From Candidatus Cloacimonadales bacterium (GTDB lineage Bacteria > Cloacimonadota > Cloacimonadia > Cloacimonadales > JAFGVF01): a stretch of DNA of 64,000 bases. The notes beneath the pieces are model-generated. The model was not told the DNA's origin, did no database searches, and was given only the letters and a program-made list of their open reading frames with translations. The DNA lies in NCBI GenBank assembly GCA_963663475.2, contig CAXXJV010000001.1, forward strand, positions 736,001 to 800,000, read 5' to 3'. The translations under genes and the position numbers were made by a program. Below are positions 1 through 64,000 of this stretch, piece by piece; the stretch's first letter is position 1; every line of letters begins with the position of its first letter.

Positions 1-1320
1 CAGTATTCCCGTTATGTTACTTTTGGAACTATAGGTTTAACAATATTTATAGAACTGATAATATTTGGTTTATTGTATTATTCTTTCCAATTCCATAAGG
101 ATAATCCATCTTTTGCTAAAACTACTTTTATTACTAAGTCTAAGAAGTTAGAGGAAGAGGGATCTGCTTATGAGTTAGCTAAGTTTGAATCTTCTGATAA
201 GGTTCCTGATAGTCCAGTTAAGCTAGTAAAGCATTATTGCTTAGAAGATAAAAAGCACAAGGAATCTATTAAGCAAGTTTTAAGGGATAAGTATTTACAT
301 AATGATGATAAGGTTTTTGAGTTTATTAATAAATACTTAGATCTAGATTGTTTTTGTAAGGATAAAGCACTGGTATTGAACAGTCATGCTCTTTATAACA
401 TAGAAAACATTGAAGAGCAATCACAAGCTCTCTTTATAAATTTACACAAGGCTAATAATTTTCGCAGGATAAATAAGTATATAATTCAGGTGAATGATAA
501 CCTGACTCAGGGAGGTGTCTTTGTTGGTTGTGTGGAGACTAAGGCTCAGCGTCGGAGACGATTTATTGAGTCTTATACTGTCGTTTTTGGGAATATTTTC
601 TATTTAATTGATTTCTTTTTACGTCGTGTCTTTCCTAAAATAGCCTTACTCAAAGGACTCTACTTCTTCATTACTAAGGGAAAGAATAGGGCTTTTAGTG
701 AGACTGAGATTTTGGGCAGGCTTTACTTCTGTGGTTTTGAGCTTTTAGCTAAGAGAGAGATTCATGGGATAAATTATTTCATTGCTATCAAGACTAAAGA
801 ACCTTCTCGAGATGAGAATCCATCTTATGGTCCTATTATTCAGCTTAAGCGTAAGGGGAAGAATGGTAAACTTCTCTATGTTAATAAATTCAGGACTATG
901 CATCCTTACTCTGAATATCTACAGGACTATGTGTATAAGACCTGTAGTTTACAGGAAGGTGGGAAGTTTAAGAATGATTTCCGGGTTACTAGGTGGGGAA
1001 AGGTATTTCGGAAGTTATGGATTGATGAGTTGCCGCAGTTTATTAATTTCTTTAAGGGTGAGCTTAATTTGGTAGGGGTAAGGGCCTTGAGTGAGCATTA
1101 TTTTGGGCTTTATCCACAAGATGTAAGAGAGTTGAGGGTGAAGGTTAAGCCGGGGTTGTTGCCTCCTTTTTATGCGGATATGCCGAAGACTTTTGAGGAG
1201 ATCGTGGAATCGGAGAGGAAGTATTTGGTGCAGAAGATAGAGAGGCCGGTGTGGACGGATTTTAAGTATTTCTGGTTGGTGCTGTGGAATATACTCGTAA
1301 AGAAAGCACGCAGTAATTAA
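1..1320 (+). CDS. Bacterial sugar transferase (priming glycosyl-phosphate transferase family), 5' partial
   Basis: Frame is open from base 1 (QYSRYVTFG...). C-terminal motifs KFRTM, D-R-T-G-FRK-WIDELPQ, LVGVR and KPG match the Bac_transf family. Confidence 0.85.
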   Translation, partial: QYSRYVTFGTIGLTIFIELIIFGLLYYSFQFHKDNPSFAKTTFITKSKKLEEEGSAYELAKFESSDKVPDSPVKLVKHYCLEDKKHKESIKQVLRDKYLHNDDKVFEFINKYLDLDCFCKDKALVLNSHALYNIENIEEQSQALFINLHKANNFRRINKYIIQVNDNLTQGGVFVGCVETKAQRRRRFIESYTVVFGNIFYLIDFFLRRVFPKIALLKGLYFFITKGKNRAFSETEILGRLYFCGFELLAKREIHGINYFIAIKTKEPSRDENPSYGPIIQLKRKGKNGKLLYVNKFRTMHPYSEYLQDYVYKTCSLQEGGKFKNDFRVTRWGKVFRKLWIDELPQFINFFKGELNLVGVRALSEHYFGLYPQDVRELRVKVKPGLLPPFYADMPKTFEEIVESERKYLVQKIERPVWTDFKYFWLVLWNILVKKARSN

Positions 1321-1327
1321 GAGAATC

Positions 1328-1513
1328 AAGATTCTTTACACGAATTAACACGAATGAAAACGAATTTCTCGAATTTTCTTTTTGCTAAGAGTAAAAAGGA
1401 AAGAGACATAAATAACAGAAAAAGAAATAAAAAGAACTAAAAAAAAGAAAAAAATAAAAGTAAGAATATGAAGAAAACTGAGAATTATGACATAACTTAT
1501 TTAAGGTATATTC
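1328..1513 (+). repeat. ~185-bp direct repeat, copy 1, upstream of the GxxExxY gene
   Basis: Near-identical to 2074-2260: ACACGAATGAAAACGAATTTCTCGAATT, then an A-rich core, then GAGAATTATGACATAACTTATTTAAG.TATATTC. Confidence 0.9.
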
Positions 1514-1569
1514 GTGTGAAGCATTTAGTGTGAAAAATTTAGTTTTAAGTAATAAATTATAGAGAAGAG

Positions 1570-1950
1570 GTGGTTGTGATTTTATACAAAGAGGAGAGTT
1601 ATAAGATAATTGGCCGTTGTTTTACTGTTCATACTAATCTAGGTGTCGGTTTTAGTGAGCTAGTCTATCATGAAGCTTTAATGAAGGAATTTGATAAATA
1701 TAATATACCTTATGAACACGAAGCAAAAATTGAAATTGAATATAAAAATGAAAAATTAGAAAAAAAATACTATGCTGATTTTTGTTGTTATGATAAAATA
1801 CTGTTAGAAATAAAGGCATGTTCTCATATAAATGATGAGCATGTTAAACAGGTTCTTAATTATCTAGCTGCTACTAAGCTAAAGTTAGGGATTATTATTA
1901 ATTTTGGAGAAAAAAGCTTAACTTATAAAAGAGTGATATTTGATAAATAA
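1570..1950 (+). CDS. GxxExxY protein (PD-(D/E)XK nuclease fold, PDDEXK_3-like)
   Basis: 126 aa with GFSELVY (GxxExxY), YAD...LLEIKA and QVLNYL motifs. Confidence 0.92.
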   Translation: MVVILYKEESYKIIGRCFTVHTNLGVGFSELVYHEALMKEFDKYNIPYEHEAKIEIEYKNEKLEKKYYADFCCYDKILLEIKACSHINDEHVKQVLNYLAATKLKLGIIINFGEKSLTYKRVIFDK

Positions 1951-1960
1951 AGACAAGATA

Positions 1961-2482
1961 AAAGCTACTACACGAATTAACTCAAGTTAAAACGAATAAG
2001 ATGCTTTACACGAATTAACTCGAAGGAGGCTTCATACATTATGCCCTCCCAGGTTAAAACGAATTTCTCGAATAAGATGCTCTACACTAATTAACACGAA
2101 TGAAAACGAATTTCTCGAATTTTTTTTTTGCTAAGATTAAAAAGGAAAGAGATATAAAGAACAGAAAAAGATAATAAAAAGAACTAAAAAAAGAAAAAAA
2201 ATAAAAGTAAGAATATGAAGAAAACTGAGAATTATGACATAACTTATTTAAGCTATATTCAGATTAATTAGTGAAATTCGTTTTCATTCGAGTTAATTTG
2301 TGTGAAGAATTTATTTGAAGCATTTAGGAGAAAAAATGCAGACAAACACGAAAAATAATAAATATCAAAAAAGATAAAAAGTGTGCAGATAATAAACAAG
2401 TGGACAAGAAAGTGTTGACTTTATACTTACAAAAAAAAATAATTCGTGAAATTCGTTTTAATTTGCGTTAATTCGTGTGAAG
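1961..2482. repeat. Cluster of 9-bp-periodic CACGAAT arms, direct-repeat copy 2 (2074-2260) and inverted arms (2266-2307, 2441-2482)
   Basis: Forward arms ACACGAATTAAC(A/T)CGAAT(G/T)AAAACGAATTTCTCGAAT are followed by their reverse complement AATTCG...TTAATT(C/T)GTGTGAAG. Confidence 0.9.
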
Positions 2483-2524
2483 AAATTATTTGAAGTATTA
2501 AGTTTGAAGAATTTAGGAGAAAAG

Positions 2525-3580
2525 ATGAAGATATTAATAACAGGAACTGCTGGTTTTATCGGCTTTCATTTAGCGAACAGGTTGCTCCTCGAGCAAGATG
2601 TTGAGATAATAGGTTTAGATGTAATTAATGATTATTATGATTTAAGAGTGAAGTTTGGTAGATTAGCTGAACATGGTTTCCCCATGCAGAATATTAGGTA
2701 TGGGGAGATTCTGCAGAGTGAGAAATACGCAAATTATAGATTTATTAAATTAGATTTATGTGATAGGGCCAAGCTATATAACTTATTCATAGATGAAAAA
2801 TTTGATGTGGTAGTAAATTTAGCTGCTCAAGCAGGTGTTCGGTATAGTATTACAAATCCGGAGGCCTATCTAGAGAGTAATATTATCGGTTTCTTTAATA
2901 TTTTAGAGGCAGCACGTAAGAATAAAATTAAGCATTTAGTCTATGCCTCCAGCTCTAGTGTATATGGCTGGAATGACAAACTTCCTTTCTGCACTACTGA
3001 TAACGTGGATCACCCTATCTCTCTCTATGCTGCTAGTAAGAAATCTAATGAACTCCTAGCTCATTCTTATAGTGCCCTGTATGATTTACCTACTACTGGA
3101 TTAAGATTCTTCACTGTGTATGGTCCTTGGGGCAGACCAGATATGGCTCTTTTCCTTTTTGCCAAAGCAATTGCTGAAGGAAAGGCAATCGATGTTTATA
3201 ATCATGGTAAGATGAAAAGAGATTTTACTTACATTGATGATATTGTAGAAGGTATTAAAAGAGTAATCTATCATCCTGCTCAAGCTATGCCAGAGTGGAA
3301 TGGCCAGAATCCTACTCCAGGAGCTTCAAAAGCACCGTATAAAATCTATAATATTGGGAATAATGATACAGTATTGCTTATGGATTTTATCGAGGCTATA
3401 GAGGAGGAAATGGGCAAGAAGGCTATAAAGAATATGCTACCATTGCAGCCAGGAGATGTGCCTGCTTCGCATGCGGATGTTACGGATTTGGTGGAGGATT
3501 TGGGGTATAGACCTAATACGCCTATTCGGGAAGGGGTGAAGAGGTTTATTGAGTGGTATCGGGATTTTTATAAAATCTAA
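2525..3580 (+). CDS. NAD-dependent epimerase (UDP-glucuronate 4-epimerase-like SDR)
   Basis: AGGAGA RBS before the ATG at 2525. Motifs TGTAGFIG, LAAQAGVRYS, YAASKK and RFFTVYGPWGRPDMA. Confidence 0.93.
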   Translation: MKILITGTAGFIGFHLANRLLLEQDVEIIGLDVINDYYDLRVKFGRLAEHGFPMQNIRYGEILQSEKYANYRFIKLDLCDRAKLYNLFIDEKFDVVVNLAAQAGVRYSITNPEAYLESNIIGFFNILEAARKNKIKHLVYASSSSVYGWNDKLPFCTTDNVDHPISLYAASKKSNELLAHSYSALYDLPTTGLRFFTVYGPWGRPDMALFLFAKAIAEGKAIDVYNHGKMKRDFTYIDDIVEGIKRVIYHPAQAMPEWNGQNPTPGASKAPYKIYNIGNNDTVLLMDFIEAIEEEMGKKAIKNMLPLQPGDVPASHADVTDLVEDLGYRPNTPIREGVKRFIEWYRDFYKI

Positions 3581-3816
3581 AAGATTCTTTACACGAATTA
3601 ACTCGAATTAAAACGAATTTCACGAATAAGATACTCTACACTAATTAACACGAATTAAAACGAATTACTTTTGCTAAAAGCAAAAATAAAAGAGGAAAAA
3701 AAGAAAATGATAAAAAGAGGGCTGATAAATAACAAATGGACAAAAAGTATTAACTTCTTATTTCGAAAAAGGTTAATTCGAGAAATTCGTTTTAATTCGT
3801 TTTAATTCGTGTGAAG
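3580..3816. repeat. Intergenic inverted-repeat element: two forward CACGAAT arms, an A-rich loop and one reverse arm
   Basis: Arms at 3580-3627 and 3628-3667 pair with the reverse-complement arm at 3775-3816. Confidence 0.88.
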
Positions 3817-3835
3817 ACTTTTGATAGGATAAAAT

Positions 3836-4225
3836 ATGATAAATACTTCGAAATATACAAGATGGGGTTTATTTCTCTATCTTATAACGCTGGTTACTGT
3901 TTCGGTGATGCCACTGGGAAATGCCAGTAAAGAATTGACAGATATTACTGTGATTCGAATTAGAGGGGATTACTTTCTCCATATGTTGGTGTATTTGCCT
4001 ATGATTAGTCTGATGCTGCTTAGTTTTCCTAAATGGAAATGGGGGATGGTGGTTATTGCACTTGGCTTGGGGGTAGGACTTGAATACTTGCAGATGCTGC
4101 TTAGTTATAGGGCCTTTAATATTAATGATTTGGTGGCGAATCTTGGGGGAGTGGTTATTGGAGGAGGGATTTTCGCCTTTCGGCTCAAAGATGCTTGCTT
4201 CGCAAGAATTAAAAATGAAAAATAA
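3836..4225 (+). CDS. VanZ family membrane protein
   Basis: Hydrophobic, with D-LH-Y, E-LQ...R-F-INDLVAN-GG motifs. The last ~20 codons lie inside a repeat. Confidence 0.8.
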   Translation: MINTSKYTRWGLFLYLITLVTVSVMPLGNASKELTDITVIRIRGDYFLHMLVYLPMISLMLLSFPKWKWGMVVIALGLGVGLEYLQMLLSYRAFNINDLVANLGGVVIGGGIFAFRLKDACFARIKNEK

Positions 4226-5516
4226 TAGAGCTTTTTACCTTTCGGCTCAAAGACGGGGAGACGGGGTGACGGGGAGAAATGAGAACCTATCCACAAATAA
4301 ACACAAATTAACGCGAATTAAGACGAATTTCTCGAATTTTATTTCACCACAAAGACACAAAGACACAAAAAAAATTATCCACGAATAAACACAAATTAAC
4401 ACTAATAATCTATATCTTAAAATCCTTAACACAGAGTTTCACAGAGGTCCCACAGAGTTACACAGAGTTTTTTAATTCCTAAACGCTAAACTCTCAACAT
4501 TACTAAACTTTTAAATCTTTAAATCATTCTTCACCACAAAGACACAAAGAACACAAAAAAAATTATCCACGAATAAACACAAATTAACACTAATAATCTA
4601 TATCTTAAAATCCTTAACACAGAGTTACACAGAGATCACCACAGAGTTACACAGAGATCACCACAGAGTTACACAGAGTTTTTTAATTCCTAAACGCTAA
4701 ACTCTCAACATTACTAAACTTTTAAATCTTTAAATCATTCTTCACCACAAAGACACAAAGAATACAAAAAATTTATCCACGAATAAACACAAATTAACAC
4801 TAATAATCTATATCTTAAAATCCTTAACACAGAGGGCAAGAGGAGTTTCACAGAGTTTTTTAATTCCTAAACGCTAAACTCTCAACATTACTAAACTTTT
4901 AAATCTTTAAATCATTCTTCACCACAAAGACACAAAGAACACAAAATAATTAGCCACCGAAAACACCGAATACACCGATATTTTTCCTATACGCTATACT
5001 CTCAACCCTCACCTTATTAAATCATTAAACTCTTAAATCTTTAAATCAATCTTATCAGTTTTAATCTGTTCAATCAGAGTCATCTGTGTTCTATTCTTAT
5101 TTTCTTGCGAAGCAAGCATCTCTCTTTCACCACAAAGACACAAAGAACACAAAAAAAATTATCCACGAATAAACACAAATTAACACTAATAATCTATATC
5201 TTAAAATCTTTAACACAGAGTTACACAGAGGGCAAGAGGAGTTTCACAGAGTTTTTTAATTCCTAAACGCTAAACTCTCAACACTACTAAACTTTTAAAT
5301 CTTTAAATCATTCTTCACCACAAAGACACAAAGAACACAAAATAATTAGCCACCGAAAACACCGAATACACCGATATTTTTCCTATACGCTATACTCTCA
5401 ACCCTCACCTTATTAAATCATTAAACTCTTAAATCTTTAAATCAATCTTATCAGTTTTAATCTGTTCAATCAGAGTCATCTGTGTTCTATTCTTATTTTC
5501 TTGCGAAGCAAGCATC
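4164..5516 (+). repeat. Modular tandem-repeat block (A-A-A-B-A-B, ~180-210-bp modules) built from 8-9-bp periodic motifs
   Basis: TCACCACAAAGACACAAAG starts at 4344, 4531, 4742, 4919, 5127 and 5315. 4742-5120 is duplicated at 5127-5516. GATGCTTGCTTCGCAAGAA (~4190) recurs inverted at ~5102 and ~5498. Confidence 0.92.
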
Positions 5517-5632
5517 TTAGTGGTGAATATATATTTTTTTAACTTTTTTTGAGAAAAGTGACCATTTTTAAAAAAAAGGCCTCTTAAAGATTATGAAGGC
5601 TATAAGCCAAATAAAAAAAATGAGGTAATAAA

Positions 5633-6067
5633 ATGATGGTATCAAAAAAAGGTAAAGAGGAAAAAAGAGCTTTTGGCAGAAACAAGGGAAATGTAGCAAA
5701 TTGCTTATTTGCTGAAGATGTAGTGAGTGATGTAAATAAGGTAGTTAGTAATTTATCTGGTTTGGATGCTTATTTAGAAATTGTGGAATCAACTCTTGAT
5801 TATTTTACAGCAAATATGAAGTCTATGATTGCTGATCTGAAGGGAAATATCTTGAATGATATTTTTGAACTTAATCTTGTAATTGATGAGGCGGAAGAAG
5901 TTGATTGTGATGGGTGTTTGTATTCTGAAGCAGATGAAGATTCTACTGAAGATGAGGAGGAGATGCTGGATGAGGATGCATGGAGTCTAGCTTTAGCAAA
6001 AGAACTTATTACTAAGGTTAAAAAAGTAATTGAAAAAATTGATTTTTTAAATTATGAAAAAGTATAA
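5633..6067 (+). CDS. Hypothetical acidic protein
   Basis: 144-aa ORF with a GAGGT RBS; no family recognised. Confidence 0.6.
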   Translation: MMVSKKGKEEKRAFGRNKGNVANCLFAEDVVSDVNKVVSNLSGLDAYLEIVESTLDYFTANMKSMIADLKGNILNDIFELNLVIDEAEEVDCDGCLYSEADEDSTEDEEEMLDEDAWSLALAKELITKVKKVIEKIDFLNYEKV

Positions 6068-6204
6068 GACAATGATTGCCTGGCTAGTTTTAATTATTAT
6101 TTGGGGATTTTTTATACTTGATATCCATATTCTTAATAGGATGGGATGATAAGAGTGGTTTAGGTGGAGGAAGAGACAGTGCCCTCTTTGTTCTTGTGAA
6201 TGAA

Positions 6205-7205
6205 GAGGGATTTTCGCCTTTCAGCTCAAAGATGTTTGCTTCGCAAGAATTAAAAATGAAAAATAAGAAGATTCTTTACACGAATTAACACGAATTAAAA
6301 CGAATTACACGAATTTTATTTCACCACAAAGACACAAAGAACACAAAGAAGAAGATTCTTAACACAGAGTTACACAGAGGTCACCACAGAGTTACACAGA
6401 GGTCACCACAGAGTTACACAGAGTTTTTAAGATATTGATTATTAGTGTTAATATGTGTTTATTCGTGGATAAGTTCTCATTTCATGAGAGTGAATAATGA
6501 AAAGATAAAAATGAAAAATAAAAGAGCTTTGCTCAAAGACGGGGAGACGGGGTGACGGGGAGAGTAAACATTCCTTACACAGACCGGAGTTCCTCAGCCG
6601 TAGGCAAGGGACTTCGGGCGAAGAGTGTCGGAAGTCGCTACTCCGTGAGCAACTCCCGTCACTCCTAATTAGGGTAAAGAATCTCTTTTTTTCTTATCAG
6701 TGTTTTCAGTTACTAAATCTTCTAACTAGTAGATTCTAAAAGGCTCAAGTTCAAGTCTGGTGGGAATAATATAGGAAAATGAGAATATTTCATTACTATA
6801 TTGATTCATCAAAAATCCCTGAAAGGGATAAAATAATTTAGCCCAGGGTAAGATGCTGAAAGTATCGCAACCCTGGGTAATGATGGCTAGCCCAAAGATA
6901 TTACCCTGTAAGGGTTTAATAAAAGGATAAATAATGAAAGAGCTTTTACTCGAATTAACACGAATTAAGACGAATTTCACGAATTTTATTTCACCACAAA
7001 GACACAAAGAACACAAAGAAGTAGATCCTTAACACAGAGTTACGCAGAGTTTTTAAGAGAAGGGAGGGAGAAAATTGCCACCGAAAACACGAAGAAGGTT
7101 TTCACCTTTCGGCTCAAAGACGGAGTGATGGAGTGATGGAGAGATAGAGAGACGGAGAGATAGAGAGACGGAGAGACGGAGAGACGGAGATAGAGATTGA
7201 GAGAG
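6205..7205. repeat. Mosaic of repeat modules (CACGAAT, CACAAAG, CACAGAG, GACGGRGA 8-mers, an 84-bp GC-rich element and a CCCTGAAAGGG/GCCCAGGG palindromic element)
   Basis: 6205-6266 repeats 4164-4226. 6581-6664 matches 48055-48138. 6742-6843 is the reverse complement of 35993-36164 without the MITE. 8-bp periodic tract at 7119-7205. Confidence 0.85.
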
Positions 7206-7262
7206 AAAAAAATCCTTTTATCTTGACACTAATTCTTAGGAAAGACATAGTGACAAAATAAA

Positions 7263-7342
7263 GCCAAATAATGCAGTAGGGTTTTATGGAAGAGTGGAGA
7301 AGAATATTTTGCTAGTCATAAAAACCTACTAGACTATTTGGG
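7263..7342. mobile_element. Short MITE-like element, TIR family CCCAAATARTGYAGTAG
   Basis: GCCAAATAATGCAGTAGGGTTTT ... AAAACCTACTAGACTATTTGGG form imperfect terminal inverted repeats; related copies occur elsewhere in the window. Confidence 0.55.
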
Positions 7343-7372
7343 ATAAATTAAGAGATAGGAAATGGTGATATA

Positions 7373-8626
7373 ATGAAGAAGTTTTTAATAAAGGGTGGAA
7401 AGAAATTAGCAGGTAGTGTAGAAGTAAGTGGAGCTAAGAATGCAATATTGCCTATTTTAGCTGCTTGTTTGCTTACTCGGGGAAAGTGTGTTTTAACTAA
7501 TGTTCCTAAGTTAGTTGATTTGAAAACCATGGCCCATTTGCTAAGAATTATTGGAGCTAGAGTTGATTATTTAGAGGGTAGAATGGAAGTTGATACTGCT
7601 GATGTTTGTTTTCCTGAAGCTCCTTATGAACTTGTTTCACAGATGCGGGCTTCTATCTATGTATTAGGTCCACTATTAGTAAAGTTTAAGAAGGCTAAAG
7701 TTTCCTTCCCTGGTGGTTGTGCTATTGGGGCTAGACCTATTGATTTACATTTAAAGGCTTTGGAAAAAATGGGAGCAAGTTTCGAAACTAAGAAGGGTTA
7801 TCTCTATGCTAAAACTGCAGAATTGCAGGGGGCAGAAATTGACTTTGAAAATGTTTCGGTAGGAGCTACTTGTCATATTTTAATGACAGCTACTTTAGCT
7901 AAGGGGAAGACTATCATGAGAAATTGTGCCAGAGAGCCAGAAATTGATAGTTTGATAGACTTTTTAGTCAAGATGGGAGCTAAGATAAAAGGAAAAGGCA
8001 CTTCTACTTTAGAGGTTGAAGGTGTTAAAGAGCTTTTTCCGGTAGGCATGGAAATGATGCCTGATAGAATAGAAGCAGGAACATTTTTAATTGCTGGTGC
8101 TATTACTAAGAGTGAAATTACTATAGATAAGTGTAATCCTCAACATTTAGAAGCTTTGATTCTCAAGATGCAACAGGCTGGTTTTCAGGTTGATTGTGAG
8201 GAAAATAAGATGAAGATTTTCCCAGCTAAAAGAATTTTGCCAGTTAATATTGTTACTGATCCTTATCCAGCTTTTCCTACTGATTTGCAAGCTCAGTTTT
8301 TAGCTTTAATGACTCTTGCTCAAGGGACTTCTTACATAGAAGATACTATTTTTCCTGATAGATTCATGCATGTTCCAGAATTAAATAGATTGCAGGCTAA
8401 TATTTCTCAAGAGAAAGGAAAGGCTAAGGTTGAAGGAGTTAAAGAATTATCAGGGGCAGAAGTAATGGCTACTGATCTAAGAGCAAGCGCTGCTTTGGTC
8501 TTGGCAGGTTTAGCTGCAGAGGGAGAGACGATAGTGTCTAGAATCTACCATATTGATAGAGGTTATGATAATATTGAAGGTAAATTAAGATTATTAGGAG
8601 CGGACATTGAAAGGATTGAAGAATAA
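7373..8626 (+). CDS. murA: UDP-N-acetylglucosamine 1-carboxyvinyltransferase
   Basis: GAKNA, MRAS, PGGCAIGARP (active-site Cys), FPTDLQAQ, TDLRA and HIDRGY motifs. Confidence 0.97.
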   Translation: MKKFLIKGGKKLAGSVEVSGAKNAILPILAACLLTRGKCVLTNVPKLVDLKTMAHLLRIIGARVDYLEGRMEVDTADVCFPEAPYELVSQMRASIYVLGPLLVKFKKAKVSFPGGCAIGARPIDLHLKALEKMGASFETKKGYLYAKTAELQGAEIDFENVSVGATCHILMTATLAKGKTIMRNCAREPEIDSLIDFLVKMGAKIKGKGTSTLEVEGVKELFPVGMEMMPDRIEAGTFLIAGAITKSEITIDKCNPQHLEALILKMQQAGFQVDCEENKMKIFPAKRILPVNIVTDPYPAFPTDLQAQFLALMTLAQGTSYIEDTIFPDRFMHVPELNRLQANISQEKGKAKVEGVKELSGAEVMATDLRASAALVLAGLAAEGETIVSRIYHIDRGYDNIEGKLRLLGADIERIEE

Positions 8627-9674
8627 GAAAATAGCTGTTGCAATGAGTGGGGGGGTGGATAGCTCAGTTGTGGCTTGTCTGCTTAAAAAAGAAGGCTATG
8701 ATATTGCTGGTTTTACTATGGTTCAATACGATGATGAGGAGTTTGGCTATAGTCCAAATGAAGGAGCTTTGGCTGCAGCTAAGGATGCCCAGAAGATTTG
8801 TGACCAACTTAATATAAAACATCTTGTGATTAATGTTAAAGATCAGTTTAAAAGAATCGTTTTGAATGATTTTGTTGATCAATATAAAAGAGGTTATACT
8901 CCTAATCCTTGTACTCTTTGCAATCCTACCATAAAGTGGGGTGCTTTCTTTGATAAAATTAAGGAATTTGGTTTTGAATATTTTGCAACTGGACATTATG
9001 TTAAATTGATTCAGGGGGAAGATAGACCTCATGTTTATCGGGCAGATAATTCTAAAGACCAAACTTATATGTTATGGAGGGTGAGGAAAGAGCAATTCGC
9101 TAAGACTATTTTCCCGCTTTATCAACTTAATAAAGATGAGGTTAGAAAAATTGCTTTAGAAAATCACTTACATGTTGCTGAAAAAAAGGATTCTCAAGAA
9201 ATATGTTTTATCAAAGATCACTATTTAGATTTTGTTAATAAGCTAGTGCCAGCAAAAGCAGGAAAGATAAAGCTTCTTTCTGGGGAAACAATAGGTCAAC
9301 ATCAAGGGCTAACTGCTTATACTATTGGACAGAGGAAGGGACTGCAAACTAAGTTAAATATTACTCTTTATGTTCATTCTATGGATATTAGCAACAATAT
9401 TCTTTATGTTACTTCTGATAGGGAGGATTTGAAAGTTACTTCCTTCAGGATTAAAGAATGTCATTTCTTAGAAACAAATATGACGCTGGTCAAGAAGAGT
9501 CTGGTGCAAATAAGATATAATTCAAAGGCGGTTCAAGTTAGGGATCTTATTTTTGAAGGTAAAGAAGCCTTAGTTGTTTTAGAAGATGCAGTTGAATCTG
9601 TAACACCTGGTCAATCAGCTGTCTTTTATTCTTTAGATAATGAATTGCTGGGTGGCGGGATAATTAGTAAGTAG
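8607..9674 (+). CDS. mnmA: tRNA 2-thiouridine(34) synthase (start may be the TTG at 8616)
   Basis: AMSGGVDSS, TPNPC..CN, ATGHY, KDQTY, DSQEICF, TIGQRKGL and TPGQSAVFY motifs. Confidence 0.96.
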   Translation: MKGLKNKKIAVAMSGGVDSSVVACLLKKEGYDIAGFTMVQYDDEEFGYSPNEGALAAAKDAQKICDQLNIKHLVINVKDQFKRIVLNDFVDQYKRGYTPNPCTLCNPTIKWGAFFDKIKEFGFEYFATGHYVKLIQGEDRPHVYRADNSKDQTYMLWRVRKEQFAKTIFPLYQLNKDEVRKIALENHLHVAEKKDSQEICFIKDHYLDFVNKLVPAKAGKIKLLSGETIGQHQGLTAYTIGQRKGLQTKLNITLYVHSMDISNNILYVTSDREDLKVTSFRIKECHFLETNMTLVKKSLVQIRYNSKAVQVRDLIFEGKEALVVLEDAVESVTPGQSAVFYSLDNELLGGGIISK

Positions 9675-9684
9675 TCTGGATTAA

Positions 9685-10590
9685 ATGCTAGAACTTATCA
9701 AAAAGTGGACAGGTCTTTTTCTCTTGGGGGCGGTAGGATTAGGCTTTCTTTTCCCAATTTTCTCTAGCTTCAAGCCAGTGATGATTCCGCTTCTCATGGT
9801 CCTGCTTTATTGCTCTTTCGTGAGGATGAAGTTTCAAAGAAAGAAGTTTATCCGTAGGGAATTGTTAATTTTTCCTGTAATCTCTTGGCTTATTTTTCCT
9901 CCTCTAATTTATTATGGAACAGGTTGGTTGGGGACTGATTTACAGATAGGTTTTCTATTAGCAGTGATAACTCCTCCTGCCCTAGGTTCGCCAGTAATGG
10001 TTTCTTTAGCTAAGGGGGATTTAGAGTTTACTGTGGCGAATGTTACTTTATTTAACTTACTTTCTCCCCTTATATTTGCCTTAATTCCTAGCATTTTTTT
10101 GCTAAAAACGGATATGGAAATTAACTTTCTTAATATTTTCCTGAGGGTAACAATGATAATTTTTATACCTTTGCTGCTAGCTTATTTTACAGAAAAATCT
10201 AATAGGTTAAAAGATTTTATTCTCAAGAAAGTAGATCCATTTAAAGCATTAATTCAGATGTTCTTAATTGTTATAGCTGTGGCAAATTCTGCTAAACAAA
10301 TTAGAGAAATGCCCAATTCCCACCTTTTGCAGGTTTTTATTACTAGTTTTCTGATTAGTGGGATACTCTATTTAACAGGCTGGCTACTGGCAAATTCAAA
10401 GAAAATGAAATATACCTTACCAATAACAAGTGGACATAAGAATACCCTTTTAACTATCACGCTAGCAATAGGGACTTTTAATGAAATTACTGCTCTCCCA
10501 GCAGTCTTTTACTTAATTGCTCATCATACTTTCAATGGAATAATTATTAACCTTAGTCGAAAAACTAAAGAAGAAGAGATACCTGCATGA
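9685..10590 (+). CDS. Bile acid:sodium symporter (BASS) family transporter
   Basis: Multi-TM protein with a P-A-GS-VM--LA-GD motif and a C-terminal G-KN--L motif. Confidence 0.75.
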   Translation: MLELIKKWTGLFLLGAVGLGFLFPIFSSFKPVMIPLLMVLLYCSFVRMKFQRKKFIRRELLIFPVISWLIFPPLIYYGTGWLGTDLQIGFLLAVITPPALGSPVMVSLAKGDLEFTVANVTLFNLLSPLIFALIPSIFLLKTDMEINFLNIFLRVTMIIFIPLLLAYFTEKSNRLKDFILKKVDPFKALIQMFLIVIAVANSAKQIREMPNSHLLQVFITSFLISGILYLTGWLLANSKKMKYTLPITSGHKNTLLTITLAIGTFNEITALPAVFYLIAHHTFNGIIINLSRKTKEEEIPA

Positions 10591-11297
10591 AACAAAACAA
10601 AGACTTAATTAAAGCTTATCTTAAAGAAGTGGTTAGGCCCTTATATAATAAATTTGCTAATAAATATGCTACAGAATTGGGTTACTGGAAGAAAATATAT
10701 CTGAGGGATGGAGAGTCTTTTGAGAATGATTTTTATAAGAAAATATTCTTAAACTTAGCTCAAGAGAATGATGATAAATTCTTAGAGAATAAAATTGTTG
10801 CAGACTTCGGGTGCGGTCCTAGGGGCAGTCTTAAATGGATTAAATCTGCTAAACAGAAGATTGGTATTGATGTCTTAGCTGACCAATATTTAGATTCTTT
10901 CGGACAAGACATGCTTACCCATGATATGGTATATCTTAAATCAACAGAGAAAATTATACCACTTCCTAATGAATCGCTAGATGTTATGTTTACTCTTAAT
11001 GCTATGGACCATGTTGATAACTTTCCCCAAATGTGTAATGAAATTTATCGAACAATCAGGAAGAAGGGTGTCTTGTATGCTTCTTTTAACCTGGAAGAAA
11101 AAGCAACTTCTGCAGAACCTCAGTGTCTTAGTGAAAAGTTAATACATAAATATTTACTTGATAAATTTGAAATTCTTACTTATAGGGTTACTAATCAAGG
11201 ACCACAAGGAAATCTCTTCCAACCATTGTATGAAGATGATCTTCATTATGATCCTGGGCAAGAAGGTATTCTTTGGGTTAAGGCTAGAAAAGAGTGA
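10587..11297 (+). CDS. Class I SAM-dependent methyltransferase
   Basis: VADFGCGPRG motif I, IPLPNESLDV and NAMDHV. Confidence 0.85.
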   Translation: MKQNKDLIKAYLKEVVRPLYNKFANKYATELGYWKKIYLRDGESFENDFYKKIFLNLAQENDDKFLENKIVADFGCGPRGSLKWIKSAKQKIGIDVLADQYLDSFGQDMLTHDMVYLKSTEKIIPLPNESLDVMFTLNAMDHVDNFPQMCNEIYRTIRKKGVLYASFNLEEKATSAEPQCLSEKLIHKYLLDKFEILTYRVTNQGPQGNLFQPLYEDDLHYDPGQEGILWVKARKE

Positions 11298-11354
11298 TAG
11301 TATCCACGAATTACACTAATTATACTAAAAAGATGGTAAATGGGAAGAATGGGG

Positions 11355-11512
11355 AAGCAGGGATGCTTATGGACTGATGGCATCCTGCCATCAGATTTGT
11401 GCAAGCAGGGATGCTTATGGACTGATGGCATCCTGCCATCAGATTTGTGCAAGCAAGGATGCTTATGGACTGATGGCATCCTGCCATCAGATTTGTGCAA
11501 GCAAGGATGCTT
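11355..11512 (+). repeat. 48-bp tandem repeat (~3.3 copies) of REP-like palindromes
   Basis: Unit AAGCAGGGATGCTTATGGACTGATGGCATCCTGCCATCAGATTTGTGC at 11355, 11403, 11451 and 11499; a further partial copy at 11931-11981. Confidence 0.92.
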
Positions 11513-11527
11513 ACACTCCATAGGCTC

Positions 11528-11930
11528 CGTAACCACTTGTCATCTGCGTAAAAGCGGGCTGGAATCTCACGACTCAAATACGGGCAGACTTTTAGCAAGC
11601 TAATTTTTTCCTAAACTCTGTGTAACTCTGTGATAACCTCTGTGGACTCTGTGTTAAGGTTCTTAAAAAATCCGTGGATAGACTTCTTTTGTAGGTAGTA
11701 TTATACTGCCTACTGCGGGCAAGGATGCCCGCCTTCCCAGTTAGTCCCGCGACCCAATCCCGTAACCACTTGTCACCTGCGTAAACGCGGGCTAGAATCC
11801 CGCGACCCAATCCCGTAACCACTTGTCACCTGCGTAAACGCGGGCTAGAATCCCGCGACCCAATCCCGTAACCACTTGTCACCTGCGTAAACGCGGGCTA
11901 GAATCCCGCGACCCCTTTTTACACAGTCTG
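11528..11930 (-). repeat. 53-bp repeat family on the minus strand: one unit with leader (11528-11686), a 3-unit array (11746-11914) and an IS1182-like end (11916-11930)
   Basis: Reverse complement of TGGGTCGCGGGATTCTAGCCCGCGTTTACGCAGGTGACAAGTGGTTACGGGAT. The leader matches 46620-46680 and 53710-53771. Confidence 0.9.
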
Positions 11931-12457
11931 GGCATCTTGCCATCAGATTTGTGCAAGCAAAGATGCTTCCACTCCATAGGCCAGCAAAGAATCTAGCACT
12001 CTTCACCTGTAATACGTAGCGTTAGCGAAGTATTATCAAAGTTTTAATGCACTATTCGGGTATAATATTAGAGGAAATAGATAAAATAGGCAAAAAAATA
12101 ATGATAAAAATCAGAATAAAAGCAGAAAAAAATTAAAAAACACAAAAAAAATAAAAAAAAGTTAAAATAAGAAAATTAAAATGCTAAAAGCATATATTCC
12201 AGATAAATAACAGGCTAAAAAACCTAAAAGCACAAAATAGAGAAAAAAGGCTATTTATAAGCTTTTTAGGAAGATAAGAAAGTGAAAAAGATATTCCCAA
12301 CTTATTGAATAATAACATTTTTTCAAAAAAGTATTTGACAGTAAAGGGGGTAAAATAAAGCTTGTTTAAGAATTTGGTACGATATTTGAAAAATACAGAG
12401 TGTGAAAAATAATTCTTGACAAGAAATGTGAGTTTGATTTTATAGCAATACATTCAC

Positions 12458-12532
12458 GCCAACGTGGCTCAATGGTAGAGCAGCTGATTTGTAATCAGCA
12501 GGTTGGGGGTTCGATTCCCTTCGTTGGCTCCA
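12458..12532 (+). tRNA. tRNA-Thr(TGT)
   Basis: Cloverleaf with anticodon arm GCTGA-TTTGTAA-TCAGC, GGTTCGATTC T-arm and CCA end. Confidence 0.96.
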
Positions 12533-12538
12533 TGTTGT

Positions 12539-12623
12539 GGAGAGGTTCCCGAGTGGTCAAAGGGAACAGACTGTAAATCTGTCGGCGAAGCCTTCGGAGG
12601 TTCAAATCCTCCTCTCTCCACCA
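12539..12623 (+). tRNA. tRNA-Tyr(GTA)
   Basis: ACAGA-CTGTAAA-TCTGT anticodon arm, long variable arm and CCA end. Confidence 0.96.
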
Positions 12624-12678
12624 TTTTTTTTATGTGGATGAAAAGCTATTTTAAATAGATATAATAACGAGCTAGATT

Positions 12679-12755
12679 GCGGGAGTAGCTCAGTTGGCTA
12701 GAGCATCAGCCTTCCAAGCTGAGGGTCGCGGGTTCGAATCCCGTTTCCCGCTCCA
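12679..12755 (+). tRNA. tRNA-Gly(TCC)
   Basis: TCAGC-CTTCCAA-GCTGA anticodon arm, GGTTCGAATC and CCA end. Confidence 0.96.
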
Positions 12756-12765
12756 TTTTCATGAA

Positions 12766-12841
<76 letters not shown>

Positions 12842-13022
12842 CTTGAAATAATAATTAGAGACAATCACTAAGATAAATTCAGTAACTATAAAGTATTAAA
12901 ATGAAGTTTATTCTTAGTATAAATTAAGGAAAAGACCGCACAAGTGCGGTGTATTTGTGTTTAAACAAAGTCCTTACAAACCATAAACAAAATAAGAAAG
13001 ATAAGAAAATCCGGGAGGAAAC

Positions 13023-14204
13023 ATGGCAAAGGCAAAATTTGTTAGAACTAAACCTCATGTTAATGTTGGAACTATTGGTCACGTTGACCACGGTAAAACA
13101 ACTTTAACTGCTGCAATAACACTATATTTAAGTAAGAAGAACGGTGCTACTTTCAGATCATTCGATTCTATTGATAATGCACCTGAAGAAAAAGAACGTG
13201 GAATCACTATTGCAACTGCTCACGTTGAATATGAATCAGAAAAAAGACACTATGCTCACGTTGACTGTCCTGGTCACGCTGACTATGTTAAAAATATGAT
13301 TACTGGTGCTGCTCAGATGGACGGTGCTATCCTTGTTGTTAGTGCTGCTGACGGTCCTATGCCTCAAACAAAAGAGCATATCCTCCTTGCAAGACAAGTT
13401 GGTGTTCCAGCTATCGTTGTTTTCATGAACAAGTGTGATCTTGTTGATGATGAAGAACTTCTTGAATTAGTTGAAATGGAAGTTAGAGAAATTCTTGAAA
13501 AATATGAATTCCCAGAAGATGTTCCATTTATCCGTGGTTCAGCTCTTAAAGGTCTTAATGGAGATCCTGAAGGTGAAGCACAAATTCAAGAACTTGTTGA
13601 TGCAATTGATTCTTATATTCCAGAACCAGATAGAGATCGTGACAAGCCATTCTTAATGCCTGTTGAAGACGTTTTCTCAATTCCTGGTCGTGGAACAGTT
13701 GCAACTGGTCGTGTTGAACGTGGTGTAATTAAAACTGGTGACAAGATCGAAAGAGTTGGTATCAGAGAAACTGTTGAAACAACATGTACTGGTGTTGAGA
13801 TGTTCAGAAAAATCATGGATCAAGCTGAAGCTGGTGATAACATTGGTTGTCTTCTTCGTGGTTTTGCTAAAACTGACGTTGAAAGAGGTATGGTTCTTGC
13901 TAAACCAAAATCAGTTAATCCTCACACAAAATTCACAGGTGAAACATATATTTTAACTAAAGATGAAGGTGGAAGACACAAACCTTTCTTCGATGGTTAC
14001 AGACCTCAATTCTATTTCAGAACAACTGACGTTACAGGTTCTTTATCACTTCCAGAAGGTGTAGAGATGATTATGCCTGGTGATAACGTTTCTATCGGTG
14101 CAGAACTTATCGTTCCTATCGCTTTAGAGCAAGGTCTTCGTTTCGCTATTCGTGAAGGTGGAAGAACTATCGGTGCAGGTGTTGTTGCAACCGTTATTGA
14201 CTAA
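13023..14204 (+). CDS. tuf: Elongation factor Tu
   Basis: [26 protein letters not shown] and NKCD motifs. Confidence 0.99.
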
Positions 14205-14233
14205 TTAATCATAATTAGCTAAGAAGGTAAATA

Positions 14234-14383
14234 ATGAGAGATATTATAATTCTGGAATGTACAGAGTGTAAAAACAGAAACTATACTACAACCAGAAATA
14301 AAAGAAAAAATCCAGGTAAACTGGAGTTGAAAAAATTCTGTCCAGCTTGTAGAAAACATACTACACACAAGCAGAATAAATAA
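14234..14383 (+). CDS. rpmG: 50S ribosomal protein L33 (Zn-binding C+ form); below the ORF-track cutoff
   Basis: Manual translation [49 protein letters not shown]; position between tuf and tRNA-Trp. Confidence 0.96.
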
Positions 14384-14393
14384 GTAGAAATAC

Positions 14394-14469
14394 AGGATAG
14401 TAGTTCAATTGGTAGAGCACTGGTCTCCAAAACCAGGTGTTGCGGGTTCGAGTCCTGCCTGTCCTGCCA
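14394..14469 (+). tRNA. tRNA-Trp(CCA)
   Basis: CTGGT-CTCCAAA-ACCAG anticodon arm and CCA end; typical position before secE. Confidence 0.96.
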
Positions 14470-14554
14470 TAGATTAGGCAAAGTCAGTAGGTAACTACTG
14501 GCTTTTTGCCCATTTAAAAATTTACATAATCTGCAAAAAAAAGACGGAAGAAAC

Positions 14555-14740
14555 ATGGGAAAAATATCAACATTTTTAAAAGAAGTTCGCCAAGAACTTG
14601 GAACAATATCATGGCCTAAAAAGCCTGATATTACAGAAGGTACAACAGTTGTTTTAACAATGACTGTCATTACAAGCATATTTTTAATGGTAGTTGATTT
14701 TGTTTTTAATACCGTGATAACAGAAACCTTATTTAGATAA
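14555..14740 (+). CDS. secE: Preprotein translocase subunit SecE
   Basis: FLKEVRQEL--ISWP motif plus one TM helix; synteny. Confidence 0.95.
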   Translation: MGKISTFLKEVRQELGTISWPKKPDITEGTTVVLTMTVITSIFLMVVDFVFNTVITETLFR

Positions 14741-14751
14741 GGGGATCTATT

Positions 14752-15273
14752 ATGCAATGGTATGTTGTACACACTTTCTCATCTCATGAAAATAGGATCA
14801 AAGAAACTATAGAAAAAAGTATTATTGGAACTGATTTAGAAGATTCAATCGGGCAGATCTTAGTTCCAACTCAGAAAACTTTTATTATTAGAGATGGAAA
14901 GAAAATCGAGACAGAAAAAAAAGTTTTTAACTCATACATCATTATTGAAGCAGAGATGGAACCAAAGGTCTATGCTTTTATAAAATCAATTTCAGGTGTA
15001 ACAAATTTTCTAGGATATGGGAAAAAACCTATTCCTTTAGATGAAAAAGAAGTTAATCGTCTTCTAGGTATTAATGATAGAGATGATTCTACAACCCAAT
15101 TTGATTTTATTCCTGGCGATATGGTAAAGATTATCGCTGGTGCATTTACAGATTTTGAGGGAGTGGTCGATAAGGTTGACCAATCTTCTGGAAAAATTAC
15201 TGTAAATGTTTCTGTTTTTGGCAGAATTACTCCTGTTGAAGTTAATGGTGAACAGGTTGAAAGAAAAAAATAG
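14752..15273 (+). CDS. nusG: Transcription termination/antitermination factor NusG
   Basis: WYVVHT N-terminus, KOW domain and VFGRITPVE. Confidence 0.97.
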   Translation: MQWYVVHTFSSHENRIKETIEKSIIGTDLEDSIGQILVPTQKTFIIRDGKKIETEKKVFNSYIIIEAEMEPKVYAFIKSISGVTNFLGYGKKPIPLDEKEVNRLLGINDRDDSTTQFDFIPGDMVKIIAGAFTDFEGVVDKVDQSSGKITVNVSVFGRITPVEVNGEQVERKK

Positions 15274-15347
15274 TTGGATTAAGTTCAAAGTCGTAAGTTT
15301 TTAACTTTGAACTTAAGACTTTGGACTAATAAAAAAAAGAGGTAGTT

Positions 15348-15779
15348 ATGGCTAAATTAAAAGGTGTAACAAACGTTGTCAAACTTCAGTTACCTGCTGG
15401 AAAAGCAACCCCGGCACCTCCCGTGGGACCTGCATTAGGTCAAGCTGGAGTGAATATTCCTGATTTTTGTAAACAGTTTAATGCTAAAACAGCTGACCAG
15501 CCAGGAATGATATTCCCTGTTGTTATCAGCGTGTTTAAAAACAAGTCTTTTGTATTTGAAATTAAGACTCCTCCGGCAGCTGTCCTAATTAAGAAAGAAG
15601 CAGGCCTTGCAAAAGGTTCTTCTGTTCCTAATAAGGATAAAGTTGGAAAGATTACTAAAGAACAATGCAAAAAAATTGCTGAATTAAAAGCACAAGATTT
15701 AAATAGTTTTTCCCTTGAATCTGCTATGCGCATGATCGCTGGGACTGCAAGGAGTATGGGAGTATTGGTCGAGGACTAA
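15348..15779 (+). CDS. rplK: 50S ribosomal protein L11
   Basis: [16 protein letters not shown] and IAGTARSMG motifs. Confidence 0.98.
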
Positions 15780-15836
15780 TACTGAGGTAAGAAATATCTC
15801 AATTTGCAGGAGATTATAATCAAAGGAGAATAGTGG

Positions 15837-16544
15837 ATGAAGAGAAGTAAACGCTACAGAGAAGCATTTTCAAAAGTTGATCGCCAAAGTAGATATGATT
15901 TAACAACCGCTATCAATTTGTTAAAGGAAGTTCCTGTAACAAAATTTGATGAAACAGTTGAAATTCATATGAATTTAGGTGTTGACCCAAGAAAAGCTGA
16001 TCAGCAAATTAGAAGCTCTCTTGTTCTTCCTCACGGAACTGGAAAACAAGTTAGAGTTCTAGTCTTTGCTGAAGGAGAAAAAGCAGACCAAGCTAAGGCA
16101 GCTGGTGCAGAATTCGTTGGTGTTGATGAGTATATCAATAAAATAACCAAAGAGAATTGGATGGAATTCGATACTGTTATCGCAACTCCAAACTTAATGG
16201 GTAAGATTGGTAGATTAGGTAGAGTTTTAGGACCAAGAGGTCTTATGCCTAACCCTAAGGTTGGTACCGTTACTATGGATGTTGAGAAAGCAGTTACAGA
16301 AGCAAAATCTGGTAAAGTCGTATATAGGGTTGATAAATTTTCAAATATTCATGTTCCTGCAGGTAAATTAAGTTTTGCAGCAGACAACATTAAGGAAAAT
16401 TTAATCACAATTATTGCAGCTATTTTGAAAGATAGACCTTCCACAGTGAAGGGTACTTTTATCAAAAGTATGACATTGACCTCAACCATGGGACCTGGTG
16501 TAAAGCTTGATGTTCCTGGTGTAACCTTAGAAGCAAAAGCATAG
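15837..16544 (+). CDS. rplA: 50S ribosomal protein L1
   Basis: KFDETVE, LPHGTGK and [11 protein letters not shown] motifs. Confidence 0.98.
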
Positions 16545-16553
16545 GAGAGGATC

Positions 16554-17063
16554 ATGGTACAACCTTATAAAGTAAGTGTAGTAAAAGATTTAAAAGAACG
16601 ACTTGACAGTGCCAAAGCGATAGTCTTAGTAGATTATAAGGGAATAAATATTGAAGAAGTAGATGAGCTTCGCAAAAGATTCAGAAATAATGATGTTGAT
16701 TATTTTGTACAGAAAAACACTTTAGTTAAAATAGCACTAAATGAATTAGGTATCAATGATTTAGATAGTCATTTAGTTGGCCCTACAGGGGTAGCTGTTT
16801 GTAAGAGTGATGAGATATCAGCAGCAAGAGAAATGGCAAAATTCGTTAAAGAAGTAATGGAAGAGAAGCCTTTCCCTACATTTAAAGCTGGATTAGTTGA
16901 TGGAGTTTTATATTTAAAGGAAGATCTTAGTAAACTTTCTAAAATTCCGTCTAGAGATGAATTGTTGGCTAAAATGTTTGGTAGCATGAAAGCCCCAATT
17001 TCAAGCTTCGTACGCTTAATTGATGCGATAGCTAAGAAAGACGAAGAAGCAAAAGCTGAATAA
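16554..17063 (+). CDS. rplJ: 50S ribosomal protein L10
   Basis: DYKG, KNTL, GPT and PSRDELLA motifs; synteny. Confidence 0.96.
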
Positions 17064-17086
17064 AAAATATAATCATGGAGGAATAC

Positions 17087-17452
17087 ATGTCCGATAAAAA
17101 ACAGCAAATTATTGATCTTGTAAAAGAGATGAGTGTAATGGAGTTATCCGAATTAGTTACTGAAATGGAAGAAATTTTTGGTGTATCAGCAGCAGCTGCT
17201 GTTGCTGTAGCTGCAGGTCCTGCAGAAGCTGCAGAAGAGAAAACAGAATTTGATGTTGTTCTTGTAAGCGCAGGTGCTAAAAAGATTAATGTAATTAAGG
17301 CTGTAAGAGAAATCACCAAACTTGGTCTTAAAGAAGCAAAAGGCTTGGTAGATACAGCTCCACAAACAGTTGCAGAAGCAGTCACAAAAGATGAAGCTGA
17401 AGCAATGAAGAAATCATTTGAAGATGCTGGTGCAACAGTAGAAATCAAATAA
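17087..17452 (+). CDS. rplL: 50S ribosomal protein L7/L12
   Basis: GGAGG RBS before the ATG at 17087; [17 protein letters not shown] and LGLKEAK motifs. Confidence 0.98.
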
Positions 17453-17642
17453 GACAATTAGAAACAACTATAGATGGAAGTGGGCCTTTAGGCTCATTTC
17501 CCTATTTTATTTTAATATATTAGAAAACATAGTGTCGAAATCAAAAAGAGTCTAAATATAATTTACTTACAATGGTTTCGTTTTTTGTTACAAAAAACAA
17601 CAGTCGATCTTTAATCTATGAACATTATAAAGGAGTGGGCTT

Positions 17643-20600
17643 TTGAAAAAGTTCAAAAGTTATTCCAGAATATCCAAGAAATTTATCGAGTTGGGAATAC
17701 CGCAAGTAGAAGTACCAAATCTTTTATCTATGCAGGTTGATTCTTTTGAAGATTTTATTCAAAAAGATGTTCATCCCCAACAGCGAACTAATTTCGGATT
17801 GCAAGCTGTTTTTGAGAATTTATTTCCCATCACAGACCCAAAAGAAAACTATGAATTAGAATTTGTAGAATACCGAATCTTAAAAGAAAAATATTCAATT
17901 GATGAATGTATTGAAAGAAATTTATCGTACCAAGTTCCCTTAAAAATAAAATTAAGATTAAAAGTCTATGAAGTTGATGAAAATGAAAGTTTTGATATCA
18001 TCGTAGATTCTGTCGGTAGTAATACAAATGATGTAAAGCAGTTTTTAATAACAGGTCTAAATTGGGATGAAGTTTCAGCTACAAATATACTGGAAGCAGT
18101 AGAAACTAATGAAGATACCAATAGGATAATTAATTCTTGTGATGAAGCTGAAGACGCAAAACAAATTCTGAACACCTTAAAAACTTTCGGAGTAACAGGA
18201 AGAATCCAAAAGAGGATTGATAAAACAAGAACTCTGAGAGATATAATGGAACAAGAAGTTTTCCTAGGTGATATTCCTTTAATTACAGAACAAGGAACGT
18301 TCGTAATTAACGGAGCTGAAAGAGTCATTATATCACAGTTACAAAGATCACCTGGTGTGTATTTTTCTGAAGAGAAACACCCAAGTGGAAAGATGCTTAT
18401 ATCATCAAAAATTATCCCATATAATGGAAGCTGGTTAGAATTCCATATCGACATACATGATGTTGTATTTGTGAATATCGATAAAAGAAGAAAGTTACCT
18501 GTGTCTATTCTGCTTAGAGCTGTTGGATATATTCCAGACAACTATACAGAAATTCCTGAAGCTAGAGAAACTCTCCGTCTCTCTGACGAAAAAGGTAATG
18601 TTTCCTTAAAAGCAAAAAATTCTTATGCATATGCTGATATTTATGATCCTCGTGAGGGTCGTGAAGACCAGATATTAGTTAAGGCAAAAACAAAACTTAA
18701 CAACGAAATTGTTGAAGAATTATTAAGTGCTGGTATCATTGAAATTGATACAATAAATAATAAATATATCTCTACAGATACAGTTCTTAGAGAAATCTTC
18801 TATGATATTGAAGAAATCTCTACCAATAAGGCTGAAAAGAGATTTACTGCTTATGAAATCATCGCATCTGATGGTTCTTTATTAGCAGAAGCTAATACTG
18901 AAATTGATAAAGAACTTATTAAAGATCTTATTGATTGTGGTATTAAAAAAGTTAAAGTTGTTTCTGAAGAGAGTGATTTTAATCGTAAGATTTTAGAGAA
19001 GACACTCCTTAAAGATCCAACACGTAATCAAGAAGAAGCTGCTCAAAAAATCTATAGTTTAGTTAGACCAGGCGAAGATGAAGTGCCTATTGAAAATGCT
19101 ATGGATCTTATTGATAAAATGTTCTTTAACTCAAAAAGATATAATTTAGGTAATGTGGGAAGACATAAGTTAAATGCTAAATTAGGTTTTGAGCCTGATT
19201 ATGGTACTAATGTTCTTACCCAGAAAGATTTTACAGAAATTATTCATTATATGATTGCTATTTTCAAGGATGAAAAAGATATCGATGATATTGATCACCT
19301 TGCAAATAGAAGAGTTAGAACTGTTGGCGAACTCTTAGAAGAGCAATATAAGACAGGTCTATCTATGATAGCTAGAATTGCTTTAGAAAGAATGGCTATT
19401 GCTAATCCTGATGAGGTTACTGTTCATGATTTGATTAACAGTAATGCGCTTATCACAGTTATTGATTCATTCTTCTTAACAGGTCAGCTTTCACAGTTTA
19501 TGGACCAAACTAATCCTCTTTCTGCTCTTACTCATAAGAGAAGATTGTCTGCTTTAGGACCTGGTGGTTTGGCCAGAGATAGAGCTGGTTTTGAAGTACG
19601 TGATATTCACTACTCTCATTACGGCAGAATCTGTCCGATTGAAACACCTGAAGGACCAAGTATTGGACTTCTAAATTCTCCAGCTATTTATTCGCGTATT
19701 AATGAGTTTGGCTTCTTAGAAACTCCTTATATTAGAGTAGAAAATGGTGTAATTACTAATAGAGTTGATTATTTAGATGCTCATGAAGAGGATAAGTATA
19801 TTATTGCTCAGCATGTAAATATTGATGATGATTTAGTTATTACAGATAAATATATCTTTGCTCGTGAAAAGGATGAATATGTCAATGTTACTCCAGAACA
19901 AATTGATTACATTGATGTTTCTCCACAGCAAGTTGTATCAGTATCAGCAGCATTGGTTCCATTCTTGGAACATGATGATGCTAACCGTGCTTTGATGGGA
20001 TCTAACATGCAGAGACAATCTGTTCCACTGTTAAATCCTCAAACACCTATTATAGGTACTGGTATTGAGAAGATAGTTGCCAGAGAATCTGGTGCTGTTA
20101 TTTTAGCTAAATATAATGGTGAAGTAACTAATGTTACTGCTGAATATATTGATATTAAACCTGATGCATCTAATGATGATATCGATTTAATTAGAGAAGA
20201 AAGAGTTTACTTAAAGAAATATGTGAGATCTAATCAAGATACATGTATTAACCAACGTCCTATTGTCAAGATTGGAGATAAGGTTACTAAAGGACAGCCA
20301 ATATCTGATGGGCCTGGTATCGAAGGAGATAGATTAGCCCTTGGTTCTAATATGGTTGTTGCTTTCATGCCTTGGTATGGATATAACTATGAGGATGCTA
20401 TTATTCTTAGTGAACATGTGGCACGTAAAGATACTCTTACCTCAATCTATATCGAAGAGTTAGAAGTTCTTGTTAGAGATTTAAAGAACGGAAAAGAAGA
20501 GCTAGCAAGTGATATTCCTAATGTCCCTGTTAATTCTTTAAGAAACTTAGATAAATCTGGTATTATCAGAGTTGGTTCTGTTATTACTGCTGGCGATGTT

Positions 20601-21887
20601 ATCGTTGGTAAAATAACACCTAAGTCTGTTGAAATTGATCCTTCTCCAGAAGAAAACTTAATGAGAGCTCTCTTTGGTGATCGAGCTGGTGACTATACTA
20701 ATAGTTCATTAAAAGCAAAACCTGGAATGGAAGGTGTTGTTCTTGATGTAAAAGTTTTCTCTCGTTATGAAGATATTATTGAATTTGAAGAAGATCATAA
20801 GGCTCAAATAGCTAAACTTAAAAAAGATAATATAGAAAGAAAGAAAAAGATCGAAAACTTTAAGAAAGAGAAACTTAGTGAACTTCTATTAGGACAGGTT
20901 GCTAAGAACATCGTTGATTCTAAAGATGGTAGATTCTATATTCTTTCTGGAAAGAAAATTACTGCTTCTGACTTAGAAAAGATTAACTTCTCAAGAGTTA
21001 ATTTAGAAGTTGAGATGGTGGCAGATCCTGAGAAATATAAAGAGATATACAAAACTGTAGCTTTGAAAGCAAATGAAGCTATGGAAGAGAGCGAAAATAT
21101 CTATAAGAAGTCAAGAGATAGAATCAAACATGGTGATGAACTTCCTTATGGTGTTCGCAAAATGGTCAAAGTCTATATTGCTAAAAAGAGAAAAATTCAA
21201 GTTGGTGATAAGATGGCTGGACGTCATGGTAACAAAGGTGTTATATCTATCGTTGCTCCAATTGAAGATATGCCATTCATGAGCGACGGTACTCCAGTTG
21301 ATATCGTACTTAATCCACTTGGTGTTCCTTCTCGTATGAATATCGGACAGATCATGGAAACTCACCTTGGTATGGCAGCTAAAACTTTAGGATTCCATGT
21401 GGAAACTCCTATATTTGATGGTGCTAAAATTGAGGATATTGAAGCTGAACTTAGAGAGGCTAATTTACCTACTGATGGTAAACAAGTCCTATATGATGGA
21501 AAAACTGGTGAACCTTTCAAAGAAAGAGTTACTGTTGGCGTCATGTATATGATGAAACTTAATCACTTGGTTGCAGATAAAATGCATGCCCGTTCAACTG
21601 GGCCATACTCATTGATTACCCAACAACCTCTTGGTGGTAAGGCTCAACATGGTGGACAACGTCTTGGAGAGATGGAAGTCTGGGCTTTAGAAGCTTATGG
21701 TGCTGCCCATCTTTTAGAAGAGATGTTAACAATCAAATCTGATGATGTCGATGGAAGAACTAATGCTTTCAAAGCGATAACCAATGGACAGAACCCACCT
21801 GCACCAGGTACTCCAGAATCATTTAATGTCTTAATTAGTGAATTAAAGTCTCTTGCTTTTGATATAGAGTTCTTAAAAGATGAGTAG
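17643..21887 (+). CDS. rpoB: RNA polymerase beta subunit, with lineage-specific inserts
   Basis: GTFVINGAER, SQFMDQTNPL, GDKMAGRHGNKG and GEMEVWALEAYG motifs. Confidence 0.99.
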   Translation: MKKFKSYSRISKKFIELGIPQVEVPNLLSMQVDSFEDFIQKDVHPQQRTNFGLQAVFENLFPITDPKENYELEFVEYRILKEKYSIDECIERNLSYQVPLKIKLRLKVYEVDENESFDIIVDSVGSNTNDVKQFLITGLNWDEVSATNILEAVETNEDTNRIINSCDEAEDAKQILNTLKTFGVTGRIQKRIDKTRTLRDIMEQEVFLGDIPLITEQGTFVINGAERVIISQLQRSPGVYFSEEKHPSGKMLISSKIIPYNGSWLEFHIDIHDVVFVNIDKRRKLPVSILLRAVGYIPDNYTEIPEARETLRLSDEKGNVSLKAKNSYAYADIYDPREGREDQILVKAKTKLNNEIVEELLSAGIIEIDTINNKYISTDTVLREIFYDIEEISTNKAEKRFTAYEIIASDGSLLAEANTEIDKELIKDLIDCGIKKVKVVSEESDFNRKILEKTLLKDPTRNQEEAAQKIYSLVRPGEDEVPIENAMDLIDKMFFNSKRYNLGNVGRHKLNAKLGFEPDYGTNVLTQKDFTEIIHYMIAIFKDEKDIDDIDHLANRRVRTVGELLEEQYKTGLSMIARIALERMAIANPDEVTVHDLINSNALITVIDSFFLTGQLSQFMDQTNPLSALTHKRRLSALGPGGLARDRAGFEVRDIHYSHYGRICPIETPEGPSIGLLNSPAIYSRINEFGFLETPYIRVENGVITNRVDYLDAHEEDKYIIAQHVNIDDDLVITDKYIFAREKDEYVNVTPEQIDYIDVSPQQVVSVSAALVPFLEHDDANRALMGSNMQRQSVPLLNPQTPIIGTGIEKIVARESGAVILAKYNGEVTNVTAEYIDIKPDASNDDIDLIREERVYLKKYVRSNQDTCINQRPIVKIGDKVTKGQPISDGPGIEGDRLALGSNMVVAFMPWYGYNYEDAIILSEHVARKDTLTSIYIEELEVLVRDLKNGKEELASDIPNVPVNSLRNLDKSGIIRVGSVITAGDVIVGKITPKSVEIDPSPEENLMRALFGDRAGDYTNSSLKAKPGMEGVVLDVKVFSRYEDIIEFEEDHKAQIAKLKKDNIERKKKIENFKKEKLSELLLGQVAKNIVDSKDGRFYILSGKKITASDLEKINFSRVNLEVEMVADPEKYKEIYKTVALKANEAMEESENIYKKSRDRIKHGDELPYGVRKMVKVYIAKKRKIQVGDKMAGRHGNKGVISIVAPIEDMPFMSDGTPVDIVLNPLGVPSRMNIGQIMETHLGMAAKTLGFHVETPIFDGAKIEDIEAELREANLPTDGKQVLYDGKTGEPFKERVTVGVMYMMKLNHLVADKMHARSTGPYSLITQQPLGGKAQHGGQRLGEMEVWALEAYGAAHLLEEMLTIKSDDVDGRTNAFKAITNGQNPPAPGTPESFNVLISELKSLAFDIEFLKDE

Positions 21888-21919
21888 AAATCGTTGGAAC
21901 AGAAACGGAGGATTTCTCA

Positions 21920-24900
21920 GTGAATAGAAATATTAAACGAGAAAAAAAGATAGAAAATTATGATGCCGTTCGTATTCGTATTGCGTCACCAGATGCAATA
22001 AGATCTTGGTCTTATGGAGAAGTCGTAAAACCAGATACACTAAATTACCGTACTTTAAAACCGGAAAAAGATGGTCTCTTCTGTGAAAGAATTTTTGGAC
22101 CAGAGAAAGACTACGAATGCTCATGTGGAAAGTATAAGAAAAAAAGATTTGCAGGTACTATATGCGACCGTTGTGGAGTAGAAGTTACTTCCTCACGAGT
22201 AAGAAGAACACGTATGGGGCACATTGAATTAGCTGTTCCAGTTGCTCATATCTCATTCGTGAAAAGTGCTCCAAGTAAAATTGGAACATTGTTAGGTCTA
22301 ACTATTAGTAACCTTGAGAAAATCTTAGTATATGAATCTTATGTTGTCTTAAATCCAGGAGACCAAGATTATAGTGTAAACGAATTAATCGATACTGAAG
22401 AGTTTTATGAAATACGTGACCAAGTTTCACGTGACCCAAACTTCTCAGCAAAGATTGGTGCAGAAGCAGTTAAAGAAATGCTTCAATCATTAAATCTTGA
22501 TGATATAGCTGCTGATTTAAGAACCCGTATCAAATGGGAAACTTCAACCATGCGTAAGCAAAAGATGATTAAGCGTCTCAAAGTTGTTGAGGCTTTCAGA
22601 CAGTCTGGTAATAAACCAGAATGGATGATATTAGAAGTATTACCTGTACTTCCTCCAACTTTAAGACCATTAGTACCTCTTGATGGTGGTAAGTTTGCAA
22701 CAGCTGACTTTAATGATTTATACAGACGTGTTATCACTAGAAATAATAGATTAAAAGGTCTTATTGAAATAAGAGCACCTGAGGTTATTCTTAGGAATGA
22801 AAAGAGAATGCTACAGGAAGCTGTTGATGCTTTAATTGATAATTCCAAGAAAGCAAGACCTGTTAAAGGTAGAGGAAACAGAGCTCTAAAGAGTCTTACC
22901 GACCAACTCAAAGGTAAGCAAGGTCGTTTCCGTCAAAACCTCTTAGGTAAACGTGTAGATTACTCAGGACGTTCAGTTATAACTGTTGGTCCTCACCTAA
23001 AAATCTATGAAATGGGTTTACCTAAAGATATGGCTGTTGAGCTTTTCAAACCATTTATAATTGAAAGATTAGAGAAAATGGGAACTGCTGAAAAAACTAA
23101 AACAGCTAAAAAAATGGTAGAAAAAAAACAGCCTGAAATCTGGAAGATCTTAGAAGAAATTATTCAAGATTATCCTGTAATGTTAAACCGTGCTCCTACT
23201 CTTCACAGACTAGGTATTCAAGCTTTTATGCCTGTTTTAACAGAAGGAAAGTCTTTACAGTTACATCCTATGGTTTGTACACCTTTCAATGCTGACTTTG
23301 ATGGTGACCAAATGGGTTGTTATATCCCTCTATCTCAAGAAGCAAGAATGGAAGCAAGAATCTTGATGCTATCATCAAGAAACTTATTACTTCCAGCTAG
23401 TGGACGCCTAGCTATGGCTCCTTCACAAGATATTGTGCTTGGTTGCTTCTATTTGACTATGGAAGGATCTCCTCAACCTAAAGAGGAAGAGGAAATTAAC
23501 AAACTTAAATGGTTTGGTTCTGCCGAAGAAATGGTGAATTATTACGAAAGCGAAGAAATGCTCTTTGACCAGAAAAGAGAATCTGAAGCAATGAGAGCTG
23601 AAGATGTTAGTAAAAGAACAATAAATCTTCATACTTGGATTCGGATTAAAATTAAAGGAAAATGGATTGTTACTACTGTTGGTAGAGTTCTCTTTAATGA
23701 AGCTTTACCAGAGGCAATTCCTTTCCAAAACAAGGTATTTGATAAAGGTTCCTTAAATGACTTAGCTATGGTTTGTTTCCATCAGGTAGGACAATGGGAA
23801 ACTGCTATCTTCCTTGATAAAATGAAAGAAACAGGTTTCAAATATGCTACTCGTGGTGGTATCACATTTAGTTTTGGTGATATTATTGTTCCCGAGAAGA
23901 AATATGAAATCATTGAAAATACTCAGAAAATCGTTGATGAAATAACTGATACCTATAATATGGGTATTATTACTGATAGTGAACGCTCATCACGTGTTGT
24001 GGATAGCTGGAAAATTGCTACTGAAGAGGTTACTGATAGCTTAATGGATGAGCTTAAAGTAAGTGAAGGTGGATATAACTCAATTTATATGATGTATCTA
24101 TCTGGTGCTCGTGGTAGTAAAACTCAGATTAAACAGCTTGGTGGTATGCGTGGTCTTATGGATAAACCATCAGCTAAGGGTGGTGGAAACGAAGTTATTG
24201 AAACACCTATTAAATCAAACTTTAAAGAAGGTTTGAGCGTGTTAGAATTCTTCATTTCTACTCACGGATCTAGAAAAGGTCTTGCTGATACAGCTTTGAA
24301 AACAGCTGGTGCTGGTTACCTGACAAGAAGACTAGTTGACGTAGCTCAAAACTCTATGATTGTAGAAGATGATTGTGGTACTATTGATGGTATCGTGATG
24401 TCTGCTTTAAAAGAGGGTAATGAGGTTATTGAATCTTTGAAAGATAGAATTACTGGTAGAACTGCAGTTGATGATGTTGAAGACCCAAGAACAGGTAAAA
24501 TCATTGTCCATGCTGGAGAGGAAATCTCAGGTGAAACTGCGGAAACTATCCAAAAACATGGTGTTTTAAGTGTGAGAGTTAGATCAGTTCTAACTTGTCA
24601 ATCAGAGAAAGGTGTTTGTGCTAAATGTTACGGTATTAACCTTTCAACCCACAAACCTGTGTCTGCTGGTGAACCTGTTGGTATCATCGCTGCCCAGTCT
24701 ATTGGTGAACCTGGTACTCAATTGACACTTAGAACTTTCCATATTGGTGGTACTGCTTCTACTGATGTTGATTCTGCTTCCGTTGAAGCTAAAAATGATG
24801 GTTATATCAGATTTGATAATGTTCAGTTTGTTGTAGATAGTCAAGGACAGATGATTTCATCTTCTCACTTGGGTAAGCTATTTGTTGTTCCTGAACCAGA

Positions 24901-26665
24901 TTCTGATATTATCTTAGAAGAATATAAAGTTGAATATGCTGCTATTATTGAAGTTAAAGATGGACAAAAAGTCGTAGCAGATACAAAATTATTCTCTTGG
25001 GATCAATATAATAATACTCTTATTTCAACTGTTAAAGGTGTTCTTTATTATGATAACTTTGTGAAAAATGTTACCTATAAAGAAGAATTTAATGATTTAA
25101 CAGGATCTAAAGAGCTTACTATTATTGAATCTAAAGATAGAATTCAACCACAGTTCAAAATTGAAACAGAAGATGGACAGACTGTTCTAGTTCCACTTCA
25201 AACTGGTTTGAGCGTCTTGGTTGATAATGAACAAACTGTTCAAGTTGGACAGAAAATCGGTCAAACATCACGTGTTACTATTAAACAGGGTGATATTACT
25301 GGTGGTCTTCCACGAGTTGAAGACCTCTTTGAAGCTAGAATACCTAAAGAAAAAGCTGTTATCTCTGAGATTGAAGGTAGAATCTCTATCGGTAATCTAA
25401 AACGTAATGGCCGTGATATTTATATCACTCCTCCTACTGGTATTTTCGCCCTAGAAGATGGTGTAATGCAAGCTGTAGATGATCTTCCTTTAATTTCATC
25501 TAGTAACATTATAAAATCTGGAAATGAAACTCTTTCTCCTGTTACAGGAACCATCATTGCTATTGAAAGTATTAATAAGATGGCTAAAGTTTCAATTAAA
25601 GATGATGAAGGTAATGTCAGCCTTGTAGAATGCGAAGATGGTCAAGATATCGGTTTACTTACTTACGTTGGACAGAGAGTTCAAAAAGATGATGCTATTG
25701 CTGGTGCAAAAACTTACTCACCAACTATTAGGCTTATACCTGCTAGTGGCGTGAAAGCTAAATCTGCTGGCAAAGTTGTCAAAATTGAAAAAGTCGAGAA
25801 TGGTTTTGAAGTAACTGTAGAACCAAAATCTACAAAGAAATCAACCGCTACTGTTTATACAATAAGTGACGGACATAAACCATTCAACCTTCTTGGTAGT
25901 AATGTTAAAAAGAATGATATCTTAGGTGGATATGTACATTATATTGCCACTGGACAAGAAGCAATCCTACCTAGTGGAACAAAAGTTACTAAAGGTCAAG
26001 CCCTAGCTGGTAGAAACCATGTAATTCCAATAGGTAAAAGAATTATTATTCACGAAGGTGATAATGTTAATTCTGGTACTGCCCTATGTGATGGACCTAT
26101 TGATCCTCACGATATTCTTAGAATTCGTGGTATCAAAGAATCCCAAAAACTTATTCTTGATGAAATCCAAGAAGTTTATCGTAAACAAGGTGTGAAAATC
26201 GATGATAAACACATCGGTATTATTGTGAGACAGATGTTCAAGAAAGTTAAAATTCTTGATCCTGGTGATACTTATTTCCTTGAAGGCGATACAGTTGATA
26301 AACTTATCGCAACTAAAGAAAATGCTAGACAAGAAGGATTAGGTGGCAAAGGTGCTACATTCGAACAACTTCTTCTTGGTATTACCAAAACTTCTTTGTT
26401 GACAGAATCATGGCTTTCTGCAGCTTCGTTCATGGAGACTACAAAGGTCCTAACTCAAGCTGCTGTTGAAGGCAAAGTTGATAACTTAGAAGGTCTCAAA
26501 GAAAGCATAATCCTTGGTCACAAAATCCCTGTTGGTACAGGCTCTAAGTTCTATACTAACAAGATCAAGGAACTAGAAAAAAGCGGCAAAACGGTTGCCG
26601 AAATGGTTGAGCTTTTAGCTCACAAATCTGATGACGAGTCCATGGAAGACTTGTTAGACTTTTAA
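21920..26665 (+). CDS. rpoC: RNA polymerase beta' subunit, with trigger-loop and jaw inserts
   Basis: N-terminal Zn ribbon, NADFDGDQM, GYLTRRL and GEPGTQLTLRTFH motifs. Confidence 0.99.
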   Translation: MNRNIKREKKIENYDAVRIRIASPDAIRSWSYGEVVKPDTLNYRTLKPEKDGLFCERIFGPEKDYECSCGKYKKKRFAGTICDRCGVEVTSSRVRRTRMGHIELAVPVAHISFVKSAPSKIGTLLGLTISNLEKILVYESYVVLNPGDQDYSVNELIDTEEFYEIRDQVSRDPNFSAKIGAEAVKEMLQSLNLDDIAADLRTRIKWETSTMRKQKMIKRLKVVEAFRQSGNKPEWMILEVLPVLPPTLRPLVPLDGGKFATADFNDLYRRVITRNNRLKGLIEIRAPEVILRNEKRMLQEAVDALIDNSKKARPVKGRGNRALKSLTDQLKGKQGRFRQNLLGKRVDYSGRSVITVGPHLKIYEMGLPKDMAVELFKPFIIERLEKMGTAEKTKTAKKMVEKKQPEIWKILEEIIQDYPVMLNRAPTLHRLGIQAFMPVLTEGKSLQLHPMVCTPFNADFDGDQMGCYIPLSQEARMEARILMLSSRNLLLPASGRLAMAPSQDIVLGCFYLTMEGSPQPKEEEEINKLKWFGSAEEMVNYYESEEMLFDQKRESEAMRAEDVSKRTINLHTWIRIKIKGKWIVTTVGRVLFNEALPEAIPFQNKVFDKGSLNDLAMVCFHQVGQWETAIFLDKMKETGFKYATRGGITFSFGDIIVPEKKYEIIENTQKIVDEITDTYNMGIITDSERSSRVVDSWKIATEEVTDSLMDELKVSEGGYNSIYMMYLSGARGSKTQIKQLGGMRGLMDKPSAKGGGNEVIETPIKSNFKEGLSVLEFFISTHGSRKGLADTALKTAGAGYLTRRLVDVAQNSMIVEDDCGTIDGIVMSALKEGNEVIESLKDRITGRTAVDDVEDPRTGKIIVHAGEEISGETAETIQKHGVLSVRVRSVLTCQSEKGVCAKCYGINLSTHKPVSAGEPVGIIAAQSIGEPGTQLTLRTFHIGGTASTDVDSASVEAKNDGYIRFDNVQFVVDSQGQMISSSHLGKLFVVPEPDSDIILEEYKVEYAAIIEVKDGQKVVADTKLFSWDQYNNTLISTVKGVLYYDNFVKNVTYKEEFNDLTGSKELTIIESKDRIQPQFKIETEDGQTVLVPLQTGLSVLVDNEQTVQVGQKIGQTSRVTIKQGDITGGLPRVEDLFEARIPKEKAVISEIEGRISIGNLKRNGRDIYITPPTGIFALEDGVMQAVDDLPLISSSNIIKSGNETLSPVTGTIIAIESINKMAKVSIKDDEGNVSLVECEDGQDIGLLTYVGQRVQKDDAIAGAKTYSPTIRLIPASGVKAKSAGKVVKIEKVENGFEVTVEPKSTKKSTATVYTISDGHKPFNLLGSNVKKNDILGGYVHYIATGQEAILPSGTKVTKGQALAGRNHVIPIGKRIIIHEGDNVNSGTALCDGPIDPHDILRIRGIKESQKLILDEIQEVYRKQGVKIDDKHIGIIVRQMFKKVKILDPGDTYFLEGDTVDKLIATKENARQEGLGGKGATFEQLLLGITKTSLLTESWLSAASFMETTKVLTQAAVEGKVDNLEGLKESIILGHKIPVGTGSKFYTNKIKELEKSGKTVAEMVELLAHKSDDESMEDLLDF

Positions 26666-26684
26666 TAAAGGATGGAGGTAGATT

Positions 26685-27059
26685 GTGCCTACAATTAACC
26701 AGTTAATTAGAAAAGGTAGAAAATCGGTTGAGAAAAAGAAAAACAACCGCGCATTAAATAGTTGCCCACAGAGAAGGGGTGTTTGTACAAGAGTGTACAC
26801 AACAACACCTAAGAAACCTAACTCAGCCTTGCGTAAGGTTGCTCGTGTTCGTTTATCTAACGGTATTGAAGTTACTGCTTATATACCAGGTGAAGGACAT
26901 AACTTACAAGAGCATTCACTTGTATTAGTTCGTGGTGGTCGTGTTAAGGATTTACCTGGTGTGAGATATCACATCGTTCGTGGATCTTTAGACTGTTCAG
27001 GTGTTGAAAACAGAACTAAATCTCGTTCTAAATACGGAACAAGACGACCAAAAAAATAG
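26685..27059 (+). CDS. rpsL: 30S ribosomal protein S12
   Basis: [10 protein letters not shown] and [10 protein letters not shown] motifs. Confidence 0.99.
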
Positions 27060-27068
27060 GAGAATGAT

Positions 27069-27539
27069 ATGCCAAGAAAACGCAAAGCCATAGAAAGAAC
27101 AGTATTACCTGATCCAAAATATAATGATGTAATACTCAGTAAATTCATCAACGGTGTAATGGAAGATGGAAAAAAATCTATTGCAGAACAAATTGTTTAT
27201 GGAGCATTTGAAATAATTGAAGAGAAAATGAAAAAAGATCCTCTTGAAGTATTTAAAGAAGCATTAACTAATGCTAGACCTCTTGTAAAAGTTACTTCTC
27301 GTCGTGTTGGTGGTGCTAACTACCAAGTTCCTGAAGAAGTTTCTGAAAAAGCTGGTAGAGCTATTGCATTCAGATGGATCATCTCAGTTGCTCGTAATCG
27401 TAATGAAAAGAACATGAGAGATAAATTAGCTGCAGAGTTAATGGCTATCTATAAAAAAGAGGGTGCAACTATCAAGAAAAGAGAAGACACTCACAAAATG
27501 GCTGAAGCTAACAAAGCTTTTGCTCACTTAAGATTCTAA
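27069..27539 (+). CDS. rpsG: 30S ribosomal protein S7
   Basis: RRVGGANYQVP and HKMAEANKAFAH motifs. Confidence 0.99.
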   Translation: MPRKRKAIERTVLPDPKYNDVILSKFINGVMEDGKKSIAEQIVYGAFEIIEEKMKKDPLEVFKEALTNARPLVKVTSRRVGGANYQVPEEVSEKAGRAIAFRWIISVARNRNEKNMRDKLAAELMAIYKKEGATIKKREDTHKMAEANKAFAHLRF

Positions 27540-27556
27540 GTAAATTAGATATATAT

Positions 27557-27587
27557 AAAGCGGAAGATTATCTTCCGCTTTTTTTTT
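27557..27587 (+). terminator. Intrinsic terminator after rpsG
   Basis: AAAGCGGAAGA-TTA-TCTTCCGCTTT followed by a T-run. Confidence 0.9.
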
Positions 27588-27873
27588 GTTTACCCAGAAT
27601 CTTATCTGAGACGATAGGCTGAAAGAAGTCTTGACATCTAACCGGCAAGAAATCATAGTTAGTAATAATTCCAAATAAGGCATAGGCTTTTGCTAAAAGA
27701 ATTGGCACTCTTCTCTATAGCTCTACTACACTATCTGAGTTAATCACTGTATTTCATCTCAATATATTTGCTACTCAGCAAGCATTATAAGTAAAAATCA
27801 AATAAAAACTTGCCAAAAAAAGCTCTTTATCCTAAATAAGGAAAATGGAAATTAGTTACTTAGGAAAGAAAAT

Positions 27874-29682
27874 TTGAAAATAAATAGATTACTGCTTATT
27901 ATTATATCACTCTTTGGTCTTACACTTCTTTTAAGTGAAGAACCAATTCTTCATTATCTACTTGAGCCTGGTAAACTGTCTTATCATGTTGTAGAAAAGA
28001 AGGATATATTAAATACAGACAATCTAAATTCTGATTTATTAAATTGGAAAGAGATTGATTATCTGACTTACAAAGAGAAAAAGACAATAGATAAACTCCT
28101 TTATAGATTAGAGTTACCTGATAGTCTCTCAACAGATAAAAACCGAGTATTCTTTATCGGTTATTACACCCCTTTTAGGGTTTATTATAATTCTCAAGAA
28201 GTTTATGCCGATACAAGTCGGTCACAATTTGTTCATCTCTTTACCTTAGATTATTCGCAGGATGAGAGATTTGTATATTTTTTATACGACGAAGTAATTG
28301 CTGGTTATCCAGTTCCCTTTTCTCTTGTTTTTTTAAATGAAGACTTAACTGATACCCCATTCGTATATTTGATTATAGAACTTATCTTTGTTCAAATGCT
28401 CAACTATTCAGTATCCATCTTCTTCTTTCTAATTTCCTTGATAAGTCTCTTTCTTCTTCTGAGAAGCTCAAAATCTATAAAAAAATACGTTTTTGCTGTC
28501 TTTATCTATTCTCTTATTATTGGATTAGATCATGGGCTAAACACCCTGCTTATGGCCTATTTTGGAATATCTCCTAAAATATTCTATTGGATAGATTCAA
28601 TGATGTTCCAACTCTTCTTAATAATGATTGTTACAATGGCCGATTATGTTTTTTCAGATGGTAGATCAAGATTCTTACGCTTTTTAAAATATCTAATTAT
28701 TGCTATAACAATAGTTAATTTCCTTGTTACTAATTATGTTCAATTTTATAAAATATTCGATTTCTTCAACATTTCCCTCTATATTACTACTATACTTTAT
28801 CTCATCTTCTACCTAATCAAAAAGTTTAAATATATTAGGGAGAAACTAAACATCTTTATAGCTTTAATCTTTATTCTAGCTCCTCTATTAATGTTTGTAA
28901 CCAGAAATTTTAAATATGTACCTTATATATCTTCAGTATATGTTTTAATCTCAGTTTCTATCCTCTATATTTTTGTTTATAACTTCTTTGCTAGGTTTAG
29001 GAAAAATGAAGCAAGCTTGGTAAATACCAAGATTGATTTACAGGAAAAGGAAAATGAAATTCTTAGACTTGAGAAAGATAGACTGAAAAAAAGTGTATCA
29101 CACCTCAAAGGCCAGTTAAATCCTCACTTCTTATTTAATAGCTTATCTACTCTTACAGGGATTATTCCTACTGATACAGACAAAGCTGTAAGTTATGTAG
29201 AAGAACTATCAAATATGTATCGCTACATTTTGCAAACAGATAATAAAGAACTCATTGATTTAGAATCTGAACTTGAACTTTTAGATTCCTATAATTACTT
29301 AGTAAGTATGAAATATGGTAAGAATTACCAGCTAGATGTCAATATAGATGATGATTATCTAGACTGTAAATTACCACCTCTCTCTATTCAAACCATGATC
29401 GAAAATATATTTAAGCATAACACTATTGATCAGAATCATAAAATGAAGATTGACATTTTTATTGATAGTATGTATATTGTAATTATCAATGATATTCATA
29501 AAAAAGAATCAGCTTTCCAATATAAAGAAAAGAAAGCTGGTATTGGTCAGCAAAACATTACAGCTATTTATCAATATTATAGTGAAAGAAAGCCTATTTA
29601 TGAGATAAAGAATAATAAATACATTGTTAAAATACCCCTAATAAATAAGGATGTACAATATGTTAAAGATATTAATTATTGA
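27874..29682 (+). CDS. LytS/YehU-family membrane sensor histidine kinase
   Basis: Multi-TM region, LKGQLNPHFLFNSL (His_kinase), ENIFKHN and GIG--NI motifs. Confidence 0.9.
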   Translation: MKINRLLLIIISLFGLTLLLSEEPILHYLLEPGKLSYHVVEKKDILNTDNLNSDLLNWKEIDYLTYKEKKTIDKLLYRLELPDSLSTDKNRVFFIGYYTPFRVYYNSQEVYADTSRSQFVHLFTLDYSQDERFVYFLYDEVIAGYPVPFSLVFLNEDLTDTPFVYLIIELIFVQMLNYSVSIFFFLISLISLFLLLRSSKSIKKYVFAVFIYSLIIGLDHGLNTLLMAYFGISPKIFYWIDSMMFQLFLIMIVTMADYVFSDGRSRFLRFLKYLIIAITIVNFLVTNYVQFYKIFDFFNISLYITTILYLIFYLIKKFKYIREKLNIFIALIFILAPLLMFVTRNFKYVPYISSVYVLISVSILYIFVYNFFARFRKNEASLVNTKIDLQEKENEILRLEKDRLKKSVSHLKGQLNPHFLFNSLSTLTGIIPTDTDKAVSYVEELSNMYRYILQTDNKELIDLESELELLDSYNYLVSMKYGKNYQLDVNIDDDYLDCKLPPLSIQTMIENIFKHNTIDQNHKMKIDIFIDSMYIVIINDIHKKESAFQYKEKKAGIGQQNITAIYQYYSERKPIYEIKNNKYIVKIPLINKDVQYVKDINY

Positions 29683-30448
29683 AGATGAAGAAATAATTGC
29701 CCAAAGATTAGTACAGTTGCTTGATCAGATTAATTTTGATTACCAATTATGTAAGATTATTGGGTCAGTTCAAGAATCTATTGAGTGGTTATCAGAAAAT
29801 GAACATCCAGATCTTATTTTTGCTGATATACAACTTTCTGATGGAAATAGCTTCTCAATTTTTAAAGCCATAAATGTTAGCTCAAAAATTATCTTTACTA
29901 CCTCTTATGATGAGTTTGCTCTTGATGCTTTTAAAGTTAATAGTATAGATTACCTGCTCAAACCTATCACAGCAAAAAAACTTGAAAAATCATTTGCTAA
30001 GCTGGAAGAGATGTCCAAAATATTTTCCCAAGATAATGAAAATGGGGTAGAGAATAATCAAAATGAAATTAATAATTTACTAGAGTACCTAGATACTAAG
30101 GATAAAGACTATAGAAATAGATTCTTAATTAAAATGGGTAATGCTTATAAATCGATTCCTGCTAACGAAATTGCTTACTTCTTTGTTTCAAATAAAACGA
30201 CATATTTACTAACATTTAATAAGAAAAAATACTCTCTAGATACACCTTTAGATGAGCTAGACAAAGAGTTAGATCCAAAACTATTCTTTAGAATAAACCG
30301 CCAAATGATAATCAATATTAATGCTATAAAAGAAATTCATACCTTCTTCAATAGCAGACTTCTCTTAAACATTGAACCAGAATTTGATGAAGATGTTCTA
30401 GTTACCAGGTCTAATATAGCAAACTTTAAAGAGTGGATGAATACTTAA
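29660..30448 (+). CDS. LytTR-family response regulator (start 29660 or 29651)
   Basis: REC domain (IIEDE, DIQLSDG, YLLKP) plus LytTR domain (FFRINRQ). Confidence 0.92.
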   Translation: MLKILIIEDEEIIAQRLVQLLDQINFDYQLCKIIGSVQESIEWLSENEHPDLIFADIQLSDGNSFSIFKAINVSSKIIFTTSYDEFALDAFKVNSIDYLLKPITAKKLEKSFAKLEEMSKIFSQDNENGVENNQNEINNLLEYLDTKDKDYRNRFLIKMGNAYKSIPANEIAYFFVSNKTTYLLTFNKKKYSLDTPLDELDKELDPKLFFRINRQMIININAIKEIHTFFNSRLLLNIEPEFDEDVLVTRSNIANFKEWMNT

Positions 30449-30549
30449 ACCCAAATAAAGCTCTACTGCATTATTGGTTAAAATCCTACTACACTACTTA
30501 GGATAATCCACTTTGTTTTCTCTAGGAAAGGGAGGAAGAAAAAAAATAT

Positions 30550-30591
30550 TTGACAAATTAACTAAACGATTAATATTTACCATATAGTTAA
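30550..30591 (+). promoter_or_regulatory. Putative promoter with paired TetR operator-like sites
   Basis: TTGACA at 30550, then two related imperfect palindromes, TTAACTAAACGATTAA and TTTACCATATAGTTAA, upstream of a TetR gene. Confidence 0.45.
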
Positions 30592-30619
30592 AATTTATAT
30601 TAAATCTTAAGAGGTAAAT

Positions 30620-31237
30620 ATGAAAAGATACAATAAGGATACAGAAACTAAGATACTACAAGTAGCAGAGACCATCTTCAGAGAAAAGGGTTATAGTGGT
30701 TGCAAAACTCAAGAAATAGCTGATCGAGCTGGCATTAATAAGGCTCTTCTTCACTATTATTTTAAAAGTAAAAGAGTTTTATTTGAAAGAGTTTTCTTGT
30801 TAGCTCTAGAAGAAGTTTTTCAAGTATTAGCTACTTACCTCAATAGTGATCAACCTTTAATAGAAAAGACTCCTTCTTTAGTAGCATCCTATCTAGAATA
30901 TGCAAGTAAAAATGTAAATCTGTTTGTTTTTGTCATATCAGAAGTATGGCAGAATCAAGATTTCCCTCAGAAATTCGTTCAGGTAGCTTTAGAGAAGGTT
31001 GATTTTAGTAACTTCTTTGCCTCATATAAAAGGGAAGTAGAGGCAGGTATCTTGCGAGATATAAATCCAATTCATTATTTAGTAAATCTAATTTCACTTT
31101 CAATATTTCCATTTTTAATATCTCCAATTATGAAAAACATGTTAGCTACACTAGGAATTTCATCTGCTAGCATTTTGAAAGAACGCCAGGAGATAATAAG
31201 TCAAAGTCTTTTAACTCTAATTACTACTAGGAGCTAG
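30620..31237 (+). CDS. TetR/AcrR family regulator
   Basis: N-terminal HTH: IADRAGINKALLHYYFKSK. Confidence 0.93.
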   Translation: MKRYNKDTETKILQVAETIFREKGYSGCKTQEIADRAGINKALLHYYFKSKRVLFERVFLLALEEVFQVLATYLNSDQPLIEKTPSLVASYLEYASKNVNLFVFVISEVWQNQDFPQKFVQVALEKVDFSNFFASYKREVEAGILRDINPIHYLVNLISLSIFPFLISPIMKNMLATLGISSASILKERQEIISQSLLTLITTRS

Positions 31238-31238
31238 A

Positions 31239-32123
31239 ATGCAAAAATTGTTACTATGTTTAATGGCTGTAACTTTATTATTTGCCTGTGAGAATTCAGA
31301 TAAACTTAGTGATGCTTATGGTAACTTTCAATGTGATGAAGTAATAATAAGCTCAGAAAGTATGGGGCTAATTCAAATCCTTGATATAGAAGAAGGAGAA
31401 GACTTGGAAAGAATGGAAATCATAGCAGTAATAGACACTACTACTAAGCATGATTTAATCGAAGAATTAAAGATCCAGAAGGAACTCCTAGAAATAAAAT
31501 ATGCCAAAGGTTTGGCAGACCAGGGAAAAATAGCTCTGGAATTAGACAAGGCTAAGAAGGATAGCAAACGCTATCAAATTCTCTATTCTCAGAATGCAAT
31601 AGCCAAGGATATTTTGGAAAATTATCAGCATAAGCAAGAACTGCTTGAACAGGATTTAAAGGCATCTGATATTTCACTTTCACTTATAATAAAGGAGATT
31701 GAACAAATTGATATCAAAATAGGGCAAGCAAGTCACCAACTAAAGAAATCATATATTAGAAGCCCAATAAGTGGAAAAGTCATAGCTAAGTATGCCCAAG
31801 CAGGGGAATATGTATCAGTCGGCAAACCCATATGTAAGATTGCTAACTTACAAGCCAGCTATTTACAGGCCTATATCAGTGAGAAACAGTTAAGTCAAAT
31901 TTCTCTTAATGAAGAAGTAACAATATTGTATGATAGCATTTCAGGAATGAATAAACTTAAAGGAAGAATATCATTTATAAGCGATAAAGCAGAATTTACA
32001 CCCAAAACTATTCAGACTAGGGATGAGAGGGCTAACTTAGTTTATGCAATTAAAATTATTTTTGACTATAATAAATCAATAAAAATAGGTATGCCTGCAG
32101 AAGTAGTTTTTAAGGATAGATAA
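31239..32123 (+). CDS. HlyD/YbhG-like membrane fusion lipoprotein
   Basis: Lipobox LFAC, coiled coil, IRSPISG, AEFTPKTIQT and GMPAEV. Confidence 0.9.
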   Translation: MQKLLLCLMAVTLLFACENSDKLSDAYGNFQCDEVIISSESMGLIQILDIEEGEDLERMEIIAVIDTTTKHDLIEELKIQKELLEIKYAKGLADQGKIALELDKAKKDSKRYQILYSQNAIAKDILENYQHKQELLEQDLKASDISLSLIIKEIEQIDIKIGQASHQLKKSYIRSPISGKVIAKYAQAGEYVSVGKPICKIANLQASYLQAYISEKQLSQISLNEEVTILYDSISGMNKLKGRISFISDKAEFTPKTIQTRDERANLVYAIKIIFDYNKSIKIGMPAEVVFKDR

Positions 32124-33058
32124 TGTCAGATAAGGTCCAAATAGATAATCTCCTTTATACATATGGAAGTTTAATTGCTGTTGATATTGGAACTTTACAG
32201 ATAGAAAAGGGAGATCTTTATGGAATAATAGGGGCAGATGGAGCAGGTAAAACCAGCTTGTTTCGCTTATTAGCAAGTCTATATAAACCTAAACAAGGTA
32301 AAATAAATGTTTTTGGTTATGATACAATAAAAGATTATAGCAAGATTCGAGCAATTACTGGTTATATGCCAAGTAAATTTTCCTTATATGAAGATTTAAC
32401 AATAAAAGAGAATATCAAGTTTTTTGCTTCAATATTTGAAACAAGCTTTACTGAGAATTATTCCTTAATTGAAGATATTTATCAAATGCTTAGGCCTTTT
32501 GAAAACAGACAGGCTGGCAAGTTATCGGGAGGAATGAAGCAGAAGTTAGCTTTGTGCTCAGCCCTTATCCATAAACCAAAATTGCTTCTTTTAGATGAAC
32601 CTACTACAGGGGTTGATCCTGCATCAAGGAAGGAATTCTGGGATATTCTGATAAAATTACAGGCAAACGGCATTACAATAATAGTCTCAACTCCCTATCT
32701 TGATGAAGCTCAGATGTGCAATAAAATAGCCCTTATGCATAGGTCAAAAATAATTGTAAAGGGAGCTACTAATGATTTAATAGCAAAGTTTCCTAGAAGC
32801 ATTTTTCATATTAAGTCCATAAATATGCGACAATTACTCCAGTACTTACGCCGATATCCATTTTGTAATTATGCTTACAGCTTTGGAGATACTATTCACT
32901 ATCAAGACATTAGAGATGAGAATGAAGATGAAATTAAGATAGAGATTATGAATTATTTGAGAAATTTAGGTCAGGTTGATATAAGTGTTAAAAAGCAAGC
33001 TCCAACTATAGAAGATGTGTTTATAGATAATCTACAAGGACAGACTTATGATAATTAA
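32123..33058 (+). CDS. ABC exporter ATP-binding subunit
   Basis: GADGAGKT, LSGGMKQ and LLLLDEPT motifs. Confidence 0.94.
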   Translation: MSDKVQIDNLLYTYGSLIAVDIGTLQIEKGDLYGIIGADGAGKTSLFRLLASLYKPKQGKINVFGYDTIKDYSKIRAITGYMPSKFSLYEDLTIKENIKFFASIFETSFTENYSLIEDIYQMLRPFENRQAGKLSGGMKQKLALCSALIHKPKLLLLDEPTTGVDPASRKEFWDILIKLQANGITIIVSTPYLDEAQMCNKIALMHRSKIIVKGATNDLIAKFPRSIFHIKSINMRQLLQYLRRYPFCNYAYSFGDTIHYQDIRDENEDEIKIEIMNYLRNLGQVDISVKKQAPTIEDVFIDNLQGQTYDN

Positions 33059-33761
33059 AGTGGATAAGTTAGTAAAGAAGTTTGGCAATTTTACCGCAGT
33101 TGATGGAATTAGTTTTGAAGTAGATAAAGGGCAAATATTTGGTTTTCTAGGAGCGAATGGAGCAGGTAAGACAACAGCGATAAAAATGCTTTGTGGCTTG
33201 TCAAAACCAAGCTCTGGTTCTGCAATTATTGCAGGGTTTGATGTGGTAAAACAGACTGAAGAAGTAAAACTAAATATCGGTTATATGAGCCAAAAATTTT
33301 CCCTATATGAAGATTTAACAATTGGAGAGAATATAGATTTTTTCGGAGGTCTATATCGTCTAAGAGGAAGAGATTTACAAGATAGGAAGAAGAAGATATT
33401 GCAAGACTTAGACTTGGTAAGTCATAAGAGTAAACTAGTGAAATCTCTTCCTTTAGGTTGGAAGCAGAGGTTAGCATTTTCACTAGCAAGTATTCATAAT
33501 CCTAAAATTCTCTTTCTTGATGAACCTACTTCAGGAGTGGACCCTATTACTCGTAGGCTTTTTTGGGAAATAATTACCGCTACAGCTAATCAAGGAGTAA
33601 CGATTTTTATTACAACTCATTATTTAGATGAAGCAGAGTATTGCGATAGAATCTCCATAATGGTAAATGGTAAAATAGTAGCACTTGATTCACCTGCTAA
33701 TCTCAAGCAAGCATTAAATGTAAAGACGACTGGCGAGATTTTTGCCAAATTAACAAGGTGA
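33048..33761 (+). CDS. ABC exporter ATP-binding subunit 2 (degenerate signature LPLGWKQ, YbhF-like)
   Basis: GANGAGKT, LPLGWKQRL and LFLDEPTSGVD motifs. Confidence 0.94.
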   Translation: MIIKVDKLVKKFGNFTAVDGISFEVDKGQIFGFLGANGAGKTTAIKMLCGLSKPSSGSAIIAGFDVVKQTEEVKLNIGYMSQKFSLYEDLTIGENIDFFGGLYRLRGRDLQDRKKKILQDLDLVSHKSKLVKSLPLGWKQRLAFSLASIHNPKILFLDEPTSGVDPITRRLFWEIITATANQGVTIFITTHYLDEAEYCDRISIMVNGKIVALDSPANLKQALNVKTTGEIFAKLTR

Positions 33762-33768
33762 AAGAAGC

Positions 33769-34869
33769 ATGCATTTTATAAATTTCATCAAGAAAGAATT
33801 TTTACATATTTTCCGAGATTCTAAGAGTTTAGTTATTCTCTTTGCCTTGCCAGTTATTCAAATAATATTATTTGGTTTTGCTTTAAGTAACGAAATAAAG
33901 GATGTGAAATTTTCTGTGTTAGATAAGTCTAAATCATTTGTATCACAAAGACTTATCAATAAAATAAATGCAAGTGAATATTTTAGTTTGCACGCTTATC
34001 TGAAAAATCAAAGTATGGTTGAAGAAAGTCTTATAAGTAATAAAAGCAAGTTTGTAATTGTCATTGATAGTAATTTTGCTAACCTTCACCCTCAGACAAG
34101 ACCAGGGGAAATACAACTTCTCTTAGATGCTTCTGACCCTAACATGGCTAGGAATATCAAAGGTTATGTAAATAATATTCTAGCTGATTTCCTAAAGCAG
34201 GAATTCCCACAAGTCAAGTCTGAAGAATTACAAACTGTAAAAATGTTTTATAATCCACAAGTTAAAAGTTCTTTTTTCTTTATTCCTGGTCTGATGGCCT
34301 TTATTCTTACTCTTATCTCAGCCTTCATGACCTCAATATCTCTTACTCGAGAAAAAGAACTTGGTAATATGGAAATCTTACTTATCTCACCCTTAAAACC
34401 TTATCAGATAATTATTGGAAAGGTTATTCCTTATGGTTTTCTTTCTCTAGTTAATATCGCTAATATCCTACTTTTGGGAAAATTTGTATTTGAAATGCCA
34501 ATTAATGGCTCCTTAGGATTACTTATTCTAGAATCATGCCTTTTCTTGCTGAATAGTCTCTCCTTAGGAATTCTTATTTCTTCATTCACTAGCTCTAGAC
34601 AAGTAGCTATGATGATTGCTTTGGCTGGTTTATTACTTCCTACTATGCTCTTGTCTGGTTTTATTTTTCCTCTTAGTAATATGCCAAAAGCCTTACAATA
34701 CCTATCACAAATAATTCCTGCTACTCATTTTATTACAATACTCAAGGGAATTATGATTAAAGGAAATACTATTTCTTACTTAATAAAAGAAACTAGTATT
34801 TTGGTCTTACTGACCCTTATTTTTATAGTAATTTCTATCAAAAAGTTCAATGTGAGGCTAGATAAATGA
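33769..34869 (+). CDS. ABC-2 type permease (YbhS-like)
   Basis: KEF-HIFRD, REKELG-ME and LSGFIFP--NMP motifs. Confidence 0.9.
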   Translation: MHFINFIKKEFLHIFRDSKSLVILFALPVIQIILFGFALSNEIKDVKFSVLDKSKSFVSQRLINKINASEYFSLHAYLKNQSMVEESLISNKSKFVIVIDSNFANLHPQTRPGEIQLLLDASDPNMARNIKGYVNNILADFLKQEFPQVKSEELQTVKMFYNPQVKSSFFFIPGLMAFILTLISAFMTSISLTREKELGNMEILLISPLKPYQIIIGKVIPYGFLSLVNIANILLLGKFVFEMPINGSLGLLILESCLFLLNSLSLGILISSFTSSRQVAMMIALAGLLLPTMLLSGFIFPLSNMPKALQYLSQIIPATHFITILKGIMIKGNTISYLIKETSILVLLTLIFIVISIKKFNVRLDK

Positions 34870-35951
34870 CAAATCTCTTCATCTTTGTTAAAAAAGAACT
34901 TAAGCAAATATTTCGTAATAAGGGTATGCTACCTATTATCTTTATAATGCCTCTTATTCAACTTTTGATTCTAGCTAATGCTACTAACTACGAGATTAAG
35001 AATATTAATGTAGCAATACTTGACTATGGCAAGAATGATTTTGTAGTAGAACTTTCTTCTAAACTTAATCATAATGCTACTTTTACTGTTAAGACAATTG
35101 TTTACGAGTACCCATCAGCAATAAGTTTTTTAGATAAGGGGCAGGTAGATGCTATAATTTCTTTTGCTAATGATTTTTCTTTTACCTCTAACCCTGAAAA
35201 TGCTCAAATCCAAGTTATTGTTAATACCATTGATGGTGCCTCTTCGGCTATTATTCTTAGTTATCTGTCAGACTTCTTACAGGATTACTTAAAGCAAGAT
35301 GAAAATCCTCCTTTGCTAGATGTCCATTTTACTAATAAATTTAATGCAAAGTTAGACTATAAGACTGTTATGGTACCAGGAATTCTCGTTGTTCTTGTCA
35401 CAGTTATAAGCGTATTCTTAACAGCCATGAATGTCGTTAGGGAGAAAGAAATTGGTACTATTGATCAACTAAATGTATCTCCTATTACCAAGCTTGAATT
35501 CATCGGAGGGAAGCTAATTCCTATGGCCATTATAGGATTAGGAGAACTAATTGTTGGTATTATTTTAGCAAGACTAATTTATGGCCTTCCTTTTGTGGGA
35601 AATCCTCTTACTATTCTAGTTTTTGCTCTTGCATACTTGTGGCTAATGCTGTCTTTAGGCCTTCTCATTTCAACGAAATCTGATAGCCAACAGCAGGCAA
35701 TACTAATTGCTTATGTCTTTTTAGTGATCTTTATTATGTTCTCTGGCCTTTTCACTTCTACAGAAAGCATGCCTAGATGGGCAAATTATATTTCACAGTC
35801 AATACCTGTTACCCATTTTATTAAGGTTATGAGATCTGTAATGCTTAAAGCTACTCCTCTTGACTACCTGTTAAAAGAACTTGCTATCCTCTTATCTATG
35901 GCAGGAATATTATTTACTTTAGCTCTTTGGGCATATAAGAAAGAAGATTAG
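34866..35951 (+). CDS. ABC-2 type permease (YbhR-like)
   Basis: KKELKQIFR, VREKEIGTIDQL-VSP and SGLFT--ESMP motifs. Confidence 0.9.
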   Translation: MTNLFIFVKKELKQIFRNKGMLPIIFIMPLIQLLILANATNYEIKNINVAILDYGKNDFVVELSSKLNHNATFTVKTIVYEYPSAISFLDKGQVDAIISFANDFSFTSNPENAQIQVIVNTIDGASSAIILSYLSDFLQDYLKQDENPPLLDVHFTNKFNAKLDYKTVMVPGILVVLVTVISVFLTAMNVVREKEIGTIDQLNVSPITKLEFIGGKLIPMAIIGLGELIVGIILARLIYGLPFVGNPLTILVFALAYLWLMLSLGLLISTKSDSQQQAILIAYVFLVIFIMFSGLFTSTESMPRWANYISQSIPVTHFIKVMRSVMLKATPLDYLLKELAILLSMAGILFTLALWAYKKED

Positions 35952-36070
35952 AGAGCCTTTTGTTTGGTGGAACAAATAGTAAATCTCCAAATGGCTAAAT
36001 TATTTTATCCCTTTCAGGGATTTTTGATGAATCAATATACTAATGAAATATTCTCATTTTCCTATATTAT

Positions 36071-36135
36071 CCCAAATAATGCAATAGTTCTTTGAGAATA
36101 GCACTCTTCTCTAAAGCTCTATTGCACCATTTGGG
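36071..36135. mobile_element. 65-bp MITE with terminal inverted repeats and a target duplication
   Basis: CCCAAATAATGCAATAG...CTATTGCACCATTTGGG is flanked by ATTAT/ATTAT; the homologous empty site lies at ~6742-6843 (reverse strand). Confidence 0.8.
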
Positions 36136-36189
36136 ATTATTCCCACCAGACTTGAACTTGAACCTATATACTATCTGGGTTTAAGCCAT

Positions 36190-36218
36190 AAAAAAAGGGT
36201 GAATATTATTTCACCCTT
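36190..36218 (-). terminator. Intrinsic terminator of the ptb-ending operon
   Basis: AAGGGTGAA-TATTAT-TTCACCCTT hairpin preceded by an A-run on the + strand (T-run on the - strand). Confidence 0.8.
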
Positions 36219-36249
36219 ATAAAATTATTATTATTTTATCTATTTGGGA

Positions 36250-37152
36250 TTAATTATTAGATACCAATAAGCCCATAGCCATACAAAGCATTTTAGTTTC
36301 ACCTGAATCAGCTCTTGAAGGAATTAGAATAGGCACTTTAGTACCCATTACAGCATGAGCTACTCTATAATTACAGTAATAAGTTAGCATTTTACCATAA
36401 ATATTTCCCGCTTCAATATTAGGAACTATCATAACATCAGCTTTACCACCAACTGGTGACTCTATACCTTTAATTTTACAGGCTTCTTCATCAATAGCAT
36501 TATCAAAAGCCAATGGACCATCAACAGTACAGCCTTTTATTTGACCTCTTTTATTCATAGCAGAGATAAGAGCTGCATCTATAGTTGCTGGCATTTTTGG
36601 ATTTACTTTTTCTACTGCACAGATTAAAGCTACTTTAGGATCCTCAATACCGAAAGCACGAGCTACTTGAGCTCCACTATTTACAATTGCTACTTTTTCA
36701 GCTAAATCTGGCAACAAGTTGATGCCTCCATCTCCCATGAATAGTATCTTTTCTGGATGTTCGTAAGCTAGAATATCACAGATAACTTTACTTGTTCTGA
36801 TGCCATTTTCCTTATCAAGAACAGCTTTTAGTAAGAGGGCTGTATCTGCTTTTCCTTTAAGGATAACATGTCCTTTATTTTCTTTAGCTAATCTTACACT
36901 CTCTTTACAAGCTGCTACTAAATCACTGCCAGTATCGACAATCTCAAAAGTATCAGCTATTTCAGGAGCCATAGACTGTAATAGATGTTTAATTTTCTCA
37001 GCATCTCCAACCAGAATACTGTCGCAAAGACCTTCAGTTTTTGCTAGAATAGCTGCTTCAATAGGAAGTTCTCCTTGAGCACCTGCAATGATGGCTCTTT
37101 TACCTTCTATAGCCTTAGCCGCTTCTAACATTTCTGTAAAGTTCTTAATCAT
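36250..37152 (-). CDS. ptb: Phosphate butyryltransferase / phosphate acyltransferase (PTA/PTB family)
   Basis: LKG--T--LLKAVLD, E-VNPKMP-T-DA, VDGPLAFDNAI, PNIEAGN and SRAD motifs. Confidence 0.85.
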   Translation of the reverse strand: MIKNFTEMLEAAKAIEGKRAIIAGAQGELPIEAAILAKTEGLCDSILVGDAEKIKHLLQSMAPEIADTFEIVDTGSDLVAACKESVRLAKENKGHVILKGKADTALLLKAVLDKENGIRTSKVICDILAYEHPEKILFMGDGGINLLPDLAEKVAIVNSGAQVARAFGIEDPKVALICAVEKVNPKMPATIDAALISAMNKRGQIKGCTVDGPLAFDNAIDEEACKIKGIESPVGGKADVMIVPNIEAGNIYGKMLTYYCNYRVAHAVMGTKVPILIPSRADSGETKMLCMAMGLLVSNN

Positions 37153-37164
37153 TTCTCCTCCATT

Positions 37165-38025
37165 TTATATATCTTGATTTTTAAAATATTCTTCAAACTT
37201 TTCTTTGTGGTGGGATATTTTTTCTCTAATCTTCTCTAAGGCTATGATTTGTAACTGCCTCACTCTTTCTCTTGATAGACCCATTTTTTCCGCTATTTGG
37301 GCAAAATTTTCAGATTTATTATTCTTGAGTCCAAAATAAGAGTTAATAATAAATTTTTCTCTTGGACTCAATGATTCAATTGCATTATCAATTTCACTAG
37401 AGATTTTTTCTTTATAATAAATAGATTGGGGATCTTGAGATTCTGTATTGCTAATAAAATCCCCTAAAGAAAGATTATCATCTGATCCTATCTTAGAATC
37501 CATTGAAAGAGTATCTACAATTTGATGCTTTAATTTCTTAATGATTTTCTCATTTATATCAGTATTATTACTGAGTTCATGGTCTGAAGCATGCCTACCT
37601 GTTTTGGTATAAATAGAAGACTCTGTAGATTTAAGTTTATAGGCAGTGTTTATCTTGCCCAAAGGAACCTTAATCATAGAACTTCTTTCTGCTACAGCCT
37701 GCATTATCTTCTGTTTAATCCACCAAATAGCATAAGAAATAAGTTTGATATTCTTATCAGGATCAAATTTTTGAATTGCTCTTATTAGCCCTAAGTTACC
37801 TTCACTAATAAGTTCAGATAAGGTTAAACCTCTATTCTGATATTTGGCAGCAATTTTTACCACGAATTTTAAGTTTGCTTGAAGAAGTTTATTCATGGCA
37901 TCTTGGTCTCCCTTGGCGGCCTTTACTGCAAGTTCATTTTCTTCTTCTCTGGTATAGGTACCAAATTTCGATATCTGGTTTAAATAGCTCTGAAGAGCCT
38001 TATCTGTAAAAACATTTTCACTCAT
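37165..38025 (-). CDS. Sigma-70 family alternative sigma factor (regions 1.2-4, no region 1.1)
   Basis: YLNQI, ANLKFVVKIA, EGNLGL-RA--KFDP, SYAIWWIKQ and SRERVRQ motifs. Confidence 0.92.
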   Translation of the reverse strand: MSENVFTDKALQSYLNQISKFGTYTREEENELAVKAAKGDQDAMNKLLQANLKFVVKIAAKYQNRGLTLSELISEGNLGLIRAIQKFDPDKNIKLISYAIWWIKQKIMQAVAERSSMIKVPLGKINTAYKLKSTESSIYTKTGRHASDHELSNNTDINEKIIKKLKHQIVDTLSMDSKIGSDDNLSLGDFISNTESQDPQSIYYKEKISSEIDNAIESLSPREKFIINSYFGLKNNKSENFAQIAEKMGLSRERVRQLQIIALEKIREKISHHKEKFEEYFKNQDI

Positions 38026-38050
38026 ACATTTCTCCTAATATCTGGCTAAG

Positions 38051-39031
38051 TTAAATCTTCTCAAGGGAATTAATTTCCCTGATGATTTCTGCCGGGTCAA
38101 TAGGTTTATTGGCTACTCTAATCTCAAAATGAAGATGAGGACCAGTCGATCTTCCAGTTGAGCCTAACCGGGCAATTACATCACCCTTATTTACTGTATC
38201 ACTTTTTTTTACTAAATTAATTTCGTTATGGGCATAGACTGTTACCACATCATTACCATGTTCAATTAGGATGATATTCCCATAATCTTTCATAAAGCCA
38301 GTATAAGATACTCTTCCAGAAAAAGCAGCTTTAATCTGACTTCCCGGAGGAGCTGAAATATCTACCCCTTTATGAAGTCTGCCACCCCGCATCCCAAATG
38401 GAGAAGACAGTCTGCCTGAAACTGGTAAGATAAAGGCTGACTTCCATTCCTGAGGGAAGGTCTTAGCATCACCTGCATTGGGTGATGAATACTTGCTCGG
38501 AGATTCAGTCTTAGTATCTTTTTTAGCTAATTTATTACTTTCTTTAGCTTTGGCTAAATCACTCTTCTGTTCTTTTTTTGTTTCATATTTCTTGATATAG
38601 AGCTTTTGGTCTATACTGATAAGGTCACTTGTTAGGTTATTTAATTCTTTTATCTGAGAAATAGTAAGACCAAAATTCCTACTTATTCTGTAAAGGTTAT
38701 CACCAGCTTGCACCCTATAAATTAAACCATCATGAACTTTACTTGTTTTGTAGTTTTTCTCTACTGACTCATTATCAACAATTATAGTTTCTTTCTTTGA
38801 TAAGTCATGATTTGGTAAAGGGATAAAAAGCTTTTCTCCAATTATTAAATCATTATAATATTTGTCATTATAATACTTTATATCAGATATAGAAACCTTA
38901 TATTCTTGACTAATTTTAGTTAAGCTATCTCCTTTTTTTACAATATAAATAAAACCTGAACTTTTCCCCTTGTTCAATGAACATGCAAAGATACTTAGAA
39001 ATATTAAGATAACTAATAACCTTTCTTTCAT
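38051..39031 (-). CDS. LysM x2 plus M23 peptidase lipoprotein (NlpD-like)
   Basis: Lipobox IFAC, two LysM repeats, and HKGVD, YAH and GPHLHFE motifs. Confidence 0.9.
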   Translation of the reverse strand: MKERLLVILIFLSIFACSLNKGKSSGFIYIVKKGDSLTKISQEYKVSISDIKYYNDKYYNDLIIGEKLFIPLPNHDLSKKETIIVDNESVEKNYKTSKVHDGLIYRVQAGDNLYRISRNFGLTISQIKELNNLTSDLISIDQKLYIKKYETKKEQKSDLAKAKESNKLAKKDTKTESPSKYSSPNAGDAKTFPQEWKSAFILPVSGRLSSPFGMRGGRLHKGVDISAPPGSQIKAAFSGRVSYTGFMKDYGNIILIEHGNDVVTVYAHNEINLVKKSDTVNKGDVIARLGSTGRSTGPHLHFEIRVANKPIDPAEIIREINSLEKI

Positions 39032-39297
39032 CTTATGGTAAATCCATCTAAACTATCTTCTAAAGGGATTTCAAAAGATGTTACCTGCTTAACTCTTGAA
39101 AAGAGATTACCTTTTCTTACTTCATGTATAAAAGCCTCAATTGCAGTAGAATCTCCTGTCGCTAAAATATAAACATCACCTGAGTATCTGTTTTTAACAT
39201 ACCCTGAAATATTAAATTGGTGAGCAAGGTTGAAGACAAATCGTCTAAAACCAACACCTTGAACTTTTCCAGTAACTACAATTTCGCAACTTATCAT
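39028..39297 (-). CDS. acyP: Acylphosphatase
   Basis: GKVQGVGFR and GYVKN motifs. Confidence 0.93.
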   Translation of the reverse strand: MISCEIVVTGKVQGVGFRRFVFNLAHQFNISGYVKNRYSGDVYILATGDSTAIEAFIHEVRKGNLFSRVKQVTSFEIPLEDSLDGFTIR

Positions 39298-39391
39298 AAT
39301 ACAAGATTACGAAAACAAGGAAATAAGTGTCAAGATAAAAATTTATAATTTATAAAAACCTATGATAAAACTTTTAATAAGAGTAATATTT

Positions 39392-39528
39392 TAAACCAAA
39401 TAATGCACTCTTCTCTAAAGGTCTACTGCTCCCTTCTGTTTAACCCAGATAGTGTAGTAGAGCTTTAGTGAAGAGTGCAGAAGAATATAGTGCTATTCAC
39501 AAAGGTCTACTGCACTATTTTGGTTTAA
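39392..39528. mobile_element. Tandem MITE-like copies, TIR family AACCCAGATAGTGTAGTAG
   Basis: TTAACCCAGATAGTGTAGTAGAGCTTT ... AAAGGTCTACTGCACTATTTTGGTTTAA, preceded by a degenerate copy. Confidence 0.65.
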
Positions 39529-40158
39529 TTACTCTAGATAATCATCTTCTTGCTTAAGCTTTGATTTTAGGTATTGGGAAAAATCTGAGTAATTAAAGCC
39601 CTTCCTCATCATATAAGAAGCACATTTATTGTAGATATCCTTAGCCCCCCTGTTTCTATAAATCTTGATTGCTTTGTCTAAATTATCTTGAATGATACTC
39701 CACTTAGCTTTGCTACTATACTGGTCTTCTAACTCTCTGTCTATCAATTCTTGCGTAAGGCCTTTATTGCGAAGCTTATATTTTATTTCACTCTTACTCT
39801 TACCTAAATCAATCAGTGATCTAACATATAACTCAGCTAATCTACTATCTGATATAAAATTCTTTTCTAAACAAAAGCTGATTACTAAATCAATTAATGA
39901 TTTATGAAGCTTTAATTTCTCCAGATACTTGCGGGATTCATATTCAGAGTGCTCTTGCTTAGCCAGGTAGGTGAAAAGCCTGTCTCTAGAATACTTATAT
40001 AACAGGTCTTTAATCTCCTTGAATTCTTCATTATCAATTTCTGTTTTTGTCCACAATGATTTGAGGAGCTTTTTAGGTAAAACTCCCCAAATTCTATCAT
40101 CAATATAAACTTCAAAAAGACTTTTCGAGTTAAATCTAGCTTTAAAACTAATCTTCAC
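39529..40158 (-). CDS. recX: Regulatory protein RecX (probable GTG start overlapping the recA 3' end)
   Basis: Directly downstream of recA; YL----HSE-E, FISD-RLA--Y, L--KG and Y-MRKGF motifs. Confidence 0.85.
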
Positions 40159-41197
40159 TTTCAGAATCTGAGTCTTCACCTTGATCTTCAAAATGTTCAG
40201 GTGAGACAATTTCTAATAGTTTAGCCTTGATTTCTTCTTTTAATTCAAGGTTTTCATTTAAGAAGTCCTTTGTTTTCTCACTACCTTGTCCTAATCGAAT
40301 ATCACCATAAGAGAACCAGGAACCAGCTTTTTTAACAATATCATTATTTACCGCAAGATCTAAAAGAATGTCTTCAGTAGAAATACCAATACCAAATATG
40401 ATAGGGAATTCAACTTTCTTGAATGGAGGAGCAAATTTGTTTTTAACAATTTTTACCCTAGTTTTAGCTCCTGAAACTTCTCCTTCCCCTCCAGTAGCTT
40501 TGATTGAACCAACAGATCTTACTTCAAGTCTAAGCGAAGAATAGAACTTAAGGGCAACACCACCAGTGGTAGTCTCAGGATTAACATAAGGTGGAACTCC
40601 AATCTTCATTCTAGTTTGATTAATGAAGATTACAGCTGTGTTTGACTTAGATACAATAGATGTTAACTTTCTAAGTGCTTGTGACATTAATCTTGCTTGT
40701 AGGCCAACATGGGCATCACCCATGGAACCTTCAATTTCTTGTCGAGGTACTAGAGCAGCAACTGAATCAACAACTATTAAGTCAATTGCATTACTTCTAC
40801 ACAAGTGTTCAACTATCTCAAGTGCCTGTTCTCCTCCATCAGGTTGTGAGAGAAGAAGTCTATCAGTATTAACACCAAGTTTTTTGGCATAAACTGGATC
40901 AAGAGCATGCTCTGCATCAATGAAAGCTACCTCTCCATCTAATTTTTGAGCTTCAGCTACTATGTGTAGAGATATAGTTGTCTTACCTGATGCCTCTGCT
41001 CCATAGATTTCTGTAATTCTACCTCGAGGAATACCTCCTATTCCTAAGGCTACATCTAAGTTTAGTGCTCCAGTTGGAATCACATCTACAGCAAGTTTTG
41101 GCTTGTCTCCAAGACGCATAATTGCTCCAACACCATATTTCTTCTCAAGTTGTTGTAAGGCTGTTTTTAAGGCAGTATCTTTTGATTTATCGACCAT
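40148..41197 (-). CDS. recA: Recombinase RecA
   Basis: [26 protein letters not shown] and [10 protein letters not shown] motifs. Confidence 0.99.
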
Positions 41198-41210
41198 TTT
41201 AATTCCTTTA

Positions 41211-41762
41211 TTATGTTAAATTATAAGTTTGAATGACTCTATAATGAGGCCCTTTTTTTGTAAGATTGCTTTCGAAAAGAGAAATATCACTGACAGCAAT
41301 ATCTATTTTAACTATTTGTTTTTGTAATATGAAGTCTATTTGTGGCTTCATTAAATTATTTTTAATTCTTCCCAAGCTAATGTGTGGGATGAAATCACTA
41401 TTTTTAACTGAAAAACCATATTTCGTTAAGAATTTTCTAAGACTTCTTGTAGCCTTAGCTAAGTCTCTATTAGGACTTGCTAAGCGTAACCATATTAACT
41501 TTGGCTTATCGAGAGGGAAGATTTCTAGACTCTTAATTTGGAGAATCTGAGCCCTACAGGAGTCGATAGAAGTCAAAAAAGCATCTTCTAAATCAGACAT
41601 TTGACTAGGCTTGACCTCTCCAATAAACTGAAAAGTAATGTGGAGATTCTCCTTATCTACCCATTTTACCCCAAAAGGTATAAAACTTTGTAGCTGGAGA
41701 ATATGGTCATATAGCATTTCTTTCAGAGAATCAGCTAAGTCTATGGCGTAGAAAAGTCTCAT
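41211..41762 (-). CDS. thpR: RNA 2',3'-cyclic phosphodiesterase (2H family)
   Basis: MRLF-AI N-terminus and two HxT/S motifs (LHITF, PHISL). Confidence 0.9.
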
Positions 41763-41765
41763 TAA

Positions 41766-42248
41766 CTATCTTTTATATCCAATATCTTGTAAGAATTTCT
41801 TTCTTTGAGTAATATCAGTATCAAGCTCAATTCCTTTTGGGGAGAAACCATCAATCACACCAAGAATACCTCTACCTTGTTCAGTTTGAGCTATAATAAC
41901 TTCAACTGGATTAGCAGTAGCACAAAAAATATTTACAACTTCTCGGCAACTTTTAACCGCTGGTAAAACATTGATAGGGAAAGCATTTTCTAAAACAATT
42001 AAAAAACTATGCCCTGCTCCTATACTTTTAATATTGCGTACAGCTTCGTCAATCAGATGAACATCGTTACCGTCTTTACGGATTAGGCAAGGACCTGATG
42101 CTTCAGCAAAAGCTAGACCAAACTTTACATTAGGTACTGAGTTAACTATTGCTTCATAAAGGTCTTCAACTGTTTTGATAAAATGTGATTGACCTAGAAT
42201 AATATTTCTTCCTTCTTTGACATTCAGCTTATGTGTTAATAATTCCAT
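41766..42248 (-). CDS. Adenosine-specific kinase-like protein (DUF355 family)
   Basis: [36 protein letters not shown] and GYK motifs. Confidence 0.85.
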
Positions 42249-42427
42249 AAATACACCTCACAAGAAAAATTAATTAATACTTAATTAGAATATTCATGTT
42301 TACTAAATTATGTCAATAAAAATCTTTATAATATTTTATATTTTAACCCTAAATGGCTTGATATAGAGAAAAATCTCTAGGTTAATATATATCAGAAATC
42401 TTCAACAAAAGTCATAACTAGAGTAAA

Positions 42428-42470
42428 AAATAAACCATTTCTTGTAATAAATACAAAAAATGGTTTATTT
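42428..42470 (-). terminator. Probable terminator downstream of the LruC-domain gene
   Basis: AAATAAACCATTT...AAATGGTTTATTT hairpin with an upstream A-run. Confidence 0.55.
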
Positions 42471-42496
42471 AAATATAAGTTTTTTTAAGTGTTACT

Positions 42497-44101
42497 TTAT
42501 TTTGAGCTTGCTCCTTGATAAACCTTTCCTATCTCAGGATTAGTGTACCAATCAACAAAAGTTTCTCCATTGTGGTTTACCCATCTACCAAAGTCAGGAT
42601 AAGCATCTACTATATCAACAGTTTCAAGTGGGTGCAAAAGAGGGAATGGGATATTTATAGCCCAAGGAGCACCTTCAGCTGTTTTGTAGTAGTAACCAGC
42701 TGCTATGTCTGTTGCATCATCATTATTTGGATTATTGAAGTAGCTAAGATCTGCATTTGGAGTTGGAGGTAATCCTGGTAAATGGACTTCCATTGCCAAA
42801 TCATGATTGATGGTTATGAAAGGATTATAAGGTGCAAAATAAACATTTTCTGATGTGTTATATTCGTTAGCAATTTCTAAGGTAAAAGAAATTGGGATGT
42901 AAGGAATATGGGCATCAGTAGCAATAGTGTTCATGTAGTCACCATTAAGTTGGATAAGGTCATTAGTGTTATTGAAAACTTGAATAATTGCCAAGCCCGT
43001 ATCATTAGTTTTTTGGGTTAGTAATGGATAGTTTGCTTGTATAAGAGTTACATCTTGAGCTTGGATAGGTAATTCAAAGTAAAAACCATTTTGACGTGAG
43101 GCACCTATAGCTGCTAGAAGTAAGTCAAACTCAATTTCAACTAAATTATTACTTGCATCTACAACTTCTTTGATGTTATAATGAATAATCATGTCATTAA
43201 AGTCGTAATCACCCTTATCAGGCCATAAATCTTCAAAAGCTAGGCTTCCATAATTATCTTGTCCAGGAAAATAAATATCATAAGCTTTAGAAGCATCGTT
43301 TGGATAATCATCATGGTCATCTAAAACACCATCACCATCTTGGTCTGCTCCTGGGAAAATTGGGGCATTAGGGCAGGCATCTTGGGTTAGCCTATTGGAA
43401 GTTTGTAAAGACCAAGTAATACAGTCATTTCCTATTGAAGTAAAGTTAACTGTAAATACATTATAATGGCGTCCTGGTAAAAACTCACTAGGTTGACCTT
43501 GATCGTAGTTGGAACTGTTAAGCCCAGAACCAGTAAATTTATTTTTGGCTCCGATTTCCTGAACATAAACTTCGTCATATTCATTATTATAACCCCAGTG
43601 AGAAGTAATAGAACCATCATTTTCTAAAACAATACCTTCCAGAATAGGTATGACATAGAGTTTAACTTTTTTACTTTCAGATTTCCCTTGCTCATCCTCA
43701 ATCTCTTCAATATTATAGAGATAGACTTCTGGGTTATTTAGCAAACTAGCTACAGTACGGTCAGAGAAAACCATACTTCTATAGTGAAAGTCCAAGGAGG
43801 TGACCTTTCTAGGTAAGCTTATAGTTCTTTCTATAGGGTTAAGATCGTCAGTTAGGAAACTATAATATTCTTTTCCATCATTACCTATGATTTCTACAGT
43901 ACCTTTATTTGGTGCATAGAATTTCAAATCTACCTGTCTGGTAGTTTCAAAATTGAAATCTTCAGGAATGTTAAGGTCTGAAAAGTCTTCAAAGTTACCC
44001 TGATGTTGAGAACCAGTACTCTTGTTGTCACTATCACATGCTAATGTGAAAAATAACATAAAAACAACTAAAAAACCTACTATAAAGATTTTTCTTTTCA
44101 T
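42497..44101 (-). CDS. LruC-domain (DUF4842-like) lipoprotein
   Basis: Lipobox TLAC, F-FETT, a TSP3-like DQDGDGVLD--DDYPND motif, LAFEDLWP--GDYDFND, EVHL and PWA. Confidence 0.8.
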   Translation of the reverse strand: MKRKIFIVGFLVVFMLFFTLACDSDNKSTGSQHQGNFEDFSDLNIPEDFNFETTRQVDLKFYAPNKGTVEIIGNDGKEYYSFLTDDLNPIERTISLPRKVTSLDFHYRSMVFSDRTVASLLNNPEVYLYNIEEIEDEQGKSESKKVKLYVIPILEGIVLENDGSITSHWGYNNEYDEVYVQEIGAKNKFTGSGLNSSNYDQGQPSEFLPGRHYNVFTVNFTSIGNDCITWSLQTSNRLTQDACPNAPIFPGADQDGDGVLDDHDDYPNDASKAYDIYFPGQDNYGSLAFEDLWPDKGDYDFNDMIIHYNIKEVVDASNNLVEIEFDLLLAAIGASRQNGFYFELPIQAQDVTLIQANYPLLTQKTNDTGLAIIQVFNNTNDLIQLNGDYMNTIATDAHIPYIPISFTLEIANEYNTSENVYFAPYNPFITINHDLAMEVHLPGLPPTPNADLSYFNNPNNDDATDIAAGYYYKTAEGAPWAINIPFPLLHPLETVDIVDAYPDFGRWVNHNGETFVDWYTNPEIGKVYQGASSK

Positions 44102-44202
44102 ACGAACTCCTAATTTTTTTATAAAATAACTAATAAAACCACTTTAGCAAACCTTATTTTAATAAATATAAATTTGTAATTTAATTAACATCAGCTAGTT
44201 AG

Positions 44203-44601
44203 CTAATTATCCACAAATTTTAGCATAATAGCTAATAAGTCCTGACTTATTCTTCTAGGCTTTCCCTCTTGAGTGAAAACACCTGTAACTAGAGCCCTGC
44301 AACAGAGTATTTTATCTTCATTATATATTTCTTGCAACCAAAGACCCTTAATTCTAGTAATTTTTCTTGTGCTTGTTTTGACTGTCGCTACTTCTTCCAT
44401 TTTCAGAGGTTTAATATAAGAAATATCTATGTTAGATATGAAGATTGAGACATTCCATTCTAAGAGTTTAGCCACTGGTATGCCCATTTCAATCAAAGCT
44501 TCAGCTCGACCAGCTTCAAGCAACTGAAGATAATTACTATTATTAAGATGTCCGTAAACATCGCATTCATAACCATAGATTTTCCTTCTAAACTCAAACA
44601 T
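44203..44601 (-). CDS. Acyl-CoA thioesterase (4HBT/YbgC family)
   Basis: ECDVYGHLNNSNYL--LE-GR motif. Confidence 0.88.
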   Translation of the reverse strand: MFEFRRKIYGYECDVYGHLNNSNYLQLLEAGRAEALIEMGIPVAKLLEWNVSIFISNIDISYIKPLKMEEVATVKTSTRKITRIKGLWLQEIYNEDKILCCRALVTGVFTQEGKPRRISQDLLAIMLKFVDN

Positions 44602-44744
44602 TTATCCTCCTTTTGAGTTTCTTTTCATATTATTTTATTCTAAATACATTTGAAATTAAAAGGCAAATCTTGACAATAAATTTCTTAAAAATAAATAGTA
44701 GAAATGTTAATATAATGGAAATTTAAGGAAAATTATGAGGATTA

Positions 44745-45548
44745 ATGAAAAAAATATATACTTATTCAGAAAAAAAATTTAAATCTTTTAGCAGACAAAA
44801 GCAAATTGCTATTATTCAGGAAATGTTAGCTGCTTTGGAGAAAAGTTTTACACTTACAGACTTTGCTAGTGCCTTAAGAAAGTCTTTAAGAGATTGTTTT
44901 TCTTTTATGGAGGATAGTGGTTTTTCTTTTATAAAAGACTTTCAAACTTATGACTTATTAAAATTTTCTGATTTGGTTAAGTTAAGAGATAAACTTATTA
45001 AAGAGCAAGGAATGACTTTGCGAGATTCTGATATTGTGGTTAAACGTTATGATTCTCTCCAAGGAAAGAAGGTAAAGTTTCCCCTTATCATGATTTTAGA
45101 TAATCTAAGGTCTGCTTTTAATGTTGGCTCAATTATCAGGACTTGTGAGTGTTTAGGTGTTTCTAAAATTGCTCTTTGTGGGCAAACCCCCAATTTAACT
45201 AATCATAAGCTTCTGGAAACCTCTATGGGAACAAGTCAATTTGTCAGTTTTGACGAGTTTACTACAAGTCAAGAAGCTATTCTGCATTATAAAAACCTAG
45301 CTTATGAAATAACAGCTTTAGAATTAACCAATAAATCAATTAGTTTAGATGATTATCAGCCTGCTCAAAAAGTAGCCCTGCTGGTAGGTAATGAATCTTT
45401 AGGGGTTTCTGAAGAAAATCTTGCCTTGTGTGATAAAATTATAGAAATACCTATGCAAGGAATTAAAAATTCATTAAACGTAAGTAATGCTAGCGCAATA
45501 GCTATATATCAAATAACACATAAATGGAGGTTTTTAAATGGTAAATAG
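44745..45548 (+). CDS. TrmH/SpoU-family RNA methyltransferase with N-terminal extension
   Basis: LDNLRS-FNVGSI-RT, VGNE--G and IPMQG-KNSLNVS motifs. Confidence 0.88.
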   Translation: MKKIYTYSEKKFKSFSRQKQIAIIQEMLAALEKSFTLTDFASALRKSLRDCFSFMEDSGFSFIKDFQTYDLLKFSDLVKLRDKLIKEQGMTLRDSDIVVKRYDSLQGKKVKFPLIMILDNLRSAFNVGSIIRTCECLGVSKIALCGQTPNLTNHKLLETSMGTSQFVSFDEFTTSQEAILHYKNLAYEITALELTNKSISLDDYQPAQKVALLVGNESLGVSEENLALCDKIIEIPMQGIKNSLNVSNASAIAIYQITHKWRFLNGK

Positions 45549-46107
45549 ACAGGAAGCTAAAGAAATATTAGCAAGATATTTGGAAAAGGAAAGCCTTAGA
45601 CAACATTGCTTAGCAACCGCCTTGGTAATGGAGAAGATTGCAGAGAAAATAGGAGCAAATCAAGAAGATTATTATATTGCCGGTTATTTACACGATATTG
45701 ATTTAGATCTCGTGGGTGATGATATGACTCTGCATGCCTTACGGGGAGCCGAAATTTTGAAAGATTATGATATTCCTCAAGATATTATTAATGCAATTCT
45801 TGCCCATAATAAGCATAAAGACCTAGAAAGTGACATAGAAAAAGCACTATGGATTGCAGACCCTGTAAATGGATTAGTTATTGCTTCCGCTCTTATGAGA
45901 CCTGATAAATCAATTTCAACCATGAAATTAAAATCTTTAAAAAAGAAGTTCAAGTCAAAAAACTTTGCTGCTGGTGTTTCCCGTGATCAAATCAATGATT
46001 GTTATCTCCTAAATTTTACTCTAGATGAATTTCTCCAGCTAGCAATTGATGCCTTAGCTGATCATGAAAAAGAACTAAGCCTGGGAACTGAAGAAGCTTG
46101 TGAATAG
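45538..46107 (+). CDS. HDIG/HD-domain hydrolase
   Basis: HC, G-LHDID, H and AH residues, then KSLKKKFK-K-FAAGV-R. Confidence 0.85.
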   Translation: MVNRQEAKEILARYLEKESLRQHCLATALVMEKIAEKIGANQEDYYIAGYLHDIDLDLVGDDMTLHALRGAEILKDYDIPQDIINAILAHNKHKDLESDIEKALWIADPVNGLVIASALMRPDKSISTMKLKSLKKKFKSKNFAAGVSRDQINDCYLLNFTLDEFLQLAIDALADHEKELSLGTEEACE

Positions 46108-46450
46108 TCCACAGTTAAGTATTCTGCTTTTAGGTATTTTCCTAATCTTGAATATTCTTGATGCCCACTCCACTTGGTTAGTTATCAAACCCTATCATTT
46201 TTACAGAGAAAAGAATATCATTGCTCGCTTTTTCTTTAAGAAATTTGGTCTGCTTAGAGGTATTATATTCTTTAAGTTGCTTCTCTTGTTACTCTTCTCT
46301 CTGATAATAGTATTTTATGTCTTACCCGAATATCTAACTCTGAATACTTCAATCTTAATCGGAAATGCAATTTTTACCTTTGTTGTTTTAAATAACTATA
46401 GAATTTATAGAAAAATTAACTTCAAAATAAAGTCTGGTAAAAATCATTAG
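46100..46450 (+). CDS. Small membrane protein (DUF5658-like)
   Basis: N-LD--ST, E-N and K motif pattern with 3 TM segments; coupled to the upstream gene. Confidence 0.6.
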   Translation: MNSPQLSILLLGIFLILNILDAHSTWLVIKPYHFYREKNIIARFFFKKFGLLRGIIFFKLLLLLLFSLIIVFYVLPEYLTLNTSILIGNAIFTFVVLNNYRIYRKINFKIKSGKNH

Positions 46451-46527
46451 CCAAGACTGGGAAGGCCAGCATTCCTGCTGGCATCTTTCTTTATTTCTTT
46501 CTTTCTTTCTTCTCTTGGATGGATGCC

Positions 46528-48005
46528 CAGACTGTGTAAAAAGAAATAGTCTATCCACGAATTTCACGAATTTCACGAATTACTTTTTGCTAAAAGCAAA
46601 AAAAGAGAGAAGAAAAGATCCTTACCACAGAGTTCACAGAGTTTAGGAAACAATTAGCTTGCTAAAAGTCTGTCCGTATTTGAGTCGCGGGATTCTAGCC
46701 CGCGTTTACGCAGGTGACAAGTGGTTATGGGATTGGGTCGCGGGATTCCAGCCCGCGTTTACGTAGATATCAAGTGCTTACGTTATTGGGTCGCTGGATT
46801 CTAGCCCGGGTTTACGTAGATATCAAGTGGTTATGGGATTGGGTCGCGGGATTCTAGCCCGCGTTTATGCAGGTGACAAGTGGTTATGGGATTGGGTCGC
46901 GGGATTCCAGCCCGCGTTTACGCAGGTGACAAGTGGTTATGGGATTGGGTCGCGGGATTCCAGCCCGCGTTTACGCAGAAGACAAGCGGTTACGGGATTG
47001 GGTCGCGGGATTCCAGCCCGCGTTTACGCAGGTGACAAGTGGTTATGGGAATGGGTCGCGGGATTCCAGCCCGCGTTTACGCAGATAATAAAGCGGTTAC
47101 GGATTGGGTCGCGGGATTCCAGCCCGCGTTTACGCAGATAATAAAGCGGTTACGGATTGGGTCGCGGGATTCCAGCCCGCGTTTATGCAGATATCAAGTG
47201 GTTATGGGATTGGGTCGCGGGATTCTAGCCCGCGTTTACGCAGGTGACAAGCGATTATGGGAATGGGTCGCGGGATTCCAGCCCGCGTTTATGCAGGTGA
47301 CAAGTGGTTACGGGAATGGGTCGCGGGATTCCAGCCCGCGTTTACGTAGAAATCAAGTGCTTACGTTATTGGGTCGCGGGATTCCAGCCCGCGTTTACGT
47401 AGATATCAAGTGCTTACGTTATTGGGTCGCTGGATTCTAGCCCGCGTTTACGCAGGTGACAAGCGATTATGGGAATGGGTCGCTGCGTTTACGTAGATAA
47501 CAAAGTGGTTATGGGATTGGGTCGCGGGATTCCAGCCCGCGTTTACGCAGATAATAAAGCGGTTACGGATTGGGTCGCGGGATTCTAGCCCGCGTTTACG
47601 CAGGTGAAAAGTGGTTATGGGATTGGGTCGCGGGATTCCAGCCCGCGTTTATGCAGGTGACAAGTGGTTACGGGAATGGGTCGCGGGATTCCAGCCCGCG
47701 TTTACGTAGATAACAAAGTGGTTATGGGAATGGGTCGCGGGATTCCAGCCCGCGTTTATGCAGATATCAAGTGCTTACGGTATTGGGTCGCTGGATTCTA
47801 GCCCGGGTTTACGTAGATATCAAGTGCTTACGGGATTGGGTCGCTGGATTCTAGCCCGTGTTTACGTAGATAACAAAGTGGTTACGGAATGGGTCGCGGG
47901 ATTCCAGCCCGCGTTTACGTAGATAACAAAGTGGTTACGGGAATGGGTCGCGGGATTCCAGCCCGCGTTTACGCAGATATCAAGTGCTTACGTTATTGGG
48001 TCGCT
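46528..48005 (+). repeat. Leader (46528-46680) plus a 25-unit tandem array of a 53-bp palindromic repeat
   Basis: Conserved 28-mer TGGGTCGCGGGATTCYAGCCCGCGTTTA plus a ~25-nt semi-variable linker. Counted 25 units (one with a deletion) and a terminal partial unit. Confidence 0.95.
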
Positions 48006-48054
48006 GGGATTTAAGACTTATCCCTGACTTGAACTTGAGCCTGCTTTTTGTTGG

Positions 48055-48138
48055 AGACCGGAGTTCCTCAGCCGTAGGCAAGGGACTTCGGGTGAAGAGT
48101 GTCGGAAGTCGCTACTCCGTGAGCAACTCCCGTCACTC
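48055..48138. repeat. 84-bp dispersed GC-rich structured repeat, copy 2
   Basis: One mismatch to 6581-6664. Confidence 0.9.
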
Positions 48139-48193
48139 TTCATATACAGCCTCTACTACGCTATCTACTTAAAGTTTTTTCTAATTGACTAAT

Positions 48194-49546
48194 TTAGGCT
48201 AACACCCTTTCGAGTTTATTATAGCCTTTCAATTCATAATAGATCATACTAAGGGCTATTAAGCAAGCAAGACCATCTGCGATAGGAGTAGCCAACCATA
48301 CACCATCTAACCCTAAATAAAGAGGGAAGATGAAGAGGGCTGGAAGAAAGAGTATGACTTTTCTTAGTAGGTTCAAAGTAATAGCTTCTTTAGCTTTGCC
48401 AATAGCTTGGTAGTACATAACCGTCATCATATGTATTCCTACAAGTGGTAATAAGGCAAGATATATTCTCAATCCATTAGCACCCATTTTAACTAATTCT
48501 GGGTCTCCTTTACTAAAAAGAGATACAATAGTTTCACCTAAGACAAGGACAGAAAAAAGACCAACTATCGAAATAATCAAGGAATATGAATAAGCAGCCT
48601 TTAAAAGAGAAATTACTCTATCATGAAGTTTTGCCCCAAAATTATAACCTATAACAGGTTGAGCTCCCATCATTAGACCTCTTAAAGGTGTCTCAAACAT
48701 AACAAATATACTTTGAATAGCTCCAAATGCACCGATTGCCATACTTCCTCCATGATTTAATAGGGCCCTGTTCGAGAAAATAGCTACGAAAGTTGTTGCT
48801 AAATTCATGGAAAAAGGAGATAATCCTATTGCTAACATTGGCTTAAAAATATGCCATTTGGGAAACATGTTTGTCTTGTAGAGGGTTAAATGCCTGCTTT
48901 TTCCTCTAGTAAAGTGATAGATAACCATCGACATCGTTACCAACCTTGAAAGTGATGTTGCCATTGCTACACCTTGAACCCCTAAGTCGAAGACAAAGAG
49001 AAATATTGGGTCAAGAATAATATTCATTACAGTACCAATTACAGCTATTCGCATAGCAAGCTGGGGGTTACCTTCACTTCTAATGGAACCATTTGTACCC
49101 ATGGCTAAGAAATCAGAAGTTATAAAAGGTAAGAACCAGATTAAGTAGCTGTAGGCATAAGGCATAGTAGCTTCAGTAGCTCCAACTAAATGCAAAATTG
49201 GTCTCAAGAATAATACACCAAGAGTCGTTACGAGTATTCCTGCAAGTATAAATAAACCGAAGATGTTGCCAAGAGTGTGTTCTGCTTCGTCTTTCTTACC
49301 TTCGCCTAACCTAATAGATATAATCGCAGCTGAACCGCTTCCCACTAAAACAGCTATAGCAATAGATAGGATAAAGACAGGGAAGGTGAGAGTAACTCCA
49401 GCTAATGCTTCTGTTCCTAAGGCTTTGCCTATATAAATTCTATCTACTATATTATACAGAGCCTGAACAGATGAAGCAATTACTGCTGGTATAGAGTAAC
49501 TTAATAATAATTTCCATGGGTTTGTTTTTGTGAATATATCTTTCAT
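48194..49546 (-). CDS. MATE family efflux transporter (MepA-like)
   Basis: YNIVDRIYIG, NIILDPIF, G-QG-A-AT and QPVIGYNFGA motifs. Confidence 0.93.
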   Translation of the reverse strand: MKDIFTKTNPWKLLLSYSIPAVIASSVQALYNIVDRIYIGKALGTEALAGVTLTFPVFILSIAIAVLVGSGSAAIISIRLGEGKKDEAEHTLGNIFGLFILAGILVTTLGVLFLRPILHLVGATEATMPYAYSYLIWFLPFITSDFLAMGTNGSIRSEGNPQLAMRIAVIGTVMNIILDPIFLFVFDLGVQGVAMATSLSRLVTMSMVIYHFTRGKSRHLTLYKTNMFPKWHIFKPMLAIGLSPFSMNLATTFVAIFSNRALLNHGGSMAIGAFGAIQSIFVMFETPLRGLMMGAQPVIGYNFGAKLHDRVISLLKAAYSYSLIISIVGLFSVLVLGETIVSLFSKGDPELVKMGANGLRIYLALLPLVGIHMMTVMYYQAIGKAKEAITLNLLRKVILFLPALFIFPLYLGLDGVWLATPIADGLACLIALSMIYYELKGYNKLERVLA

Positions 49547-49563
49547 AATTAATACTTCTTATC

Positions 49564-50121
49564 TTATTTAAATAATATCAATGTTATAAGGTCTTCTACA
49601 GACATTTTGGGCACATCATTGTTCCAGTGTGCTCTTCCAATTAGAGTATGAATCATTAATTCAGCAAGTTGAATAAGGCTATGGGAATTAATAACTAGCT
49701 CATTCTCAACTCCTACTTGAAGAATCCTGACTATAGCTTGTCTTAGTTCTGATTGATTATTAAACATCCTCTCTTTCCGTAATTTTGTCATGATTCTGGT
49801 TCTATAGTTTAATTCTCTAAGAACTTTAATCACTGACTGACTTCGTTCAAAGAAAATATTTAGTTTATTAGCTACTTCAAAAATAACTTTCTTGATATCT
49901 CTATCTTCGATTGAAATGTTGTTTAGCTCTTGAATGATGACTTCTAATCCGTGCATTGCTAGCTCAAAATACATTTCATCTTTACTCTGAAAATAGGTGT
50001 AGATCGTTCCCTTACCTATTTTGCACTTTTTTGCTATATCATCAATCTTAACTTCGTGATATCTTTTTGATTTAATAATATTTTCTAATGTATTGAGGAT
50101 TAATAACTTTTTGTCTAACAT
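49564..50121 (-). CDS. TetR/AcrR family regulator
   Basis: DIAKKCKIGKGTIYTYFQSKDE HTH. Confidence 0.92.
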   Translation of the reverse strand: MLDKKLLILNTLENIIKSKRYHEVKIDDIAKKCKIGKGTIYTYFQSKDEMYFELAMHGLEVIIQELNNISIEDRDIKKVIFEVANKLNIFFERSQSVIKVLRELNYRTRIMTKLRKERMFNNQSELRQAIVRILQVGVENELVINSHSLIQLAELMIHTLIGRAHWNNDVPKMSVEDLITLILFK

Positions 50122-50137
50122 AATTTATGCTCCATTT

Positions 50138-50182
50138 ATAGAACTGACTGGTCAATCTTAAAGTTCTATGTTATCTTGTCAA
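50138..50182 (-). promoter_or_regulatory. Putative promoter and operator for tetR-MATE
   Basis: Minus-strand TTGACA (50177-50182); near-palindrome TGACTGGTCA (50145-50154) inside the inverted repeat ATAGAACT...AGTTCTAT. Confidence 0.45.
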
Positions 50183-50562
50183 TCTTAAATATGCCCCCTT
50201 TAAGTTTGCTGGGATAAAAGTATCCCTGAATCTAGAGAAATAGCTGTTTTTCAAAAGTCTTTACACAAATTATTACAAGTTAAATACAATTTAATATTTG
50301 GCTGAAAAGATGATTTTAACTGGGAATGTGGCCTTGATTGGGAATGTTAGTAGCTTGCTGGCCAAGACTGGGGAGGCCAGCATCCTTACTGGCATCTTTA
50401 TTTCTTTCTTCTCTTGGATGGTGGAATAAAATGACCTTAATAAATCTTGACATTATTTCATGCTAAGCACAAACTTGAATTTAGCTTTAATAACTGGATA
50501 ATTAGTTATTGATTTTCAAGGATAGACTTTTGTAATAAGCTCTATTAATAGGATGTTAAAGA

Positions 50563-51468
50563 ATGAATGCTGTGATAGAAATAGGAACAAATTCTCTAAA
50601 ATTATTGATATATAAAGATCAACCCAACTTTCAAGTTGTCTATGATAAGACAAGTATAAGCAGGTTAGGAGAGGATTATCACAAGACTGGTAAAATAAGT
50701 TACCCTGCCCTGGATAGAAATATTGAGGAGATTAATAACTGCCTGAAAATCTGTAATGACTACGCTTGTCGGCAAGTATCTCTCTACGGTACAATGATTT
50801 TTAGAGCAGCAGAAAATAGCCAAGAAGTTCTAACCAAAATTTATCAAAAAACTAAACTCAATTTGCAGATATTAAATGGTGAAGAAGAAGCTAAATATTC
50901 CTTTTTAGCTGCTACTTCTTCTTTGTCTTTAGCTGATAGAAAGATTTTGGTTGTTGATACAGGTGGAGGTTCCACTGAATTTATATCTGGTTCAAAGACT
51001 CAGATTAACTATCAGACTTCCTTAGAATTAGGGGCAGTAACTTTGACAGATCTTTTTTCTTTAGACAAGCGGGTTAACCTAGAAACATTAACTAGGGCAA
51101 AGAACTATATAAACAAGCAATTAGCTAGTTTGCCTAATTTTCCTCATCCCGAATTAATTGTTGGTATTGGGGGAACAGTGACAACTATTTCAGCTATAGT
51201 GCAAAAGCTGCAAGTCTATTCAGCCCAAAAGGTGCAAGCTTCCACTATTGCAAGTAGGCAAGTAACTGAACTCATAGCTCAATTAGCTTGTAAAAATTTT
51301 CAAGAAAGACAAAGTATTATTGGCTTATCGGCTAAAAGAGCAGATATTATTTTAGGAGGAGTTTTAATAATAAACTCTATATTGGATAAGTTCGAAAAAA
51401 ATGATATTTTAGTATGTGATAATGGATTACGCTATGGATTAGCTTTAAAAGAAGGGAGGAAAAAATGA
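50563..51468 (+). CDS. ppx: Ppx/GppA family exopolyphosphatase (short form)
   Basis: IEIGTNS, RLGE, GEEEA, DTGGGSTE, GGT, RADII-G and GLRYG motifs. Confidence 0.88.
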   Translation: MNAVIEIGTNSLKLLIYKDQPNFQVVYDKTSISRLGEDYHKTGKISYPALDRNIEEINNCLKICNDYACRQVSLYGTMIFRAAENSQEVLTKIYQKTKLNLQILNGEEEAKYSFLAATSSLSLADRKILVVDTGGGSTEFISGSKTQINYQTSLELGAVTLTDLFSLDKRVNLETLTRAKNYINKQLASLPNFPHPELIVGIGGTVTTISAIVQKLQVYSAQKVQASTIASRQVTELIAQLACKNFQERQSIIGLSAKRADIILGGVLIINSILDKFEKNDILVCDNGLRYGLALKEGRKK

Positions 51469-52118
51469 CTTCTTTTTTTACATCTAAATCGAAAGATTTA
51501 CAGAATTTGATTAACAAGTATATTGATGTTGTTGAAAGATGTGCCTTAGTATTTGAGGAAGGTATCAGGTGTTATATCAACTGGAAAGAAGAGAGATTCG
51601 CAAATTATTATAAGGATATGATTAATCTAGAAAATGAAGCAGATGAACTCAGACATGATATTAAATTTAAACTCTATTCTTATATGTTAATCCCAGAATC
51701 AAGAGGAGATGTTTTAGGAATCATTGAAACTTTAGATGATGTGGTTGATGTTTGTAAAAAGGTTATGGAACAGTTGTCTATTGAACAACCTGATGTTCCT
51801 GAAAATCTACGTCCTGGTTACCTAGAGCTTTCTGAACTATCATCGAAAACAATCTTGGAGCTAGTTAAAGCTACCCGGGCCTTCTTTACTGAGATAAAAC
51901 TAGTTGAAAATTATATCAATAAAGTACATTTCTATGAACATGAAGCTGACAAACTTGAAGAGTCTTTGAAAAGAAAAATATTTGAACATCGTGATATTGC
52001 CTATCTTTCCGTTAAAATGCACCTTCGTTACTTTGTAGAAAAGATAGTCCTTCCCTCTGATATGGCAGAATCTGTGGCTGAAAGATTATCAGTATATGTA
52101 ATCAAAAGGAGACTTTAA
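51465..52118 (+). CDS. DUF47 / PhoU-like phosphate transport regulator
   Basis: E-EAD repeated twice (ENEAD, EHEAD); adjacent to a PiT transporter. Confidence 0.88.
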   Translation: MTSFFTSKSKDLQNLINKYIDVVERCALVFEEGIRCYINWKEERFANYYKDMINLENEADELRHDIKFKLYSYMLIPESRGDVLGIIETLDDVVDVCKKVMEQLSIEQPDVPENLRPGYLELSELSSKTILELVKATRAFFTEIKLVENYINKVHFYEHEADKLEESLKRKIFEHRDIAYLSVKMHLRYFVEKIVLPSDMAESVAERLSVYVIKRRL

Positions 52119-52123
52119 TCTAA

Positions 52124-53170
52124 ATGATTACATCTTTAGTTTTTCTTTCAAGTGGCATTTTTTTAGGCTGGTCTTTAGGGGCTAATCATGCTGGTATTTT
52201 TTGGGGTACAGCAGTTGGCACCAAGATGGTTAGATTTAAAACTGCTGCTACTCTCTGTAGTATTTTCGTAATTTTAGGTGCTGTTATTGGTGGTTCAGGA
52301 GCTAGTGCAACCCTCAATAAACTTGGAACCATTGAACACTTAGCTGCTGCCTTCACTGTGGCTCTAGCTGCAGCCCTTACAACCTACTTCATGAGTCGGG
52401 CTGGGATTCCTATATCTACAAGTCAGGCTATCATCGGCTCTATAATCGGCTGGAATGTCTATTCACATCTTTTAACAGACTATGTAATACTGCTAAAAAT
52501 TGCTTCAACTTGGGTGGTTTCCCCCATTCTAACTGGTATAACAACCTACATTCTCTTTAAGATTGTCCAATATTTCTTTAATCGGACTAAGATGCATATG
52601 GTACAGATTGATAACCTTACCCGTTATGGTCTAGTTTTAGTAGGTATTTTTGGATCTTATGCCTTAGGTGCTAATAATATTGGTAATGTTATGGGAGTAT
52701 TTGTCTATTCTAATCCTTTTAAAGCACTCAATCTCTTTAATATTATTAGTCTAGATCCTACAAAAATTCTCTTCTTTATCGGAGGAATGGCTATAGCTAT
52801 AGGAGTTGCTACTTATTCTAAAAAAGTTATAAGCACTATTGGAAACAACCTCTACAAATTTTCACCTATAACTGCTCTGATTGTTGTGCTCTCTGTATCC
52901 CTAACAATGTTCCTCTTTGCATCTTCCTCTATTCATGACTTCCTTGTGTCTAATGGCTTGCCAGCTATTCCTTTAGTTCCTATTTCAGCTTCTCAAGCTA
53001 TTATTGGTTCAGTAATAGGACTAGGTATTGCTAGGAAAAATGTCGATGTTAACTTCTCTCAATTAAGAAAGATTTTCTTGGGTTGGCTTATTACTCCTGT
53101 TTTTGCTTTTTTAATATCATATATCTCTCTGTATTTTATCGAAAATGTCTTCTTGCAAATAGTTAATTAG
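52124..53170 (+). CDS. Inorganic phosphate transporter (PiT family)
   Basis: GAN motifs (LGANH, LGANNIGN) and P-S-SQA twice. Confidence 0.9.
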   Translation: MITSLVFLSSGIFLGWSLGANHAGIFWGTAVGTKMVRFKTAATLCSIFVILGAVIGGSGASATLNKLGTIEHLAAAFTVALAAALTTYFMSRAGIPISTSQAIIGSIIGWNVYSHLLTDYVILLKIASTWVVSPILTGITTYILFKIVQYFFNRTKMHMVQIDNLTRYGLVLVGIFGSYALGANNIGNVMGVFVYSNPFKALNLFNIISLDPTKILFFIGGMAIAIGVATYSKKVISTIGNNLYKFSPITALIVVLSVSLTMFLFASSSIHDFLVSNGLPAIPLVPISASQAIIGSVIGLGIARKNVDVNFSQLRKIFLGWLITPVFAFLISYISLYFIENVFLQIVN

Positions 53171-53465
53171 CCTGAATAGAGAGATAGAGAGATAGAGAGA
53201 TTCTTTACACGAATTAACACGAATTAGAGCGAATTTCACGAATAAGAAAAGCTATTTAACACAGAGTTCATAGAGGTAAAGAGGAGTTTCACAGAGTTTT
53301 TAAGAACTAACTAAACTCTTAAATTATTATCATCCTCATGTTTTTGTATCTCTTGTGTGATTCTCTTAATTCCCCTTTCAGCTCGTAAGAGCGGTATGAG
53401 AGGGGTGCCGTAAGGCGGGGAGAGTCTTAAATTGGCCTCTTTGTCATTGCATTTCTTGTAGCATG

Positions 53466-53536
53466 CTTAATCCTTCCTTTACAGTCTTTCGATGAAAGTC
53501 CATGTTTCATCGAAAGACTGTAAAGGAAGGATTAAG
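53466..53536. repeat. Perfect 32-bp inverted repeat with a 7-nt loop, nested in an outer 18-bp inverted repeat
   Basis: CTTAATCCTTCCTTTACAGTCTTTCGATGAAA-GTCCATG-reverse complement. Outer arms at 53407-53424 and 53580-53597. Confidence 0.92.
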
Positions 53537-54071
53537 GATGGAAAGAGGGAGATTATGGTTTATTTTTGTCAAATGTTTGCTCTTCCCGCCTTACGGCTCT
53601 AACTGGGAACGCGGACCAGACTGTGTAAAAAGAAATAGTCTATCCACGGATTTCACCAATTTCACGAATTACTTTTTGCTAAAAGCAAAAAAAGAGAGAA
53701 GAAAAAGATCCTTACCACAGAGTTACACAGAGTTTAGGAAAAAATTAGCTTGCTAAAAGTCTGCCTGTATTTGGGTCGCGGGATTCCAGCCCGCGTTTAC
53801 GCAGGTGACAAGTGGTTATGGGATTGGGTCGCGGGATTCTAGCCCGCGTTTATGCAGGTTACAAATGGTTATGGGATTGGGTCGCGGGATTCCAGCCCGC
53901 GTTTACGCAGGTGACAAGTGGTTATGGGATTGGGTCGCGGGATTCCAGCCCGCGTTTACGCAGGTGACAAGTGGTTATGGGATTGGGTCGCGGGATTCTA
54001 GTGTCAATAGCAGTTTAAATTGGTACAGTTTTGGCAGTTTAAAATGGTACACTATTGTAAATCATATTTCC

Positions 54072-54800
54072 TTATAGTTTTCCTTTCATTCTATAACTAT
54101 TTCCATCTATTAGAACTGTTTCTGCATGATGAACTAATCTATCTACTATAGCAGTAGTTATTACATTATCTCCAAAGGATTCTCCCCACTCTTGGAATAG
54201 CCTATTAGAGGTAATGATAATAGATCTATATTCATATAACTCATTTATTAGCTTAAAAAATAAACTCGCATTTACTGCCTTAATAGGAAGATAGCCTATC
54301 TCATCAATAATAATAAGATCATTTTTTACTAACTTTGAAATCCATTTTTTGAAGTTATTTTCTACATTAGCAATAATCATTTCATCAATTAGGTCATTCA
54401 TATTGTAAAAAATAACTTTATATCCTTTTAAGATAGCTTCATATCCTAAAGCTATAGATATATGAGTTTTACCTACACCAGGAGGACCCATTAATATTTT
54501 GTTTTCTCTGTTATCTATCCAAGTAAAGTCCTTCCACTCAGTAATCATTCTTTTAGTTATTGAATGCTGATATTTAAAATCAAAATCATCAAAACTTTTC
54601 AAAAGAGGAAATTTTGACCTTCTAATCTGTAAATTTATCATCGTTTGATTTCTACTATTGCATTCATTATCAATTACATATGAAAGAAAATTCATATAAG
54701 ATAACTGATTATCTTGTGCATATTTAAGATATGATTCTAAATTATTAATAGTATGCCTGCATCTTAGTCTAAATAGATTTTTCTTTAATGTTTCGATCAT
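54072..54800 (-). CDS. istB: IS21 helper ATPase IstB
   Basis: GPPGVGKT, LIIIDEIG, LYE--S-IITSN, DRLVHHA and G-SYR motifs. Confidence 0.95.
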   Translation of the reverse strand: MIETLKKNLFRLRCRHTINNLESYLKYAQDNQLSYMNFLSYVIDNECNSRNQTMINLQIRRSKFPLLKSFDDFDFKYQHSITKRMITEWKDFTWIDNRENKILMGPPGVGKTHISIALGYEAILKGYKVIFYNMNDLIDEMIIANVENNFKKWISKLVKNDLIIIDEIGYLPIKAVNASLFFKLINELYEYRSIIITSNRLFQEWGESFGDNVITTAIVDRLVHHAETVLIDGNSYRMKGKL

Positions 54801-56281
54801 TTTTTTACCACCTTATTATAAATTGATAAATCTCTCTGTATAACTGATTTTTTTGTTTCTATTATCCCATTGACTTGATTTTGATAGTTAGCAGATAACT
54901 TATTGCCTTTTATCTCTTCTTTGACTATAGACTCTATCTTTGTTGCTTTTATATCTTCTAATTCTAGTGCTTTAGAAATTATGTTTGACCAATTTAAGTA
55001 TTTATTTTTATTATACATTTTTAAAAATGCTAATAGTTGCTCTCTGGGATTTCTGTGATTATGTGCTATGAGTAAATTTAATAAAAGGATTATCTTGTCA
55101 TTATTGGGGAATAGTGAGCAAATATCTTCCTTTATATTATTAATTGTTTTCGAGTAGTCTATGTAATGACATTGAGATATGATAGGTTTTGTTCTTTCTC
55201 TGGAAATCCTATGAGATGCAACTTTTTTTCTACTATTCCTATCTATTATTTCTAAAGTGTCTTCATTTTCTTTAACTATAACTATCTTTTGTTGATAGAT
55301 ATAAGGAACTGAATATTTGTTACCATTCCATGAGATAAGACCTGTTTTATCTACTTTTCGTGTCTCTGCAATATTCAGGTTATATCTTCTTAATAGTTTT
55401 TCTTCTTCTTTAAACATTACTATAGGTCTTTCTCTAAGCGTACTGTGGATACGATTATTTACTTCTTCTAACCAGCTTTTTGATTTCAACTTAACTTCAG
55501 ATAAACTAGTAAATACTTCACCATCAAGAAAATCATACTTAACTTCTTGAACTTGTCTTTCTACCAACCCTTTACTTTCAGGATCATAACCTTCACAAAC
55601 ATAAGGACTTATTGTTAGATTATTCATAAATTGAAAAAACTTATTATTATAAGTTACTTCTCGATAAATCTCCTTTATAACGACTAGTTTTGTTTGATCA
55701 TAAACCATTGTCTCTGGGATATATCCAAAATATTCAAAGCAATCTTTATGGGCTTGGATGAAGTCTTGAGTCTTATAAGGTCTTGTTTGAAAATGTACAT
55801 ATTTCATTCGTGAATAGCAATAGCTAAACACACAAAAGTATATTTTTAACTTGCTCTTATCAGATAAATAGATATTATACTCTCCGGGATCAACCTGCAT
55901 CTGATTTCCTGGTTCATAATTGACAACTCGATAATAACGCTTAGTTGGTTGTATTAAATTATTTTTTATTTTTTTTGAAAAATTAAAAAAAGCTCTTTGT
56001 TTTACAGGTAATTTTCCATGCTGTTTGGATAATTTACGATATAATTTACTTAATCGCATATTAGGAAATTTTGTTAAATGTTTGCTAATTTCTTCCCTGT
56101 AAATTTCGAGCTTACTTGTTCGATTGACTTTCATTAAAGTTTTTTCTACGGTTTCAATGTCTTTTTGTAAGTAACCCATAACTGTTGTTTTAGAGATACT
56201 TAACTGTTCTGCTATTTCTCTTATACTCTTGCCATTTTCTCTTAATACTCTTATTGCGTGATACACTTGGACTCCTTTCAT
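54797..56281 (-). CDS. istA: IS21 transposase IstA
   Basis: N-terminal HTH; DDE residues in QVD, YDQTK and KGLVER; NKYSVP. Confidence 0.95.
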   Translation of the reverse strand: MKGVQVYHAIRVLRENGKSIREIAEQLSISKTTVMGYLQKDIETVEKTLMKVNRTSKLEIYREEISKHLTKFPNMRLSKLYRKLSKQHGKLPVKQRAFFNFSKKIKNNLIQPTKRYYRVVNYEPGNQMQVDPGEYNIYLSDKSKLKIYFCVFSYCYSRMKYVHFQTRPYKTQDFIQAHKDCFEYFGYIPETMVYDQTKLVVIKEIYREVTYNNKFFQFMNNLTISPYVCEGYDPESKGLVERQVQEVKYDFLDGEVFTSLSEVKLKSKSWLEEVNNRIHSTLRERPIVMFKEEEKLLRRYNLNIAETRKVDKTGLISWNGNKYSVPYIYQQKIVIVKENEDTLEIIDRNSRKKVASHRISRERTKPIISQCHYIDYSKTINNIKEDICSLFPNNDKIILLLNLLIAHNHRNPREQLLAFLKMYNKNKYLNWSNIISKALELEDIKATKIESIVKEEIKGNKLSANYQNQVNGIIETKKSVIQRDLSIYNKVVKK

Positions 56282-56740
56282 ATTGTCTCCTAGATTTCTC
56301 TATTTTTTTATCTAGGAAACTGTACCAGATTAAACTGCCATTTGTGTACCAATTTAAAATGCCATCTACATCTAGCCCGCGTTTACGCAGGTGACAAGTG
56401 GTTATGGGATTGGGTCGCGGGATTCTAGCCCGCGTTTATGCAGGTGACAAGTGGTTATGGGATTGGGTCGCGGGATTCTAGCCCGCGTTTACGCAGGTGA
56501 CAAGTGGTTATGGGATTGGGTCGCGGGATTCTAGCCCGCGTTTATGCAGATAGCAAGTGGTTATGGGATTGGGTCGCGGGATTCCAGCCCGCGTTTATGC
56601 AGGTGACAAGTGGTTATGGGATTGGGTCGCGGGATTCTAGCCCGCGTTTATGCAGATAGCAAGTGGTTATGGGATTGGGTCGCGGGATTCTAGCCCGCGT
56701 TTATGCAGATAGCAAGTGCTTACGTTATTGGGTCACTGGA

Positions 56741-57523
56741 CAGACTGTGTAAAAAAGAAATCAAATAAATAGAAAAAAAGTACTAAAAATGCATATAATA
56801 TATTGACAATAAATACTATAAGTATATTTTGATATAAAAATAGATCAGGAAATTATATTAAAAATGTGATACATTAAATGTGAAGATAGAGAGCAAATAC
56901 CTTTATTAAGTTATGACAGTTTAATACCTGAAAATCATATTGTCAGAGTTGTTGACTCTTTTATAGAATTTTTAGATAGAACTAAATATAAACTTAAATA
57001 CATTGAACCTAAAGAAACAGGAAGAAAAGCATATCCGCCGAAGACAATGTTAAAACTTTATTTGTAGAGATATACACAAAATATCAGATCAAGCAGAAAA
57101 CTTGAAAAAGCTACACATGAAAATATCCCATTCATCTGGCTAATGAATGAACTAAAACCTGATTTTAAAACTATCTCTAATTTTAGAAAAAACAATAAAA
57201 AGAGCTGTAAACTAATTTTTAACAAAAGATTGGAAATTGTAAAAGGTGAGTTTGCATTAACTTGCCTTGCTTATAAGCTAAAAAGAATATTAAATATTTT
57301 AGGATTTGATAAGATGATTGCGTCTATGAAAAGTTTCTTTGACAAAAAAGCTAAGAAATTAGCTTTATTTTTAGTTTATTTCAACTTATTTATAAGAAAA
57401 ATGATAAATATTCTTTATTATCACTCAAAATTAGAAAGTTTATGCTACTAAAACAAAAATATCCTCTTCTTATATTAATTACTTCGATTTGATAATTTGA
57501 TAATTTAATTTTTACACAGTCTG
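56741..57523 (+). mobile_element. Internally deleted IS1182-like element
   Basis: Terminal IRs CAGACTGTGTAAAAA / TTTTTACACAGTCTG enclose a transposase remnant. Confidence 0.82.
56864..57451 (+). pseudogene. IS1182-family transposase pseudogene (N-terminal DUF772 region joined to the extreme C-terminus)
   Basis: One frame reads M*YIKCEDREQ...GRKAYPP-TMLKLYL*...IRSSRKLE...WL---KPDFKTISNFRK-N, then KGEFAL-CLAY-LKR-LNILG. Stops at 56867 and 57065; the DDE core is absent. Confidence 0.85.
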
Positions 57524-57741
57524 GATAGCTTGTCCGCACAAGCACTTGTAAGTAAGTGCTTGTTAAACACTAGCTAGCTTTCAGGATTGGTGGTTAATTT
57601 GATGGTTAATTATTTATTTTCTTTCTTTCTTATTCGTGAAATTTGAGGATAGACTTCTTTACTACACTATGAGGATTTTCTTGTAGGCAGTTTTCAAACT
57701 GCCTACTGAGGGAAGGATCCTCGCCTTACGTCAACTCTTCT

Positions 57742-58944
57742 CTAAAGATCTAATCCACTTTTCTGGTTTAGCTTAAGTTTATGTTTAATTCTATTAATGC
57801 GGGTTTCTGCCTCACTAATTGCATTTGAATCGAAGCTACTAGCTTCATGTAGCATAATATAGGCCTTTCTAGCATAGTAAAAGGCTTGTGAGAGGTCTTT
57901 GATTTTGTGTTCATACAGCATAGATATCTCCAAGCAAATGCTGGGAGAGTTAGCTTCTTTTCCTTTGAGATACTTAATAGCTAATTGGTATTTCTTTTCT
58001 CTTTTCAGAAGGGTAGAAAGCAACAAAATAGCTTGGTCGGAAGCAGTCTGCCTAGCAGCTAGTTTTTCTAGTAAGGCAAGAGCTTGTTTAGTCATCCCTA
58101 TATCATTTAAGAGTTTAGCTAGGTGAAAATAATCAATTTTAAAATTATCTAAAAAAGCTAAATCTAAAAAATGTAAATCATTACAGATAGCTAAAATCCT
58201 TGTTAAAGTAAATAAGTCTTGGCCATTATGATAGAAAACATTAGAAATATCTTCAGCATTGTTAGTTGCTAGATAATCAAAATAAGCCTTGGGGATAAAT
58301 TCACCAGGAATATCATTCGAATAGTCTCTAATATAGTTAAAGATAACCGCTTCAATATTTTGTAGTTTGCAACCTTGTAAGATTGGTTTCCACAAGCGTC
58401 GAGAAAGATGGAGAAGGTCAAGAAAGTCTAAGTTTCGAATAGAATAATCACTTTTATGAAATTTAAATCTGTTGTCTAGGAGAGGGATATCATAACATTT
58501 ACCATTATAACTAACTAAGATTTTGAAGTTACTTAGAAGTTGGGAGAGAAGTTTCATTAATAGGGGTTCATTATCTGGTGATTCGATAAAGTATTGCTTG
58601 AGTTGCCACTTATTGTCTCTATAGTAGAGAATACCAGTCAGAAAAGCGTAGGTGTTTGCTCCCCTGTCAAGTCCAGTTGTCTCTGTATCAAGAAAAACAA
58701 TTTCTTCTGCTTGGGCATAATTAAATATCTTACTATACTTGTGTAACCAATTGGGAATGCAAGGAGGTAAGTCAGAAAGATTAGCTTCTTGCTTAGCTAC
58801 AAAAGCTTCTTCATGGATGAAAACACGCTGGGAATTTTCACTATAATAGGAGCCTGAAATAAATTTATCAATTGGCTGATAATCTTTTTTTATAAGATCT
58901 TTCTGATCAGATAAATCATCTAAAAATAGTTTAAGGTTAGCCAT
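57742..58944 (-). CDS. RNase_H_2/DEDD exonuclease with TPR-like C-terminus (MrfB/YprB-like)
   Basis: FLDTETTGL, SYNG--YD-P-L, DLLH and YHN--D motifs; coupled to a DUF1998 helicase. Confidence 0.85.
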   Translation of the reverse strand: MANLKLFLDDLSDQKDLIKKDYQPIDKFISGSYYSENSQRVFIHEEAFVAKQEANLSDLPPCIPNWLHKYSKIFNYAQAEEIVFLDTETTGLDRGANTYAFLTGILYYRDNKWQLKQYFIESPDNEPLLMKLLSQLLSNFKILVSYNGKCYDIPLLDNRFKFHKSDYSIRNLDFLDLLHLSRRLWKPILQGCKLQNIEAVIFNYIRDYSNDIPGEFIPKAYFDYLATNNAEDISNVFYHNGQDLFTLTRILAICNDLHFLDLAFLDNFKIDYFHLAKLLNDIGMTKQALALLEKLAARQTASDQAILLLSTLLKREKKYQLAIKYLKGKEANSPSICLEISMLYEHKIKDLSQAFYYARKAYIMLHEASSFDSNAISEAETRINRIKHKLKLNQKSGLDL

Positions 58945-61438
58945 TGTCTGTTTCCATAATTTCTCTTAATAGATCTAAGACACTTTCCTTAGCACCATAA
59001 CCATTTTCAGCAATAGGACCAGTACAAGAAGGGCAACCTTCCGCACAAGAACAATCTTTAACCTGATCATAACATAGTTGCAAGATTTGAGATAGATTAG
59101 AAAAGACTTTTTTAGAAAGTCCAATACCTCCTCTAAAGGTATCATAAATGATTATAGCCCCTTTGCCATCACCTAAAAGCGAATCATCATTATAACTAAC
59201 CCTAATATCATTGTTAGAACACATAAGATAAAGAGGAGTAAGATTTCTAATTAGATAAGCAAGTCCTCCCATAGTAGATTGAATTTTTACTGGGATTTCA
59301 GCATTGCGATGGCATTGTTTGCAAAGAGTAATTAAATTTTCCATTTTATTAGCTTGTTGAGGATTGGTGAAAGATTTGAATGGCTTGATATGATGAACAT
59401 CAAAAGGAACGCTAGATTCTAATTTCCCACAGTTTTGACAGGTATAATGGTCTCTTTGCTTAACTGTCTGACTAATCTCTTTCCAATCTTTTCCATACTT
59501 GTTGCTTTTCCCACTATTTCCCTTGGTCTCTAAGAAATTTTCATAAAAGTCAGAAAGAGTAATTATTATTCCTTTAGTAGGTAAAGTTGTTTGTGGTAAA
59601 TCGAGGTCAAGAGTGTCAAGAATCTCACGACTTCCCCATTTAATCTTTTTAAAAGCAGTTACTTGAGTATGGACATTTAAGATTGCATAATGAGTTTTGC
59701 CATAAGGATAAGTGTAAATATCAAGATCATCAATTAATTGGTAGTCAGTCTTGATTACAGGCTCAGTAAAATAGTCTTTATCATGATAAACTACTTCAAT
59801 ATTCTTGAGTTTAGAATCAAAGTTTCTTACTAGATAGGGTTCTCCATTATGAATATAGACAGCTTGTTCATGGGCAAACCAATAAGCAGAATTATTGTCT
59901 ATAGTCCCAATATTTTTTCCTTGGAAAACTACTGAGTAATTGTTGGCAGAAATAGATCTTAAGGATGTTTGGTGGGCAGGAGTAGTGGGTGAATTCCAAT
60001 AAACAACTTGGTCTCTTTCTATAGCCTGTCCCTTATCTAGGAGATAATCTAAGAGCTCATTTACATCAGTTTTAGGAACTCCATAATAGGTTTCTCTTCT
60101 GTCAAAAGGCAACTCATAGAGAGCACATTTGAGGTGGTTAAGGAGGATGTAAGGATTATTAGCATCAAGTAAAGCCTGTTCAGGTGTCTTGTTAAAAAGA
60201 TATTCAGGATACTTAACTAAATACTGGTTAATTAAGGTTGAATTGGCTACTAAGACTACTAATGAATCATTACCTGTTCTTCCGCTCCTTCCTGCTTGCT
60301 GGAGAGTAGAAGCAATTGTTCCAGGATAACCATTAATAATAACAACATCTAAATCACCTATATCAATGCCTAATTCCAGAGCATTAGTAGAAACTACACT
60401 AGTTAAAAGTCCTTCCTTTAATTGCTGCTCTATCTCTCTTCTCTCCTCTTTCAAATAACCAGATCTGTAGCCTGCTAAATCTCTGCTATTTTGATTCTTT
60501 AGGTTGTTAACAATTAACTCTACTGACCTTCTTGACCTAGTAAAAATGAGAGTTTGGATATTCTGCTTATTAAAAAACTTGGCAATTCTACTTGTTTCCT
60601 GAAGAGCATTTCTCCTGATACCTAAGTCTGCGTTAACTAAAGGAGGATTGTAGATTAAAAAATGACGATTCCCTTGGGGAGATGTGTCCTTATCTACAAT
60701 CATAAATAGCTGTTCTATGATAGAAGTAATGAAATCACGAGTATTCCCTAAGGTGGCAGATGTCAAAACAAATACTGGTGCTGAACCATAATAAGAACAA
60801 ATTCTCTTTAACCTTCTAATCAGATTAGTGAAGTGTGAACCAAAAATACCTCTGTAGATATGAACTTCATCAATAATAACATATTTCAAGTTAGCAAAAA
60901 ATTTAGTCCAAGAAGAGTGATTAGGTAAAATACTTACATGGAGCATATCAGGATTACTAATAATAACATTTGCAGTATCTCTGATAGCCTTTCTATCACC
61001 TTGATTAGTATCCCCATCATAGATAGAAATATGTGGTTTTCTTTGGGAAATCTGACCAAATATTTCCCCTAAAGCATTAAAAGATTTAGACTGATCTTGA
61101 GCTAAAGCTTTTGTAGGATAAAGACAGAGACTTGTGTTGTCTGGATTGAAGGAAAGTGAGTGAAGAATAGGAGCTTGATAACAAAGACTCTTACCTGAGG
61201 AAACTCCAGTGCTTATAACTGTGTTTACACCCTTCAAGATATGCTGTATTGCCTTAGCTTGATGTAGATAAACTTTTTGATAGCCCACTTCTTTTAGGGT
61301 TTTAATTACCCTGGGATGGAGACTTTGGGGAATTTCAGTCCACTGAGCTTGTCTGGCCTTATCTACATGTTGCACTGCTATGTTTGTTTGAAAACTGCTA
61401 TTCTCAAGAAATTTATCTAAATTATCATAATTACTCAT
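58937..61438 (-). CDS. DEAD/DEAH helicase with DUF1998 Zn domain (MrfA/YprA/Hrq1-like) and an inserted HNH domain
   Basis: SSGKS, DEVH, SAT, TNALELGIDIG and QQAGRSGR motifs; C...CSC--GCPSC; HNH C--C...VHH...N--NL--LC--CH. Confidence 0.9.
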   Translation of the reverse strand: MSNYDNLDKFLENSSFQTNIAVQHVDKARQAQWTEIPQSLHPRVIKTLKEVGYQKVYLHQAKAIQHILKGVNTVISTGVSSGKSLCYQAPILHSLSFNPDNTSLCLYPTKALAQDQSKSFNALGEIFGQISQRKPHISIYDGDTNQGDRKAIRDTANVIISNPDMLHVSILPNHSSWTKFFANLKYVIIDEVHIYRGIFGSHFTNLIRRLKRICSYYGSAPVFVLTSATLGNTRDFITSIIEQLFMIVDKDTSPQGNRHFLIYNPPLVNADLGIRRNALQETSRIAKFFNKQNIQTLIFTRSRRSVELIVNNLKNQNSRDLAGYRSGYLKEERREIEQQLKEGLLTSVVSTNALELGIDIGDLDVVIINGYPGTIASTLQQAGRSGRTGNDSLVVLVANSTLINQYLVKYPEYLFNKTPEQALLDANNPYILLNHLKCALYELPFDRRETYYGVPKTDVNELLDYLLDKGQAIERDQVVYWNSPTTPAHQTSLRSISANNYSVVFQGKNIGTIDNNSAYWFAHEQAVYIHNGEPYLVRNFDSKLKNIEVVYHDKDYFTEPVIKTDYQLIDDLDIYTYPYGKTHYAILNVHTQVTAFKKIKWGSREILDTLDLDLPQTTLPTKGIIITLSDFYENFLETKGNSGKSNKYGKDWKEISQTVKQRDHYTCQNCGKLESSVPFDVHHIKPFKSFTNPQQANKMENLITLCKQCHRNAEIPVKIQSTMGGLAYLIRNLTPLYLMCSNNDIRVSYNDDSLLGDGKGAIIIYDTFRGGIGLSKKVFSNLSQILQLCYDQVKDCSCAEGCPSCTGPIAENGYGAKESVLDLLREIMETDNG

Positions 61439-61545
61439 TAACTTGATACCTCCTTACTGATATCAGTAAAGTCAACTAAATCAATATTGCATTTAAGTCA
61501 AACAATTTATCCCAAATCTAGCTAGAAAAATATCTCAGACTAACT

Positions 61546-61841
61546 TAAACCCAATAATGCAGTAGATCTTTGTGAATAACACTATATTATTCTGAAAAAG
61601 TAACTTCCATAATTTTTCCGAATATATATGTTATATGCGTCAAAATTCTGTAAGCTATTTTGCTAGAATAATCTGCACTCTTCACTAAAGTTCTACTACA
61701 CAATCTGGGTTAAACCATATAATGCAGTAGACCTTTGGGAATAGCAGAATCTTCTTTTGCTAAAAGAATCTAGCACTCTTCACCTGTGATACCTAGCTTT
61801 AGCGAAGTATTATCAAAGTTCTAATGTAGTATTAGGGTTAA
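61546..61841. mobile_element. Cluster of MITE-like copies (TIR AACCCA-ATAATGCAGTAGA)
   Basis: TAAACCCAATAATGCAGTAGATCTTT ... AAAGTTCTACTACACAATCTGGGTTA, then a second copy. 61764-61840 matches 11986-12062. Confidence 0.65.
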
Positions 61842-62089
61842 AGTGTGGAAAAAAATCAACACTTTTAAATTTAAACTTGGGGGATTAAGGCCTTCTTGAA
61901 AAGTTTTTCTACGTTAGATAGCTTTTTGCTAGCTGAGAGATAAGTATTAAATTTTCAACTACTTTTAGATATATAAGCTTTATTATCTCAAATTAAGTTG
62001 TGATTGTTAGTAAGTCTATATTCAACATAAATCTGTCATTAGTCTGTTTCAGACTAGACTTTATAGGAAAGTTTTAATTAGCCCCAGTA

Positions 62090-62185
62090 AAAAAGAGGAA
62101 GCGTTAACTGAGCAGTTAACGCTTACCTCCATTACATGCCAACCCATTATTAAGGAGAACTGTTTTCACAAGTTCATATTACCCT
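62090..62185 (-). ncRNA. Candidate ~95-nt small RNA with its own promoter and terminator
   Basis: Minus-strand TTGACA (62213-62218) plus TATAAA/TAAAAT, a GAAA-tetraloop hairpin, and the terminator GAGGTAAGCGTTAACTG-CT-CAGTTAACGCTTCCTC-TTTTTT. Confidence 0.45.
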
Positions 62186-62409
62186 TACATTTTATATGGT
62201 TAGGAAAAATACTGTCAATAATAATTTTTTATAAATTAGAAAATAGGGCATTTTTAACTTGTGAAAAAGAGGCATTATTACCTTAATAAGTGAATAAAAT
62301 ACGCTAATAAAAAAAATATTCTTTTTAGTGTTATGCTTATGAAAAAACTAAAATTACTTAATAAAATGTTGCCAACTTTGAAATTAAAGTTATTTTTTTA
62401 ATAAAGGAG

Positions 62410-63180
62410 ATGCTTGTGCTTAATATTGAATACTGGTCTATGTCAAAAAAAGGAAAAAAACATACTGTAAACGAAGATAAAAGCTACAATGCTGATATGA
62501 TTAATACCTTCAATACTGGCTTATTCCTAGTATGTGATGGTGTTGGAGGTTATGCTGGAGGTGATATAGCCTCTTTCAAAGTTGCTGATAAATTCTCATT
62601 ACGTTTCTCTACTATTAGAGAAAATACGAGTGATATAGAGGGTTTTATTAGCCAAACAATTAACGAAGTTAATAATGAAATCATTAACTATGCCCAGCAA
62701 AACCCTTTATACTCAAAACTAGCAAGTACCTTAGTAGGCCTGATTATTGTAAATGAAAAGTATTACTCTTTTAGTGTTGGCGATAGTAGAATCTACTTAA
62801 GAGATAAGGTCGGCTTTAGGCAAATAAATGAAGACGATAGCAGAGTCTGGGAACGCTATAAGGCTGGTATTATTAAAAAATCAGAAATAATCAAACAAAC
62901 AGATAAAAATATTATAACCGCAGCAATAGGATTTAGAGAGCAAGTAGAACCCCATTTCTATTCAGGAAGTTTAACAGGTTATTTTCAATTTATCTTATGC
63001 TCAGATGGCTTAACAGATTTTGTTACTGAAGGAGATATTGAAAAGATTCTTTCTCAAGATAAATCTTTGAGAGATAAATGTAGTGACCTGATAAAGAAAG
63101 CTTTAGATAATGGGTCTTATGATGATATCACTGTTACTCTTATTGAAGGAGATCGCCAGTTAGCAGGTTGGTCGCAATAA
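62410..63180 (+). CDS. PP2C/PPM-family Ser/Thr protein phosphatase
   Basis: NED, VCDGVGG, VGDSR-Y, CSDGL and G--DDIT motifs; AAGGAG RBS-like sequence. Confidence 0.92.
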   Translation: MLVLNIEYWSMSKKGKKHTVNEDKSYNADMINTFNTGLFLVCDGVGGYAGGDIASFKVADKFSLRFSTIRENTSDIEGFISQTINEVNNEIINYAQQNPLYSKLASTLVGLIIVNEKYYSFSVGDSRIYLRDKVGFRQINEDDSRVWERYKAGIIKKSEIIKQTDKNIITAAIGFREQVEPHFYSGSLTGYFQFILCSDGLTDFVTEGDIEKILSQDKSLRDKCSDLIKKALDNGSYDDITVTLIEGDRQLAGWSQ

Positions 63181-63418
63181 GTACTTGCTTTGCTTATCGG
63201 AATGTAAGGCAAGATTCAGGTTAGATGGATAAATGATTCCAAGATTAACAAAAAATAAAAAAAATGTTTGACACCTAATCATAATTAATCTGAAATAAGA
63301 AAATGAGAGAAGACTAGATAAATAATAAAATTAACTAAAATGATATAAGTCCCTTTGTTTTTATTTGTTATGACTTGTGAAATAAGTTTAGATTAGTTTT
63401 ACTATTAAAAAGGAAACA

Positions 63419-64000
63419 ATGCATAAAAAACATAAACAGAATCTTACCACTTCGCTAGTATTTGTTATCTTGATTAGCTATATGCTTTTCTTTCTAAGTG
63501 CTCAATATCGCTCAGTTAGAGAAATGGAAGAAAGGTCTATTAAAGATTTAAACAATCAGCTAAAGAAAGAAGTTATTTCTTTAGAATACTGGAATATTAT
63601 ATGTAAAAAGAATATTGAAGTGTTAAGTGATAATCCACAATTTAATGACTTTTTAAAAGGCTATGGGAAGGATGCAATAGACTTTGATGACTTAGCTCAA
63701 AGAAAAGACAAGGCTTTAAAAGTTTTTTCAAATTATATAGCTAAAGAATCCATTAATGGCAAAAAACTCTTTCGCAGAATAGTCTTCCTTAATAGTGACG
63801 ATATGCCAATTTTCGAAGTGAAAGATCTAGACGATAACCAGAGATTGGATTTCTTAAAATATAAAAATTACTATTCTTTAGCAAGAACAACTACCTACCT
63901 AACTGTCTTTTTCCAGCAAGATAATTATTATTTCTTAATTATTCATCCTTATTTTAATAATGGAGAATATTATGGAAATCTAATTGCTGAAATTAATGAA
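63419..64000 (+). CDS. Membrane-anchored sensor protein, 3' partial (N-terminal TM plus extracytoplasmic Cache-like region)
   Basis: AGGA RBS and ATG at 63419; frame is open to the window end (MHKKHKQNLTTSLVFVILISYMLFFL...NGEYYGNLIAEINE). Confidence 0.6.
   Translation, partial: MHKKHKQNLTTSLVFVILISYMLFFLSAQYRSVREMEERSIKDLNNQLKKEVISLEYWNIICKKNIEVLSDNPQFNDFLKGYGKDAIDFDDLAQRKDKALKVFSNYIAKESINGKKLFRRIVFLNSDDMPIFEVKDLDDNQRLDFLKYKNYYSLARTTTYLTVFFQQDNYYFLIIHPYFNNGEYYGNLIAEINE

Follow-up and report, generated by a model that had tools for sequence, protein, structure and literature searches.

The rpoB gene in the window (the whole stretch of 64,000 nucleotides analyzed here) encodes an RNA polymerase (RNAP) beta subunit with a real lineage-specific insertion that is of a new fold type and occupies a new site. 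The account to which we lean, with little more than even confidence, is that of a single-origin ClpS-like/bL12-CTD domain in a loop of the beta1 lobe, likely a copy of rplL (the gene for ribosomal protein bL12) that diverged and was kept as an acidic add-on of RNAP. The following features of the window are relevant to this account.

17075..17452, + strand: rplL, encoding bL12 of 125 aa, with matches to Ribosomal_L12_N (1.3e-18) and Ribosomal_L12 (1.2e-29) and the C-terminal domain (CTD) at aa 59-125
17643..21887, + strand: rpoB, encoding 1414 aa from a TTG start, with six Rpb2 Pfam domains
17952..17972, + strand: LRLKVYE (aa 104-110), a conserved beta1-lobe strand and the N-terminal border of the insertion site
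17976..18224, + strand: the inserted domain (aa 112-194), with its limits taken from the alignment and its fold from AF2 and Foldseek
18141..18153, + strand: a 13-nt exact match of the insert to rplL 17390-17402, in frame and encoding DEAE in both genes
18225..18242, + strand: the linker TRTLRD, six residues and basic, connecting the inserted domain to the beta1 strand
18243..18251, + strand: IME (aa 201-203), aligned with E. coli beta 117-119 (IKE)

In relatives that belong to neither of the two insert-bearing genera, the rpoB frames measure 1265-1292 aa; the window rpoB exceeds them by ~140 aa. Between LRLKVYE (aa 104-110) and RDIMEQEV (starting at aa 199) lie 88 residues, whereas the equivalent loop comprises ~8-12 residues in 21 related rpoB loci belonging to other genera in the order. 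The alignment produced with MAFFT shows a clean net insertion of 77 aa (aa 117-193), with overall bounds at aa ~113-194. The extra residues that had been reported at 17985-18212 in a first-pass annotation of this DNA are encoded there as claimed (ESFD...RIQK, aa 115-190), and the insertion is confirmed. Of the 53 distinct RNAP betas of solved structure that were matched, none (0/53) contains residues corresponding to the insert, and in those solved betas that matched both flanks, including that of E. coli, the two matched stretches almost adjoin each other along the chain; in the phmmer search against the PDB, RpoB query residues 196-298 matched residues 112-217 of the E. coli chain. By sequence alignment, the site is a surface loop of the RNAP beta1 lobe (beta-uD1; E. 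coli residues 1-152). The inserted domain is acidic (pI 4.27; 16 D/E vs 8 K/R), and the basic TRTLRD linker that follows it is invariant in 8/8 insert-bearing genomes. Six residues separate the end of the insert from the strand aligned with E. coli IKE, which upholds the earlier placement of the insert beside the Mfd docking strand; IKE is described as a conserved beta motif of the Mfd-RID interface (bioRxiv 10.1101/728246).

The insert was found in 8 of the 232 Cloacimonadota genomes and 2 of the 66 genera. Among 41 relatives, every one of the 7 genus g1 genomes, G000 among them, carries it, as does the single genome of genus g3, for a total of 8/41, and the loop lacks it in each of the 21 rpoB loci that were aligned from other genera (locus L009 was left out of this alignment given that its anchor motif is missing). 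The comparison of RpoB across related genomes thus restricts the insert to two related genera. A scan of a genome collection for the insert returned 7 loci, all from Cloacimonadota metagenome-assembled genomes, and the RpoBs returned by a word-based search numbered only 12, each at least 75% identical in the region queried. In a full HMMER search of 1.84 billion cluster representatives with the 88-aa insert, no L12 and no other RpoB was retrieved; the only matches at E <= 0.001 were three long repeat proteins (EF-hand-like, helical-repeat and Ig-like), with scores summed over 7-12 stretches each, which we rejected as relatives of the insert, taking the scores to be inflated by the repeats. The insert-bearing RpoBs are themselves absent from the results of this search, their 50%-identity representative presumably being one without the insert, and similar inserts may therefore be hidden within the clusters of this library.

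Models of the insert were built with AlphaFold2 (AF2) either with its flanks or trimmed, and both contain the same six elements in the order beta-alpha-alpha-beta-alpha-beta (E3-12, H17-27, H32-43, E50-55, H58-70 and E74-82, in model residues). On the strength of these models, we predict that the insert constitutes an autonomous domain and has the ClpS-like/bL12-CTD fold, which is shared by the ClpS and L12 CTD families. Foldseek matches listed for the PDB (to rank 39 for the first model, with flanks, and to rank 27 for the trimmed model) were all ClpS or L7/L12, with no RNAP insert or BEAN-bearing chain among them. The best match of the trimmed model was Thermotoga maritima L12 (1dd3_A; E 1.5e-3, 21% identity), which, together with 2zjq_5 and 1ctf, made up the top L12 matches; 1ctf was matched at a TMt of 0.78-0.85 over both models (rmsd 1.8 A at TMt 0.85). 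In the viral library, the top three matches were L7/L12-type (phage) proteins, with the best TMq at 0.82 and an rmsd of 1.6 A. The L12-like fold proposed in the first-pass annotation is borne out by these best matches, to L12 CTD and ClpS, none of which in the PDB or the viral library was at E <= 0.001.

The same comparisons bear on an alternative that we consider unlikely, namely, that a ClpS-family adaptor domain was gained horizontally, from another phylum or a phage, and resembles L12 through the shared fold only. Such an origin would fit the first Foldseek run, in which ClpS took the first five ranks for the model with flanks (E 2.7e-3 to 4.0e-3) and L12 came after, as well as the query-normalized TM-scores, which are highest for ClpS (up to 0.74 with the trimmed model), and the length of the domain, which at 83 aa is nearer to ClpS chains (78-105 aa) than to L12 CTD chains (68-74 aa). 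It would also fit the ESM Atlas, where the nearest clusters to bear a name belong to ClpS (scores of 0.78-0.79) and two of these are predominantly viral; however, all scores for the insert (0.78-0.82) are below the 0.9 level and serve as leads only. With the higher-confidence, trimmed model, L12 comes first in both structure libraries, and the insert profile retrieved 7 PDB sequences at E <= 10, with L12 first and no ClpS among them. The codon usage of the insert is native, with a GC3 of 0.207 vs 0.208 in the remainder of rpoB. Furthermore, PF02617 matched none of the 8 inserts, and a search of 232 genomes of the phylum, among them the 8 that carry the insert, found no ClpS (PF02617) gene, which leaves no alternative native donor.

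A native candidate donor is rplL, the only sequence that PF00542 matched in a six-frame genome search with a cutoff as lax as E <= 10, with its C-terminal half located 0.5-0.9 kb upstream of the insert in the same operon. The two gap-free blocks in which the first-pass annotation had aligned the insert with the CTD of this L12 are present as written, with 6/37 and 4/21 identities, and in fixed register each beats shuffled sequences (p ~0.001). However, register-free local alignment (Smith-Waterman) gave z 1.9 and p 0.055 against shuffles, and BLASTP of the insert against its own L12 gave E 0.085, so that chance could account for the pairwise similarity when taken by itself; the resemblance gains credibility only when the predicted fold and the profile search are considered as well. 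In that search, an insert profile was compared with 177,635 PDB sequences, only 20 of which are L12 (18 CTD-bearing), and Thermotoga L12 1dd3_A ranked first (E 0.023), aligned in register (insert positions 1-65 with L12 54-118), the profile recovering 1 of the 18 CTD-bearing sequences at E <= 10. A Hidden Markov Model (HMM) of the insert was run on 30 distinct L12 CTDs from Cloacimonadales, 25 of which exceeded the 95th percentile of 9000 shuffles, with the best score for the L12 of the insert-bearing genus g3 (14.6 bits vs a shuffle maximum of 11.9), and ranked the own L12 sixth among 11,705 ORFs. In the reverse direction, an L12 HMM matched the 8 inserts with p 0.003-0.028 against shuffles, a significance that is overstated because composition shuffles destroy hydrophobic periodicity, and, over the ORFs of the genome, did not place RpoB among the top 15.

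The remaining family-level comparisons were negative. The Pfam match to Ribosomal_L12 (gathering threshold 25.9 bits), proposed as a check in the first-pass annotation, did not materialize for any of the 8 inserts at E <= 10, nor for the insert with flanks; Ribosomal_L12_N has no Pfam match in RpoB; hhalign of the insert against the L12 CTD returned a probability of 1.9%; and unrelated Pfam families reach similar E values (0.02) with the inserts, which is the chance level. Accordingly, no family-level test of L12 ancestry is significant, as judged from sequence. Collinearity between the insert and L12 in the alignments extends from beta1 through alpha1 and alpha2 to the beginning of alpha3. 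The 13-nt exact match is likewise collinear, at the start of helix 3 (blastn-short E 0.001 for the pair), and this 13-mer occurs only twice in the 3.3-Mb genome; given its dependence on the peptide match, its weight as evidence is low. Descent of the insert from rplL, as proposed earlier, appears plausible: the first rank of 1dd3_A in the profile search, the family-wide shift in scores and the failure to find ClpS in 232 genomes of the phylum speak for it, whereas Pfam (no match) and hhalign (1.9%) do not.

The marginal size of every sequence statistic, together with the inflation of significance by composition shuffles and the outcome of the search of 1.84 billion representatives (no relative at E <= 0.001 except the three repeat proteins), could also be expected if the insert had no traceable L12 or ClpS ancestry, being an unrelated or new alpha/beta domain of converged topology in which chance and hydrophobic periodicity account for the sequence matches. 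We regard this as quite unlikely, given that 1dd3_A ranks first both by sequence, among 177,635 entries, and by structure, with independent methods, that the alignments are collinear, and that the candidate donor gene lies immediately upstream.

Confidence in the models themselves differs between the two runs. For the trimmed insert, pLDDT was 86.8 and pTM 0.70, with all five models at 84.5-86.8, whereas, with flanks, the mean pLDDT was 65.5 (73-81 in the core) and 2/5 models were below 55; the alignment available to AF2 consisted of only 8 sequences, 71-98% identical. It is nevertheless improbable that the fold is an artefact of this shallow alignment and that the segment adopts another fold or is a partly disordered loop, considering the uniform scores of the trimmed models and the identity of the six elements in both runs. 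In addition, the dN/dS of the insert is 0.10-0.14, compared with 0.03-0.06 in the flanks (3 pairs), and there are no indels in it across both genera, which argues for a folded, constrained domain; the insert is under purifying selection.

If the insert is an rplL derivative, as we prefer, it would have arisen once, in the common ancestor of two sister Cloacimonadales genera (g1 and g3), most likely when the C-terminal half of rplL was copied and spliced into a surface loop of rpoB. Fast divergence would then have followed, with the loss of the basic helix surface that binds translational GTPases, and the domain would now be retained by purifying selection as an acidic, solvent-exposed RNAP add-on. 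A copy of rplL would need to have fallen to ~20% identity since the ancestor of g1 and g3, a point against this origin, with L12 being highly conserved order-wide.

Apart from the predicted beta-alpha-alpha-beta-alpha-beta fold, the insert shares with the bL12 CTD (PF00542; 1ctf, 1dd3) a weak collinear pattern (an F-D-hydrophobic strand 1, an S-x-G turn, I/V-T-G/K-L and DEAE) and an overall acidic character, and the bL12 gene is the upstream neighbor of rpoB. Unlike the insert, the bL12 CTD matches the Pfam model and has the GTPase-binding signature; the insert, in turn, is embedded within RpoB, has no hinge to an L10-binding/dimerization N-domain, and exceeds the bL12 CTD in length by ~10 residues, its alpha2-beta2 loop being extended. 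ClpS (the N-degron adaptor of ClpAP; PF02617) is similar to the insert in fold class, length, Foldseek scores and nearest language-model cluster, but there is no sequence-profile match between them and no ClpS gene was found in the phylum. Like other RNAP beta insertions (E. coli beta-i4/SI1 and beta-i9/SI2; BEAN), the insert is a lineage-restricted, autonomous domain in a surface loop, flanked by conserved beta segments and under weaker constraint than the core, and unlike BEAN (CATH 3.90.105.10), it has a predicted ClpS-like fold. BBM2, too, is reportedly a lineage-specific RNAP beta insertion domain, said to go back to work by Iyer and colleagues in 2004 and by Lane and Darst in 2010.

Our literature search yielded no description of a Cloacimonadota rpoB insert or of a ClpS-like RNAP insert. 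In the accessible part of the 2024 catalogue of RNAP insertions (PMC11515920), neither the beta-uD1 site nor a ClpS-like fold is listed, the five beta sites given there being distributed over uD2 (two sites), uD3, uD4 and uD5 (a single site in each), and the insert is, to this extent, undescribed, as the first-pass annotation had supposed. According to the same part of that source, lineage-specific bacterial RNAP insertions are almost all BEAN or HABAS, ancient and of unclear mode of origin, most having appeared soon after the last bacterial common ancestor, whereas the present insert is very young; because it is confined to two genera, its origin is still traceable. Gene neighborhood is proposed by the authors as shaping RNAP insertions (PMC11515920, section 3.2), and an rplL-derived insert would be a concrete, recent case of the mechanism suggested in that section, as well as an instance of the transcription machinery co-opting a domain of the ribosomal stalk.

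With respect to function, the first-pass annotation had suggested that the insert could alter the access of Mfd or CarD to RNAP. No stand-alone CarD was found in the 41 genomes searched, and CarD_TRCF_RID has a single match in each of 38/41 genomes, in an open frame of 877-1198 aa that is Mfd; an effect on CarD is hence discounted, no CarD being encoded. The Mfd RID is canonical in all 29 aligned sequences, insert-bearing and insert-free alike, with no obvious compensatory change in the insert-bearing genomes among them. Docking was predicted for RpoB aa 2-274 (28-row alignment) and the Mfd RID (23-row alignment), yielding a median score of 0.38 vs 0.00 for the best control, with runs agreeing in at least 93% of contacts and a partner pLDDT of at least 72; in calibration, the mark was reached by 58/80 solved complexes (only 7/80 at <= 0.60) and 2/110 mismatched pairs. 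This prediction lends weak support to the pairing of the Mfd RID with the RpoB fragment and is uninformative on contact between the insert and the RID, and its score may reflect memory because RpoB-Mfd RID is a textbook pair with solved relatives.

In L12, a conserved basic/hydrophobic surface of helices 1-2 binds translational GTPases. The corresponding order-wide residues, K-I-x-x-I-K-x-x-R ... L-G-L-K-E-A-K, are invariant in 31 L12s, and the insert has T/N-D-V-K-Q-F-L, a 2-residue gap and G-L-N-W-D-E at these positions in the HMMER and BLAST alignments, so that the conserved residues are replaced or deleted and the basic factor-binding surface is lost, in agreement with the initial observation. 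We infer that the insert does not bind translation factors; instead, it would be a lineage-specific module that docks proteins or acts sterically, next to the Mfd docking strand on the upstream face of the beta1 lobe. It is highly improbable that the insert is a recent copy of the bL12 CTD that still engages a translation partner (a translational GTPase or another stalk-binding factor); were this true, RNAP would carry a stalk-like, factor-recruiting arm, a new route of physical transcription-translation coupling, and rpoB would offer a dated example of a neighboring gene donating a domain. The insert provides a testable handle on how Mfd is affected by an add-on adjacent to the site of transcription-repair coupling. 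Its value is evolutionary and mechanistic rather than applied because the hosts are uncultured anaerobic-digester bacteria.

A second insertion is present in the same RpoB at aa 296-375; its origin by duplication of the adjacent segment was rejected given a BLASTP E value of 1.3. The Rfam scan of the window identified five tRNAs only.

The extra domain of the RNA polymerase beta subunit (RpoB) is encoded within a tuf-secE-nusG-rplKAJL-rpoBC cluster that, judging by the ORF list, is present in the window. Pfam confirmation within the cluster is confined to rplL and rpoB, with the remaining genes named by the ORF list:
17075-17452, rplL, 125 aa, Pfam-confirmed
17643-21887, rpoB, 1414 aa, Pfam-confirmed
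The first-pass annotation described the anatomy of the site correctly: 88 residues separate LRLKVYE (aa 104-110) from RDIMEQEV (aa 199 onward), and relatives have a short loop at this point. The rpoB N-terminal alignment covered 29 of 30 loci from 41 related genomes (L009 was left out, its anchor motif not being found). Among these, the insert is limited to 8 sequences, with no indels among them, from two genera, g1 (7 genomes, that of the window included) and g3 (1 genome); the remaining 21 loci, which represent the family's third genus and a further 12 families of the order, carry ~8-12 residues at the insertion point. Full-length alignment with three insert-free relatives delimits the insertion to aa 117-193 (77 residues). 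Searches with the insert alone recovered it from 8 of 232 genomes of the phylum, belonging to 2 of its 66 genera, and, across 185,579 species genomes, from seven loci, all in MAGs titled Candidatus Cloacimonadales or Cloacimonadota. Of 53 distinct solved beta subunits matching RpoB among PDB sequences, none covers the insert, and the chains that match on both sides of it do so in two stretches with hardly a gap between them in the solved chain. In this search, RpoB residues 196-298 align with E. coli beta residues 112-217, so that IME (aa 201-203), downstream of the insert, corresponds to E. coli residues 117-119.

A catalogue of RNAP insertional domains published in 2024 (PMC11515920), which omits only insertions of less than 50 residues, lists in its text five lineage-specific beta sites (two in uD2 and one each in uD3, uD5 and uD4) and assigns the BEAN fold to most insertions. 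Unlike these five, the present site lies in beta-uD1, which comprises E. coli beta residues 1-152 in Table 1 of that paper. Neither "L12" nor "ClpS" occurs in the catalogue text, and its supplementary tables might hold rarer cases; a literature search for the insert found nothing relevant. We class the insert as an RNAP insertion that is lineage-specific and has a new fold, a new site and, possibly, a traceable local donor.

The insert is a settled, selected part of RpoB, as indicated by four observations: identity between g1 and g3 is 71% in the domain vs 86% in the first 300 residues of RpoB; dN/dS, by Nei-Gojobori counting in three genome pairs, is 0.10-0.14 in the insert vs 0.03-0.06 in the conserved segments on either side; the C-terminal third, from AEDAKQ to the end of the TRTLRD linker, has a single substitution, T to M in g3, among the 8 sequences; and GC3 is 0.207 in the insert vs 0.208 in the rest of rpoB. 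The same data rule out both a recent foreign fragment and an assembly error.

The proposed likeness to the L7/L12 C-terminal domain (CTD) held up as a prediction. AlphaFold2 runs on the insert with flanks (106 aa, 8 sequences; mean pLDDT 65.5, core 73-81, ends disordered) and on a trimmed 83-aa version (pLDDT 86.8, pTM 0.70; five models spanning 84.5-86.8) both yielded strand-helix-helix-strand-helix-strand. In Foldseek comparisons with the PDB, all matches of the flanked model listed down to rank 39 were ClpS or L7/L12, and superposition on the E. coli L12 CTD (1ctf) gave TMt 0.85 and rmsd 1.8 A; for the trimmed model, Thermotoga L12 (1dd3_A, E 1.5e-3, 21% identity) ranked first, followed by Deinococcus L7 and ClpS. 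Ranks 1-3 in the viral structure library were phage L7/L12-type proteins (best TMq 0.82, rmsd 1.6 A), with ClpS next. Because no match in the PDB or the viral library reached E <= 0.001, the claim is limited to a shared, predicted fold: the insert very probably adopts the L7/L12-CTD/ClpS fold.

Descent from rplL, also proposed in the first-pass annotation, fared less evenly. The Pfam Ribosomal_L12 profile matched neither the insert with its flanks nor any of the 8 inserts, nor anything in the insert in a six-frame genome search at E <= 10. Comparison of the (shallow) insert profile with 31 L12 CTDs of the order by hhalign gave a probability of 1.9%, BLASTP against the cell's own L12 gave E 0.085, and shuffle-calibrated local alignment of this pair gave p 0.055. 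The two gap-free blocks previously reported are real (6/37 and 4/21 identities), and p is ~0.001 only with the register fixed beforehand. With an HMM of the eight inserts, T. maritima L12 ranked first of 177,635 distinct PDB sequences (E 0.023), only 20 of which are L12, 18 with the CTD. Insert positions 1-65 aligned with residues 54-118, exactly the CTD, of this chain, which is the top structural match as well. Among distinct Cloacimonadales L12 CTDs, 25 of 30 exceeded, with the insert HMM, the 95th percentile of the scores of 9000 composition shuffles, the only L12 above all shuffles being that of the insert-bearing g3, and the reverse test (L12 HMM against inserts) gave p 0.003-0.028; these shuffle figures overstate the case because the L12s are kin and shuffling destroys hydrophobic periodicity. 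For the insert HMM, the cell's own L12 ranked sixth among 11,705 stop-to-stop genome ORFs (E 6.6). A 13-nt exact match, in frame and at the collinear site where helix 3 begins, joins 18141-18153 in the insert to 17390-17402 in rplL. The 13-mer occurs nowhere else in the genome; its weight over and above the DEAE peptide common to both is small.

ClpS is the only other well-known family with the L12 CTD fold, and the best Foldseek match of the flanked model was a ClpS (1mbx_C, E 2.7e-3), but a PF02617 search, in which control genomes matched as expected, found ClpS in none of the phylum's 232 genomes, of which 151 are of high quality, and a ClpS-type origin seems unlikely. We consider an insert without traceable ancestry similarly improbable. 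Phages encode L7/L12 and larger "bL12 C-terminal domain-containing" proteins, one example, from a crAss-like phage, being 308 aa long (BFVD matches); capture of the L12 CTD by other proteins does, therefore, occur, and phages are a conceivable source of the insert. On the whole, we lean slightly towards descent from a bL12 CTD.

The insert probably no longer functions in the manner of bL12. The K-I-x-x-I-K-x-x-R helix and L-G-L-K-E-A-K, invariant in L12s of the order, form the GTPase-binding face of bL12; in the insert, these residues are replaced or deleted, in agreement with the reported loss of factor-binding residues. The insert is more acidic than the L12 CTD of the cell (pI 4.27 vs 5.39). 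An acidic, selected, folded domain is positioned on the beta1-lobe loop, right before the RID-contact strand, with an invariant six-residue basic linker. In the ClpS-like fold (SCOP), the sheet order is 1-3-2; with strand 1 antiparallel to strand 3, both ends should adjoin, a geometry that would favour its placement within a loop. On the upstream face of RNA polymerase, the insert may provide a docking or steric module peculiar to the lineage.

The IKE motif (E. coli beta I117-K118-E119) is described as highly conserved in the interface with the Mfd RNA polymerase interaction domain, RID (bioRxiv 10.1101/728246, citing Smith & Savery 2005 and complexes 3MLQ and 4KBM). Its lysine is not conserved in the order: insert-bearing genera have IME (as at 18243-18251 of the window) or MME, and the insert-free relatives (L010-L030) IIE, QIE, TLE, TIE, SIE, FIE or VVE. 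CarD, invoked earlier alongside Mfd, is irrelevant here: CarD_TRCF_RID matched in 38 of the 41 Cloacimonadales genomes searched (the other three are 68-83% complete), always once, the matching frame (877-1198 aa) being Mfd, and no stand-alone CarD was found. The Mfd RID of insert-bearing genomes is canonical and among the best-scoring, with no obvious compensating change. Docked onto RpoB aa 2-274, the RID gave a weak score of 0.38 vs 0.00 for the best control, for a pair that has solved relatives and with no contacts reported; this score is compatible with an insert that favours, impedes or does not affect Mfd.

A second insertion of ~80 residues (RpoB aa 296-375, window 18528-18767), in the beta2-lobe (uD2) region, occurs in the same two genera only and does not detectably resemble the segment next to it (E 1.3 by BLASTP); together, the two insertions explain the RpoB length of 1414 aa vs 1265-1292 aa in relatives. 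The ORF directly 3' of rpoB (21920-26665), presumably rpoC, is also long, at 1581 aa. Elsewhere, the 2-kb block 46001-48000, in which Rfam at gathering thresholds detected no rRNA or other RNA family, has a G+C content of 46.9% vs ~33% in the rest of the window.
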